Of a DNA stretch of 64,000 bases, positions 1 through 64,000 are shown in pieces. The notes beneath the pieces are model-generated. The model saw only the letters and a program-made list of their open reading frames with translations. It was not told the origin of the DNA and ran no database searches. How positions within the stretch are numbered: the stretch's first letter is position 1; every line of letters begins with the position of its first letter. The position numbers were made by a program, and so were the translations under genes. Source of the stretch: Octopus vulgaris (taxonomy: Eukaryota); NCBI GenBank assembly GCA_951406725.2, contig OX597827.1, positions 47,368,001 through 47,432,000 on the forward strand. The letters are read 5' to 3'.

Positions 1-883
1 TGCGATATGGTCGAATATATCACCGCAGTGAATATAATGACGAAATAAATATATAAATTTATATAAATAAATATTTATATAAATTTAGATATATATTTGT
101 AGGTTAGCAGGAGTTTAGCTCGTACTGCGAAAAGGTCATTGAAATTGTTATGCATTTTGATTTTAGTAGCTAGGTATAACATAGTAGTAATTTACTTTCA
201 TATTCAAAATTTAATGTTTTGAAATAAGCAAAACAACTACATGCCTGACAGTTCATATTGTATGTGATTCTCCATGTAATTCATTTGGACCCTAAATTAC
301 GTACTTTCTCATCGGCTAAATATATTATTCTCTATTAACTAGGACAAGTGCATTCCTTATATCAATTTTATGCTTCATAATCCCTAGCGTTTTCTACAGG
401 CAATCGCCGCTCCCCAACTTCATGAATAAGACCCACGTCATATTTAGAACTAGAAATTATTTCAACGTCCAACAACTAGCATTTTCCAAAGCTTCAGAGC
501 TATTTTGGTACACACTTCTCCCATGTTTGCCACGCATAGAGAATCATATCCAAAAGAGCTACCCGTCTCATTTGCCTGAAAGCACCGACTTTCATTCTTC
601 GAAGTGTCACCTGCAAACTTTCTTGAGACCGCCTTTTCTTCCAATATACAGTTGCGTAAGTCACTCCGATTTAGCTGGCTTCGTGTCCCCAAAATTAGGA
701 CGTTAAAATATCAGTCATCTCCCAACAATTATTTATATACATTTTGCTCTTTCGCCAGACCCCACAGTAACAAATTTTCTTGCATATCGGCCTTAAACGA
801 TCAATTTCCAGGAAACTAAACGTTATCCTTAAAAATCTTACAACCTTAATCTAGCAGCTGTTTATGAGTAACATTAAGAACAT

Positions 884-1135
884 CGATCGGTGGGTGCCGC
901 GGCGTGCATGGAAGCCGCGGGTGCGAGCCGGGTGAAGCCGACCGCCGGTGCAGATCTCGGTGGTAGTGGCAAATATTCGAACGAGACCTTCGAAGACCGA
1001 AGTGGAGAAGGGTTCCGTGCCAACGGCGGTCGAGCACGGGTCAGTCGGTGCTAAGAAACAACAGGTGAAAGCTTCCACGAAAGGCGCCGGATCTGTCGAT
1101 CGAACGAAAACAAAGTTCTGTGAAACCGGGCCGTG
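884..1135 (+). rRNA. 28S (LSU) rRNA gene fragment, dispersed pseudogene
   Basis: GGTGCAGATCTCGGTGGTAGTGGCAAATATTCGAACGAGACCTTCGAAGACCGAAGTGGAGAAGGGTTCCGTG...CACGGGTCAGTCGGT matches the conserved eukaryotic LSU core. It is a GC-rich island in AT-rich DNA with no flanking rDNA. Confidence 0.9.
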
Positions 1136-1970
1136 CAAACTGTACCCCCAAATCAAAGCATTTAGAAAAGCAGTCACCTGTAATATGTAGTGTTCGAACT
1201 ACTGTCAACAGATTTGATTCTCATCATATTTCCATCCTGTTTTTAGTGAACCGAAGTGAATAAAAAATGTCACAAGTTCCTATACATTTCGACATATACA
1301 CTTTGAAGGTTTCCATAATTCATATTCCAAACATTGTGAAGCAACATGTAGGACGCACCAGGCATACATCACACGTTCTCAAACGCATTTCTGTTTCCAA
1401 AGAAAACAAGAGCAGTCACTCAAACAAAAAGGAAATTACGTAGTTATAGAATCCATGTTAAAAGGAGTCATTGGATTGAGAAAGAAAGGACTTGGGCGAT
1501 ATGATTATTCTTCCCTTATATTTATTGAATTGAGACCAAATTAAAGGGAGTAACTGAAACCACTTTGACATTCTTGACATTTTTCTTTGGATATTAATTT
1601 ATCATCCTATACATACATCTATATATGTGGTTATATATGTGTGTGTGTGTATGTGTGTGTGTGTGTATATATCTATATGCATGTATATATACATATATAT
1701 ACATATATGCACACATATATATATACACAAATATACACACAATTTCTCTATCCATCTTTGTATTTCTCTCTTCTCTCCTTATGTGGGTGTTTGCATATAT
1801 GCAAGCATATATACATACATGTCTGGAAGGATGTGCATTCCCAAACACATGTGTAGACACTTGCGCATGAAAATCTACGTATGTATGTATCTATCTATCA
1901 TTCACTGACGGTATATACATATATATATATCATATATATATATATATATGTATATTTGTGTGTGTAAGTA

Positions 1971-2007
<37 letters not shown>

Positions 2008-3112
2008 CCGATACATACGCACGCATGCCCACACACCGGCCTTAATTTATAAAGCTACATTAATATTATTGCCAATTCTTTTACACCTATAGGCTTATTC
2101 TTTTTTACATCTTTAGGCATATATGAATAACTATTACCTTTCTTTATTCGTTTCCTGTGAAACATAGATAAGAGGAGCTTTTTTGTTACAATTTCGAATT
2201 CTTTAGGTGAAGGGTTGGGTGAGTTGATTAATTATGCTGAGCGAAAGAAGAAAACGTCGGGAAAAATCGATAAAACCCATAAAATATGAAGACGAAATTT
2301 CAGATAAATACCTTTGGAGGTTGTCTTCTGAAAGTGACAGGAATAATGGTAAATCATTATAACGTCCATTTTCGAAATGTCGTGGTAACCGAAAATATCA
2401 AAAATATAAGGTCTCTTTTATGTCTATATTTCCGATAATTTGACTAACTCACCACGAATTGTGTGAAATATTTCGAGTATTGGTTTGAAGTTTCATACCG
2501 AGCATGATCAAGCAGATGTATAATTAAAGTTAATCCAATGGAGACCTGCCAGTATAATGTTATGCCTTAGTCTATAACACAGTCAAATATATAATTTTGA
2601 TTTTGAGACTGTAGGGAATTGTAATTTGAGGGAAATTGGAAATCATTATTAGCAAAGCCTGGGGAATTGATACAATTTAGTGGAATACGCTTTCATTTCC
2701 TATAAAGCCTAAAGTCTGATATATATATATAAAAATAGTTATTAATAAGAGATTGTCAATTTGCGAAAAATACTTCACAAGCTCTCTGTTAATAGAAATA
2801 CACCAGACTAACAAAATCTTCTCAGATTGGTATAGTGGTCCAGGTAATCATAAGGTAAAATCAAACGATTTTCTTAATCCATTAAATCCAGGGTTACATT
2901 CTCTAGTTATAATAATCTTGTACACAGAGAGATATACTAGAAAAGGCATGAATAATGGTCTTTACAGATTTCTTTACTTGTGCATCTTTGTACACAGAGA
3001 AATATGCAAAGCCCATTATTTATGCTTTTTATTTTACATACATAAATATGACCTAGTGGTGAGGGTGTTGCATATATATATACTGTATATATATATATAT
3101 ATATATACATTC

Positions 3113-3282
3113 TTTTACTCATTTACTTTTTAAATTGTTTCAGTCATTTGACTGTGGCCATACTGGAGCACCACCTTTTAGTCGAGGATATCGACTACAA
3201 CACATATTCGTTGTAAGCTTGATACTTATTCTATCGGTGGCTTTTGCCGAGCGGGGATATAAACACACCAACATCAGTTGTC
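3113..3282 (-). mobile_element. SINE family A, 3' fragment
   Basis: GTTTCAGTCATTTGACTGTGGCCATACTGGAGCACC is the reverse complement of the 3' end of the full copies at 16998 and 34231. Confidence 0.8.
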
Positions 3283-4050
3283 ATGGGCACAAAACGTCTA
3301 TGAAATTGTTATCAGTTCGTGCTACAACACGAAACAGCATTTTTGTCTTACACAAATCCAGCCTTATTATTCTGCATTACGCTTATTCGGCTTGAAGATA
3401 AATTTTACGATAGACATGATCATACAATAATCAACTAGTGGTAATGTAGCACAAGGGGACATCTTCGTCTTTCAAGAGTCTGTCTAGACATTGCGTAGAA
3501 GATCAAATGGATGTTGGGGGTCAATAACATTTATATTGTAATACAATTGATAACTGGTTCGCTTGAAATGAGAACCATCCGTTTATATTATAAAAGTAAT
3601 GTTGAGTGACTGTGCAAATGCGAATCCCATTATTTGAGCTAAATTTCTAGCCGACAAGCTAGGCAGAATCGGTGGCACCCCGGGCAGAATTTTTGGCGGC
3701 ACTTCGTTCGTTTTTATACTCTGAGTTCAAATTCCGCCGAGCCCCCCCCCCCACGAACGAGTGCGTGAACACACGCATACTAGCACACATGAAAATCTAC
3801 AGATGTACAGAACAATCATATAAAAGCAGACTGGCATAGACGAACACAGATGGATATCCACTCATGCACAAAAATAACACACTCACACACAAATATAGAC
3901 ACGTGTACAAACAATCGCATATGCACGCGCGCGCACAGAGACACCGACGCACCCACGCGCGCGCACGTGCATACACACGAATTCACACTGGATAATTAGA
4001 TAATAGTAGGAAGGTCCTGTTGAAACTTTTGGTCGAGTAATATTAAGGAA

Positions 4051-4358
4051 GTGGAGGCGCAATGGCCCAGTGGTTAGGGCAGCAGACTCGCGGTCGGAGG
4101 TATGCGGTTTCGATTCCCTGACCGGGCGTTGTGTGTGTTTATTGAGCGAAAACACCTAAAAGCTTCACGAGGCTCCGGCAGGGTGGTGGTGGCGACCGCT
4201 GTTGTAAACTTTCGCCACAACTTTCTCTCTTTCTCTCTTCCTGTTCATTGAGTAACGCTGCGATGGACTGACGTCCCGTACAGCTGGGTGGGGGGGATAT
4301 ATACACCACAGAAACCGGGAAACGGGCCCCATGAGCCTGGCTAGGCTTGAAAAGGGCG
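4051..4358 (+). mobile_element. tRNA-derived SINE family C, variant 3' end
   Basis: Head GTGGAGGCGCAATGGCCCAGTGGTTAGGGCAGC...GGTTTCGATTCCC (A/B boxes) is shared with 29292, 55520 and 55918. The 3' third differs. Confidence 0.85.
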
Positions 4359-7063
4359 ACAGAGGAAAGACAGAGGAATATTAATGAAACTATCTTCAGT
4401 GTTGCTGTATTTGTAGTTATCATTGCAGTTACAGTCGTTATTCATAATATTGCTGTTGTTGTTATTGTATTGAATTTTCTGTTGCTAATGTTGCTGATGC
4501 CAATTAGTAATTATAGGAATAAAACAAAAATAAATAGAAAAGAAAGCAGTCACATAATAGCAACAATTCAAATATAATGTAAAGAAAATATCACCGCCAG
4601 AACATTCACCACAGCTTGCCACCCCTTCTTAATGTTTCTCTTTGTCTTCATCCTTCCATTAATTTTGTAAATGGGTTCCACCAAGGCCTTTGGAATATTT
4701 AATGCCAACAGGGAAATTAAAATAGAATAATTGCTGAGTAATTCTTCTTGTGGATTGATGATGATGTGTGTATGTATGCATAATGGTGTGTTTGGTACTT
4801 TGTTTTCAGATTCTCATTCTTGTCATGTTAAAAAAAATTGAAACAAAAAAGAAGCAGAAAAGAAACAGCATTTATCTTTTCTATAGACTTATGAGTAGAT
4901 GGGAGAATCGGTAGATCGTTATAAAAATTTGCTTTTAGGGCCCTTGAATTTCGGAGTTGAAATACCACCCAGATATGTGTTTTCTTCCCCATAACAGAGT
5001 GGTGCTGTAAATATTTTTGACTACCTACCTACCTACCTACCTACCTATCTACCCGTATTCCGGTTCTTTGCATCCTGACTTCTAATATCACCGTAATGTA
5101 CATGGGAGGTAGACTTAATCCGCTGTCATATTTTACGCTATCACCAGACACTTTGAGGGATTTAAGGGAATTACCTAAGTTAAAAGCTATTGGGCCGGTT
5201 TTCCCTTTTGAGGATAGTTACTTCTTTGCTCCCCTCCCTTTGCTCTCAATAGGTCAGGGATAATGGCTCTCCATTGACCAAAAGGTAAAATTATTCAAAC
5301 TCAACCAAAACAAATATCTTTATTGGATGCAATCAACGAATTTAGAACAGACAATGTAAAGCTAACAAAAATTATTTTTCGTTTCTTGTTTGTCTATTTA
5401 TGCTTTGTTTTTGTTCGCATTATATATTTTTTGTAGCTATGAGGGAAAAAGAATGATGTTGTTTTTTGCGTATTTCAAAGGTTGGTGTTTATTCAATAAT
5501 TTTCTAATTGTAAATTTGCATTGTCGAGATCTGTTCGTGCTGTGGCACACTGCAGTGTAAGAATCGCCTATAATCTTATGAGGTGATATTTAAATATGAC
5601 TCTAGGTTCAATGACTGAAAGAAGAGAAGAAACAGTAGAGCATAGAAAACTATTTTGGACGCTACGAAAAGTAAATGCTTTATAGAATCTTTAGAAAATA
5701 AAATCATTTACGAAATTGGAGCGATATTTCTCCGAAAGGATGGATGAAAAATTTAGTAGAAAGAACGTTGGAGTATACAGAACGAAAAAAGATTGCCAAG
5801 TCAAGAAAAAGGGCCAAAGTTAAAACGGAAGTGATGAAGATATATCAGATGTGCGTGACATGTAGTGGCGGTTAGATAGTGATGATAAAACTGAAGGGTA
5901 TATACCATTTAGAAAAAGGCCTAACTCTTCTACTCTCTCCCTCTCTCTCTATCTCTGACCTCTTACCCTCACTCTATGCATATATACGTACAACCACGCG
6001 CATATATATATGTATATGTTTATATATATATATATGTACATATATATGTATATATATATATGTATGTATATATACAATTGTACCTACACACATACAGTTA
6101 TATGAAAAGGGAGAGATAAAATAGAAAGATAGAGACAGATAGATAGTTACAAGCATTGATGATAGATAGGCTGAGAAAGAGGTACAAATTGTCTTCGACA
6201 ACACCAACATGGCGTGTGTAACGAAACAAATCAAAATATAAAAAGAAATTAAATTTTACAAGTTGTCAAGAAATCGATGAACAGCAAAAGAAAAACTAAA
6301 CAAAAACATGCAAACGTAAAATGAATAAATAAATTCCTCAGAGCCAATTTGCATGTTATATTATTACTTTTGGGGGATTCCACTAATTATTTTGTTATTG
6401 TTCCCTAATTAAGTAAAACTTTTTACGAAACAAGTTGAAAAATATAAATGGGAATAAGCAGAAAAAATAATTCCAAACAAACACGAAATTCCCACAAAAT
6501 ACACAAATAAATGTTAAACAATAATGCAAAGTAGTCGAATTTATTTGTTTATTTGTTTAATTATCTAGTTTATTAATTTCTTTGTGCGCACCAAGTGGTT
6601 GCTAAAGGGTTCTGAAAATTTTCTTGAAATACATTTGTTTTAGCTGACAAAATCAAGAAACCATTGAACAAAGATAAGAAGAGATTCTTAATGATTTCAA
6701 TTTCACTTGTGGTTGGTTCATTATTTATTTATTTATTCATTTATTTATTTATTTAAGCACTAAGAAATTCGCTTTGTATTTAAGAGGAATACCTCACATC
6801 TTCGTAGTTCCAGTTTCAGTTCTACAGTATACCACATTAGTCAGATGTCATCCTTTGTGGACCAAGTATGACCGACGCTTTTGAAGTAGAATCTCAAAAG
6901 CATAAACAGTGGAAGCACATATATATTACGCACGCGTGCGGGTGTATTAAAGTCTATACATACATATATACATACATATATACATACATATATACATATA
7001 TACATACATATGTATGAATCTGTTTATCTATCTGTCATATATATATATATATATATATATGTA

Positions 7064-7511
7064 CTCTTTTCTTTTACTCTTTTACTTGTTTCAATCATTT
7101 GACTGCGGCGATGCTGGAGCACCACCTTTCGTCGAGCAAATCAACCCCAGGACTTATTCTTTGTAAACCTAGTACTTATTCTATCGGTCTCTTTTGCCGA
7201 ACTGCTAAGTTACGGAGACGTAACCTCACCAGCACCGGTTGTCAAGCGATGTTGGGGTGACAAACACAGACACACAAACATATACACACATATACATATG
7301 TATATATACATATGTACATATACATATGTATATATACATGTATATATACATATATAAGACGAGTTTCTTTCAGTTTCTTTCTACAAAATCCAGGCAGAAG
7401 GCTTCGGTATGCTCGAGGCTATAGTAGAAGATATTTCCCCAAATTGTCACGCAGTGGACTGAACCCGGAACCATGTGGTTGGTAAGCAAGCTACTTACTA
7501 CACAGCCACTC
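7064..7511 (-). mobile_element. tRNA-derived SINE family A, near full length
   Basis: Reverse complement of GAGTGGCTGTGTAGTAAGTAGCTTGCTTACCAACCACATGGTTCCGGGTTCAGTCC...GACTGCGG...GTAAAAGA, with an internal (TA/TG) tract. Confidence 0.9.
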
Positions 7512-8599
7512 ACACTTATATACACACATATATACGCAGCCACACACGCACACACACACACACATATATACGATTATTTTCAGCAATTTCATGTGCGTGT
7601 GTATATGTGTTGCGTGTGAGTATGTGTGTCTGTGTATGTCGGTGTATAAGTGTGATTTGGTTTGAGCTGCGCGTAATATGTGCATCTTATTTCGTCTGTT
7701 TTTCTCAGAAGTCGATAAGGATCCTGATTAAAGTTAGTGGGTATTAGAATGAGATGGTCTTTCATGGTTGAACTGGTCACTGAAAGCAGTAAACTATTAA
7801 ATGAACTTTGTTAATATAAAACAAAGAAGCAAAACAAGGTTAGTAACACAGGAAAGCAATCGTTTGGTACAAAAAATGTATATATATTAAGCAATTTATT
7901 TAATAGAATATGTATATATTGGAAATTTAGTTCATTGTAGGTGGAGAGGGTGAAACCAAAATGTGTTGCATAGTAGGATGAATGTACCACGTCACCAGAA
8001 TCCATTGATCACAGCCTGTCAGAATAGTGACGAACAACTTCGTGTGTCTGTTACACCATATGAGAATGAGTCATGGTTTTTTTCTTATCACTATACATTG
8101 TTTGTATCACTCATGTGATATATAGCATTACATCATCCAATAGAGAAAATAAAGCAATTCCTTTTATATTTAACTATTTATTTATTGAATATGTAAATAA
8201 TTATTGTTCAATCTCTATCAAACACGATATGTTGAATTCTGCTAAATAATCGTATTCAGGGTTGTATTTAAGAAAAAGCTTTCCCTCACTGTCTTCATCT
8301 TTATCAATCTTCAATAACCATACAAGTAAAAGCCTATGTAATGTTAAGTATTCTATATGTTAACAGTTGTTTCCATCAAATAAGATGAATGCTTCTATGT
8401 ATGTATGTCATTATTCAGTTTATTTCAAGATTTCTTGGCAATAGAGAAAGAATCGGTTTCTAATCTACATCCAAGCTTCCTTCATTGGAATTTCAACATC
8501 AGTAACAGGGTATTTTTGTTTGTATGTATGTATATATGCATGTATGTATATCTATCTATGTATCTCTGTATGTGTGTATGTATCTATCTATCCATCTAG

Positions 8600-8643
<44 letters not shown>

Positions 8644-10375
8644 TACATTTAAAAGCAGGATAATTTTCGAAAAGAAAAAGTGAAAAGGCCGGCATATTCA
8701 TTTACTGCTGACAGGGAGCTGCGCTTGCGCGGTAGATTTGAAAAATTTGAATGTATAAGCACGGGACATATACTGGATTGCTTCGTGTATATATATTTAA
8801 TCTAAGGTCTGCCTGCTGAAGAAGGCTTTTATTTTTCATTCCCTTCGATATTTTATCTCTTAATAGTGGTTCGGAATTTAACTGTCCTCTCTAGCGTGCA
8901 GGTAGTTTTATGATGGCTAGCTCTTATGTGTTTTAATATACACTGAATTTATATGAATAATATATAGTTTATTGACTAGATTTTATACGCTAGACCACTG
9001 GTAATAGAAATTTCTGATATTTCAGATTACCCTTTGATATTATTAATTATATATATATATTCTATCGGCTAACGTATGTAAAGTACCTTATACAATATTT
9101 TTAATAAAATGCATTGTTTATCCCGCTTTTAGTATTATTTTATTTGTTGTTGACTGGAAATAATTGCTACTGCTTCAACAATATGCGCTTTAGCGATATC
9201 TCATAAAACAGGCTCGGCGAGTTTTTAAAATAAATCGATTAAGAATAAGTTTAGGACAGCGTAAATGATTGAAAATAATATTCTAACAATTCTGTCTCAT
9301 TGCAAACCCAACTTTTATTTCTCATGCATTTGTTTTCAAGAACATGTTTAATGAAGCTGATTTCTGATGTTGACGACCCCGGTGAGGATTGAACTCGGAA
9401 ATATATGTTTCTAAATACTGCAAAGATCGATTCTAACACTCTTCCTTTAAAACTTCATTTTGTATGATTTCGTGCATAGTGGAGTTGGAAAGCTTAATCA
9501 AATAAAAAAAGTACGACTGGTTAGTTCTTTTCTCTAAAAGTAGAAATCAATGATTTTACAAGTTACAAGTATAATGTGTAAAGCAAAAATCTGATGAGAT
9601 AATAGTACACTTAACACGGCCTACTAACATTTGTAACACATCACATTGCAATCACTGTCTAATATTATTAAAAAAATATAAGCACATACGAAAGTGTCAT
9701 AAATAGCCCAGACATCGACCTAGTTTATAATGGTAGGTTGGAAATGCAAATATATACTATAGGAAATGGATATATTTGCCCTCTAGTCTGAACTAATATA
9801 AACCAAATAAATGCTTTGAAGGAGTAAATATATTGCCTGTAGAAAACAGAATTATACATACATATATGATTGATAATTACATTGAAAAATAATGTTGCCG
9901 CAATAAGAATACAAAGAAAGGGAGTAAAAAGCGAAAGAAAGGAAAAATACGGAGAAGCACAAAAGAGAAAGTAATATGGGAATGGACAAAGAACATCTGG
10001 GATTATGGCTGCATATTTAAACAAACACGAACAACTTTATGCAAATAGATCTAAATTTGCGTTCGTATTTATCGGTTGAACACAAGAAAAGAGCAAAGCT
10101 CAGAATGTTTGAATGTTCATTCCCACATTCACATATGCTAAAACATTTATGTTTAGAAATATTATTCGCTACACCGCCACTTAAAGAGGCGAGGACGCAA
10201 AATCGTTAGATAATTAGAACACACACATATATATATATGCTCTGAGTTCAAATCGCTCCGAGCTCAAACTTTGTCGTTCATCCTTTTCGCGTCAATTAAA
10301 TAAATTAGTTGTCATACTCGAGTTGACGAAATCCCGGAATTAGGTCTTAGTCAGACACTGACATACTCATATCTG

Positions 10376-10434
<59 letters not shown>

Positions 10435-11020
10435 TGGCTGTTACGTTAAACTGTCGTTTGGCCAAATTTTTTTTTTTTCTTTTTCAATATTTAATTTTGC
10501 TTGCGATAATAGCCGTTTCTTTTGGTCAAACTATCGTTTTTCCAGCTGATTCAGATGCCAAGATCTGAAAATTGTCCAGTTGTAGTTCAACGGTTTAGCA
10601 TTTTTCAAATGTGTTATAAGTTCCACATACGACAGTTTCGCGAAAATATTTCTGACTGAAAATATGATACATGCATGCAGTTACGATTTTATGCATGCCA
10701 AAAAGTGTTATTGTTAAGATAAAATTGTTGCAAACGGCAAAAGAAAAGGAACGGTGAAATTACATTTTCGTTGTTTGAAAAAGTAAAGTTCTTGACTTAC
10801 GACACTTTTATATAATAGCAACGATATATTTTATAGGCGTAAAATTCTATAGGCTTGTATATTACTAATGTTTCAATTATTGAACTGCTGTCATGACTAG
10901 GCACCGCCGGTGTTGTGTTTTCCGTATTGTGTCTGCATATTCACTTAACAATCCTTATAAAATAGCAAATAAAGTTTTTGACATAATTTCATCCAACACA
11001 ACGCTATACGCATATATATG

Positions 11021-11077
<57 letters not shown>

Positions 11078-11108
11078 CATACTCACATATATACATATAT
11101 ATATACTT

Positions 11109-11154
<46 letters not shown>

Positions 11155-11302
11155 ATGTATATATATGAATATACATGTACACGTATAAATACATGAGAAT
11201 ACAAACACAGGCATACATATTTTTATATATGAATACATAAATATATATGTAGCCACGGTGACAGATGCTCATGTAAATCGTTAAATAAATACAGACACAC
11301 AC

Positions 11303-11352
<50 letters not shown>

Positions 11353-12395
11353 GTGTGTGTGTGTGTGCATGTATGTATGTAAGTATGTATGTATGTGAGT
11401 ATATATATATATCAAAATAGAATTTGTGAGATAAAACTAGATATAAAACAGACCAGAAGTTTCATAAATAGATAATGTGTTTTTGGTAACAGTGTAATAA
11501 CTATAATATCCTCTTTATGAAAACAATGACAGAACCCAAACAAACAAGATGACAGGATTATTAAATCCATCATCTTGGTCGCTGAATTATAAATTCAGAT
11601 TTTTTGGACATTTTGTCTTCTATATGTTGAACGTGTTTGCACGCCAGACAGACGAGAGTTGATAACATCTACTGTGACAAAAAGTTTGTCAGTTAAGCTT
11701 AAAGCTTACAGAGAGAGTCTTAGAAGCGTCTAGTTTGAAAATGAATAGACCCGCTCCCAATGATTGCCTTCCATTAACGTATTTCTTTTGTTTGTATTAA
11801 ATACTATACATAAGTTAACTTTACTACAGTAAAGGAAAACGTAATGTCATTATTTATACCTTGTTTTATACATACATACATACATACATATATACACACA
11901 TGCATACATATACACCTACATACATACACACATACATACATACATACATATATACATACACACATACTCACACAGACACGCACACACAGACACAGACACA
12001 CGCACACATATATATATATATAACGACAAAGAGAATCTGGTTCATTCATTACAGCTGTTTCAAATGATTTTTTTATAAAGTAAAATTTTTTTTCATTGCA
12101 CATCTCTTTATTTAATTCAATTATTTACCTGATATAGAAGCCCATTCATCATTCGACTTATTTCCTTTGTCTTTGATTTTTACTTTTCTCCCTTCTAGTG
12201 CCCATTTGTCCTGATTTTATAAACCCCTTACGTATATGTAATTGTATTATGAAGGTGGATCAATTGTAAATGTATTAGAAGTATTGCTTGTGCGTAGATA
12301 CGTGTATCGACACAGATATGAACATGTGTAAGTAATCACTTTAGTTATTGTATGCATATATGTGTATGTAAATAAACATGTATATGTATGTGTAC

Positions 12396-12475
<80 letters not shown>

Positions 12476-12494
12476 ATATGTATACATGCAGGAT

Positions 12495-12538
<44 letters not shown>

Positions 12539-13139
12539 GAAGTTTTCTCTGTGTGTGTGTGTGAGTGAGTGTGTGTGTACCGAAATTTAATGTACTTTAC
12601 TAACTTTCATCCGATTTCTTTCAAACTTTTATACAAAGCTGCTTCATATCTCAGAGGCAAACACAGGCTGCTTAGATTTTGGAAAGTAAAATCGATATTG
12701 GGGCATTTAGAGCGGTGGCAACCCAACAATAGATAATTTCTAATCATTTGCATTAATCAGCTGTTTTATAATCTGTAGGGTCTTCTGTACTTTTTAAAAC
12801 ATTTTTTTTTATAAAAGTGTAAGTATTTTGTCTATTTTTTATTTCCAGTGTCTACCAGCAACGGTGTTTAAATTGACTAGGAACACTGATGATATGCATT
12901 TCCACAATTCTCAAATGACTTTCACCAAACTTTACACACACATTACTTATGTCCCAAGGGTGCTCATGGACTAAACATTTTGCCCAGAGCTCCCGCGTAA
13001 ATGGACATAAATGGACATAGTGTTCTTCGTATGTAAGGTCTCCCATACTTTTTAAAATCTTTTCATAAATATGAAGAGATTTTTTTAATTTATATATTTC
13101 GAACGTCCACCTGCCACGGTAATTGAATTAACTAGGAAC

Positions 13140-14570
13140 ACCGTACGTGATGAATATCCGATGGGAAAACAACTGCAGGATGCCCATGAAACTTCAAATT
13201 GTCAGTCGCTACCTGTTCCTTCGTGGTACCATCAAAGGACGGAAGAAAGAACAAAGGACATTTCGAAAGAAGTAACTTTTAATGCAAAAAAAATTAAACT
13301 TCCCATATTTATCAATTCAAAATGTACAAAAAAGTAGAAAAAAGTGCTGAATACCTACGAAAAATGTGTAAAATGAGGAAAATAAGATTCATTGAAATGA
13401 ATTTTTGACATCACAAAGGAAGACGGTGCCATGAGGTTAGAAGGTTATATTATCTTCAAATTGAATGCAAGAGACAGGTTGGGTATGGAACTGGAAAGGT
13501 AGCCAGTTTCAAAACTATCCATCCAAAAGAAGAAAAATATCCTTAATGCCAATTTCAACCAGAGCAACTCCAGTGTCATCGTCAGGAATCCGAAAAATCA
13601 GATGAAGACACCACACAAACAAGGAGGAAGTATAGCAAAACTTGAACTGCAACCAAGTTAGTACTATCTTCGAAGCTATCAACCCAAAAAGCAACAACTG
13701 TTTGTCGACAATTATCCCAAAATGGAATCAATGTAAAGACACCTTCCCAATCTGCTATTTACAGAATCTGTTAAACTAAAAAAGAAGCTGAAGAAAACAC
13801 TCCATTTAGAAAACTGGTCATTTCATTTTGATGGTAAACGTATTGATGACCAAGAACACCAAGAGCTAGTTTTAAAGAATGAACAGTGAGAAGTTAAGTT
13901 CGAAGCACGCCAATTACCAAAGGGAAAAGCCGATACTGTTGTTAAAAGAATAACAGCTGTTTTAGATGAATACAATTTATGGAATTGTGTAAAGATGACT
14001 GTCGCTGGCACCACAAGTGTGAAAACTGGGAAAAGAAATGGCATTACCATTCATTTCTAAAAACTGTTTGCTCAAAAGGTTTGAAAGTATCGTAATTTAC
14101 TGGTTGTCAGCATCATATCTTTGACAGAGTTCTTCGTGTTGTAATGGATAACGAACTTCGAGAAAAAGGTCATCTCCCAATATTGAATATACATTCATAC
14201 CAGAGCTTCTAAGTAATTGCGAGAAACTCCAGGCTAATTTCAACAATGGTGAAGAAAATATTACTGAATCAGCAGGAGGACGAGATGACGTGAAATTTCT
14301 ATTTCATTTGACCAGTTTTTCGCTTATTTGAAGAAACCGGCAGATTTCCTACTCAAAAATTACCAAATTTAAGTAATACAAGATGGAATTCTCGAGCAAT
14401 ACTAGCACGTTTGACATCTATTCTTCTGCCAGAGAAGAGATTTTGCTCTCCATATTTGTCGGTTCATCTGTTATAATTGGGCAGATTTTTGGTTTATTGA
14501 CCAAATGTTTAGTGCATGTGATTATCAGAAGTTATGGAGTAGTCTCCAAGTTCATAAAAACTACATTATG
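13140..14570 (+). pseudogene. decayed DDE DNA-transposase, hAT-like (CxxH group, hATm-like)
   Basis: Manual translation gives WSFHFDGKRIDDQEHQELVLKN, KGKADTVVKRITAVLDEYNLWNCVKMTVAGTTSVKTGKRNG and GCQHHIFDRVLR. These fit the DGK / DTT-NTG / CxHH motifs. Many stops and frameshifts. Confidence 0.65.
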
Positions 14571-15972
14571 ATGTTTGTAAAAATGAGAAAATTCAGCTTC
14601 GATTTATTTTATCCAACAAAACATATTAATTATTTGTTAAGTCTAAAATTTTGCTAACATTCAGCACCCATTTTCTTATAGAGTTATTTAAAATCTGAAT
14701 TATACCTATAGAGTTAAAAATATGTATTGTTTTTAATTTTGTATGTTATCGAATGTTTTTAGTGGCCTCTGTCTTAAAATAATCTAGTTTTGAACTTTTG
14801 CATACAGAAATTTCAATTCAGTAATCTTAAAAATACATAAACATACTATTATTCTACATCTCTCTTACGTTTACAAGGATCTAGGCAGCGGAAATACTGA
14901 TGTGTGAATCTAGTGCCACCTACTGATTATAGATTTAAAAAGCTCATAACTCCGAATCTATTTCAACTAGGAAGCTAAAATTTCAGTTATGATATTTCTG
15001 GATTGCATTGAATCAGCACATCAAGTTTGGTAAAAACTTGAGCAGGCGATATAAGCCACTTTAGAATTGTGCATTCTTTGGGTCAAAAGTGGTGATTGAT
15101 TTTTAACTTTGGGGTTGACATTTTTTGCAAATATTCCATAAAAAATCTTAGCTACCTGACTAACCTAGAATTATTCATCGAATTACAGTACAGTGGTTGT
15201 AAAAATGTCATAACCTTAATGTATAAATACTCCTGTTTGCTGTGCGCATAAGCGATGTACATATATCAATATAATAATATAATTGCGTAATGGTTTAAAG
15301 GTGTCGGTAAAGTTTTTAAGTTGTAGGTACAGTTTAATATTTATTATTCAACATCTGGTCCCTGATTCAATTGAATCTTGAACTCATATATATATATATA
15401 TATAAGGAAAATAGAGAGTTTAAACCAACCTATGTTAATTTATTAACATAATATTAATAATATCAGTAGATGAATAATGATTTTAAGTATAACTATCAGA
15501 TTATATAATTTTATCTTAAACGCATTTAACAGAAAATGATTTAGTACATATACAAATAAATTTATCGTAAGATTTTTTCGTAATTTTACTTAATTGTTTA
15601 CCTACTTAAGAAGAGGTAGCTAGTTCTTTGTATTCGTTTTAAATCTTAGTAATAATACATGAATATAAATTTAGTGATTTTTTATTCATTATTATATTGA
15701 CGTAAACTTTTATATAAACACATTTGCCATAAGTTTATAACTATTAGATAACGTTTTTTAAAGATGTGTATAGATCATTTCTATCATGGATCATATCTAT
15801 CTTGCAATTCTACTGGGTTTTTTTTCCGAACGTATAGGTACATACACATAAATATAAACATATAAATTAACATGAGCTTATAGTTTATTTTCTTTAAAAT
15901 AGAAACAATAAACATAAGTAACTTTCGATTGAATAATTATATGTATGCATAAGTACAGATAATAATAAATAC

Positions 15973-16009
<37 letters not shown>

Positions 16010-16014
<5 letters not shown>

Positions 16015-16281
16015 CATTGCATGCCATCCGAGAGACACTGGGGTAAAATATACGAAGTCCAGTTACCCCTCATGACTACCCATCTGATAAGGGTACACCA
16101 GGCACAAGCATCACAACCATATGCGCGTGACATAGTGATCTCATTTCAAGTCAAACAACGCATGATCTTGCAGGTGGGGCCCTTCTTCATGTCGAGTAGC
16201 CATCCCTCTCAAAAGACAAAACAATGTACATGATAACACTTCGACTTAGTTAATATGAGGAGCCATGAAAGCCGCTACTTC
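16010..16281 (-). mobile_element. internally deleted copy of the element at 24409-24939
   Basis: GCATGCCATC..GACACTGGGGTAAAATATACGAAG..CTGATAAGGGTACACCAGGCAC..AGACAAAACAATGTACATGATA is shared with 24409-24939. Confidence 0.8.
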
Positions 16282-16282
<1 letters not shown>

Positions 16283-16336
<54 letters not shown>

Positions 16337-16350
16337 TAATAATAATAATA

Positions 16351-16432
<82 letters not shown>
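16283..16432. repeat. (AAT)n-(ATT)n head-to-head microsatellite
   Basis: Read directly; forms a palindrome at the truncated end of the LINE. Confidence 0.95.
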
Positions 16433-16434
<2 letters not shown>

Positions 16435-18558
16435 TTCTCTTTATGGGCTAGGTATCTCATTAAGCTCTTGAGTTTGATACACAAGCAATCTTCCACACTT
16501 ATCATTCCACTTCTTCCATTTGCTTTCTTCATGTAATGAGCAATCAGTGACTGCACGTGGACGATGGGCTCCATGCATCATTAGGAGCTTTCTTGACTTC
16601 CTCTCCATCTCCTTTAGCTCCTACGGTGTCCACTTCAGGATTCCAGCGCCATACCTAACTGTTGCGACTGCGCACGAGTTCATTGCCGAAATTATGTTTC
16701 TGGCATTCAACTTTGTAGTTAAAATTTTTCTCACTCATCGCAGGTACTCTTTTTTTGTCTTTTCCTTCATGTCGTGGTGTTTGATTCTGTCATATTCCCT
16801 GGTATTTATAGCTGCACTGAGGTTGAACTGCCTTCGTCATTTCACTACTTGGCAACCATATCCTCCTTTCCTGGCAAGTTTTCCTCGTCATCACATTGTA
16901 GCACATTTTGAGAGACCAAATTCCATCTTAATATCATTGGAGAAAATCCGCACAGACTGGACTAGGCTGTCCAGTTCTGTCTCGGTGTTTATGAATAGGC
17001 GCAGTAGTGGCTGTGTGGTAAGTAGCTTGCTAACCAACCACATGATTCTGGGTTCAGTCCCACTGCGTGGCATCTTGGGCAAGTGTCTTCTGCTATAGCC
17101 CCGGGCCGACCAATGCCTTGTGAGTGGATTTGGTAGACGGAAACTGAAAAAAGCCTGTCGTATATATGTATATATATATATATATATGTGTGTTTGTGTG
17201 TCTGTGTTCCCCTAGCATTGCTTGACAACCGATGCTGGTGTGTTTACGTCCCCGTCACTTAGCGGTTCGGCAAAAAGAGACCGATAGAATAAGTACTGGG
17301 TTTACAAAAAGAATAAATCCCGGGGTCGAGTTGCTCGACTAAAAGGCGGTGCTCCAGCATGGCCGCAGTCAAATGACTGAAACATGTAAAGGAGTAAAGG
17401 AGCTTCAGGTGGTCCTTGAATAGCAAGTGGTTTTCTTTCTCCTTACCTCTTCAATAATCATACTCCAACTTTGTTTTCTGTAGTATTTCATTCAAAGGGA
17501 TCATTCCCAGCACGAATATCTGTGGGGACACACTGTCTCCCTGGAAAGTTCTTCTCTTGATCTTCATCTCTCCTAGTACTTGCTTCCCTGCTGTCAATTA
17601 CGTTCTCTAGTATTTCATTATGTTCTATATAAAGCTTCTCATATTCTCTGCTACTCCATACATTTCCATTGTTTTATTATCAAGGAGTGTGGTATCATAT
17701 CATACGTTGCTACATTCAGCCCATGCTATGCCCAGGTTTCTGTTTTCTCACACAGTTCCTGATTATTAGATTTTCAATTAAGACTTTACACTTCGTTTCC
17801 CGGCTCCTTGTTCGGCACCCTTTCGGTTCAGTGGGTAGCAGCCCGCTTTTGTCCACAATGTTAAACAGCCAAAGCACCTGACATTAGATTCCACATTAGC
17901 GGAAGACATGTTATAGGTCTAAAGTTGGACGCAACATTTCCCTTTTGAGGATCCTTGGCACAAAACAATATCTTTTCCTTTGTCATCCAGCTGTGTACTG
18001 CGCCTTCCTGCAAGCACTCATCTAGCTGTTGCGCTATCCTTTCATGTATCCCACTCAGCTTTTCCATCGAACACCCTTGGATCATATCCGGGCCTGGGCT
18101 CTTCCAGTTTAGGAATTTTCTTAACTGCTCTTTTATCGTTTCTGTAGTTGTTTCTATGTCTTCTTGGACTTCTATATTTCTTAACATATCTTGGATTTCA
18201 TGCAACCACTCCGTTTCATCAGTATGCTCTACAGGTTGGTCGTAGATTCCTCTCCAGAACGCCTTGTTTTCCACTGCATTTGGTCATCTGGCATCATTGT
18301 TACATGTATTTGCCCATCTAGTTTCCGAAAAATATATATTTTTTCTTATTTACATCAAGCAATCTGTTTTGCCTGAACTGTCTTTTTCTATTGTCACACC
18401 TCTTCAGTTTGCTTTGATTGCTACTATCTTTTGTTTCAGTTTTTCGAATATCACATCATAACTTTTATCTGTTATTCTATATGTTTTTTTTTCAGCATTA
18501 TTCTTATCCTTACTTTCTGCGATTCAACCACTTCCCAATCTCTCAACTTGTCCTGCCT
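16433..18558 (-). mobile_element. R4/Dong-clade non-LTR retrotransposon, decayed RT region (copy 1), interrupted by a SINE
   Basis: ORF 17861-18274 contains NWKSPGPDMIQG...WMTKEKILFCAKDPQKGNVASNFRPITCLPLMW. A second fragment reads SVRIFSNDIKMEFGLSKCA. Colinear with copy 2. Confidence 0.85.
16998..17400 (+). mobile_element. tRNA-derived SINE family A, full length, nested in the LINE
   Basis: GGCGCAGTAGTGGCTGTGTGGTAAGTAGC...GGGTTCAGTCCC...CAGTCAAATGACTGAAAC; absent from LINE copy 2. Confidence 0.92.
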
Positions 18559-18810
18559 GAATCGTTAGCATGCCGGCCAAAATGCTTAGTGGCATTTCTT
18601 CCGTCCTTACAGTGTGTCCCCTCAGATATTCGTGCTGGGAATGATCCCCTTGAATGAAATACTACAGAAAACAAAGTTGGGGTTTGATTACGGAAATTTC
18701 GCCGAGATCAACTTTACTCTACAACCTTTCGGGGTTGATAAACTTAGAACTAGTGAAATATTTGGGGTCGATGGAATCGACTAGTCGTCCTCTCCCGAAA
18801 AATTTCAGTA
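18559..18810 (+). mobile_element. SINE family B, degenerate
   Basis: GAATCGTTAGCATGCCGG...GCCGAGATCAACTTT...CCTTTCGGGGTTGATAAA resembles 57704-57938. Confidence 0.65.
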
Positions 18811-19536
18811 GAAAGTATTATCATTATTATTGCTTTGGTTTGATCCTTACTACCGCACTCACTACTCCTATAGTCAAAATCCTTACCGGTACTACTACAA
18901 TCATTCGTACGACATTCATATAAGCTTTTACTCTCATTATTTACGGATATACCAATACTACCGATACACGTCCTCTTATTGTCAAAATTATTATTGTAAT
19001 TACTACCGTTGCCTTTATGGCCGTTAGCCTTAATTGGGTTTCTACCACCATTCCAATTTTCGCTATTATATTCGATGCACTTCAGAACTTCAGATATTAT
19101 TCGTATCCCCAAGTCGCCTAGCATTCATACTTTTATTATCAGTCCACTACTGAGGATATTATAATCATATTTATTATTATTCCCCTACTTTTTTTTATTT
19201 CCAATTTTGCCATTTCCCCTAATAGAATGCATGTTATTATGAATAATAGAATCCTTAGCATTAGTGCAACCAGCAGGCTTATTAATTTCCTGGGAATATT
19301 CGATACATTGCTTGATACATGGCTTGCCCGTTCTAGACAATGCAGAGCTATACTAGTGAGCATATACATTAAATATTGCTTTTACATGTACAAGGAATTG
19401 TATAGAAGTATCTGTATATGCAGGTATATGTATGGATGTGTTTGTGTATGACATATACACAAATATATTGAACACTGTTGTGTGACCTGATTGTTAAAAT
19501 ACCTAGATTCGAATCAATCTTTCAAATCATATATAT

Positions 19537-19636
<100 letters not shown>

Positions 19637-20424
19637 TATATACATGTGAGTGAATATATCTATGTGTGTGTACTGTGTGTGTCTGTATGTGTGTGTGTAG
19701 TCAAAAGATGAGAACCAGAGATTCTCAAGATCAAAAACGACTTACTAGGTCAGATTTTTATGTCTCCTTCCTGAAAATGAAGGCCGGATCTATCCAATGT
19801 TTATTTGATTCCCTCACTGGTGGCGTATTTCTTTGAACTACATCTGCCAACATTGTGAAGTATCTTCGAGCCGTCACAAAAAGCTGAAAACTTCAACCCA
19901 TTAATTTTCTGGCTTTTTAAAATCTAAGTTTGCTCCATTAATATATAAATGTCTATATATTTACACTTCAATATTCCTCGTCTGATAATTTTCAGTTTTG
20001 GGATTTCTCTCTATTTACATGAATACATGTATATATATATTTGCATATTATACCTGAGCAGTTTTAGTTGTTTATTTGCATCCTTACACTCTCTCTCTCT
20101 CCGCCTCTCTCGCCCCCACTCAGACTCTGTCCCTCCATCTCTTTCGTCCTTGCGACTGTTTGTTGCCACCTATGCAGCGTCTATTCAGAATACAATAGGA
20201 TGCAATTGTAAAATGGTTCTTTGGCTTTCTTATATTTCCACATTTTATTACATCAGTATATTGTATTTGAGCATCAAAATATACACACCGGAATGACTAT
20301 AAATATATGCGCCTGCTAATACTTTGCATCTGCCACATCCTCGCGTTGTTGTTTTCTTGTGTTTTCCTCGTTGTTTTGGATTATATATATATACGTATAT
20401 ATGTATATATATATGTATACATAT

Positions 20425-20552
<128 letters not shown>

Positions 20553-20575
20553 GTATATATATATGTATACATATG

Positions 20576-20612
<37 letters not shown>

Positions 20613-21489
20613 TGTGTGTCTGCATGTGTACATGCGTTGTAACGTTTATAGTATTCGTCATTTTCATCTCCTTGTTCTTGTTCTTGTTGATGTTGTTCTT
20701 CTTCTCTCCTTCCTCTTCTTCTTACTATTATTATTAAATTATGATTAGTAATGTATGATAATCATCACCGTTATTGTATCTTTTGATATTTTCTAGATTT
20801 TGTGGGACATTTATTTTAAATATCTCTCAAGCAAAATATTTTTTTTTTATACCTTATCACAACTTGTATATTTCCAAACATTTTTGCATATATATAAATG
20901 TACAAATACGAAAATTTGACGCAGCACATATATAATTCAAGCTTAAACGAATTGCTAAAATATGCCATTTAAAGCACATTTATGAATACAAATGTATCAA
21001 AATAATATTTGCAGAGAATATTTCTTCGAATCAACATAAGAAAACACAAATATTTAACAACGTTGGCAATTTATAGCTTTTATAACGTTTCATATTATTA
21101 TCTTACAAACATTACGGGTATCGTTATAGTTTTGTTGTCGTTCTTGTAGTTGTTGATAATTTTTGAATTATATATGGATTTTGGCAAAACATTTCTTACA
21201 GAAATATCACATAATTTTACAGAGGTAATTTACAATGAATTATTCGTTGCATAATGTAATGTAAGCACATTTAATATTACCTTTCTTAGTAGCATTTCTT
21301 CCGACTTTGCGTCCATAGTTCATATATAACCGGGGTCGGCTTCGTATTTCATCGTTTCGGAATTGATAAAAAAAGTATCAATTTAGGGCTGGGATCGATG
21401 TAATCGACTTGCCCTTACCCTCAAAAATGTTGTCTTCGTGGTAAATTTTGAAAACATTATTATATATTTCTTATTATTTCTATTTATCC

Positions 21490-24215
21490 CAGGTGTTATT
21501 GGATCTCCTGGAGTCTTACATGCATAGCGGGCATGCTACCTGCAGCCTACGGGTGTATGCTATCCATTCTTACCAGCTATCAAATATTTCCTGATTATTC
21601 AGGCCAATACCTTCTGATACTGTTCCCAAGGACCCAACAATAATTGGCACTATCTTCAGCTTCTTCATTTTCCATAGCCGGGATATTTCGTACTTAAGAG
21701 GGTTGTATCTATCTTTCTATCTTTTCGTTTTCCTTTTGAATATTCGTGGGTCAAAGAGGTATGCAGGATCACCTATATAGCATGTCATCTATATAGCATA
21801 TCATCTATATAGCATATGTGGTGCACTTTATCCACCACTAGGTTCAGTCTGCTATGCTCTAGCGCTTGATTTGTTTGGACTGGGAAATACCTGAGGATTT
21901 TGCTAGACTCCGACTCTGCTACTATCTGCAGTTTGTTGTTATACCACGTGTTGCCTCTTATATCACCCACATTCGCACAGTTTCCAATGCAGCACTTTCG
22001 CTCCTTGATCGTGTTGCCACAACTTGTATTGATTTTTGGGGAAATCTAGGGCATTCGTTCGTGATATGAGCAATGGCTTCATCCACTCTGTTGCAGATTC
22101 AACACAGCGGAGACTTTCCCTTTCCTAAGCTTGACCTTCCAGTTCGTGGCCAAAGCGTGGCCCTGCGCTGCCAGTATAGTGATTTCGGTCTCCTTTTTTA
22201 GGGTTCCTTTCATCAAGCAATCCTACCTATTTTTGTTCCAGCCACTTCTATTGTAGCTACATGGAATTGATTGTGTAGTCCCTCCTTGTGTAATTTTTCT
22301 TCATGTCCATTTTGTACTTCTTCCTTTGTTTTTCCCATTCTCTCTGCTTTCAATACACTCGTCTCTAACTGTCACAAGCAAGGTTTCCTTACTTTGGGCT
22401 AGGTATCTCATTAAGCTCTTGAGTTCGATACACACGCAGTCTTCCACCTCTTCTTTGGTTGCTCTCTTCATGCACGGGCGATTAGTGTCTGTACGTGGAA
22501 GATGGGATCTATGCATCGATAGGATCTTTATTGACTTCCTGACAATCTCCTTTAGCTACTCCGGTGTCCACTTCAGGTTTCCAGCCTCATACCGAACTAG
22601 TGCGACAGCGTGCGAGTTTATATCTTCTGGAATTTCGCTTTGAAGTTAATATTTTTCTCACTCACCGCAGGTACTCTCTTTTTATCATTTTCTTAAATGT
22701 CGTGGTGTTTGATGCCATTTGCCTCAAGTATTCCCAGGTATTTATAGCTGGATTGAGGTTGAATTTCCTTCATCATTTCACCACTTGAAAACCATATGCC
22801 TTCTCCCCTGGCAAGCTTTCTTCATCTCAGCGCCTTCGAGCACATTTTGAGAGTCTCAACTTCATCTTAATATCATTGGAGAAAATCCGCACATATTGGA
22901 CTAGGCTGTCCAGTTCTGTCTCGGCTTTTGTGAATAGCTTCAGGTGATCCATGAATAGCAAGTGGTTTACTTTTCCCTTACATCCTCCTAGATCATACCC
23001 CAATTTTGTTTTCTGTTTTATTTCACTCAAGCACGAATATCAGCACGATATACACCAGCACGAAGATTAGTGGGGACACACTGTCTACCTGGAAGATTGC
23101 TCTCTTGATTTTCACCTCTCCTAGTACTTGCTTCCCTATTGTCAATTCCGTTCTCCAGTATTTCATGCCATTCTGTATAAGGCTTCGCATATTCTCTGCT
23201 ATTCCATACAGTTCCATTGTTTTATTATCCAGGAGAATGGTATCATATAGTTTGCTTTGCGATAGTCAACCCATGCCAAACTCGGGTTTGTACGCCTTCT
23301 CTTGCAGTTCTTGATAATTATATCATCAATTAAATGTTGATCCTTCGTTCCCCGGTTGCCTTTTCAGCACCCTTTCTGTTAAATGGTTAGCAGGCCACTT
23401 TTTTTCCAAGTATCTGTACAGTTCACCGACTAAAGCGCCTGACATAAGTTTCCACATTAGAGGAAGGCATGCTATTGGTCTAAAGTTGGATGCAGCATTT
23501 CCCTTTTTACGATCCTTGGCACATAACAATATATTTTCCTTTGTCATCCGGCTGAGTACAGCGCTTTCATGCAAGCACCCATCTAGCTGTTGTGCTTCAC
23601 TTTATGAAGCCCTCTCAACTTCTTTATCAAATAGGTTGAACCCCATCCAGTCCTGTGTTCTTCCAAAATGGGAAATGCTATTAACTGATTTTAACAATTA
23701 TTTCTATAGTTATATTTATGTATTGGACTTCTATATTTCTTGACCTGTCTTAGATTTCATGCAACCACTCCGCGTCATCATTATGCTCTATAAGTTGGTG
23801 CAGAATACCTTCCTCTACCTCTGCTATCATTGTTACATGTATTTGTTCATCTAGTTCCTGAAACAGCTTCTGATTTGCTTCAAACAATCTGTTTTGCCTC
23901 AACTGTTTTTTATTCTGCTGTTATATCTCTCCAGTTTTGCTTTAATTGCTACTACTCTTTGTTCCAGCTCTTCCAATATCACATCATAACTTTATCTATT
24001 ATTCTATATGTTTTTTTTTCCTTAATTTATTCTCATGTTACTGTTCTGCAATTCCCCTCTTTTCAATCTATCAACTTCTCCTAAATATCTTTTTAACTTT
24101 GTTTCTCACAAATTCTTTGAAGCCAGTATGGTTCCTTTCTTTTGTATCCAATTCTATCTGCCGCAACCATAGCTGCAGCTCAAATAATCTTGTTAGTTTC
24201 AGTTATATATTGGCT
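21490..24215 (-). mobile_element. R4/Dong-clade non-LTR retrotransposon (copy 2): RT, zinc knuckle and restriction-like endonuclease, decayed and 5'-truncated
   Basis: Fragments read KGNAASNFRPIACLPLMWKLMSG, IFQVDSVSPLIFV and VNHLLFMDHLKLF (mutated YxDD motif). A LCxICN..EAIAHITNECP zinc knuckle follows. The C-terminus reads DPAYLFDPRI..YNPLKYEISRLWKMKKLKIVPIIVGSLGTV. Confidence 0.88.
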
Positions 24216-24408
24216 GCCACAGAAGTCAGAATCCAACGGTGGTCGAGCACGGGTCAATCATAGTAGATAGAGTAACGAACGCGAAAAACCGTTGACCTCG
24301 AATCGACAGAGAATTGTGTCTACAGCTGATATAATGATGATGATGATGATAATAATAATAATATTAATAATAATAATAATTGTTATTGTTGTTGTTGTTA
24401 TCATTATT

Positions 24409-24939
24409 GAGTGAGAGAGCAGTGCATGCCATCAAAGTGACACTGGGGTAAAATATACGAAGCCCAGTATACCCATCTTGACTACCCGTCTGATAAGGGT
24501 ACACCAGGCACATGCATCACAACCATACGTGCATGACATGGCGATCTCATATCAAGATAAACAGCGCATGACCTTGCACGTGGGGCTCAGTTAGAAATTT
24601 CTTCTGGTCGGGTAGCCCATCCAACTGAAAACGTTTCTGAATAAGGATTGTTTAAGGATGTAGTATGGATGAATTAGCCAAACATCTAAGAATTCCTTTC
24701 AAGACACAGGTATGAGGTTCCCCCACTACTTCGTCATCAGAGATGCACATATCGTCAGCCACTAAGGGACATGGTCAACTGGTTAAGGTAAAATAACTGA
24801 CAGCCAAATCTGTGGTATTGAACAGAATATTTGCTGTCGCCCATCTTTTATACCAAGACAAAACAATGTACATGATAGCAATTCCAATCAGTTAAGATCA
24901 GAAGCCATGAGAGCCACTGTCTGGTACTGCATCAGGGCA
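24409..24939 (-). mobile_element. non-autonomous retroposon with (AAT)n-type tail
   Basis: About 530 bp, non-coding, second copy at 16010. The minus-strand 3' end runs into an AAT/AAC tract. Flanked by long direct repeats. Confidence 0.75.
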
Positions 24940-24992
24940 GTGATCGCAAAAAACAGCGACCTCGCATCGACAGAGAATTGTGTCTACAGCTA

Positions 24993-25050
<58 letters not shown>

Positions 25051-25144
25051 TGTTATTGTTGTTGTTATAATTATTATTATTAGTTTATGATTTGACTCAG
25101 GTTCAATTATATTCCTGGTAAATTTATGTGGTAGTGTGTTACTA

Positions 25145-25530
25145 TCTGTAACCTTAGGTATCCACAGTTTTTCAATATTTCAAGAGCTCAAAACTCTCTT
25201 GTTAATCTGTCCTGTATCTAAGAGGAAAACTTTCTGTTGAAGCTCTAAAGGACATTCTATTACAACATCTTCCAACTAGTTTCTATATCTTTACTCAACG
25301 TCCTCAATGCACCAATTATTACAGGCACCATCTTTACAGTTGTCGTACTCCAATTTCTCGCAATTTTGAATTTTAAGGGATTGTATTTTAAAAAACATTT
25401 CGCCCTCTTTCTTTACAATCCTGGAATCAAACGGACATGATGAATTAATTAGTAACCAAATTCGCTTTTCTTTCTCTATTATTGTTATGACTGGTTTATT
25501 ATTTTCTAGCTTCTTATCCGTATTTTTTAT
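25145..25530 (-). mobile_element. R4/Dong restriction-like endonuclease 3' fragment
   Basis: Minus strand reads SSCPFDSRIVKKEGE..YNPLKFKIARNWSTTTVKMVPVIIGALRTL..LQQKVFLLDTG, next to a (TAA)n tract. Confidence 0.75.
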
Positions 25531-27241
25531 TCATCGGGAATGTATTTTTTTTAAAAAATCAACAGCGAGCTGGCAGAAACGTTAACGCGCCGCGCGATAT
25601 GCTTGTCGGCATTTCGTCTGGTAGCTTGCTTACTTCCGGTTACCCAGAATGCAACACTAGTTGTTCTGGAGCGTTACAGTGAGAAGAGGCGAACTTTGGC
25701 TCCATGAATAGAAAAAAAGAACAAAAAGAAAAATGGTCAATTATGGCTCGCTCTAGCGAGCAAAAATATTCTTAATTGGTGTGGCGTATCTCGCTAGAGA
25801 AGGTGGAGTGTACCTAACTGGAGTACTTCAAGAAGAACCCCGACTATTGGATTACTTGTTGGAGTATTATACGAAGGATTCCCCGTCTGTTTAATTTGTG
25901 AGGTTTTCTGTTAATTTTTCCCTTCTTCCATTTTTTCTTTCTAAATTTTGGTTAATTATTTTCATTATTTCAGTTTCCTTTCCTTTTGGGTTGAAGAGGC
26001 TGAAGCCTTCTCCACCACATCCGGGTAGGGAGGTGACATCCAGTGACTGTTCCAGGACATTACCATTGTCCTGGGACAGTTCTTTTTAATTTGGCCTGGC
26101 TACAGGCACGATTGACACTTGGGGGGACGTCCCTTAAGTATCACCGGATACCTGCAGCCAGCCATTTAAAAAAAAAATTGGGAGAAAGCAGATCTGTTGT
26201 AGCCGATGGGGTCCACAGGGTCAAAATCGCTTTTGACCTTTCCCAATCGACCGCCGGCACTGCTCCTTCATTTAAGAGCCTGGGCCCGCAATCACCCAGT
26301 CCCCGTTGGTTGGTATCTGTAATCTAACCTGCTTCGGTTCCCGGGGGGCAAACCCACATACCCAGGCTCTTAATTTCCTCCCGCATTACGACGGGAGGAA
26401 CAGAATTTCGAGGCCATCAGCTCTAGCTAGCTATGTTTTACACGAACCTGTGTACATTATAACCTTCGCACAGGGGAGGTCAGCCGCTTCCTCTTGCTGG
26501 TCAGGCATCTGCAGAATAGTTTGATGGTATTTGCCTCTTATCAATGCAGAGCAGCCGAACCCAGCAGGCGTCGCTACTGACCGTCTGCTCGAAGGATTAT
26601 TTACCTAAATTCAGTGAAATACATCCCTGTGCGAAGGTTATAATTGACACAGGTTCGTGTGTCACATATGTAGTTAGAGGCGATGGCCTCTTGGAGCTAA
26701 TCAACGGCAGCATTCGTCATATATTTCTGGACTGCCATATTAGCTTGGCGATAACTATTAATATGTTAGAGTATTGTTGCTTCTTAAATAATTTATAGAA
26801 ACATTTCAAATAAACGACGACCACATTAAAATATTTTGAAGCCAACTAACAGAAATGAACATTATATTAACAATAGGAATTAATATATCATGTATACATA
26901 CATACATACATTTATATATTTGTGTGTGTGTGTGTGCTAGTGTGTATATATTTATATCTACGGGCGTATTTTGTGTGCATATATGCATCTAAATATATAG
27001 AAAAACATTAAACAGACTTGAAAAATTACAATTATTAGATTGAAATATGAATAATACATATCGCTTGCCTAAAATTTCAAGTAAAAATTAATTTAAAAGG
27101 AATATAAAATGCTAGTGAAGAAGGTTGTTCGTTGCTGTAGCGCATACGATTGGGAAAAATGAAGGAAAGCATGAAGAGAATAGAGGGAGAGGAGGTATTT
27201 ATTAGAATTCGAAAGAATCTAATGCAAAATCGGTAGAGACA

Positions 27242-27295
<54 letters not shown>

Positions 27296-27299
27296 GCAC

Positions 27300-27341
<42 letters not shown>

Positions 27342-27756
27342 ATACATATATGGTTGTGTGTGTGTGTATGGATGTGCATGTGTAGGAAGAAGAAAGAAAG
27401 CAGGAGAAGAGGAAAGAAATAGGTGATGGGGATAATGAAGGAGTTGTGAAAGTTTTCAGAATGTAGGGGAACTAGATTGTAATTAGAAGTCGAAGCAGTA
27501 AAAATGAAGTGGGAAGATGGAGAATTATATGACAAGGAAGGTGTGAAATTAGGTTATACAGGCACCATATTGAGTAAGAAATAGCGATAGCATTAGATGA
27601 GTTTCGAGGAAGAGAAAGACAATGGGAATTCAGCCAAGAAGTGCAAACGCGCGTCTGTATGGAGAGTGTGTGTGTGTGTTTATGTGCCTGCGAGATAGAC
27701 AAATAAAAAGGGACAGAAAGATAGAGAGAAGAAGAGGAAGAAGAAAAAGAAGAAAA

Positions 27757-27796
<40 letters not shown>

Positions 27797-27950
27797 CTGG
27801 CACTACGTGTATTATTTATTTAAAATGTTAAAAATCAATATTTGTAAGAAAGATCATTTAAAACTTTTTGTATAGAAATATGAACTGCATAATAATCAAT
27901 GGAAATTTTAGAGCACCTCCAACGTTATTAAAATCTCTCTTCTCTCTATC

Positions 27951-28021
<71 letters not shown>

Positions 28022-28161
28022 TGTAGTTTATATTATCAAACAAGAATGCTGTTAACAGTTTCGGCCAGCTAACCCATCGTCCACAGTCACTGTCAAACAA
28101 CATTCTTGAATAAGAATAATAAAGTAACCTATCAGATTCATGTGAAATTGTTTTTATTATA

Positions 28162-28204
<43 letters not shown>

Positions 28205-28205
<1 letters not shown>

Positions 28206-28342
28206 TACATTATTTACATTATTTACATTTGACGGATATTTGTTCTGATCTTGTTTGTTGTTAACAATATTTCGGCTGCGTTGGGGAAATTTCGAACCTG
28301 GGTTCTCATTCCTAAGGTATTTTCGATGTTGCTGTTATGATG

Positions 28343-28401
<59 letters not shown>

Positions 28402-28495
28402 TATTATTATTATTATTATTCAGATCGCTGCCTGCAATCGAACTCGGAATTGGGGTTAGTAGCCCGCGCTCTTAATCACTACGCCATATGCCTGT
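28205..28495 (-). mobile_element. tRNA-headed SINE with internal (AAT)n/(ATT)n tract
   Basis: Minus-strand head GGCATATGGCGTAGTGATTAAGAGCGCGGGCTACTAACCCC..GAGTTCGATT has A and B boxes. Confidence 0.7.
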
Positions 28496-28911
28496 TCACA
28501 TATGAGTGTATGATGGATTTGATGATGCAAGCATAACATATACAAAGTATGCCGCACATTTTTAAGTCTTAGCCAGTCTAGATAAATCTCTTCTGTATCT
28601 CAAGCATAATTTAAGCATTCACATTCATTAATTTAACTTGGGAGACCAGAGATGCACTCCCAGAGGCATGGCTGCCAAGATACACAAAATAATCCACTAC
28701 ATGGTTCCTTGGAACCTTGTATACTTAGTTTCTCAATGTCTTTTCCCGAAGCAGATATAACATTCGTTTTAGTATTCTTGCTTCTTCTTTTTTTCAAAAT
28801 TTCTAGAAGCATTACTAAAACTGGGGAAGACGCTTTTATTGTTTTGAACTAACTTTCTTAGTAATCCAGAAGATAGCAATTGCCTTTATACAATACATCT
28901 TTTGGGAGAGA

Positions 28912-29276
28912 AGGCCAGTAGATTAGATAGACACCAGTACGCAACTGGTGCTTAATTTATCGATCCCGAAAGGATGCAAGGCGAAGTCGACCTCAGCGGA
29001 ATTCGAACTCAGAATAAAATACTGCTAAGACAAACGAAATACCTATTTCTTTACTACCCACAATGGGCTAAACACAGAGAGGACAAACAAGGACAGACAA
29101 ACGGATTAAGTCGATTATATCGACCACAGTGCGTAACTGGTGCTTAATTTATCGACCTCGAAATGATGCAAGGCAAAGTCGATCTCAGTGAAATTTGAAC
29201 TCGGAACGTAACGGAAGACGAATTACCGCTAAGCATTTCGCCCAGCGAGCTAACGTTTCTGCCAGCCCGCCGCCTT
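28912..29276 (-). mobile_element. SINE family B with duplicated core
   Basis: Two copies of AACTGGTGCTTAATTTATCGA..GAAA.GATGCAAGGC.AAGTCGA..TCAG.G.AATT.GAACTC; ends in GCCGCCTT. Confidence 0.85.
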
Positions 29277-29291
29277 AGAAAGGAATTGGTG

Positions 29292-29662
29292 GCACTCCGT
29301 CGGTTACGACGACGAGGGTTCCAATTGATCCGATCAACGGAACAGCCTGCTTCTGAAATTAACGTGCAAGTGCTTGAGCACTTCACAGACACGTGTACCC
29401 ATGACATAGTTCTCTGGAAGAATTAAGTGTGACATGATTGACCGTTTGAAATACAGGTAAAACAGAAAGAAATAGTGAGCAGTGAGAAAGAAAGTTGTGG
29501 TGAAAAAGTACAGTAAGGTTCACCACCACACCCTGCCGGAGCCTCGTGGAACTTTAGGTGTTTTTGCTCAATAAACACTCAGAAAGCCCTGTCTAGGAAT
29601 CGAATACGCAATCCTACGACTGCGAGTCCGCTGCCCTAACCACTGGGCTATTGCGTCTCCAC
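29292..29662 (-). mobile_element. tRNA-derived SINE family C
   Basis: GCACTCCGTCGGTTACGACGA...CCCTAACCACTGGGCTATTGCGTCTCCAC; colinear with 55520-55899. Confidence 0.9.
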
Positions 29663-30050
29663 AGAAACAATTGCATTAAATAAAAAAAAATGACTGTGCT
29701 GTCTTCTATAATTGCTACTGAGTGAAGTAGTACGTTTAAATTTTATATTCCTGATGTTGATGTTAGTGACTTCGCATTGAAACAAGTACCTTGTACTGAT
29801 TCTCTGTTTGAGCAATTGAATTTTGTGATAAATTTCATTAAGTTCTTCAATAACATGATCCTTTCATGAATGTGATTAGGAAGAATATATGTATACACAC
29901 ACACACTCACACACACACACACTCACACTCACACACACTCACACTCACACACACTCACACACACACACCCGTGCGTGTGGTGTCCCCATATTTATTGCGA
30001 CTTCAACCTCATGGTATGCCACATCAAGTATGTTCCTATTAGTTCCAGGG

Positions 30051-30077
<27 letters not shown>

Positions 30078-30082
<5 letters not shown>

Positions 30083-30412
30083 CATGGCTCAGTGGTTAGA
30101 GCGTCGAGCTTACGATCGTGAGGTTGTGAGCTCGAATCCCGGACCGGGCTGCGTGTTGTGTTCTTGAGCAAGACACTTTATTTCACGTTGCTCCAGTTCA
30201 CTCAGCTGTAGAAATGAGTTGCGACGTCACAGGTGCCAAGCTGTATCGACCTTTGTCTTTCCCTTGGATAACACTGGTGGCGTGGAGAGGGGAGGCCGGT
30301 ATGCATGGGCGACTGCTGGTCTTCCATAAAACAACCTTGCCCAGACTTGTGCCTCAGAGGGTAACTCTCTAGGTGCAAACCCATGGTCACTCATGACCGA
30401 AGGGGGTCTTTA
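30078..30412 (+). mobile_element. tRNA-derived SINE family D
   Basis: tRNA-like head GCGCGCATGGCTCAGTGGTTAGAGCG...GAGCTCGAATCCC, followed by TGTGTTCTTGAGCAAGACACTT and a non-tRNA body. Confidence 0.8.
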
Positions 30413-30433
30413 CTTATATACATACAGACTTAC

Positions 30434-30519
<86 letters not shown>

Positions 30520-30524
30520 CTCTC

Positions 30525-30581
<57 letters not shown>

Positions 30582-30628
30582 ATATATATATATATATATA
30601 TATATCCATATATATATCTATATATCTA

Positions 30629-30711
<83 letters not shown>
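30434..30711. repeat. (TATC)n/(TA)n compound microsatellite
   Basis: Read directly. Confidence 0.95.
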
Positions 30712-30716
<5 letters not shown>

Positions 30717-31317
30717 CTTCCATAAGAAGAAGTTAAGAAGAGAGCATGAAAGAGAGTAAATGAAATGTGTGTCAGAGAAAAAAAGAAAAGCGATATAATT
30801 TGTGGATGAAGAAAGTTAATAAGATTACTGTGATGTCTATTTTTCTTTTTATTATAGAAATATTTCTTCATGTAGTAAACAATTATTTTATCGTATCTGG
30901 TTGCACGGCAGGCTTCTCTCTTTCACTATATTTCTGTACTTGGAACATTTGCTTCGAAATATATTTGAATGCAACATATGTTTGTAACATTTTCACGGCT
31001 TTATTCAATGTAATTCGCTAAAATCATTAGTTAAATTCTATATAGCAATGCTTTTTTCAAGTTGATGGCTCAAAGCATTGGAAGCCTTATACATACAAAA
31101 TGTATTTTCCTTTTTCAGATGTTAAAGAAATTACTTCATTGCTTTTCGAATCGGACTGTCTATAATTTAGGAAGAAAAGATATTTCAGCGATTGAGAGAT
31201 ATAGTTGTTTTTCGGGTATATGGTTTAGAATAAATCCCGGAATCTTGTCACATTTATTCTAGACTTATTTTATACAAATAGAGACACATATCTATCAATC
31301 ATCTATCAATCAGTCAC

Positions 31318-31561
<244 letters not shown>

Positions 31562-32632
31562 AATTAACTTCTCAGTCTGCTTGTGTGTCTGTCTCCCTGT
31601 TTATTTGTGTGTGTGCGTGTGTGTGTATGTGTACATGCACACATACACACACATACACACATACGCGCACACACAAAAGAATAAACATATGCATCTGTGT
31701 AATATATGCACTACAGTAGTCTCAAACGTTTATTTGCACCCGAAATAGTATATCAAAATTTTCTTGTGGAATTTTCTCTCCAGGAAAACATTAATTGTAA
31801 CTATACAAAACACTAGCTTAGGGAGAGAGACTTGTTCAGGAAATGTGAAATTGCGTGTAAGAAATTCCTATCTTTCCACCTATCGTTTTTCTATTGCTGA
31901 ACAATTAACAATCTAGTATAGAATAAAAAAAAACAAAACAAATAAGGTATGCCTTTTAAACTACGAAAAAATTTTGCTTTATAAGAAACGTCTATCTCGA
32001 CAGATTTGCCACAAGTTAAACCGTGCTTATAATTACAAAGGAAGATGAAATATTACTCTACATGGCTATCAACGAAAAAGAACTTTAGAAACATTCACAA
32101 TATTTCATTGTTTAGAAAGATTTAAATGCGGATGTTCTGTACACCTTCTTTAATCTTTGATGTAAATTCCTACCTTTCATGTCGGACCCAACATAACTTA
32201 AACTACAAAAGATTTTCTGTTCAGTAATATTTTAATCAAGCAAGAATGCCAGTCTCATGTAACACAATAAAACATCCACGAATGATAAAAACGATAGAAG
32301 TTACGAAAGTATCTTCAAACAGGAAAACCTGACCCGAATACATCCAACGGAGTAGGGATCAAGGCACCCGCAGTGAGATGTAGAGTGGTAAGGTGTCTAA
32401 CCCAGGTGACAAATTAAGTTTATTTCTCAAGTGAGTTATAGAACACTTTCAACGCCGAGAGCATCAAACCAAAAGTTTGTAATTTTCACTCAATCCAATA
32501 CATTGTGTTGGTACGTACTTATCGACGCCCGAAAGTTGAAAATGTAATGCTGATCAGAATTAGCAATTACCGAAAAACATTCTGGTCGCAGCTCTCACGA
32601 CTCATCAAATTTGACGCCTACCCAGTATATAT

Positions 32633-32675
<43 letters not shown>

Positions 32676-32765
32676 TTATTTATATTCCTGAGCGCCATAC
32701 TAATACAATTATTTGTTTGTATTCCACCTGCCTTCGTCTTTTGTTTATTTTCATAAAGCTTCCCG

Positions 32766-32859
<94 letters not shown>

Positions 32860-32978
32860 GTAGAAAAGCAGGCAGACAAACAGGTAGAAAGATAGGTAGA
32901 CAAACATACTGATGGACAGATTGATAAATAGGTAGACAGATAGACAGGCAGACAAATAGATAGATAAATAGATAGATG

Positions 32979-33050
<72 letters not shown>

Positions 33051-33669
33051 CGTGAAAAAGAAATCATACAGAAAAACATGTCCATAATGTATGCATGCAT
33101 TCATGTACGCATATATGTATAAAGAACTGTAAATTAGAAACTAAACCCTCAGCAGTGTCATTATGCCCCACAATGAAGAGGATACCGATGTATCTGACCT
33201 GGGCGCTCGTCAGAGGATCAAATGTCCTCTAGCATGTTATAGTAATTTATAATACACACGGAATTCATATATACATTATGAGAGGATTCACACACACACG
33301 CGCACACACACGCACGCACACACGCACACACACACAAACATATATATTCACGTCTATGTTCGTATGAATTTTGCATTGAATTAATATGAAATTCCTATAT
33401 TCCAAGCCTTCAATCTATCTCAAAACCTTTTTGACTCTTATTTGACGTTTATACACTCCCAACCTCCCAACATAATTTATCTAATCCCCTTTCCTTATTC
33501 CTATATTCTTTCTATCTATCAATGGCATAGTATATGTATGTATAAGACACACAGAAGCACACACAAATAAACACATATTGACAATTACATAACGATAAAA
33601 ATACATAAATACATATATTCAGACATTCATATATCTATATGTGTGTGTGTGTATGTATGTGTCTATATA

Positions 33670-33789
<120 letters not shown>

Positions 33790-34126
33790 CTTGCGTGTAT
33801 ATTTGTAGGCCAAAAGACATAGTGTATATATGAATGTATTATATGTAAAAGAATGCAGGCTATAACGATAAAGGTTGAGAATGGAACAATGAGATGAAAG
33901 AGTATAAGGAACATACAAGAACATGCAAGAAATAGAGTTGGAAAAAAAGAACCCCAAAATGTATAAGCCACATATGAATGAGTTGGGTACGAATTCAGGA
34001 AGATAGATTTAGAGATGTCAAAGGAAATTAATGTATGCGAAGAAAGACGAAAAGGGCAGATAAGGAAATAGCAATAGCATCAATGAAGAATGGAGGCGGA
34101 ATAAGGGAATTCAAAAATGGGGAACA

Positions 34127-34209
<83 letters not shown>

Positions 34210-34230
34210 ATACATAGGTGTATGTATATA

Positions 34231-34641
34231 CAGGAGTGGCTGTGTGGTAAGTAGCTTGCTAACCAACCACATGGCTCTGGGTTCAGTCCCCCTGCGTGGC
34301 ATCTTGGGCAAGTGTCTTCTGCTATAGCCCCGGGCCGACCAATGCCTTGTGAGTGGATTTGGTAGACGGAAACTGAAAGAAGCCTGTCGTATATATATGT
34401 GTGTGTGTGTGTGTTTGTGTGTCTGTTTGTCCCCCTGGCATTGCTTGACAACCGATGCTGGTGTGTTTACGTCCGCGTCACTTAGCGGTTCGGCAAAAAG
34501 AGACCGATAGAAAGAGACCGATAGAATAAGTACTGGGCTTACAAAGAATAAGTCCCGGGGTCGATTTGCTCGACTAAAGGCGGTGCTCCAGCATGGCCGC
34601 AGTCAAATGACTGAAACAGGTAAAAGAGTAAAAGAGTAAAG
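34231..34641 (+). mobile_element. tRNA-derived SINE family A, full length
   Basis: Highly similar to 16998-17400. Confidence 0.92.
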
Positions 34642-34937
34642 ATATATATATATATATATATATAATATATTTATTTCCAAAAAAAGAAGTTTGAAACGCC
34701 TCTGTATATGATAAATTTTAATTTTCTTAGAGCTTTTATGTTTCGGTTCTTCTTGAAAAAAAAACGAACCTAATCAAAAATAACACCCTGGACCAAGAAC
34801 ATTAAAGCATAAATTGGGTATTCACAAACAAAAAAAGGAATTCTACAAGTCCAACCACAACTACCCCTACCACCACGATCACAACTACCACTGCAAACAA
34901 TGGTCTCTGCTAATGCTGCTATTACAGCCGACGGTCA

Positions 34938-34963
34938 CTACTACTACCACTACAACTACTACA

Positions 34964-35034
<71 letters not shown>
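34938..35034. repeat. (ACT)n microsatellite
   Basis: Read directly. Confidence 0.95.
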
Positions 35035-35206
35035 AGTATTAATAAAATAGATGGAATGTGTAATAAACTTTATTATCCACCAAAGGAGCCTCAAATGCAA
35101 AATATAAGCTAGTCCTAGAGCGTACAATGTTCCTGAAGGTCAGCAATGACCTCTCTCCGTCACGAGTGGACGGCCATCATATATGTGTGTGTGTGTGTAT
35201 TTGCAT

Positions 35207-35273
<67 letters not shown>

Positions 35274-35550
35274 GCTTTATTCGTTCGCTACCTTATCTCC
35301 CTTTTCTCTTTCCCTGTCACTCATTGCACTTCCTGTGTGTCTCACTCTTGTCTTAATTTCTTTGAATGTAAGTTTGAATATAGATCCTCAGATATATAGA
35401 GAGATAGATAGGTGTATATGAATACATAGACCATTTACATAGGTAAATACCTTTTAAGGTTAAATTAATAAACGACTTGTTTATAAGTTGTATATATATA
35501 TATACATATGTACGTATATATATATCCATATATCGATATAAAAATGTATG

Positions 35551-35582
<32 letters not shown>

Positions 35583-35733
35583 GCTAGATACATACATACA
35601 TACATATGTACGTATATATACATCCATATATACATATATATATATATGCATATGTATAGATATATGTATATATATATGTATATATATATACATATATACA
35701 TACATATATACATATATAAACATCCATATATTC

Positions 35734-35785
<52 letters not shown>

Positions 35786-38700
35786 ATATATCTATGTATA
35801 TATCAATGTATATAAATTTATATATATATATATATATATATGCGTGGGGATGGACACAATAAGGTTACTTAGAAATGGTGCGTGATACGATATATATATA
35901 TATATTGTAACTCCTACGTGTAACTTATTGTGAAAAATTTGACTGACAATAATAAGATATATTATTATTATTATTATTATTATTATTGTTGTTGTTGTTT
36001 TGATTTTCATAGTCTTCATCGTCACCAGCTACATTCCTAATCTCAATATCAATATCCTAATCATTATTGCCATCCTCTTTATCGCAATTATAATCCCCAA
36101 CTTTAATATGACTACTATACACCTGTTTGAATATCATAGCTAACGGTTATCTTCACTGTTATCGTGACATGATATATCGGGATTTTCATCATTTCTATCT
36201 TATTTGTGATTCACAAAAACCTATAAAACGTATATAAAAGCAGCAGCAACAACAACAACAGCAACAGCAACAGCAACAAAAACCACATCAACAACAACAA
36301 AATATGACAAAGTCATCTTATGTACTTACCACCGTAGGCATACGTGGAAAAATACAAATTGTTAAATAAAACGAAACGAACAGAAAGAAAACGAAAATGA
36401 TTTCTCTTTCAAAATTAGATTATATGTTTTCTATATTTTGAATATATGAAGAAAAATATAAACATAAACAAAAAGAAAATAAAAAATTGCTTTCAAAATA
36501 TCTGTAGTTAAAAATGAAACTCTGTGATATGAATTCAACTTGCATGATTTTAATTATTTTCGGCTTTATTCTGCGTAGTTTCTTTTTAAATTTATTTCTC
36601 GTTCCACTCAGAAAATCACATCACAAACCTCATTGAAATAAATTTACTTTTCGTGTGCGGAAAAACGGGTTAAAACGAAAACATATTGCAAAAAGAAATT
36701 TGAACATCTTTTTTATCACTTAATGCTTTCATATTTCATCTACTGGTTAAAACATTAAATATTTATTTTTGAAAATATATTTACAAATATTGACGGCAGA
36801 TATAAATATATATTTGATTAAAGATCTTATTTAATGTAATGACTGAATATAAACTACCAAATGAAATGTATAAATGTTTCTGCAATTAGAAGTTTAATAT
36901 GGGTTTAAAAAAGTTTGTGTGTGATTCAGTCAACGCAGTTAGTGTACATACAATTAAGGCGTACCAAGAGTTCGTATTAACTTTGTGATATCGCACAACT
37001 TCCAGATAAAAAAGATACAATGTTTTGTATCCAGTTCTGACCGCCTGATCAATTAATTGGCCAAAAGACGAGAAATTATTCATTGATTCGTCATTCTGAG
37101 TATACCATACTGGGTAGAAATCAGAATATTTAATCACACTTCATTCCCTTGCGTGATCGATAAACTATAATTATCTCCATACAACCTCTATCTGTCTCAG
37201 TGTTGTGTCCTTATCACTTGTTCAAGCAAACTGCATGGAACCTACTTGCAGTGTTTCTGTTCTCTATCCACAAAAAAATACAGGCTCCCTATGTTGTTTT
37301 TGATTATTATGTTTTTGCTCTTTATACAATCAGAGAATAGGTCTGCATGTATGATTCTTATGTTGTGTATCTAGGTCATGTGTTCATTGTTTGTAGTCGA
37401 TGTACAGAATATTATTCCCATCTGTGTTTCCTTCTATGCCTACATCCTATGCCAATTTACAGAACAATTATCGTGTGCAGTGGGCAACCAAAAGATACAC
37501 AATAATCAATTGTTGATTTTGGACCGTAGTTCTGATTTCAATTCCAATCAAAAACTGAATATGTTTACAGTTTATTTGAGCATTGTATCAAATCATGATC
37601 GATTTAAAAATGATCAAAGACTTTATATACGTAACTATTTTCTCCATTTAGAAGCAAATCAACTACATCAATTTGGGGGAAAATATTCAAGAAAGCAAGA
37701 AGAGATTTAAGAGATATTAAGCTGCTATTTACAGGAGCTGGAGCGATTTGGCATAGACATTCTTGTTGGCTGTCAGGAAAGCAAAATATCAAGCAAGCAA
37801 AATAGCCATGATGTTGGAATGGTTTTTAAAGAATGATATCTACTTAAACAATACCGCATCACCAGTTTGCACCGTTTCACCTCACTTGCGAATACTATTT
37901 CTTGTCTCAGAATGTGTCAAAATGTCACACCACTAATCTCCTATCTTTTGGTAGCAAAATGAACATTAACTCATCTTCCGCCTTAGCAACTCCACCCTTG
38001 AGGTAGGAATAGTGTACTGAAAACACCCTAAAACACTGCTTTCCATTTTCACACATTCATCCCATCATAGTACACTACATATTAACAGATTAATTTCACT
38101 CAACGAATACACCATCTTATAGACCTGTACATGCAAACAGAGTGAAATAACCCTACTACATCTGAACATAGACATAGCCACACATGGCATATCTGCGCGC
38201 GCACACACAGATGCACAGATATACATATCATCCCAATTTCAACCAATAGACGTCCCCCGACCAACTACATACTCACTCATCACCCCATAAAAAAACACAC
38301 ATTGCGTATACGTACCTCCATTTCCCACACAATTATTCTACACATCATTGCATTCGCGCAAACTCCAGTATACTGGAATCCCTACAATCCCCCGTTCGAT
38401 TTCATTCTCTGGTTAGTGGTTTATTCCTCCTTTCTCTTCCGATTCTCTTCGATTCCTCTATATCCATTTAATCTAAGTATGATGCAGATAATGACTTGCC
38501 TTAGCGGTTCACTCCACTCCTAGTTTCTTTCTAACCGAAACCTGCTACGTAAATAAAAATCTACTTGTATCGCACATTCAATTCTCTTTCCAGGTCTCCC
38601 AAATGTCATTCTATTCTGCAATGTTTCTCTGTGATAAAGTGCAACACACAAAACATCAGTTTCTCCTCCATTTCTGTCTTGTTTTAAACCCTCTTGTACA

Positions 38701-39859
38701 CTACTTTGTTTGTTGTATATTTTCGCTTTATATTTTTACACTTCTGAAATAAGTTTATTTCTTTGAATCTATCTTTTGTCTCTTCTTCACCTCAAATTTT
38801 ACTGTAACGTTATGTTTGTGATTTTTACCAGCAAATTCATAATACATACATACACAGGCACACACAGGCACACACAGACACAGGCATGTATATGTGTTTG
38901 TGCGTGGTTATTGTGTGCATGTACATACATCTGTACTTATACACATAGATGTGTATAGGCCTTATATACGAGCACTTTTCTAGTATCTCTAAGTAATAAA
39001 GATTCACAAAATGTTTTTCCATTTCTGCTTGCAAGGGAAATGTAAATTAAGGGAAAAATAATAATTGGAATGCCACTTGAAACGAGAGAGAAACTAACTG
39101 GAGCATGAAGACGTCTTTGATGCGCAAAGAGAAATTTGCAATATATACTGTTGTTATATTTAAATCTTTGAATCTCAAAAAACTACTCAACAGAATAATG
39201 CCACCTTAAAAGGAAATCATTAGACTGTGGGCAAAAATATATAGTTGTATTGCACTCAAAAAAGAACCTACACACATACACATTCATGAATATATTTTAT
39301 ATCTATGTCTATATGTGAGTGGGATGAACATTTCGTATTCAAATTTTAAATAATTTTTTATATATTTTAGTTTACTTAAGCGAAAGTATGTCTGCGTACT
39401 TAAAAATTACGCTATGCAACACCGCCATTTCAGGTTCGATTCCCATGCAATTCTCCTCGGCAAAGTTTCTTCTACTGCAGACCTAGACAAATCATTGCAT
39501 TGCGAGGGAATTAAGTAGACAGAATCTTTATAGAAACCTGTCTTATATGCATATGCTTGGTGTTTTGTGGCTAACTAACTTTCCATGCTCTCAAAGTTTT
39601 ACGAGATAAACTTCTACAGATTCAATCGTTTGAATGACCGAAAGTAGAAATCTTTAAAATTCTATGTTTAGATTCAATAGTAAACAATTTTCCCTCCAAA
39701 TTCAACAATATATAAAATTCATGCTTTTGAATAAACGCACTACTTATATTGCCTATATCTGTAGATGTTCCCTCTCTTCCTCTTTCGCTCTTATGTATAT
39801 AACTTTGATCACTCTCCACCATTCTCTCTTATCTGTCTATCTATCTATCTATCTATCTA

Positions 39860-39955
<96 letters not shown>

Positions 39956-40208
39956 TATACACACATATATATATATACCTATATATACATGTATGTATGT
40001 ATGCTTTTTTATTTTTCTTAACAGTATTATTTACTATGAACTGATAAAACAAAAGGAAACACCATTCATGTGCTTTAAATTACTATCATCAATCATACAT
40101 AATATGAGAATCTTTTTTCACTTGTTAAACACAATCTTAAATCTAGTGTTCGCGAAAAGAGTAAGTCTCGTGTATATGCATATATGTATTCATACAGGTA
40201 TGTATGCA

Positions 40209-40290
<82 letters not shown>

Positions 40291-40519
40291 CATATGTACA
40301 TGTATATGTATATATAAATATATATATATCTACGTGTACATATATACATATATACATATACACACATACGTAGAAATGTATATAACTTATACCTGTATAT
40401 GTAGAGATTACGTACATATATTTCGTATATATATGTATATATATAGTCATGCATAGTCACACATAAATACTATGCTACCACACACTCTCACGCAAAGACA
40501 CACACACATACATACATAA

Positions 40520-40577
<58 letters not shown>

Positions 40578-40620
40578 ATATATATAAAGGATACATATAT
40601 ATGTACATATATATATATAC

Positions 40621-40687
<67 letters not shown>

Positions 40688-41294
40688 GGATGAGAGAGTG
40701 CTTGAGAGACTGGGAGAAAAAGACGGAAGTGGATTCTGGAAAATATAAGCTGTTTGAGAAAATCTGTTTCACATCCAGAATTTTTAATTCTATTCTGCTG
40801 TTAAAACTTACTTTCTTTTAACGTCTTTTAGAGATGTAATTTAATTTACCTGTGATTATTTTATTTGTTTGTTTCTTTTATTTTCTCACCTTACTTCAAT
40901 TCTCATCGAATATTCAGGTTGATTCAATGCAGCTTCAACAGTTAATGTTTTACTGCGGAGTAGCTTATCAAGCAAACACTGCTGAAAGTAAGAAAAGAGA
41001 AACGAGAATTTCGATAATATTTTATAGTGAACGGCCACGTAATCCTATCTGATTGAATTCAACACTGAAAACAGCAGGAGCACTATAGAATTCTCGTGCA
41101 TTTCATTCGTTTGTCGAAATCAGTCTCCGCTCTCGGAATAATATTGAAATTATTTGTTATGGATTCTGCCAGGTTAATTATCATTTTATTCTCTTAAAAG
41201 AAAGTAGTCTGCGAAAACATGAAAAATGAAGTGGTATTAAAAAGTTATAGTTATGTTTAATAAAAAAATACCTTATTTATCTGAGTTTTAAAAG

Positions 41295-42108
41295 TATCTC
41301 CTTCGGAACAGTCTCCTTGCGCTTCAATACACTAGTCCCCGCGTTCCTGCCACTTTTGGAATCTTGCCTGGAAGTGGTTTTCCGTAAGCGAATCTTCTGC
41401 GATCTGCTCTTGATCTCGTTAACGATGTTAAAACGGTGACATTGGAGCTGAATCTACATCTTAGGGAAGAGATAGAAGTTCGCAGCTGCTATATCAGGCA
41501 AATAAGGTGGATGCAGAAGCGATTCGATGTTGTTTTTGGCGAGACACTCATGAGTGAGGGGAGCTCAGTAACTGAGTGCACTGATGTCGTGGAGTATCCA
41601 GACGTTAGGGTCGCCTACACGGACCCATACCACAGACTAAAAGCATCAGCAATACTATTGATTGTCCTCCGTCGATTCTCATGCACGAGCTGAAAAATTT
41701 TCTTCACGTTTTCGGGCCTGACGCTCGTAATAGTTCTTCCAACTCGTTCCTCATCTTCCACGGACGATCTTCAGGTTTTGAAGCCCCCGTACCACTCTAA
41801 ATATTACCGCTCTGCCGTTAGCTTGCGAAAGCATGATAAATATCTCTGTAGCTTCCCAAGTTTAACGGAAAATTTCACGCTGACACTTTGTTCCTGTCCA
41901 TGACAAAATCGAAGACTACAGCATGTATGTGATCTCCCCAATAAAAAAAAGGAAAAATATATTCGCAACTTGTGACGTAAGCACAGCGATGACACTCGGC
42001 ACACTGCCTCATGAAAATCACTGCTAGCTCTCACTGCGCACATAACTGTGCTGCGATCTTTTGGCGCGCTACAGAACTAGTCCGGGAACCTCTTGGCACC
42101 ATTTCGTA
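41295..42108 (-). mobile_element. mariner (DD34D-type) transposon, internally deleted and decayed
   Basis: N-terminus EQSVSVKFSVKLGK and EDEERVGRTITSVRPENVKKIFQLVHENRRRTI. C-terminal YSPDLAP-like PYLPDIAA and FQKWQERGTSV..GDCSEG. TIR-like TACGAAATGGTGCCAAGAGGTTCCCGGAC at 42080-42108. Confidence 0.8.
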
Positions 42109-42214
42109 TCTAATGTGAACTAATAGTAGCGTTTTTCTAACATCCAGGATACTTCATGGAAACCTTTCAATATATTAAGATCTCTGTATGGAGATCTTAA
42201 TATATCTCTCAAGA

Positions 42215-42790
42215 GACCGGAAGAATTAAGACATGGCATATTTCACAATTCACCATTGAAGTAGGAAGGAGCGTTACAAAACATTTCCTGCCTTTAGTTG
42301 GGCATTATTTCTCGATGGTCATAAATTTGATAACTTTCTCCACAAAATAATATAAATATGAGCCATAGCAGCCAGAAAAACTTATCAAATGTTGATAAAT
42401 GAAGCACCGTTAAATTGTTACAAATATGCGCAAACTAGAGGGATGTTAGAAGCAATTGTTGAAATTTAGAAAATTGCTTACCACACCAACAGAAAATGTT
42501 CTTCAGAAAGGCATTATACACTGTGCTTATGCCTCTACCAGTAATATATCAAGGGAACTGCTAAAGACAAGAGGCTATTCTATCAGCTGTAATTTGAAAT
42601 CCCGATAGAAGTTTGGCAAACGATTGACAAAACTGCAAGCAGCATCATGCAGACGGTATTAGATAAAGCCAACACATTTGTTAAAGGTTCGAAGTATTAC
42701 GAATTAACTTTTAAAAATGAAAATCCTCATGACTCACAATCTTACCTAAATCTTAAAGTTATTCTCTTTTAGTATACTTACCGTTTAACG
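42215..42790 (+). mobile_element. Penelope-like element relic (RT thumb/linker toward GIY-YIG)
   Basis: Manual translation with frameshifts: RRIKTWHISQFTIEVGRSVTKHFLPLVGHYF..GHKFDNF..NNINMSHSSQKNLS. This resembles the recalled PLE motif RKIIWFNPPFS..V.TNIGK.FL.LID.HFP..H...IFNRNTVKVSYSC..N. Confidence 0.55.
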
Positions 42791-43013
42791 TCCTGGTATT
42801 TCGCCTGGTGAATTTAGTATTGAAGACAACCAATTCCAAACATTTACATTGTTTGTGTACATGCACTGGTTACACTGTTACTACTGATCTGACTCCATTT
42901 TCATGTTGGGACACTGGGGTGTACAGTTGACAAAATAAGTGACTAAACTCAGGTTTAGAGTAAAAGTCGGTTGATCTGACACATAAGGACATACACACAC
43001 ACACATACACACA

Positions 43014-43105
<92 letters not shown>

Positions 43106-43111
43106 AGACAT

Positions 43112-43352
43112 GGGTGTGTGTTTGTGTGTGTGTGTTTGTGTGTGTGCATGTTTGTGTGACAGTGTTTGTCCTCCCACCATCGCTTGACAACCGATGCTTG
43201 TGTATTTGCGTCCCTGTAACCTAATGGTTCCACAAAAGAGACCAATAGAACAAATACTAAGCTTACAAAGAATAAGTCTTGGGACCTATTTGTTCGAGTA
43301 AAGGCAGTGCTCTAGGGCGACCGCAGTCAAATGACTGAAATAAATAAAAGAA
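43112..43352 (+). mobile_element. SINE family A, 3' half
   Basis: CATCGCTTGACAACCGATGC...CCGCAGTCAAATGACTGAAAT. Confidence 0.8.
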
Positions 43353-43670
43353 TGAAATAATAAAACAATATATATGTATATGTGTGCGTATATATATAAG
43401 AGTTACAAAATCGTGCATGTGGGAGATATCATATATGTCTCTCCTGCTTGTACCATTTTGTAGACTCCTATTCTCTAATGAAACACGTGTTATGCGAATA
43501 ACTGATACTCGATATTTCTCTAAACTCCAGTTTGTATATATATACAGGGTGATTAAAATGTCGCCATGCATAACAACAATTATCTTTATAAGAGGCACTT
43601 GTTTTATTTAACTGTTTCTTATGAAAAAATTATGTATGGTAACTTTTACATCATTCTGTATATATATATA

Positions 43671-44050
43671 CTAGCAGTATCGCCCGGCGTTGCTCAGGTT
43701 TGTAAGGGAAATAACTATAAAGCATTTTTAGAGAGTTATAGCCAAAAAATAGCAAAAAAATGGAAAAAAAATGATGGTAAATTTTTTTTGAGGGATAAAA
43801 AAGGTGGAGTTGCGTCCCCTAGACGGTCTGTGGTTTGGGTTTCAGATTCTCGACCCCATGTCGAATTTATCGATCTTTTTCAGAACTGGGGGAACTTTTC
43901 AAAATTTTCGCTGCGTTAGTTTTGAATTATGACATTGGGCTATGTGTGTGTCAAGTTTCATCAGAATCGGTTGAAAGCCGTGGTCAGAGTGAGGGTACGA
44001 GAAAACAGACACACAGAAAACGCACAGACAAACTGCCGTTTATATAGAGA
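43671..44050 (-). mobile_element. non-autonomous Helitron
   Basis: Minus strand starts TC(TCTATATAAACGGCAG) and ends with a GC-rich hairpin (CCTGAGCAACGCCGGG), then ATACTG-CTAG. Inserted between A and T in a TA tract, no TSD. Confidence 0.8.
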
Positions 44051-44248
44051 TATATATATATATATATATATATCAAGATATAAGTTATGATATAAAACTC
44101 GGAGGGATATAAATATCCAAGATAAGACTGGTCTTGTCAATGTTAATAAAATTTTATTAATCTTATCTCCATATTTTATCTTGTTTTTTTACAATTTTAT
44201 CCATATATATATATATATATACATATATACATGTATATTATGTATATG

Positions 44249-44285
<37 letters not shown>

Positions 44286-45019
44286 TTATGTTATTTTCTA
44301 TACCTTCACATACGTATTAAATTTGCAGCATTTATATGTTGCATTCCTACACACTATTATTGTTTTCTTCTCTCTATATACGCTTCTATTTTTGCATAAC
44401 AGAAGAAAAAGATTGGATATTATTGCATTTTGTGTCGGATTGAATGGTTATAATTTGCTATAGGAACGATATTGCGTAGATTCCCACATCTTACGCTCAA
44501 TATTTATAACGACCTCTCCATCCTTTTTGTTGTGAATGTTATTGTTAGTACACCCACTACAACACGTTTCATCGTTAATTTGATAAATTTTGTCTTAGGG
44601 CAAATCTGTTTAGTACTAATTACAACACGCTCGATAGTGAGAAAATGTCTTTTCATAGATGAGTAAACTGATCGAATGACGAATAATGCAGAAAGGACAG
44701 TCTTCAGCCCATTGTCGCAAATATCATTACATTAACAATGTAGCTGTTTCCTTGTGGCTTTTTTTCCCTCTAATGCTGCCTTTTTTGACGTATTTTTCTG
44801 TCCTTGTTCTCTTCATCACACTCTACTTGTAATGCGTTTACTGTTTACTTGTTAATAACAGCTTCTAATTAAAAAACAAAACGTAACAAAGGTGACAATT
44901 TTTATTTGTATATATATTTACTTTATTTTGCTGACAGAAACAAATTTGCAATGTTACCGTATATTTGCTTTCCTTTGGAGACAGCATGTGTGAAATTGGA
45001 AATAACATGTTGAGCGTCT

Positions 45020-45138
<119 letters not shown>

Positions 45139-46610
45139 GATACTTATTGTGAGGGCAAGACGTGTGAAAATAAAAGAAAAAGGTTTAATAATTATTTTTA
45201 ATATAAGGAAAAGAAAAGTAAATTTGTGAGGTTTTCATAGTCGAGCAGGAAAACTAAATCGACTTCCGAAGAATTTGAACTCCGAGTATAATGAGCCACA
45301 ACTAACTTTAAAAAATGCATGTTTAGCTCGGAATGGAAAGGTATAGTTTTAGAGGAGGAAAATTACTGTGCATTACAGAAACACACACACTCACACACAC
45401 ACATATATGTATGTATGTATGTATGTATACACACATACACCTACACACACGTACATATGTAATAAATATTTATCTATAATATAATCACTTCTACTATAAG
45501 CACAAGGTCTGACATTTGTGGAGAAGCATATAATCGATTACCTCGTCCCCATAACTAGAGTCGATGCTGAAGACATGAAAAGCAAAATGTTATACATATA
45601 TACATACATATGTATACACACACACATAATTATAATAGATAAATCGATACATTTAGCTAGGTATGTAGAGAGGAATAAGAGGAGTTGGAGGGGAGATAGA
45701 ATGGGGATGAGGAGGTGGTCAAAATAGTAGTTGTTAGTGGGACAAAGGAATTGGATTGGGATAGGAGGAGGTGTTATGGGGAAGAACGGGGTGTGAAATT
45801 GAATAGAGGTGTTTGCATGGGATGGATGTAGAGGTAGATTGGTTAGTTGTCAAAGGAGTGGGGTATTGTTAAGCACTTTTTGAAAGTGGGGCGGTTTGGA
45901 ATGCTAAGAGGGAAGTGGTATTATTGGATTCGAAGAATTTAGAAGAAATTGGAAATGTGTGTAAGAGAAAGAATAAGTGGTCGCAGTATTTTTCAAGTAG
46001 TAGGTTGATAAGTTGACTTTTTTCTTAGTTTAAGGTTATTGTGGGTATGGGATACATACCTACTGAACTAGTCAACTTGTTTCCCTCAAACCATAGCCAT
46101 TCCCGTTTTCACTATATCAACCTTTATCTCTATAACACAGATACAAACTAACACAAAGGTTACCATTCACATACTACCTAAACCACCCTTTCCTCTTACT
46201 CCCACCTTCCACATTTACTACTATCCCTAGCCACATTGATAACTCCGAAGTTTATTTTCTCCTCCCACTGCTCTGTCTCTAAATACCTCCCAACTCTTCC
46301 TTCTAATACACTTAGTTCTGCACAAAATCATTCCATATTGAAGCTCATTTGTCAACACGTCAAATGTAAAATTCTTCCCCGAAGACGGAGGCTGGTAATG
46401 TCAGATGATGGAATCAACTTACAATCCTTATTTTGCACAACTAAATCCCCAGAAACTGTTGCTGCATTTGTAAAACTTTTATTCAACCCCTTTAATTCCT
46501 AATATCATTTTTATTCCGTGTAAGTCGGAACATTTTATACCTAAACATAACTACATTATTCTGTATTTCGACTTGCCTAACTTGATTTTCCTTACGTTTA
46601 CTCCTATATA

Positions 46611-46646
<36 letters not shown>

Positions 46647-47249
46647 TGTATGTATGTATGTATGTATGTATGTATGTATGTATGTATCTATATAGCATAC
46701 AAAACAACACGTATAATAGACCTAATATAATTTTGTAGAGTAGTTTATAATACATACGCAGTGAAACTTTAGAAATATGTAGGTTTACTTTTTCTTTCTC
46801 TGCCCCGATATGTTTTCTTTGCCCTGGCATGTTTTACGCCTCCTAGACCTTTCATCGGGGTGCAATGACCTCATTGTTCGCAGGGCAGTTAAACGAATTA
46901 ATATTAATGCACAACACAGGGCGTATAGAAAACGTGGACTACATTTAAATTGATTATCGATTGCAAGCTTTTCGTTGTGAAACCATTTTTTAAAAACCAT
47001 ATTACCGTTGAAATATACTGATTATATTTCGATGAATTTTGAAAATATTGAAGTATGTAGTAAAATTGTAAAGATTATTTTCCAACATAACGTGGCAATC
47101 GAATGTTATAATAACATTCGACTGTTACTGAATGTCTCTCGTTGAGAGATTTACAAATAGAAATTTTCTATTTTAATAGAAATTTTCTATTTTAATATAA
47201 TAATTCTGTTATTATTAAGCGATTTTCTCTAAGCTATATTTGTTTCAAA

Positions 47250-47453
47250 TTTTGGTACAAAGCCAGTAACTTCGAGTGAGAGGATAAGTCAATTACATCG
47301 ACCACCCCGTTGCTCAACTGGTACTTATATCATGCACTGCGGAAGGATGAAAGGCAAATTCAGTCTCGGCAAAATTTGAACTCAGAAGAAAAGGACAGAC
47401 GGATTTCCTCTAAGTGTTTTGTGCGATGCGCTAACGATTCTGCCAGCTCGCCG
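47250..47453 (-). mobile_element. SINE family B, degenerate
   Basis: GGATGAAAGGCAAA..CTCGGCAAAATTTGAACTCAGAA..CTAACGATTCTGCCAGCTCGCC. Confidence 0.75.
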
Positions 47454-47910
47454 TATTTTAACACTTTAGCAATAAAACCAGACACAGCTAACCAAAATAT
47501 TCAACGTGGTTTATGTTTAAAATGATCGAATTTAGCTGCTCGCCCCTATCTTACAATGTCATTGTAAAAGTAAACAATGGCATCATTGAACTCTTAAAGC
47601 TGCAAGATAATGCATAATTAATTCATAACGCTGAGAATGAATAAGCATTTTATTTGACAAAATAATCTGAATGCGAAAGGGTTAATTTTCATCATTTTTA
47701 ACCTCAAGATCTCAGGAGAGTTGGTATCAAACATGTTATAGAATATGTGAATAGAACTCGTTTTTCTCTTCATAATTGTATTCTATCAAATGACTTAAAA
47801 GGATTCTGTGGTGTATTGCCGTTGAAGGTATATAAAATATATACATGTATCATATCCACTTCTATTATATTATGTAACAGTTATATATATATATATTTAT
47901 ATGTATATAA

Positions 47911-48190
47911 GAAGAAAAGGAGCCCGTCGTATATATGTATATGTATATATATGTGTGCATGTATGTGTGTTTGTGTGTCTGTGTTTGTCCCCCAACATCG
48001 GTTGACAACCGATGCTAGTGTGTTTACGTCCCCGTAACTTAGCGTTTCGACAAAAGAGACCGATAGAATAAGTAATAGGCTTACAAAGAATAAGTCCTGG
48101 GGTCGTTTTACTCGATTAAAGGCGGTGCTTAAGCATAGCCGCAGCCAAATGACTGAAACAAGTAAAAGAATAAAAGAGAGAGTAAGAGAG
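47911..48190 (+). mobile_element. SINE family A, 3' part
   Basis: GCCCGTCGTATATATG...ACAACCGATGCTAGTGTGTTTACGTCCCCG...ATGACTGAAACAAGTAAAAGA. Confidence 0.85.
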
Positions 48191-48191
48191 A

Positions 48192-48247
<56 letters not shown>

Positions 48248-48694
48248 GCACGTTTATTAATTTATTTTGCAAGATTCCTGATGTGAAATCGTGTATTAAC
48301 ACAGATATTTGAGAAGGTACGTGGGATGGAAGTGTCGCTAGAGTGGTCACAGTTCTGTGACGAAAGATTTCCAGACAATAGGCATAAAATAAGAACAATA
48401 AAAAGCAACTGAAGAACGAATGTATAGTGTATGTGTTTATTTGGCAAGTAAAATGACCATCATGAAATATAATAATCATATTTGTAGTGTTTAAATAATT
48501 TCTGACAAAAACTGAAGCACTACATAGCCGATGCTCCGATGGAGCTATCAAGAGTTACTCAGGCACTCGAATATGAGACCACTGCATCCTATAGTTGAAA
48601 CAGCCATAGGCTCTTCATAAGATAACATAGCCTATGAACATAGGCTGTTCATAAGATCATAAGATAATCGTTTGTCATCTCTGTTTCTCATATC

Positions 48695-48920
48695 ACCTGA
48701 TCACGTGATCGACCAGGCTATCAGATGTTCTTACGCATCGCTGGTCCCGATGCGTTTTTGCAATGTTTTAGCCTTCAGATGACGCCACCCCGCTGGCTAT
48801 GCAAGCAGATCAATACCCCCTCTGATCGAAATGGGGAATGGGGCAGCGTGAAATGAAGTATTTTCCTCAAGAACACGACGTGCCGCCCAATCAGAGAATC
48901 GAACCCACTATCTAGCGCCT
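48695..48920 (-). mobile_element. degenerate tRNA-headed SINE
   Basis: Minus strand GGGTTCGATTCTCTG..CACGTCGTGTTCTTGAGGAAAATACTTCATTTCACGCTGC is related to the family D head. Confidence 0.55.
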
Positions 48921-48967
48921 ACACCTTTTTCTTATATATATGTATATATAATATATATATATATATG

Positions 48968-49022
<55 letters not shown>

Positions 49023-49752
49023 AGATGGACAGACATGCAGATAGATAGATGCGTGTGTTTGTCTCTATGTATGTAGTTGTGATTATGTTTCCTAAGTGAA
49101 TCTATATAGATTCTGTATGATATTTACTCCGTAATGCAAGTCCACTATTTCCAAACATTTGAAAGACACACTTTCATAACATGAGTACCACAATTAGTAT
49201 CGGTTCGAATTATATATTCAAACCCTTATAGTTCGTATTCCATAATGGGTTGCAGTTCAATGCTTCAAAATATTAGAATAAGGGAATAGACGAATGAAGA
49301 GAATAAACTGAAACATTCCATTTAATCTGAATTTCCTATGCATAAATCAGCTGATCCAATTATTTCACGCACATGACCATATCACATCTCATCAAGAGTA
49401 TCACTTGTCGATATTTAATTACATTCAGTAACAGAAAATATTAACTTGGGTTTACCAGCCGTTGATATTACAAAAACAGCAACAGTACATCATCATCATC
49501 ATCATCATCATCACCAGTAGCAACAATAGCAAGAACAATAACAGCAGGAATAATCTCAGCTACAAGAACAACGAATGTCTAAGTCGCATTTATAATTATA
49601 TTCACGTCGATGTTATTTTAAAGACAGTATGTTTGAGCTAGTTTGAAAAGGAATTTATTGAATAACTTTATAAAAACACGCTGTTGTACAGATTCGTTCA
49701 AATACCAGATCCGTTATTGATATCCCCCTCCCTCGGCAAAAAAGACAAGAAA

Positions 49753-49848
<96 letters not shown>

Positions 49849-51193
49849 TGATGATAATAATAATAATAATAATAACTGGAAGTAACTTAGAGAAAAAACA
49901 GAATTCAAATTGACACACTAACGCGTAATCTCAAACACATGCATACATAATCAAACATATTTACACACATTTGTACGCCTACATACACCTACAATGTAAT
50001 CAATATGACTATCGATGACTAAAACTTTCTCTTGTTTTCACTTTGAATATTGATATTAATGCATTGACTATAACAAATATTTAAATTGATTTAAAAAAAA
50101 AAAATAATTTCCCTGGTTCCCTTCCTTCATAATGAATGAAACGTTATACGTGAAAAATATATTTGATATGGATTGTTGTCTCTCTAAATATTATGATGGA
50201 ATTAATAATACTGTGCTAATAATAACAACAACAACAACAGTGAGAACAATAACCAATGGAAAAATAAAGAATTCAATCGATGTAAACTAAAACAACAAAA
50301 TTAAGGTAAATAAATGCCTCAATAAAGTAGTGAGCGTTGTAGAAAGTGTAAGGAAATAAAAGGAAATAAAATAAAGAACACACCTAGGAAACAATTATGT
50401 CTCTGAAACTTTGTCACTCAATTGAATATCATGTAAATATTAAACTTGTGTTTATTTATTGAACGCGATCAAGAAGTGTCTCTTCTTTATTTAAGACACG
50501 GAAAAGTTAAGTGAGATGAAGCTGTAAATACGGTAAGACATCGGACTACAATATTAAGGTTTGTGGTTTCGCCTTACTTCGTCGATGCAGCGTGAATTTT
50601 ATTCAGTATTTGTGGGAAATATTTTCAAAATTTCAAATCTTCAAATCTTCATAGCCATCTATATCTTGTTTCTCTTGCAAATACATAAGGTAGAATCGTA
50701 AGGACGGCCGCTGCACACAGTCATAAACACTGCTGTTCGTCAGCTTAAAGTGTTTCCATGCTTCAATGATGATGCTTTGACATGTTGCTCGTCTGTAATA
50801 CGAATCATCTCAGATCGGGAGCGAAAAGTATATCGTGTCTTCTATAGATTTGTTATAACCTTTCTCGCGTGGAAAGGTCGCCAGCAAGGAAAGGTGAGTT
50901 TTACAATATTTAATTCCGTTCTCCTTGCAACAGCACACCACCTGAGATCGATGGATTGACAAAATCATCAAAGCATTGTGAAAAATCCTTTGTGGTATAT
51001 GTTCCAGCTGTACACGTTCCGATTTAAAAATTCTGCCCATGGCAACAGTATCTGTCAGCTCGCTCAAATCGATAAAAAATAGTAGTACCAATCATGAACT
51101 GGTTTCGATATCATTCTTCCACAAAAATTCTTTGTAGCACTACTCAAAATTTCTACAACTCTTTCTGCTCCCTTATTGTTTACCTTTTAAATA

Positions 51194-51437
51194 GGCGCAG
51201 GAGTGGTTGTGTGGTAAGTAGCTTGCTTGCCAACAACATGGTTCCGGGTTGATTCTCACTGCGCGTCACCTTAGGCAAGTGTCTTCTACTATAGCCTCGG
51301 GCCAGCCAAAGCCTTGTGAGTGGATTTAGTAGACGGAAACTGAAAGAAGCCCGTCGTATATATGTATATACATATATATATATGTGTGTGTGCGTGTATG
51401 TATGTGTTTGTGTGTTTGTCCCGCCCAACATCGCTTC
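51194..51437 (+). mobile_element. SINE family A, 5' part
   Basis: GGCGCAGGAGTGGTTGTGTGGTAAGTAGCTTGC...GAAACTGAAAGAAGCCCGTCG. Confidence 0.85.
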
Positions 51438-51831
51438 ACACACACACACACGCACATACATTCACACACACGCATGCATGCACATACGCGCACACACTCA
51501 CGCGCGCACACACATACATGCACACACACGCACGCACACAGAGACATAAACACACACATACATACAGGCATAGGCACATGAACACCCTGCGAGCTTAATT
51601 TTAAGTTTAAAAGTTACAGAAAATTATCAGATAACAATTAGATCCGTTGCCTTTCTGTCCTCCTTTTCGATTAAAACACGAGTTAAAGTGACTGTGAAAT
51701 GTGTCGTAGACTCAATGAACACGTATAGTATAACTGTATGAGGTACATGGAGGGAACGTCTACAACATTCCAACATATTTGCGTAGGAGAGACCAATCGT
51801 AGTTAAAAGATATATATTAGTGACTGGGCAC

Positions 51832-52427
51832 AAGGCCCGTAATTTTTGGTAAGGGGACTAGACGATTAGATCGACCTCAGTACACAACGGGTACTTAATA
51901 TATCGACCCCGAAAGAATGAAAGGCAAAGTCGACCTCAGCGGAATTTGAACCCAGAACATAAAAACAGACGAAATACCCCTAAGCATTTCGCCCGGCGTG
52001 CTAACGTTTCTTAGTTCTTTATTGCCCATAATGGGCTACACACAGAGGGGACAAACAAGGACAGGCAAATGGATTAAAGCGATTACATCGACCTCAGTGT
52101 GTAACTGGTACTTAATTTATCGACCCTGAAAGGATGAAGGGCAAAGTCGACCTCGGCGGAATTTGAACTCAGAAAGTAACGGCAGACGAAATATCTATTT
52201 CTTTACTACCCACAAGGGGCTAAACACAAAGGGACAAACAAGGACAGACACATGGATTAAGTCGATTATATCGACCCCAGTGCGTAACTGGTACTTATTT
52301 AATCGACCCCGAAAGGATGAAAGGCAAAGTCGACCTCGGCGGAATTTGAACTCAGAAAGTAACGGCAGACGAAATACCGCTAGGCATTCCGCCCGACGTG
52401 CTAACGTTTCCGCCAGCTCAACGCCTT
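51832..52427 (-). mobile_element. SINE family B with triplicated core
   Basis: Three copies of TCGACCC.GAAAG.ATGAA.GGCAAAGTCGACCTC.GCGGAATTTGAAC at about 51903, 52120 and 52303. Confidence 0.88.
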
Positions 52428-53071
52428 AATAGAAATAAATAATACTAATCATAGTATTAAATAGTGAAAGAGTTACCTTAACTAAAACTACTTCTATTTA
52501 AACCAATCAGCACTAGTTAAAGTAATTGATTAATTCAATTGACAGCAATCTACCTACGTAGGTAGATCTATAAACAATCTAGCTATGAAGGTAGATCGAC
52601 TGAGGCAGTACTCAAATTTAGTGAATATAAAATATTACTAATCGTAGTACTAATAAAAAATTCAATGAACATTTGTGCAGAGTTATTTAAAATAAAGCTA
52701 TATTTCTTTTTTAACCAATCAGCGCTAATTACAGAAGTTGATTAATTCAATTGACATCAATCTATGTATATAGGTAGATAGATAAACATAATTTAATAGA
52801 ATCTTTGTAGGTGTTACATACGATACGATGCATAAAAAATAGTCTGATACGAATAGAGCAATACATTTTCAGCCGTATGTCTTATAATTATAATATATTT
52901 CTATGTATGCAGGTGATGCGTATATGAGTGCGTGTAAGCACGTGTTTATATACATGGGTATATATAGAACCACACACGCACATGTGTATAAATGGTGGTG
53001 TGTATATGTGTGTATACATACATTTTCATATAAATGCATATACATGATTTTCACTCTCTCTGCATGAATGT

Positions 53072-53201
<130 letters not shown>

Positions 53202-53235
53202 GTGTGTGTCTGTGTGCGCTGTGTGCATATGTGTG

Positions 53236-53283
<48 letters not shown>

Positions 53284-53814
53284 CGTGTGTGTTTATGTAT
53301 GTATGTATGTATATATATAAATATGTATGTGCCTGTGTATTCATGTATGTATATGTGCATGTGTGTGTGTATGTACATGAATATGCTCTTTTGTTTGCTT
53401 TTACTTTCCTCTGTATAAACATCATAAAAAAGTTTGCAGATAGGAAATATATCGCCAATAACATAATTATGTTTCATTAGCATTGAAATTTTATTGTCAT
53501 AAATCGTGACACTTGAAAAGGAGGTCAGAATATATTGTATCATTAAAATTTTCTGTTTACTTAAATTCTACCTTTTGCATCTTAACAGAAGCGTGATCAA
53601 CAAGCATTGAATAGATATATCTTTGGCTACGAAGAAGCTTCTACTCTCTATCAGAAAACTAACAGCTAAAAATATCCTTAAATTATAAATCGCACTTCGC
53701 AATCTTGCATGGAAATAGAATGAGTTGGACAGTATGCTACTGAAAAACACAACATAATGGATTGCTCTGGTTAAGTGTTTTTTTACGTTCATCAATGCCA
53801 ATCTGATCCAAAGA

Positions 53815-54190
53815 GGCCAGGGATTTCGGTAAGACGTTAAGTCGATTACATCGATAACAGTGTTCGACTGTACCAATCTCGAAAGGATGAAAGGCCAAGT
53901 CGATCTCGGCAACATTTGATCTCAGAACGTAAAGTCGTAAATAACGCCGCAAACTCCCACCCTCCCCCGGCGCGGTAATGATCCTGCCACCTCGCTGTTT
54001 CATTTACTATAAATATATTGATTTCAAATCTTGGCGAGCACAGTCTTCAACTGGTATTTATTTTATCGACCCCGAAATGGTGAAACACAATGCCGAGCCC
54101 AGCGGTGTCAATTTAAGCCAGAATGGGAAAATCGAAAGAAATGCTGGTAAGCAATTTTTCCGCTGCGGTTACGATTCTGCAGCTTGCTGC
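53815..54190 (-). mobile_element. SINE family B remnants (two degenerate cores)
   Basis: GAAAGGATGAAAGGCCAAGTCGATCTCGGC and TTTTATCGACCCCGAAAT..TACGATTCTGCAGCT. Confidence 0.6.
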
Positions 54191-54645
54191 TTTACAAACA
54201 AACTGTATATATATTAATACAAAAACAAGCAACTATAATTAACCTCTGCGGATTGTTAGTTATTGTAATATGCCATGGTAGATATAAGTTTGCCTGTCTG
54301 AATGATAACGTTTTCGTACATCCCATCAGTTTTAAAGGCTAAAAAATCTTCATGGCTCTTACCCTTGTTCCTTGCAACTGGGACATTAAAAGCAAATTTC
54401 ATTTCCCTTCCCGTTTGTGAGAAGACTGGTTATAAATACCTTATCTCTTTATAGTCAAATAGATACATTATTTAACAGCAACGTATCTATCTGTTCTTCA
54501 TAGGCACTCGAAGATTCACACCGTTGAATTGTGTTTTTTGCGAAAACACGTATTGTCTAATAGAAGAGAATGTTCTGCGATGGCATAAACAACAGCGGTC
54601 ATAGTCAGCTTCCAATTCGCCAGAAAATATGAGAGTTAGATATAT

Positions 54646-54974
54646 TCTTTTACTCTTTTACTTGTTGCAGTCATTTGACTGCGGCCATGCTGGCCCACCA
54701 CCTTTAGTCGAGTAAACCGACCCCAGGACTTATTCTTCGTAAACCTAGTACTTATTTTATCGTTTTTTTTGTCGAACCGCTTAGTTACGGTTGTCAGCAT
54801 AGGTTGTCAAGCATATACACACACATACAAACACATGTATATATATACATCTATACAACGGGCTTCTTTCAGTTTCCGTCTACCAAATCTACTCACAAGG
54901 CTTTGGTCGGCCCGAGGCTTAGTAGAAGACACTTGCCCAAGGTGCCACGCAGTGGGACTGAACCCGGAACCATG
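54646..54974 (-). mobile_element. SINE family A
   Basis: CAGTCATTTGACTGCGGCCATGCTGG...CCCAAGGTGCCACGCAGTGGGACTGAACCCGGAACCATG. Confidence 0.88.
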
Positions 54975-55519
54975 ATACCTATTTTTTTTTATTTGCATTG
55001 CTCCGAGTGCACCTCCCGAACTATTGCCTGATTGGAGGACAGCAGCACAAACCAACAGTTTTTTACTCAATTCTAAAGGCAATAAACGGCTATTCATGTT
55101 AGAGTCATAGAACCGCTCGCGCAGATTAAACTGAGGAGACACAAAATAAAGTAAAAAAACTGCGATATCACATCGCCTCCTTACTCAATCGCGAATATTA
55201 CTGAAACACATCGAAAAAAGATTGGAGATGTGTTTCGACGACAAAAATCAAGAGCGATCAGGTATTATGTTCGAATCTTGCCCAACGTAGTGAGTATGAA
55301 TGTTTACATACTAATTAGGATTCCCGTTGTTCTGGAAACATTTCATGAGTTATTTTCTCATTTATGATTTTATTTAACTGTTTCTATTCAAATAGATTCA
55401 ATATTAGATATCATTGACGAAAAGGAAATAGAAAATAGTATAGATAGAGGCCGATTCTACGCATAATGCAATATAAGTTCATTAAAGTTTACTTTTTTAA
55501 TTTAGTCGCTATTGTAGAA

Positions 55520-55899
55520 GCACTCCGTCGGTTACGACGATGAGGGTCCCGGTTGATCCGAATCAACGGAACAGCCTGCTCGTGAAATTAACGTGTAAGT
55601 GGCTGAGCACTCCACAGACACGTGCACCCTTAACGTAGTTCTCGGGGATATTCAGCGTGACACAGAGAGTGACAAGGCTGGCCCCTTGAAATACAGGTAC
55701 AACAGAAACAGGAAGTACGAGTGAGAGAAAGTTGTGGTGAAAGGGTACAGCAGGGATCACCACCATCCCCTGCCGGAGCCTCGTGGAGCTTTAGGTGTTT
55801 TCGCTCAATAAACACTAACAACGCCCGGTCTGGGAATCGAAACCGCGATCCTATGACCGCGAGTCCACTGCCCTAACCACTGGGCCATTGCGCCTCCAC
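55520..55899 (-). mobile_element. tRNA-derived SINE family C, full length with TSD
   Basis: Flanked by AGTCGCTATT(G/A)TAG at 55504-55517 and 55900-55913. Confidence 0.92.
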
Positions 55900-55917
55900 A
55901 GTCGCTATTATAGCAGA

Positions 55918-56280
55918 GTGGAGGCGCAATGGCCCACTGGTTAGGGAATCGGAATCGTGGTCGTAGGATCGCGGTTTCAATTACCAGATCGGGCGTTGTG
56001 ATTGTTTATTGAGTGATTGTTTATTAAGCAGGGTGTGGTGGTGAATCCTGCTGTACTTTTTCACAAAACATTTCTCTCACGCTTTCTTCTTATTTCTGTT
56101 GTATCTGTATTTCAAAGGGTCAGCCTTGTCACAGTCTGTGTCACGCTGAATTTTTCTGAGAACTATGTTAAGGGTACACGTGACTGTGGAGTGCTCAGCC
56201 ACTTGCACGTTAATTTCTCGAGCAGGCAGTTCCGTTGATCGGACCATCTGGAACCCTCGTCGTCGTAACCGACTGAGTGC
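55918..56280 (+). mobile_element. tRNA-derived SINE family C with TSD
   Basis: Flanked by TATTATAGCAG at 55906-55916 and 56285-56295. Confidence 0.9.
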
Positions 56281-56356
56281 CACGTATTATAGCAGCAGAA
56301 TAAAATACCGAAGTACATACTCTTAATATATATATATATATATTAATAAAGGCCAT

Positions 56357-56526
56357 TAAAGTGAAAGAGGGTACTAATTAGTATTACTATTGCTAGAAAT
56401 AAGAGTCAAAACAACCTCAAAAGCCACAAAGCTCTATCTTAATTGGATAATGCTTTGTGTCTTTTGAGTTATTTCGACTCTTATTTCTAGCAATAGTATT
56501 ACTAATTAGTACCCTCTTTCACTTTA
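56357..56526. repeat. 170-bp near-perfect palindrome (fold-back / MITE-like)
   Basis: TAAAGTGAAAGAGGGTACTAATTAGTATTACTATTGCTAGAAATAAGAGTC... pairs with ...GACTCTTATTTCTAGCAATAGTATTACTAATTAGTACCCTCTTTCACTTTA. Confidence 0.92.
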
Positions 56527-56587
56527 CCTAATTCTGTTTGTTTGCCTTTAGGTTGTTAAATTGCTAATTGGCCACCCATATAATTTG

Positions 56588-56635
<48 letters not shown>

Positions 56636-56662
56636 ATCTATGTTTATCAGTATGTGTCTATG

Positions 56663-56698
<36 letters not shown>

Positions 56699-56821
56699 TA
56701 TATACATACATATATATATATACATATATATATATACATATATATATATATGTATATATACCTTTGTATCTATGTTTCTCAGTATGTGTCTATGTATATG
56801 TATGTATGTATGTATATATAC

Positions 56822-56854
<33 letters not shown>

Positions 56855-57703
56855 TTACATATATATAAATATATATCTTTGTATTTATGATTCTCACACA
56901 CACACATATACACACGCACACACATATAATGAATAAATATATGGAGAGAAAGAGAGTGGCGGAGAGACGGACTTGTAAGGAGGATTATCAATTGTGCACA
57001 GCGCACATAAGCAGACAAGTAAACAAAAAGACGGCTTTTATCAGATATATTATATAAAGGGGGTTATACAACCATTGATTAAGTAATATCCATTGAGGGA
57101 GAGATTTATGAAACAAATATCAATAGCGGGATCTAATTTGCCCACGTATATATAGGTGATTAAATCATTTGTAAGCAAGTTCAATTTAGATATATTTATA
57201 TATTGAATCAAACCGTAGACGCGATAATTTGTGCAAGCAGACACAATGAAATCAAGTTAGACTATTGATGATGTTTTAGCTTATTGAAACGTAGTTAAGA
57301 GATATTTTTCGCTAGACCTTCATATTTCAAGTGGTATTCTGTTCGTACAAGCACACTGCGATCTATCTGTGTACGTATTTGCAAAACTAAAATCAACTTA
57401 TGATTTATAGCTACGGTGAGTAAAGCAAAGTGAAGGCCTATACAGATGAAAAGACGTAATATATATATATATATATGTGTGTGTGTGCATGTGTAAATGT
57501 GTGTGTGTGTGTATATCAATATCACACGCACATACATACACACACACACATATATATATATGTTACATTAATACTATGTCTTTTCTTTTGTTTAGATGTT
57601 TACTTTGTTTTAGCCATCACAACTATAAATCATAAGGTTATGTAAGTCTGTATGCACGTATGTATGTGTGTGTATATGTGAAGGTATATACATACAAACG
57701 TTT

Positions 57704-57938
57704 AAGGCGGCGAACTGGCAGAAACGTTAGCACGCCGGGCGAAATGCGTAGTGGTATTTCGTCTGTCGTTACGTCGTGAGTTCAAATTCTGCCGAGGTCG
57801 ACTTTGCCTTTCATCATTTCGGGGTCGATAAATTAAGTACCAGTTACGCACTGGGGTCGATGTAATCGACTTAATACCTATGTCTGTCCTTGTTTGTCCC
57901 CTCTATGTTTAGCCCCTTGTGGATAGTAAAGAAATAGG
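57704..57938 (+). mobile_element. tRNA-derived SINE family B, full length
   Basis: AAGGCGGCGAACTGGCAGAAACGTTAG...GAGTTCAAATTCTGCCGAGGTCGACTTTGCCTTTCATC...GTAAAGAAATAGG. Confidence 0.9.
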
Positions 57939-57957
57939 TATGTACATACACACACAC

Positions 57958-58024
<67 letters not shown>

Positions 58025-58058
58025 GTAATAATAATAGTAATAATAATAATAATAATAA

Positions 58059-58290
58059 TGAATTTGACAAGGTCAGTAAATGTAAAGACTTGCTAATAGA
58101 AATTGAAAACATGTGGCATCTGAAGGTGACTACAGTACCAGTGATTGTAGGATCTCTAGGGATGATAAAAAGCAGGTACTGAAATCCATTGGGAAATGAT
58201 ACCAGGCTTACCATCCCTACAGGAAGTGCAAAAAATCGTGTTAACTGGAACGACTCATGTACTGAGAAGAGCATTATCACTGTGAAAACA
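58059..58290 (+). mobile_element. R4/Dong endonuclease C-terminal fragment joined to (AAT)n
   Basis: EFDKVSKCKDLLIEIENMWHLKVTTVPVIVGSLGMIK, then IPGLPSLQEVQKIVLTGTTHVLRRALSL*. Confidence 0.8.
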
Positions 58291-58529
58291 ACATCCATTC
58301 AGGACTTCATTTATTTATTTATTTTTTTAATACATATTTTACCTATGAATTTGCGCGTGTAATCTGGGAATGCATACAATGAGCTTCTCTGCCCTGAGTG
58401 TGCGGAAAACACTCGGCGAGAAAAGGAAGAAAATTTGATGAATGAAGGAAAATAATAATAATAATGATAACAACAACAACAATAATAATAATATTGGGGA
58501 ATATTATTCCAAACGTTAGATATGTTACA

Positions 58530-58650
58530 ACTATTATTGTAGGCTTTCCATTTAATCGTCGTAATAAAATCTTTAATATTATTAATAAGTTTTAAAATAT
58601 ATTCCTTTCTAGATGGTATAGGAATATCTTTCAAAGATGAATTCCAAAAT
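58530..58650 (-). mobile_element. Penelope-like element ORF N-terminal fragment
   Basis: SLKDIPIPSRKEYILKLINNIKDFITTIKWKAY resembles the recalled PLE N-terminal motif S.KNIPIP....Y...LI...E.F..RMRWKA. Confidence 0.6.
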
Positions 58651-59122
58651 AGCGGTTCTGTCTTACCTGTAAGATAATCATTTACTGGTTTCAGTCAGTA
58701 GACTGCAGCCATACTGGAGCACCACATTGGAGAAGTTATATTCTAATGAATCGACCCCGGTGCGTATTTTCTAAAGCCTGGTACGCATTCTATCGGATTC
58801 TTTTGCCGAACTTCAAATTTACGGTGGACCTTACTTTCGAACGGCCAGCCTTGTCACATTTCGCTGAATCTCCCGAGAACTCCATTAGGCATACACGTTT
58901 TTCGGGAATGCCCAGCCACGTTCACGTATAATTTTAGAGGTGACAGTTCCGTTGATCGGATCTACTTGAATATTCATCTTCTAGAAAAAAACTTAGAAGC
59001 TAAAAGTTGCCCGTTGTACACACCATAGGTTTGTAAGTCAATGTCAGAAGTAAAGTAAGACAAATATTATAATTTCAATGATCACACATTCATTCAATGT
59101 AATTAACGTGTGTGATACATGT

Positions 59123-59228
59123 TGGCGCAGGAGTGGCACCTTGGGTATATCTTTTCTACCATTGCCTCGGGCCGACCACATCGTTCTGAATGTGGATTTG
59201 GTTAACGGAAACTGAAAGTAACCCGTCT

Positions 59229-59265
<37 letters not shown>

Positions 59266-59380
59266 ACATATATATGTATATATTATTTGTATGTATCTGC
59301 GTGTGTATGTGTCCTGTGCTACAGCTTGGCAGCTGGTGTTGGTATATTCCAGTATCCGTTACACAGCGGTTCAGTCAAAG
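59123..59380 (+). mobile_element. SINE family A, deleted/degenerate
   Basis: GGCGCAGGAGTGGCACCTTGGG..GCCTCGGGCCGACC..GGAAACTGAAAG. Confidence 0.7.
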
Positions 59381-59705
59381 GGTCCATACAAACTACAACA
59401 ACAACAACAACAACAACAAAAGAATAGCTTCATTCGATTAAAGAATTTTAGAACCTTGCAACCGCGGACCGGTTTCTGGGTTATTGCACTTTATCAATAA
59501 AGTAGCTTGGCCGGCTACATGTCGCTACTGAACTGGTGCCGAGAATATATAGATTTCAAAGTGACACACAGACACTGATCTAGACTGATCTAATATTTAT
59601 TATATATATATCGAAAAGGGTATTCAATCCAACATTTCTATGCTGTAATATACAGCTTTATGTTGTGTGCCTCGAAATACAAGATATGTACATATACAGA
59701 CGCAC

Positions 59706-60165
59706 ATACGGTGAATAAATTGTCGTCTAACTTACACAAAAATGAAAATAACATGGACATCTCATTTTAACAGAGATATTTATCAAAATTTCATAAATAT
59801 ATCTTGAAATACTAAAGAGTAAATTTATTCAGTAAAATCGCCATCGCCATTGGTTTCAAGCATGGCCTCCAGACAACTTCAGAATCTCCTGCAACTCTTC
59901 TGGATGGTCTCCTTGCTTAAGTTGGTGAACGCTGTCACAATTCTTGCTGTTAGTCCATTTTTAGTGTTCGGTGGTTTCTCGCTCAACTGCGCTCCACACA
60001 TAATAATGAAGGCGTTTGCTGTCTGGGGACTTAATTAGTCATATTTTAGAGGTGGTATAGTCGCAGGAATTATCTGACACCCATGACTGGCTTCTTCTGC
60101 TTGTGTGGCATGATGCAGAGTCCTATTGCAAGACATATAGTCTTCTAGTATTCACCCTTTTGACA
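59706..60165 (-). mobile_element. Tc1/mariner DD37D (maT-like) transposase 3' fragment with terminus
   Basis: Minus strand reads YVLQ*DSASCHTSRRSQSWVSDN..SPDSKRLHYYVWSAVERET..ARIVTAFTNLSKETIQKSCRRF*SCLEAMLETNG (QQDSAPCH / SPDxNPLDYxVW motifs). Confidence 0.8.
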
Positions 60166-60261
60166 TACAAGGAAACCGAACGAACACAAATATAGAGGGT
60201 CGTTATACAAGAACGAGAGGAAAATATTGAACGCTAGGAGGAACATGTTTCTAAAAGAGAA

Positions 60262-60468
60262 AGGATAGGAGAGAGAAAGAAACACTTTTGCACTTTTGAA
60301 GGAAAAGAAAGATGGTCACGTGAGGAAAAGAAAGACGGATGATGGTCACGTGTGAGCAACCAGAGAGAGAATGAGAGAGTAAACGGGAAAAAGCAGAGAG
60401 AGCGATAGAGAGAGAGAGAGAGAGGGAAAGAGATAGAAAATGATGAAAGGGACAGATAGAAAACAGTG
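60262..60468 (-). repeat. left arm of a diverged inverted repeat (partner 62394-62560)
   Basis: The reverse complement contains CACTGTTTTCTATCTGTC and GTTGCTCACACGTGACCATCATCCGTCTTTCTTTTCCTCACGTGACCATCTTTCTTTT. Confidence 0.8.
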
Positions 60469-60575
60469 TTTAATTTTCCTGTTTTCCATTTTCCCTCGTT
60501 GTTTACGTATCTCACAATATTTGCACCATTGGTGATGTACTGTACCCATATATGCATCTATCTATGTATCTATCA

Positions 60576-60647
<72 letters not shown>

Positions 60648-60700
60648 GTCTATCTGTCTGTCTGTCTGTCTATCTCTCTCTCCTCACTCTCTCTCTCTCT

Positions 60701-60740
<40 letters not shown>

Positions 60741-60960
60741 TCAATATAGGGTGGCAAAAAAATTTTGTAGAATTTTTTTGCCACCAGCGGCCTAGTGGGA
60801 AAAAATTAAATAGTCATAGACCATTTATAAGTTCAACATCACAATCAAGGAACGGCCATAATAGGCCATTCACCCACTAGAAATAACAGCCAAAGCTTCA
60901 ACCGCAAAATAACATTAATTCCGCAAACCAGGAGAAAATTAAAAAAACATTTACCCTGTA

Positions 60961-61067
60961 ATTTCTTATACGATGCACCGTTTCATCTCTTGTTTAATGG
61001 TAAACTAACCTGATTAAATTAAATCAAGCCAATCTTCCATAGGCCCTTAGATTCGTCAGTAAGAAAT
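60961..61067 (-). ncRNA. type I hammerhead ribozyme, copy 1
   Basis: Reverse complement of copy 3; predicted cleavage between 60969 and 60968. Confidence 0.85.
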
Positions 61068-61448
61068 AACCAGATCGGAACAGATATTTTCACGAGGCAC
61101 TTCTGTCCCTGCCTCGGCAATATCTGACCTAAAATTTTCAAATCATCGCACTCGCGCCAAATTTATCGGCAGCAAATAAATATAAGCCGCCGATTCCATT
61201 ACGGAATCAACCAGAAAATTCATAATTAATCAATATAGGGTGGCAAAAAAATTTTGTAGAATTTTTTTGCCACCAGCGGCCTAGTGGGAAAAATTAAATA
61301 GTCATAGACCATTTATAAGTTCAACATCACAATCAAGGAACGGCCATAATAGGCCATTCACCCACTAGAAATAACAGCCAAAGCTTCAACCGCAAAATAA
61401 CATTAATTCCGCAAACCAGGAGAAAATTAAAAAAACATTTACCCTGTA

Positions 61449-61555
61449 ATTTCTTATACGATGCACCGTTTCATCTCTTGTTTAATGGTAAACTAACCTG
61501 ATTAAATTAAATCAAGCCAATCTTCCATAGGCCCTTAGATTCGTCAGTAAGAAAT
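61449..61555 (-). ncRNA. type I hammerhead ribozyme, copy 2
   Basis: Reverse complement of copy 3; predicted cleavage between 61457 and 61456. Confidence 0.85.
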
Positions 61556-61986
61556 AGCCAGATCGGAACAGATATTTTCACGAGGCACTTCTGTCCCTGC
61601 CTCGGCAATATCTGACCTAAAATTTTCAAATCATCGCACTCGCGCCAAATTTATCGGCAGCAAATAAATATAAGCCGCCGATTTCTAGTGGGTGAATGGC
61701 CTATTATGGCCGTTCCTTGATTGTGATGTTGAACTTATAAATGGTCTATGACTATTTAATTTTTTCCCACTAGGCCGCTGGTGGCAAAAAAATTCTACAA
61801 AATTTTTTTGCCACCCTATATTGATTAATTATGAATTTTCTGGTTGATTCCGTAATGGAATCGGCGGCTTATATTTATTTGCTGCCGATAAATTTGGCGC
61901 GAGTGCGATGATTTGAAAATTTTAGGTCAGATATTGCCGAGGCAGGGACAGAAGTGCCTCGTGAAAATATCTGTTCCGATCTGGCT

Positions 61987-62093
61987 ATTTCTTACTGACG
62001 AATCTAAGGGCCTATGGAAGATTGGCTTGATTTAATTTAATCAGGTTAGTTTACCATTAAACAAGAGATGAAACGGTGCATCGTATAAGAAAT
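61987..62093 (+). ncRNA. type I hammerhead ribozyme, copy 3
   Basis: ATTTCTTA-CTGACGA-ATCT-[60 nt]-AGAT-GAAA-CGG-TGCA-TCG-TA-TAAGAAAT. Perfect 8-bp stem I, intact CUGANGA and GAAA core, stems II and III, GUA cleavage triplet (cut after 62085). Confidence 0.88.
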
Positions 62094-62211
62094 TACAGGG
62101 TAAATGTTTTTTTAATTTTCTCCTGGTTTGCGGAATTAATGTTATTTTGCGGTTAAAGCTTTGGCTGTTATTTCTAGTGGGTGAATGGCCTATTATGGCC
62201 GTTCCTTGATT

Positions 62212-62270
<59 letters not shown>

Positions 62271-62393
62271 TACTCATTATTATTTAATTGAACGTGACAC
62301 ATCCATTGCCAAGTAAGTTCATCGTTTATCTTCACCTTCTTGCTGCCATTCTCTGCTCTATACAGTTTTGTTTCTCCATCCTTCTCTAATTCT

Positions 62394-62560
62394 CACCGTT
62401 TTCTATCTGTCTCTCTCTCCCCTCTTTCTCTTTTACTCTCTCTCTTTCTCTCGTTGCTCACACGTGACTATCGTCCATCTTACTTTTCCTCACGTGACCA
62501 TCTTTCTTTTTCCTACACGGACGTTTAAAAGAACGGACGTGTTTTTTCTCTCTCCCTTCT
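62394..62560 (+). repeat. right arm of a diverged inverted repeat (partner 60262-60468)
   Basis: CACCGTTTTCTATCTGTC...GTTGCTCACACGTGACTATCGTCCATCTTACTTTTCCTCACGTGACCATCTTTCTTTT. Confidence 0.8.
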
Positions 62561-64000
62561 ATGAGAGAGCGAGAGAGAGAAAGAGAGGGAGAGAACGAGA
62601 ATTAGAGATAGACATTCATAGATATAGACACATATGCATATGTATGTGTGTGTATATATATATGAACATATGCACGTATATGAGCTTATGTTGCAAGAAC
62701 GTTAATTTTGGATGTCACCTACAGCTCGCACCTGACGTATTACCATATATCGGATACAGCATGACCTAATTTTTAAGAATTTCTTTCGTAGTCCCATGGT
62801 CTCTGATGCCCTTCTGTAATATCTTGGGCAGGTGACTTTCAGTATTGCTTCATGTCAACACAAACATGTGTGTTAAAAATTTATGAGTTGTAAAACTGTA
62901 CCGAAGCCTATTGGATAAATTATACCTGTAATACAATAATTTGGCCTTGGCACAAAATGTGTCCCGCAGATTCTGCCTGAGGATTAAGAGTGCACCTGTT
63001 CGTGGAATAGTCAATCCTTCAGTAAGCTGTTAATCTTATTCATAGAACAACTGTTTCCTCAATGTCGAACCATTGGCGATGGCATTATTACTATAATAGA
63101 AAAAGATTATAAAAATCAAAATGAGCGAGTAACTAAAAGGTGTATCCGGATTTGATTCCCGTTTAAAATATGTTAATTTATTTTATAAAGCATGTGGCCG
63201 TCCATTGCAATTTTCCATATTTTCGGTAAAATATAGCAAATAAGTATAAATATGAATGAGATTTATGGGGAATAAAACAAACGTCTTCACAAAAATAGGA
63301 GATAAAAATATTCAGCAAAAAGAAAAAAAAAGAAGTAGTAAGGTTGATGACTTCATTATTCCAATATTTCTAACCCGAATATTTCAGAATTAAATATTTA
63401 GCAATAGATGTTGGGAACTTCTAAAAGAACTTCCATACTCCTGAGTGAAAGCATCAGTAACATTGATTGATAGAGCGTGTTGCATTGGATATTTCAAAAT
63501 TTTCAATGGAGACACGTAGACATTTACTATCCATTATCTCTGAAGCCAGACAGACATATATGCAAATTATAGATTTCCGGGCGAACGTTAAAACGTACGT
63601 GGTTTAACGATTCGTATTTACTTCATTCTCACAGGGTTTTGGACAAATACTATCGAAAGATTTAATGTGCTTTCTAGAAGTTCATGCCTTTGAATAAAAA
63701 CGTATTGTGAGACTGGGGACATTTCTATTGATACAAATTTTGCTTATAGAAACAGCAATTGCTTCTCCATGAGAATATATTGTTTATATCACAACATAGA
63801 AAGTGTTATTAACCCTTTCTGCTTGACAATACATGAATCAAAATAAGTCTTTGACAGAATTTGTCGATTTTCTTGCGAAAAATGAATGTGAAAAACAAAC
63901 AAAAAAAATCTCAAAGATATAATCTTCAAAGAAACACAGCTTATATTATCATAATTGGTTGAATTGGACGAAATTTGCGAGGAATTTAGAAACGAAAGTG

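Follow-up and report, generated by a model that had tools for sequence, protein, structure and literature searches.

An octopus retrozyme whose best-conserved hairpins adjoin two fixed points where a Penelope-type enzyme likely starts copying

What kind of molecule is represented by the hairpin-rich DNA at positions 61681-62216 of the 64,000-nucleotide stretch of the Octopus vulgaris genome analysed here (contig OX597827.1, positions 47,368,001 to 47,432,000; hereafter, the window)? An earlier note on this DNA, made from its letters alone, had proposed that the whole unit folds into hairpins whose G-U pairs work only on the ribozyme strand, and that selection acted on a single-stranded, viroid-like RNA of this polarity and not on a DNA satellite. 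We identify it as a single unit of a non-LTR retrozyme of animals, a young and protein-free retroelement; the class is already known, and the element is a retrozyme of known kind, not a viroid. Its best-conserved hairpins adjoin the two fixed points where a Penelope-type enzyme likely starts copying.

The 536 bases of 61681-62216 (+ strand) amount to 1.10 copies of a repeat of 489 bp with a GC content of 36.8%, and they form the plus arm of a larger insertion, with the 3′ end at a point that we call site A. Joined to this arm head to head is a minus arm of 1.94 units (60733-61683, − strand), 99.4-99.7% identical to the plus arm, the 3′ end of which (60733) defines site B; the junction is a 3-base overlap, ATT, common to both arms (61681-61683). 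The whole head-to-head insertion is embedded in (TA)n, seen on the left at 60709-60732 and on the right at 62217-62266. Among frames of at least 170 aa, the only ones considered, none in the element is free of stops, and copies of the unit differ by indels, in keeping with a non-coding element. On both sides, the insertion is flanked by the members of a 111-bp inverted pair that are 86% alike (window positions 60303-60413 and 62402-62510), and the pair is itself repetitive, with high depth in sequencing runs; the retrozyme may have been inserted inside this older inverted element. Elsewhere in the window lie a 183-bp unit in two copies that are 89% alike (52015-52376) and a frameshifted fragment adjoining an (ATA)n run (58059-58290), the translations of which look to us like the C-terminal end, with the endonuclease, of a LINE of the Dong/R4 type.

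Each unit carries one type I hammerhead motif, and three hammerhead cores are found within the window. The copy on the plus arm (61988-62092, + strand), predicted from its sequence, the invariance of its core and covariation, consists of stem I (61988-61994/62086-62092), the core CUGACGA (61995-62001), stem II (62002-62005/62066-62069), GAAA (62070-62073) and a near-palindromic stem/loop III (62074-62083), with cleavage predicted after GUA at 62085. Inserted in stem II is a long hairpin of 3+14 bp with 5 G-U pairs (62015-62056, + strand). The second and third copies lie on the minus arm (60962-61066 and 61450-61554, both − strand). An Rfam search of the window at the gathering threshold gave no match, probably due to the long stem II. 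When the 2.8-Gb genome was searched with a pattern for the 3′ half of the hammerhead, 1,874 exact matches were recovered as against 0 for the reversed control, and a short-stem-II hammerhead pattern with the same stem III as the retrozyme had 0 matches genome-wide.

Copies of the retrozyme are dispersed over many contigs, and three lineages were sampled. Lineage 1 comprises 79 loci, namely the 40 best-scoring and 39 taken in positional order along one contig; lineage 2 comprises 23 distinct loci (seven duplicates having been set aside) with a 479-bp unit, about 78% alike to lineage 1; and lineage 3, an older sister retrozyme lineage with 1,920 first-look candidates, is represented by 30 loci chosen by their B end, with a 470-bp unit that is about 61-66% alike. 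Between lineages 1 and 2, 12 of the 14 core and cleavage-site positions of the hammerhead are near-invariant (in 77-79 lineage-1 and 22-23 lineage-2 loci), and those that vary are N7 and the cleavage base. In 11 representative sequences there are two both-sided pair changes in stem I and one in stem III, each double change being one event, so that the shuffle control overstates their significance. Stem I and stem II differ in lineage 3, where the core is mostly UUGANGA and loop III is palindromic; this loop is palindromic or near-palindromic in all three lineages. The antisense unit has no CUGANGA core, and the predicted minimum-energy fold of the unit does not contain the catalytic hammerhead. 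On the evidence of the motif, the + strand RNA is predicted to self-cleave via a type I hammerhead.

Can the strand on which selection acted be read from the fold itself? All 10 helix pairs listed by the earlier note are present in 61681-62216 as written, and the departures from Watson-Crick pairing in them are, in nine of nine cases, G-U on the + strand. The expectation of a non-random sense-strand fold was likewise borne out: the circular minimum free energy is −147.5 kcal/mol as against −110.6 ± 5.7 for 60 dinucleotide shuffles, none of which is as low (z −6.5). The expected strand asymmetry in folding energy was not. Folded as a circle, the antisense strand reaches −111.5 against −74.1 ± 5.1 for its shuffles (z −7.3), and because it is equally non-random relative to its own shuffles, the 36-kcal gap between the strands is compositional. 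Similarly, allowing G-U pairing on the + strand brings a gain of −36.3, no different from the gain in 25 shuffles (−37.7 ± 5.8), since this strand of the unit holds 180 U and 108 G against 129 A and 72 C. With the energy asymmetry compositional, G-U counts become weak evidence of strand. In a lineage-3 unit the order of the strands is reversed, the antisense folding better than the sense relative to shuffles (z −6.9 versus −3.1), and neither G-U content nor folding energy can be taken as proof of strand. A strand-neutral stem scan gave a G-U:A-C ratio of 10:1, with a shuffled G-U share of 0.70, and a second strand-neutral count gave 6:1 against 556:251; neither is significant alone. The G-U excess is mostly the yield of a G+U-rich strand, with a modest signal that G-U is tolerated as an intermediate on the + strand.

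The polarity reading is right nonetheless, on grounds stronger than G-U counts, and selection on a single-stranded RNA of + polarity is borne out by the invariant ribozyme core, by fewer differences in helices, by G-U exchanges and by compensatory changes. Together, the 10 named helices, the hammerhead helices and the 14-bp hairpin of stem II, which with its 5 G-U pairs was missing from the earlier list, cover 230 of the 489 positions. Lineages 1 and 2 differ at 32 of these 230 positions as against 59 of the other 259 (p=0.014). One-sided helix transitions between the two lineages exchange Watson-Crick and G-U pairs eight times, and Watson-Crick and A-C pairs twice, both at helix ends, compared with 26:24 for the same two kinds among post-insertion singleton mutations; one G-U to A-C double change was also seen. 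Variants found in at least three lineage-1 loci avoid paired positions (26:41 versus 122:91 for singletons, p=0.011). Pair-keeping changes show no enrichment among shared lineage-1 variants (9:17 versus 47:75, p=0.83), and within lineage 1 alone there are no double (covarying) changes.

Individual helices are conserved to differing degrees. A multibranch domain closed by CUAGUGGG/CCCACUAG (61685-61773, + strand), which has compensatory changes in lineage 3, contains two hairpins (61694-61715 and 61738-61758, + strand) with site A (61727) between them. Just 5′ of site B (61832 on the plus arm) is a 15-bp hairpin (61780-61815, + strand), one pair of which reads G-C/G-U/A-U and another C-G/C-G/U-A in the three lineages. 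The middle hairpins, GAUUCCG, CGGCGGC, GAUUUGAA and CAGAUAUU/CGAGGCA, occupy 61846-61973 (+ strand). CGAGGCA and GAUUUGAA are kept in lineage 2; CAGAUAUU/AAUAUCUG is broken there, and GCGGAAU and GAUUCCG are eroded, so that three of the 10 listed helices are poorly conserved.

With lineages 1 and 2 only, covariation in the region between A and B is not above that of shuffles (37/500). It emerges in three non-ribozyme helices when lineage 3 is included, its pairs having been read from motif anchors in 19 segments; MAFFT alignments of the three lineages had shifted register and were therefore left out of the pair counts. In the CUAG helix, pair 5 has changed from U-A to C-G and pair 7 from G-C to U-A, each in 15 of 19 lineage-3 segments, and pair 6 is A-C in 7 of 19. 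In the GGUGGC hairpin, pair 4 follows a G-C/G-U/A-U series (19/19) and pair 6 has changed from C-G to U-A (18/19), and the hairpin before site A has at least one compensatory change, G-C to U-A (17/19). Compensatory events are few, as there are three lineages only. The earlier claim that the whole unit folds stands as regards the existence of its helices, goes too far as regards their reach, since together with those of the hammerhead they cover the 230 positions given above, and falls as regards a single conserved fold. Selection on the rest of the fold is partial: with three listed helices broken or eroded in lineage 2, the conserved structure comes down to the ribozyme and the domain around the two ends. 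The three-lineage covariation places conserved structure at what would be the two start sites of copying.

It is informative to examine these two sites in light of how the copies end. Among the 136 arms of the 79 lineage-1 loci, 64 have their 3′ end at unit positions 123-137, counted from the cleavage site (A), 60 at positions 224-241 (B) and 12 elsewhere; A and B are 105 nt apart, and (TA)5+ adjoins 123 of the 124 A/B ends. Head-to-head pairs number 54, in 53 of the 79 loci: 46 are A+B, one is B+B, none is A+A and seven are unresolved, an excess of A+B among the 47 resolved pairs with p 7e-13. The positional sample alone yields 20 A+B and one B+B, and the 13 pairs of lineage 2 comprise 11 A+B, one A+A and one unresolved, such that each arm uses a different one of the two sites in 57 of the 59 resolved pairs of these lineages together. 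In lineage 3, for which loci were chosen by the B end, 17 of the 30 also have an equivalent A end, which lies on the other strand. The 5′ ends of arms are, by comparison, uniform round the unit (p=0.44), and only one of 136 lies within 5 nt of the cleavage site. More than half of the arms (80/136) are longer than one unit, up to 10 units.

Judged from the sequences, this footprint is that of a Penelope insertion. Insertions of endonuclease-bearing (EN+) Penelope-like elements (PLEs) show a tail at one end and an inverted 5′-truncated copy (PMC8557442), and in vitro a PLE has two reverse transcription start sites, with both strands cleaved and extended (PMC11167929). The tail of 30-40 bp published for PLEs is not matched, as the A-B interval of the retrozyme, at 105 nt, is about three times longer. 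In the octopus genome there are two intact PLE families of 781 and 775 aa, both with RVT_1 and GIY-YIG domains; each terminates in (TA)n and has a pair of alternative 3′ ends, spaced by about 40 and 32 nt, respectively. The survey scored 150 of 6,136 candidates, and other PLE families may exist. The 775-aa family, in which 76 of 76 scored matches are 100% identical in protein, is probably active now, and several of its copies (L160-L169) occur in head-to-head pairs. The young 781-aa family (L100-L115, L117) has an upstream 479-aa frame, a 40-nt tail and a terminal repeat (pLTR), about 500 bp long, in which there is an atypical hammerhead-like motif with the core UUGAUAA. Other hammerheads, with a long stem II and a palindromic loop III, are present in the flanks of the PLE loci L112 (− strand, near 6598 of the oriented locus), L073 and L118 (− strand). 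Among 50 GIY-YIG loci and 10 second-family loci, no PLE pLTR resembling the unit was found, and the strong unit matches at these loci all belong to retrozyme fragments that lie separately in the flanks. The A-B domain has been kept through 35-40% sequence divergence, without homology to the PLE termini examined.

These observations are best accommodated, with a probability that we put at about 0.78, by a + strand RNA that likely circularises and whose conserved hairpins likely work for the ribozyme and in docking a PLE reverse transcriptase, not in viroid-like replication. The + strand RNA would self-cleave, possibly as a dimer, and then circularise; a PLE endonuclease would nick both strands of a (TA)n target; the two nicks would prime reverse transcription on a single RNA, one at A and the other at B; each resulting cDNA would go round the unit up to 10 times before halting at random; and microhomology would join the ends of the two cDNAs. 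More tentatively, and at somewhat less than even odds, a PLE dimer might act on one circular RNA, with the covarying hairpins 5′ of A and B as its landing sites, and rolling-circle cDNA synthesis might then be primed by both nicked strands of the TA repeat, with starts that are obligatorily different.

The template could instead be linear, a multimeric RNA transcribed from a donor array and left uncleaved, with the same PLE footprint. We consider this unlikely, but it deserves to be taken seriously: in vitro, a PLE inserted without hammerhead cleavage and uncleaved RNA was the main substrate (PMC11167929), and the A/B rule needs no circle. The variants within loci speak on both sides. At 287 of 322 minor-allele sites the two arms have the same allele. 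A linear template is disfavoured by 27 rare variants, each of which every copy in both arms of its locus carries, and by arms that pass over the cleavage site as many as 10 times. Furthermore, of 151 singleton variants in the 40 loci examined, 135 are confined to a single locus, and hence donor heterogeneity is not seen to be copied between these loci. On the other hand, the arms differ at 35 of the 322 sites, and a second allele is common to at least two copies at 39 sites in 14 loci with long arrays (among 33 loci with at least four copies of some site). Neither the 35 discordant sites nor the 39 second-allele sites are predicted by a single circle without later reshuffling.

It is also worth considering that the G-U pairs might have arisen by ADAR editing of A-U pairs, fixed by reverse transcription, although we regard this as improbable. 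None of the sequencing runs that contain the unit is recorded as RNA; contigs of five runs guessed to be RNA cover it, where contigs cannot show circles or ends. At some contig ends in two of these runs, X5 and X10, from two studies, nearly every difference from genomic copies seen in a by-eye comparison is an A>G within a cluster on the + strand, as in 9 A>G in 30 letters relative to the genomic copy L137, which suggests edited RNA. Read-through of inverted loci could also give such clusters, and host transcripts that span inverted arms would undergo editing in any case. By inference, head-to-head insertions in host transcripts would form long double-stranded RNA, like inverted Alus. Unique flank has no cover in either of two RNA-guess runs, an observation that slight DNA carry-over could mimic given the many genomic copies. 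As to fixation, A>G is raised among rare locus-fixed variants (7/26 versus 11/213 singletons), but so is T>C (5/26), and at several G-U pairs the alternative is G-C or C-G, which editing cannot produce. The first 40 loci showed A<->G at 12 sites versus C<->T at one, an excess that was lost with 95 loci. On the internal branches of the 95-locus tree, A>G changes number 14 and T>C changes 12 (p=0.19 against singletons), and A-to-I fixation as the main source of G-U pairs was rejected.

A further possibility is that an antisense template folds back and primes itself, giving the head-to-head arms, a route proposed for rotifer PLEs (PMC3846280). Four of the 54 junctions are nearly symmetric, but 2.3 of 54 would be expected by chance, and the other 50 join unrelated phases, as for two separately primed cDNAs; we find this explanation very doubtful. 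Doubt is greater still for a DNA satellite or hairpin-rich minisatellite spread by local unequal crossover, with the fold a by-product of inverted repeats. The antisense does fold as well as the sense relative to shuffles, long arrays hold reshuffled alleles, and 10.64898/2026.07.22.740005 discusses a model of local amplification. Against this, copies are dispersed over many contigs, their 3′ ends are fixed and strand-specific with random 5′ ends, and the ribozyme core is invariant on one strand; the fixed A/B ends in three lineages largely refute the satellite reading. Equally hard to credit is a viroid-like replicon with RNA-to-RNA copying and only occasional integration. It would suit the size and branched fold, and RNA-RNA replication has been raised as a possibility for retrozymes (PMC7229834), but the antisense lacks a CUGANGA core, the defined helices hold only about half of the unit, and the very many genomic copies bear a retrotransposon footprint. 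The earlier note was correct in setting a DNA satellite aside, and its term viroid-like finds no support in any replicative sense.

Hammerhead viroids of the Avsunviroidae carry ribozymes in both polarities and have no DNA stage. The octopus element is similar to them in size, in its branched predicted fold and in possessing a hammerhead; unlike them, it is genome-encoded, has a type I ribozyme on one strand only and spreads by reverse transcription. Its nearer likeness is to the non-LTR retrozymes of metazoans (Cervera and de la Pena 2020, PMC7229834), which likewise consist of non-coding units in tandem, with a single type I hammerhead per unit, a GC content under 50%, a predicted fold that pairs with itself and co-existing PLEs. 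The octopus unit is set apart by its length (489 nt, versus 220-245 in coral, 350-390 in mussel and 330-350 in axolotl) and by the long hairpin inserted in stem II, and neither fixed two-site ends nor head-to-head arms are described in the results and discussion of that paper. Vertebrate retrozymes, with consensus lengths of 51-972 bp, are likewise non-autonomous partners of PLEs (Li, Clavereau, Pollet 2026, 10.64898/2026.07.22.740005). Their link to PLEs is pLTR homology and co-occurrence, and their arrays are thought to grow locally, whereas our search gave no pLTR homology for the octopus element, which is tied to PLEs by its insertion footprint. With EN+ PLEs, as described in PMC8557442, PMC3846280 and PMC11167929, the octopus retrozyme shares AT-rich or microsatellite targets, an inverted 5′-truncated copy and an optional tail at one end that is the interval between two reverse transcription start sites; it differs from them in having no ORF, a tail of 105 nt versus 30-40, and arms that are multimers of one unit. 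In literature listings we found no account of this retrozyme family, nor of the A/B rule in any retrozyme, although the supplements of PMC7229834 and of 10.64898/2026.07.22.740005 may list it.

What is new here is a negative strand-energy test, a negative editing test and covariation over three lineages. The first of these shows that counting G-U pairs or comparing the energies of strands is a poor test of polarity where a sequence is G+U-skewed. More broadly, the route by which animal retrozymes return to the genome is proposed, without demonstration, in the retrozyme papers cited here, and the octopus retrozyme gives this step a countable footprint in the form of complementary start sites in 57 of 59 resolved pairs, along with a small RNA domain that shows covariation and lends itself to mutation in an existing in vitro PLE assay. 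If a PLE dimer does use the hairpins 5′ of A and B as landing sites, the A-B domain would be a structure-only cis signal by which a protein-free element hijacks PLE enzymes.
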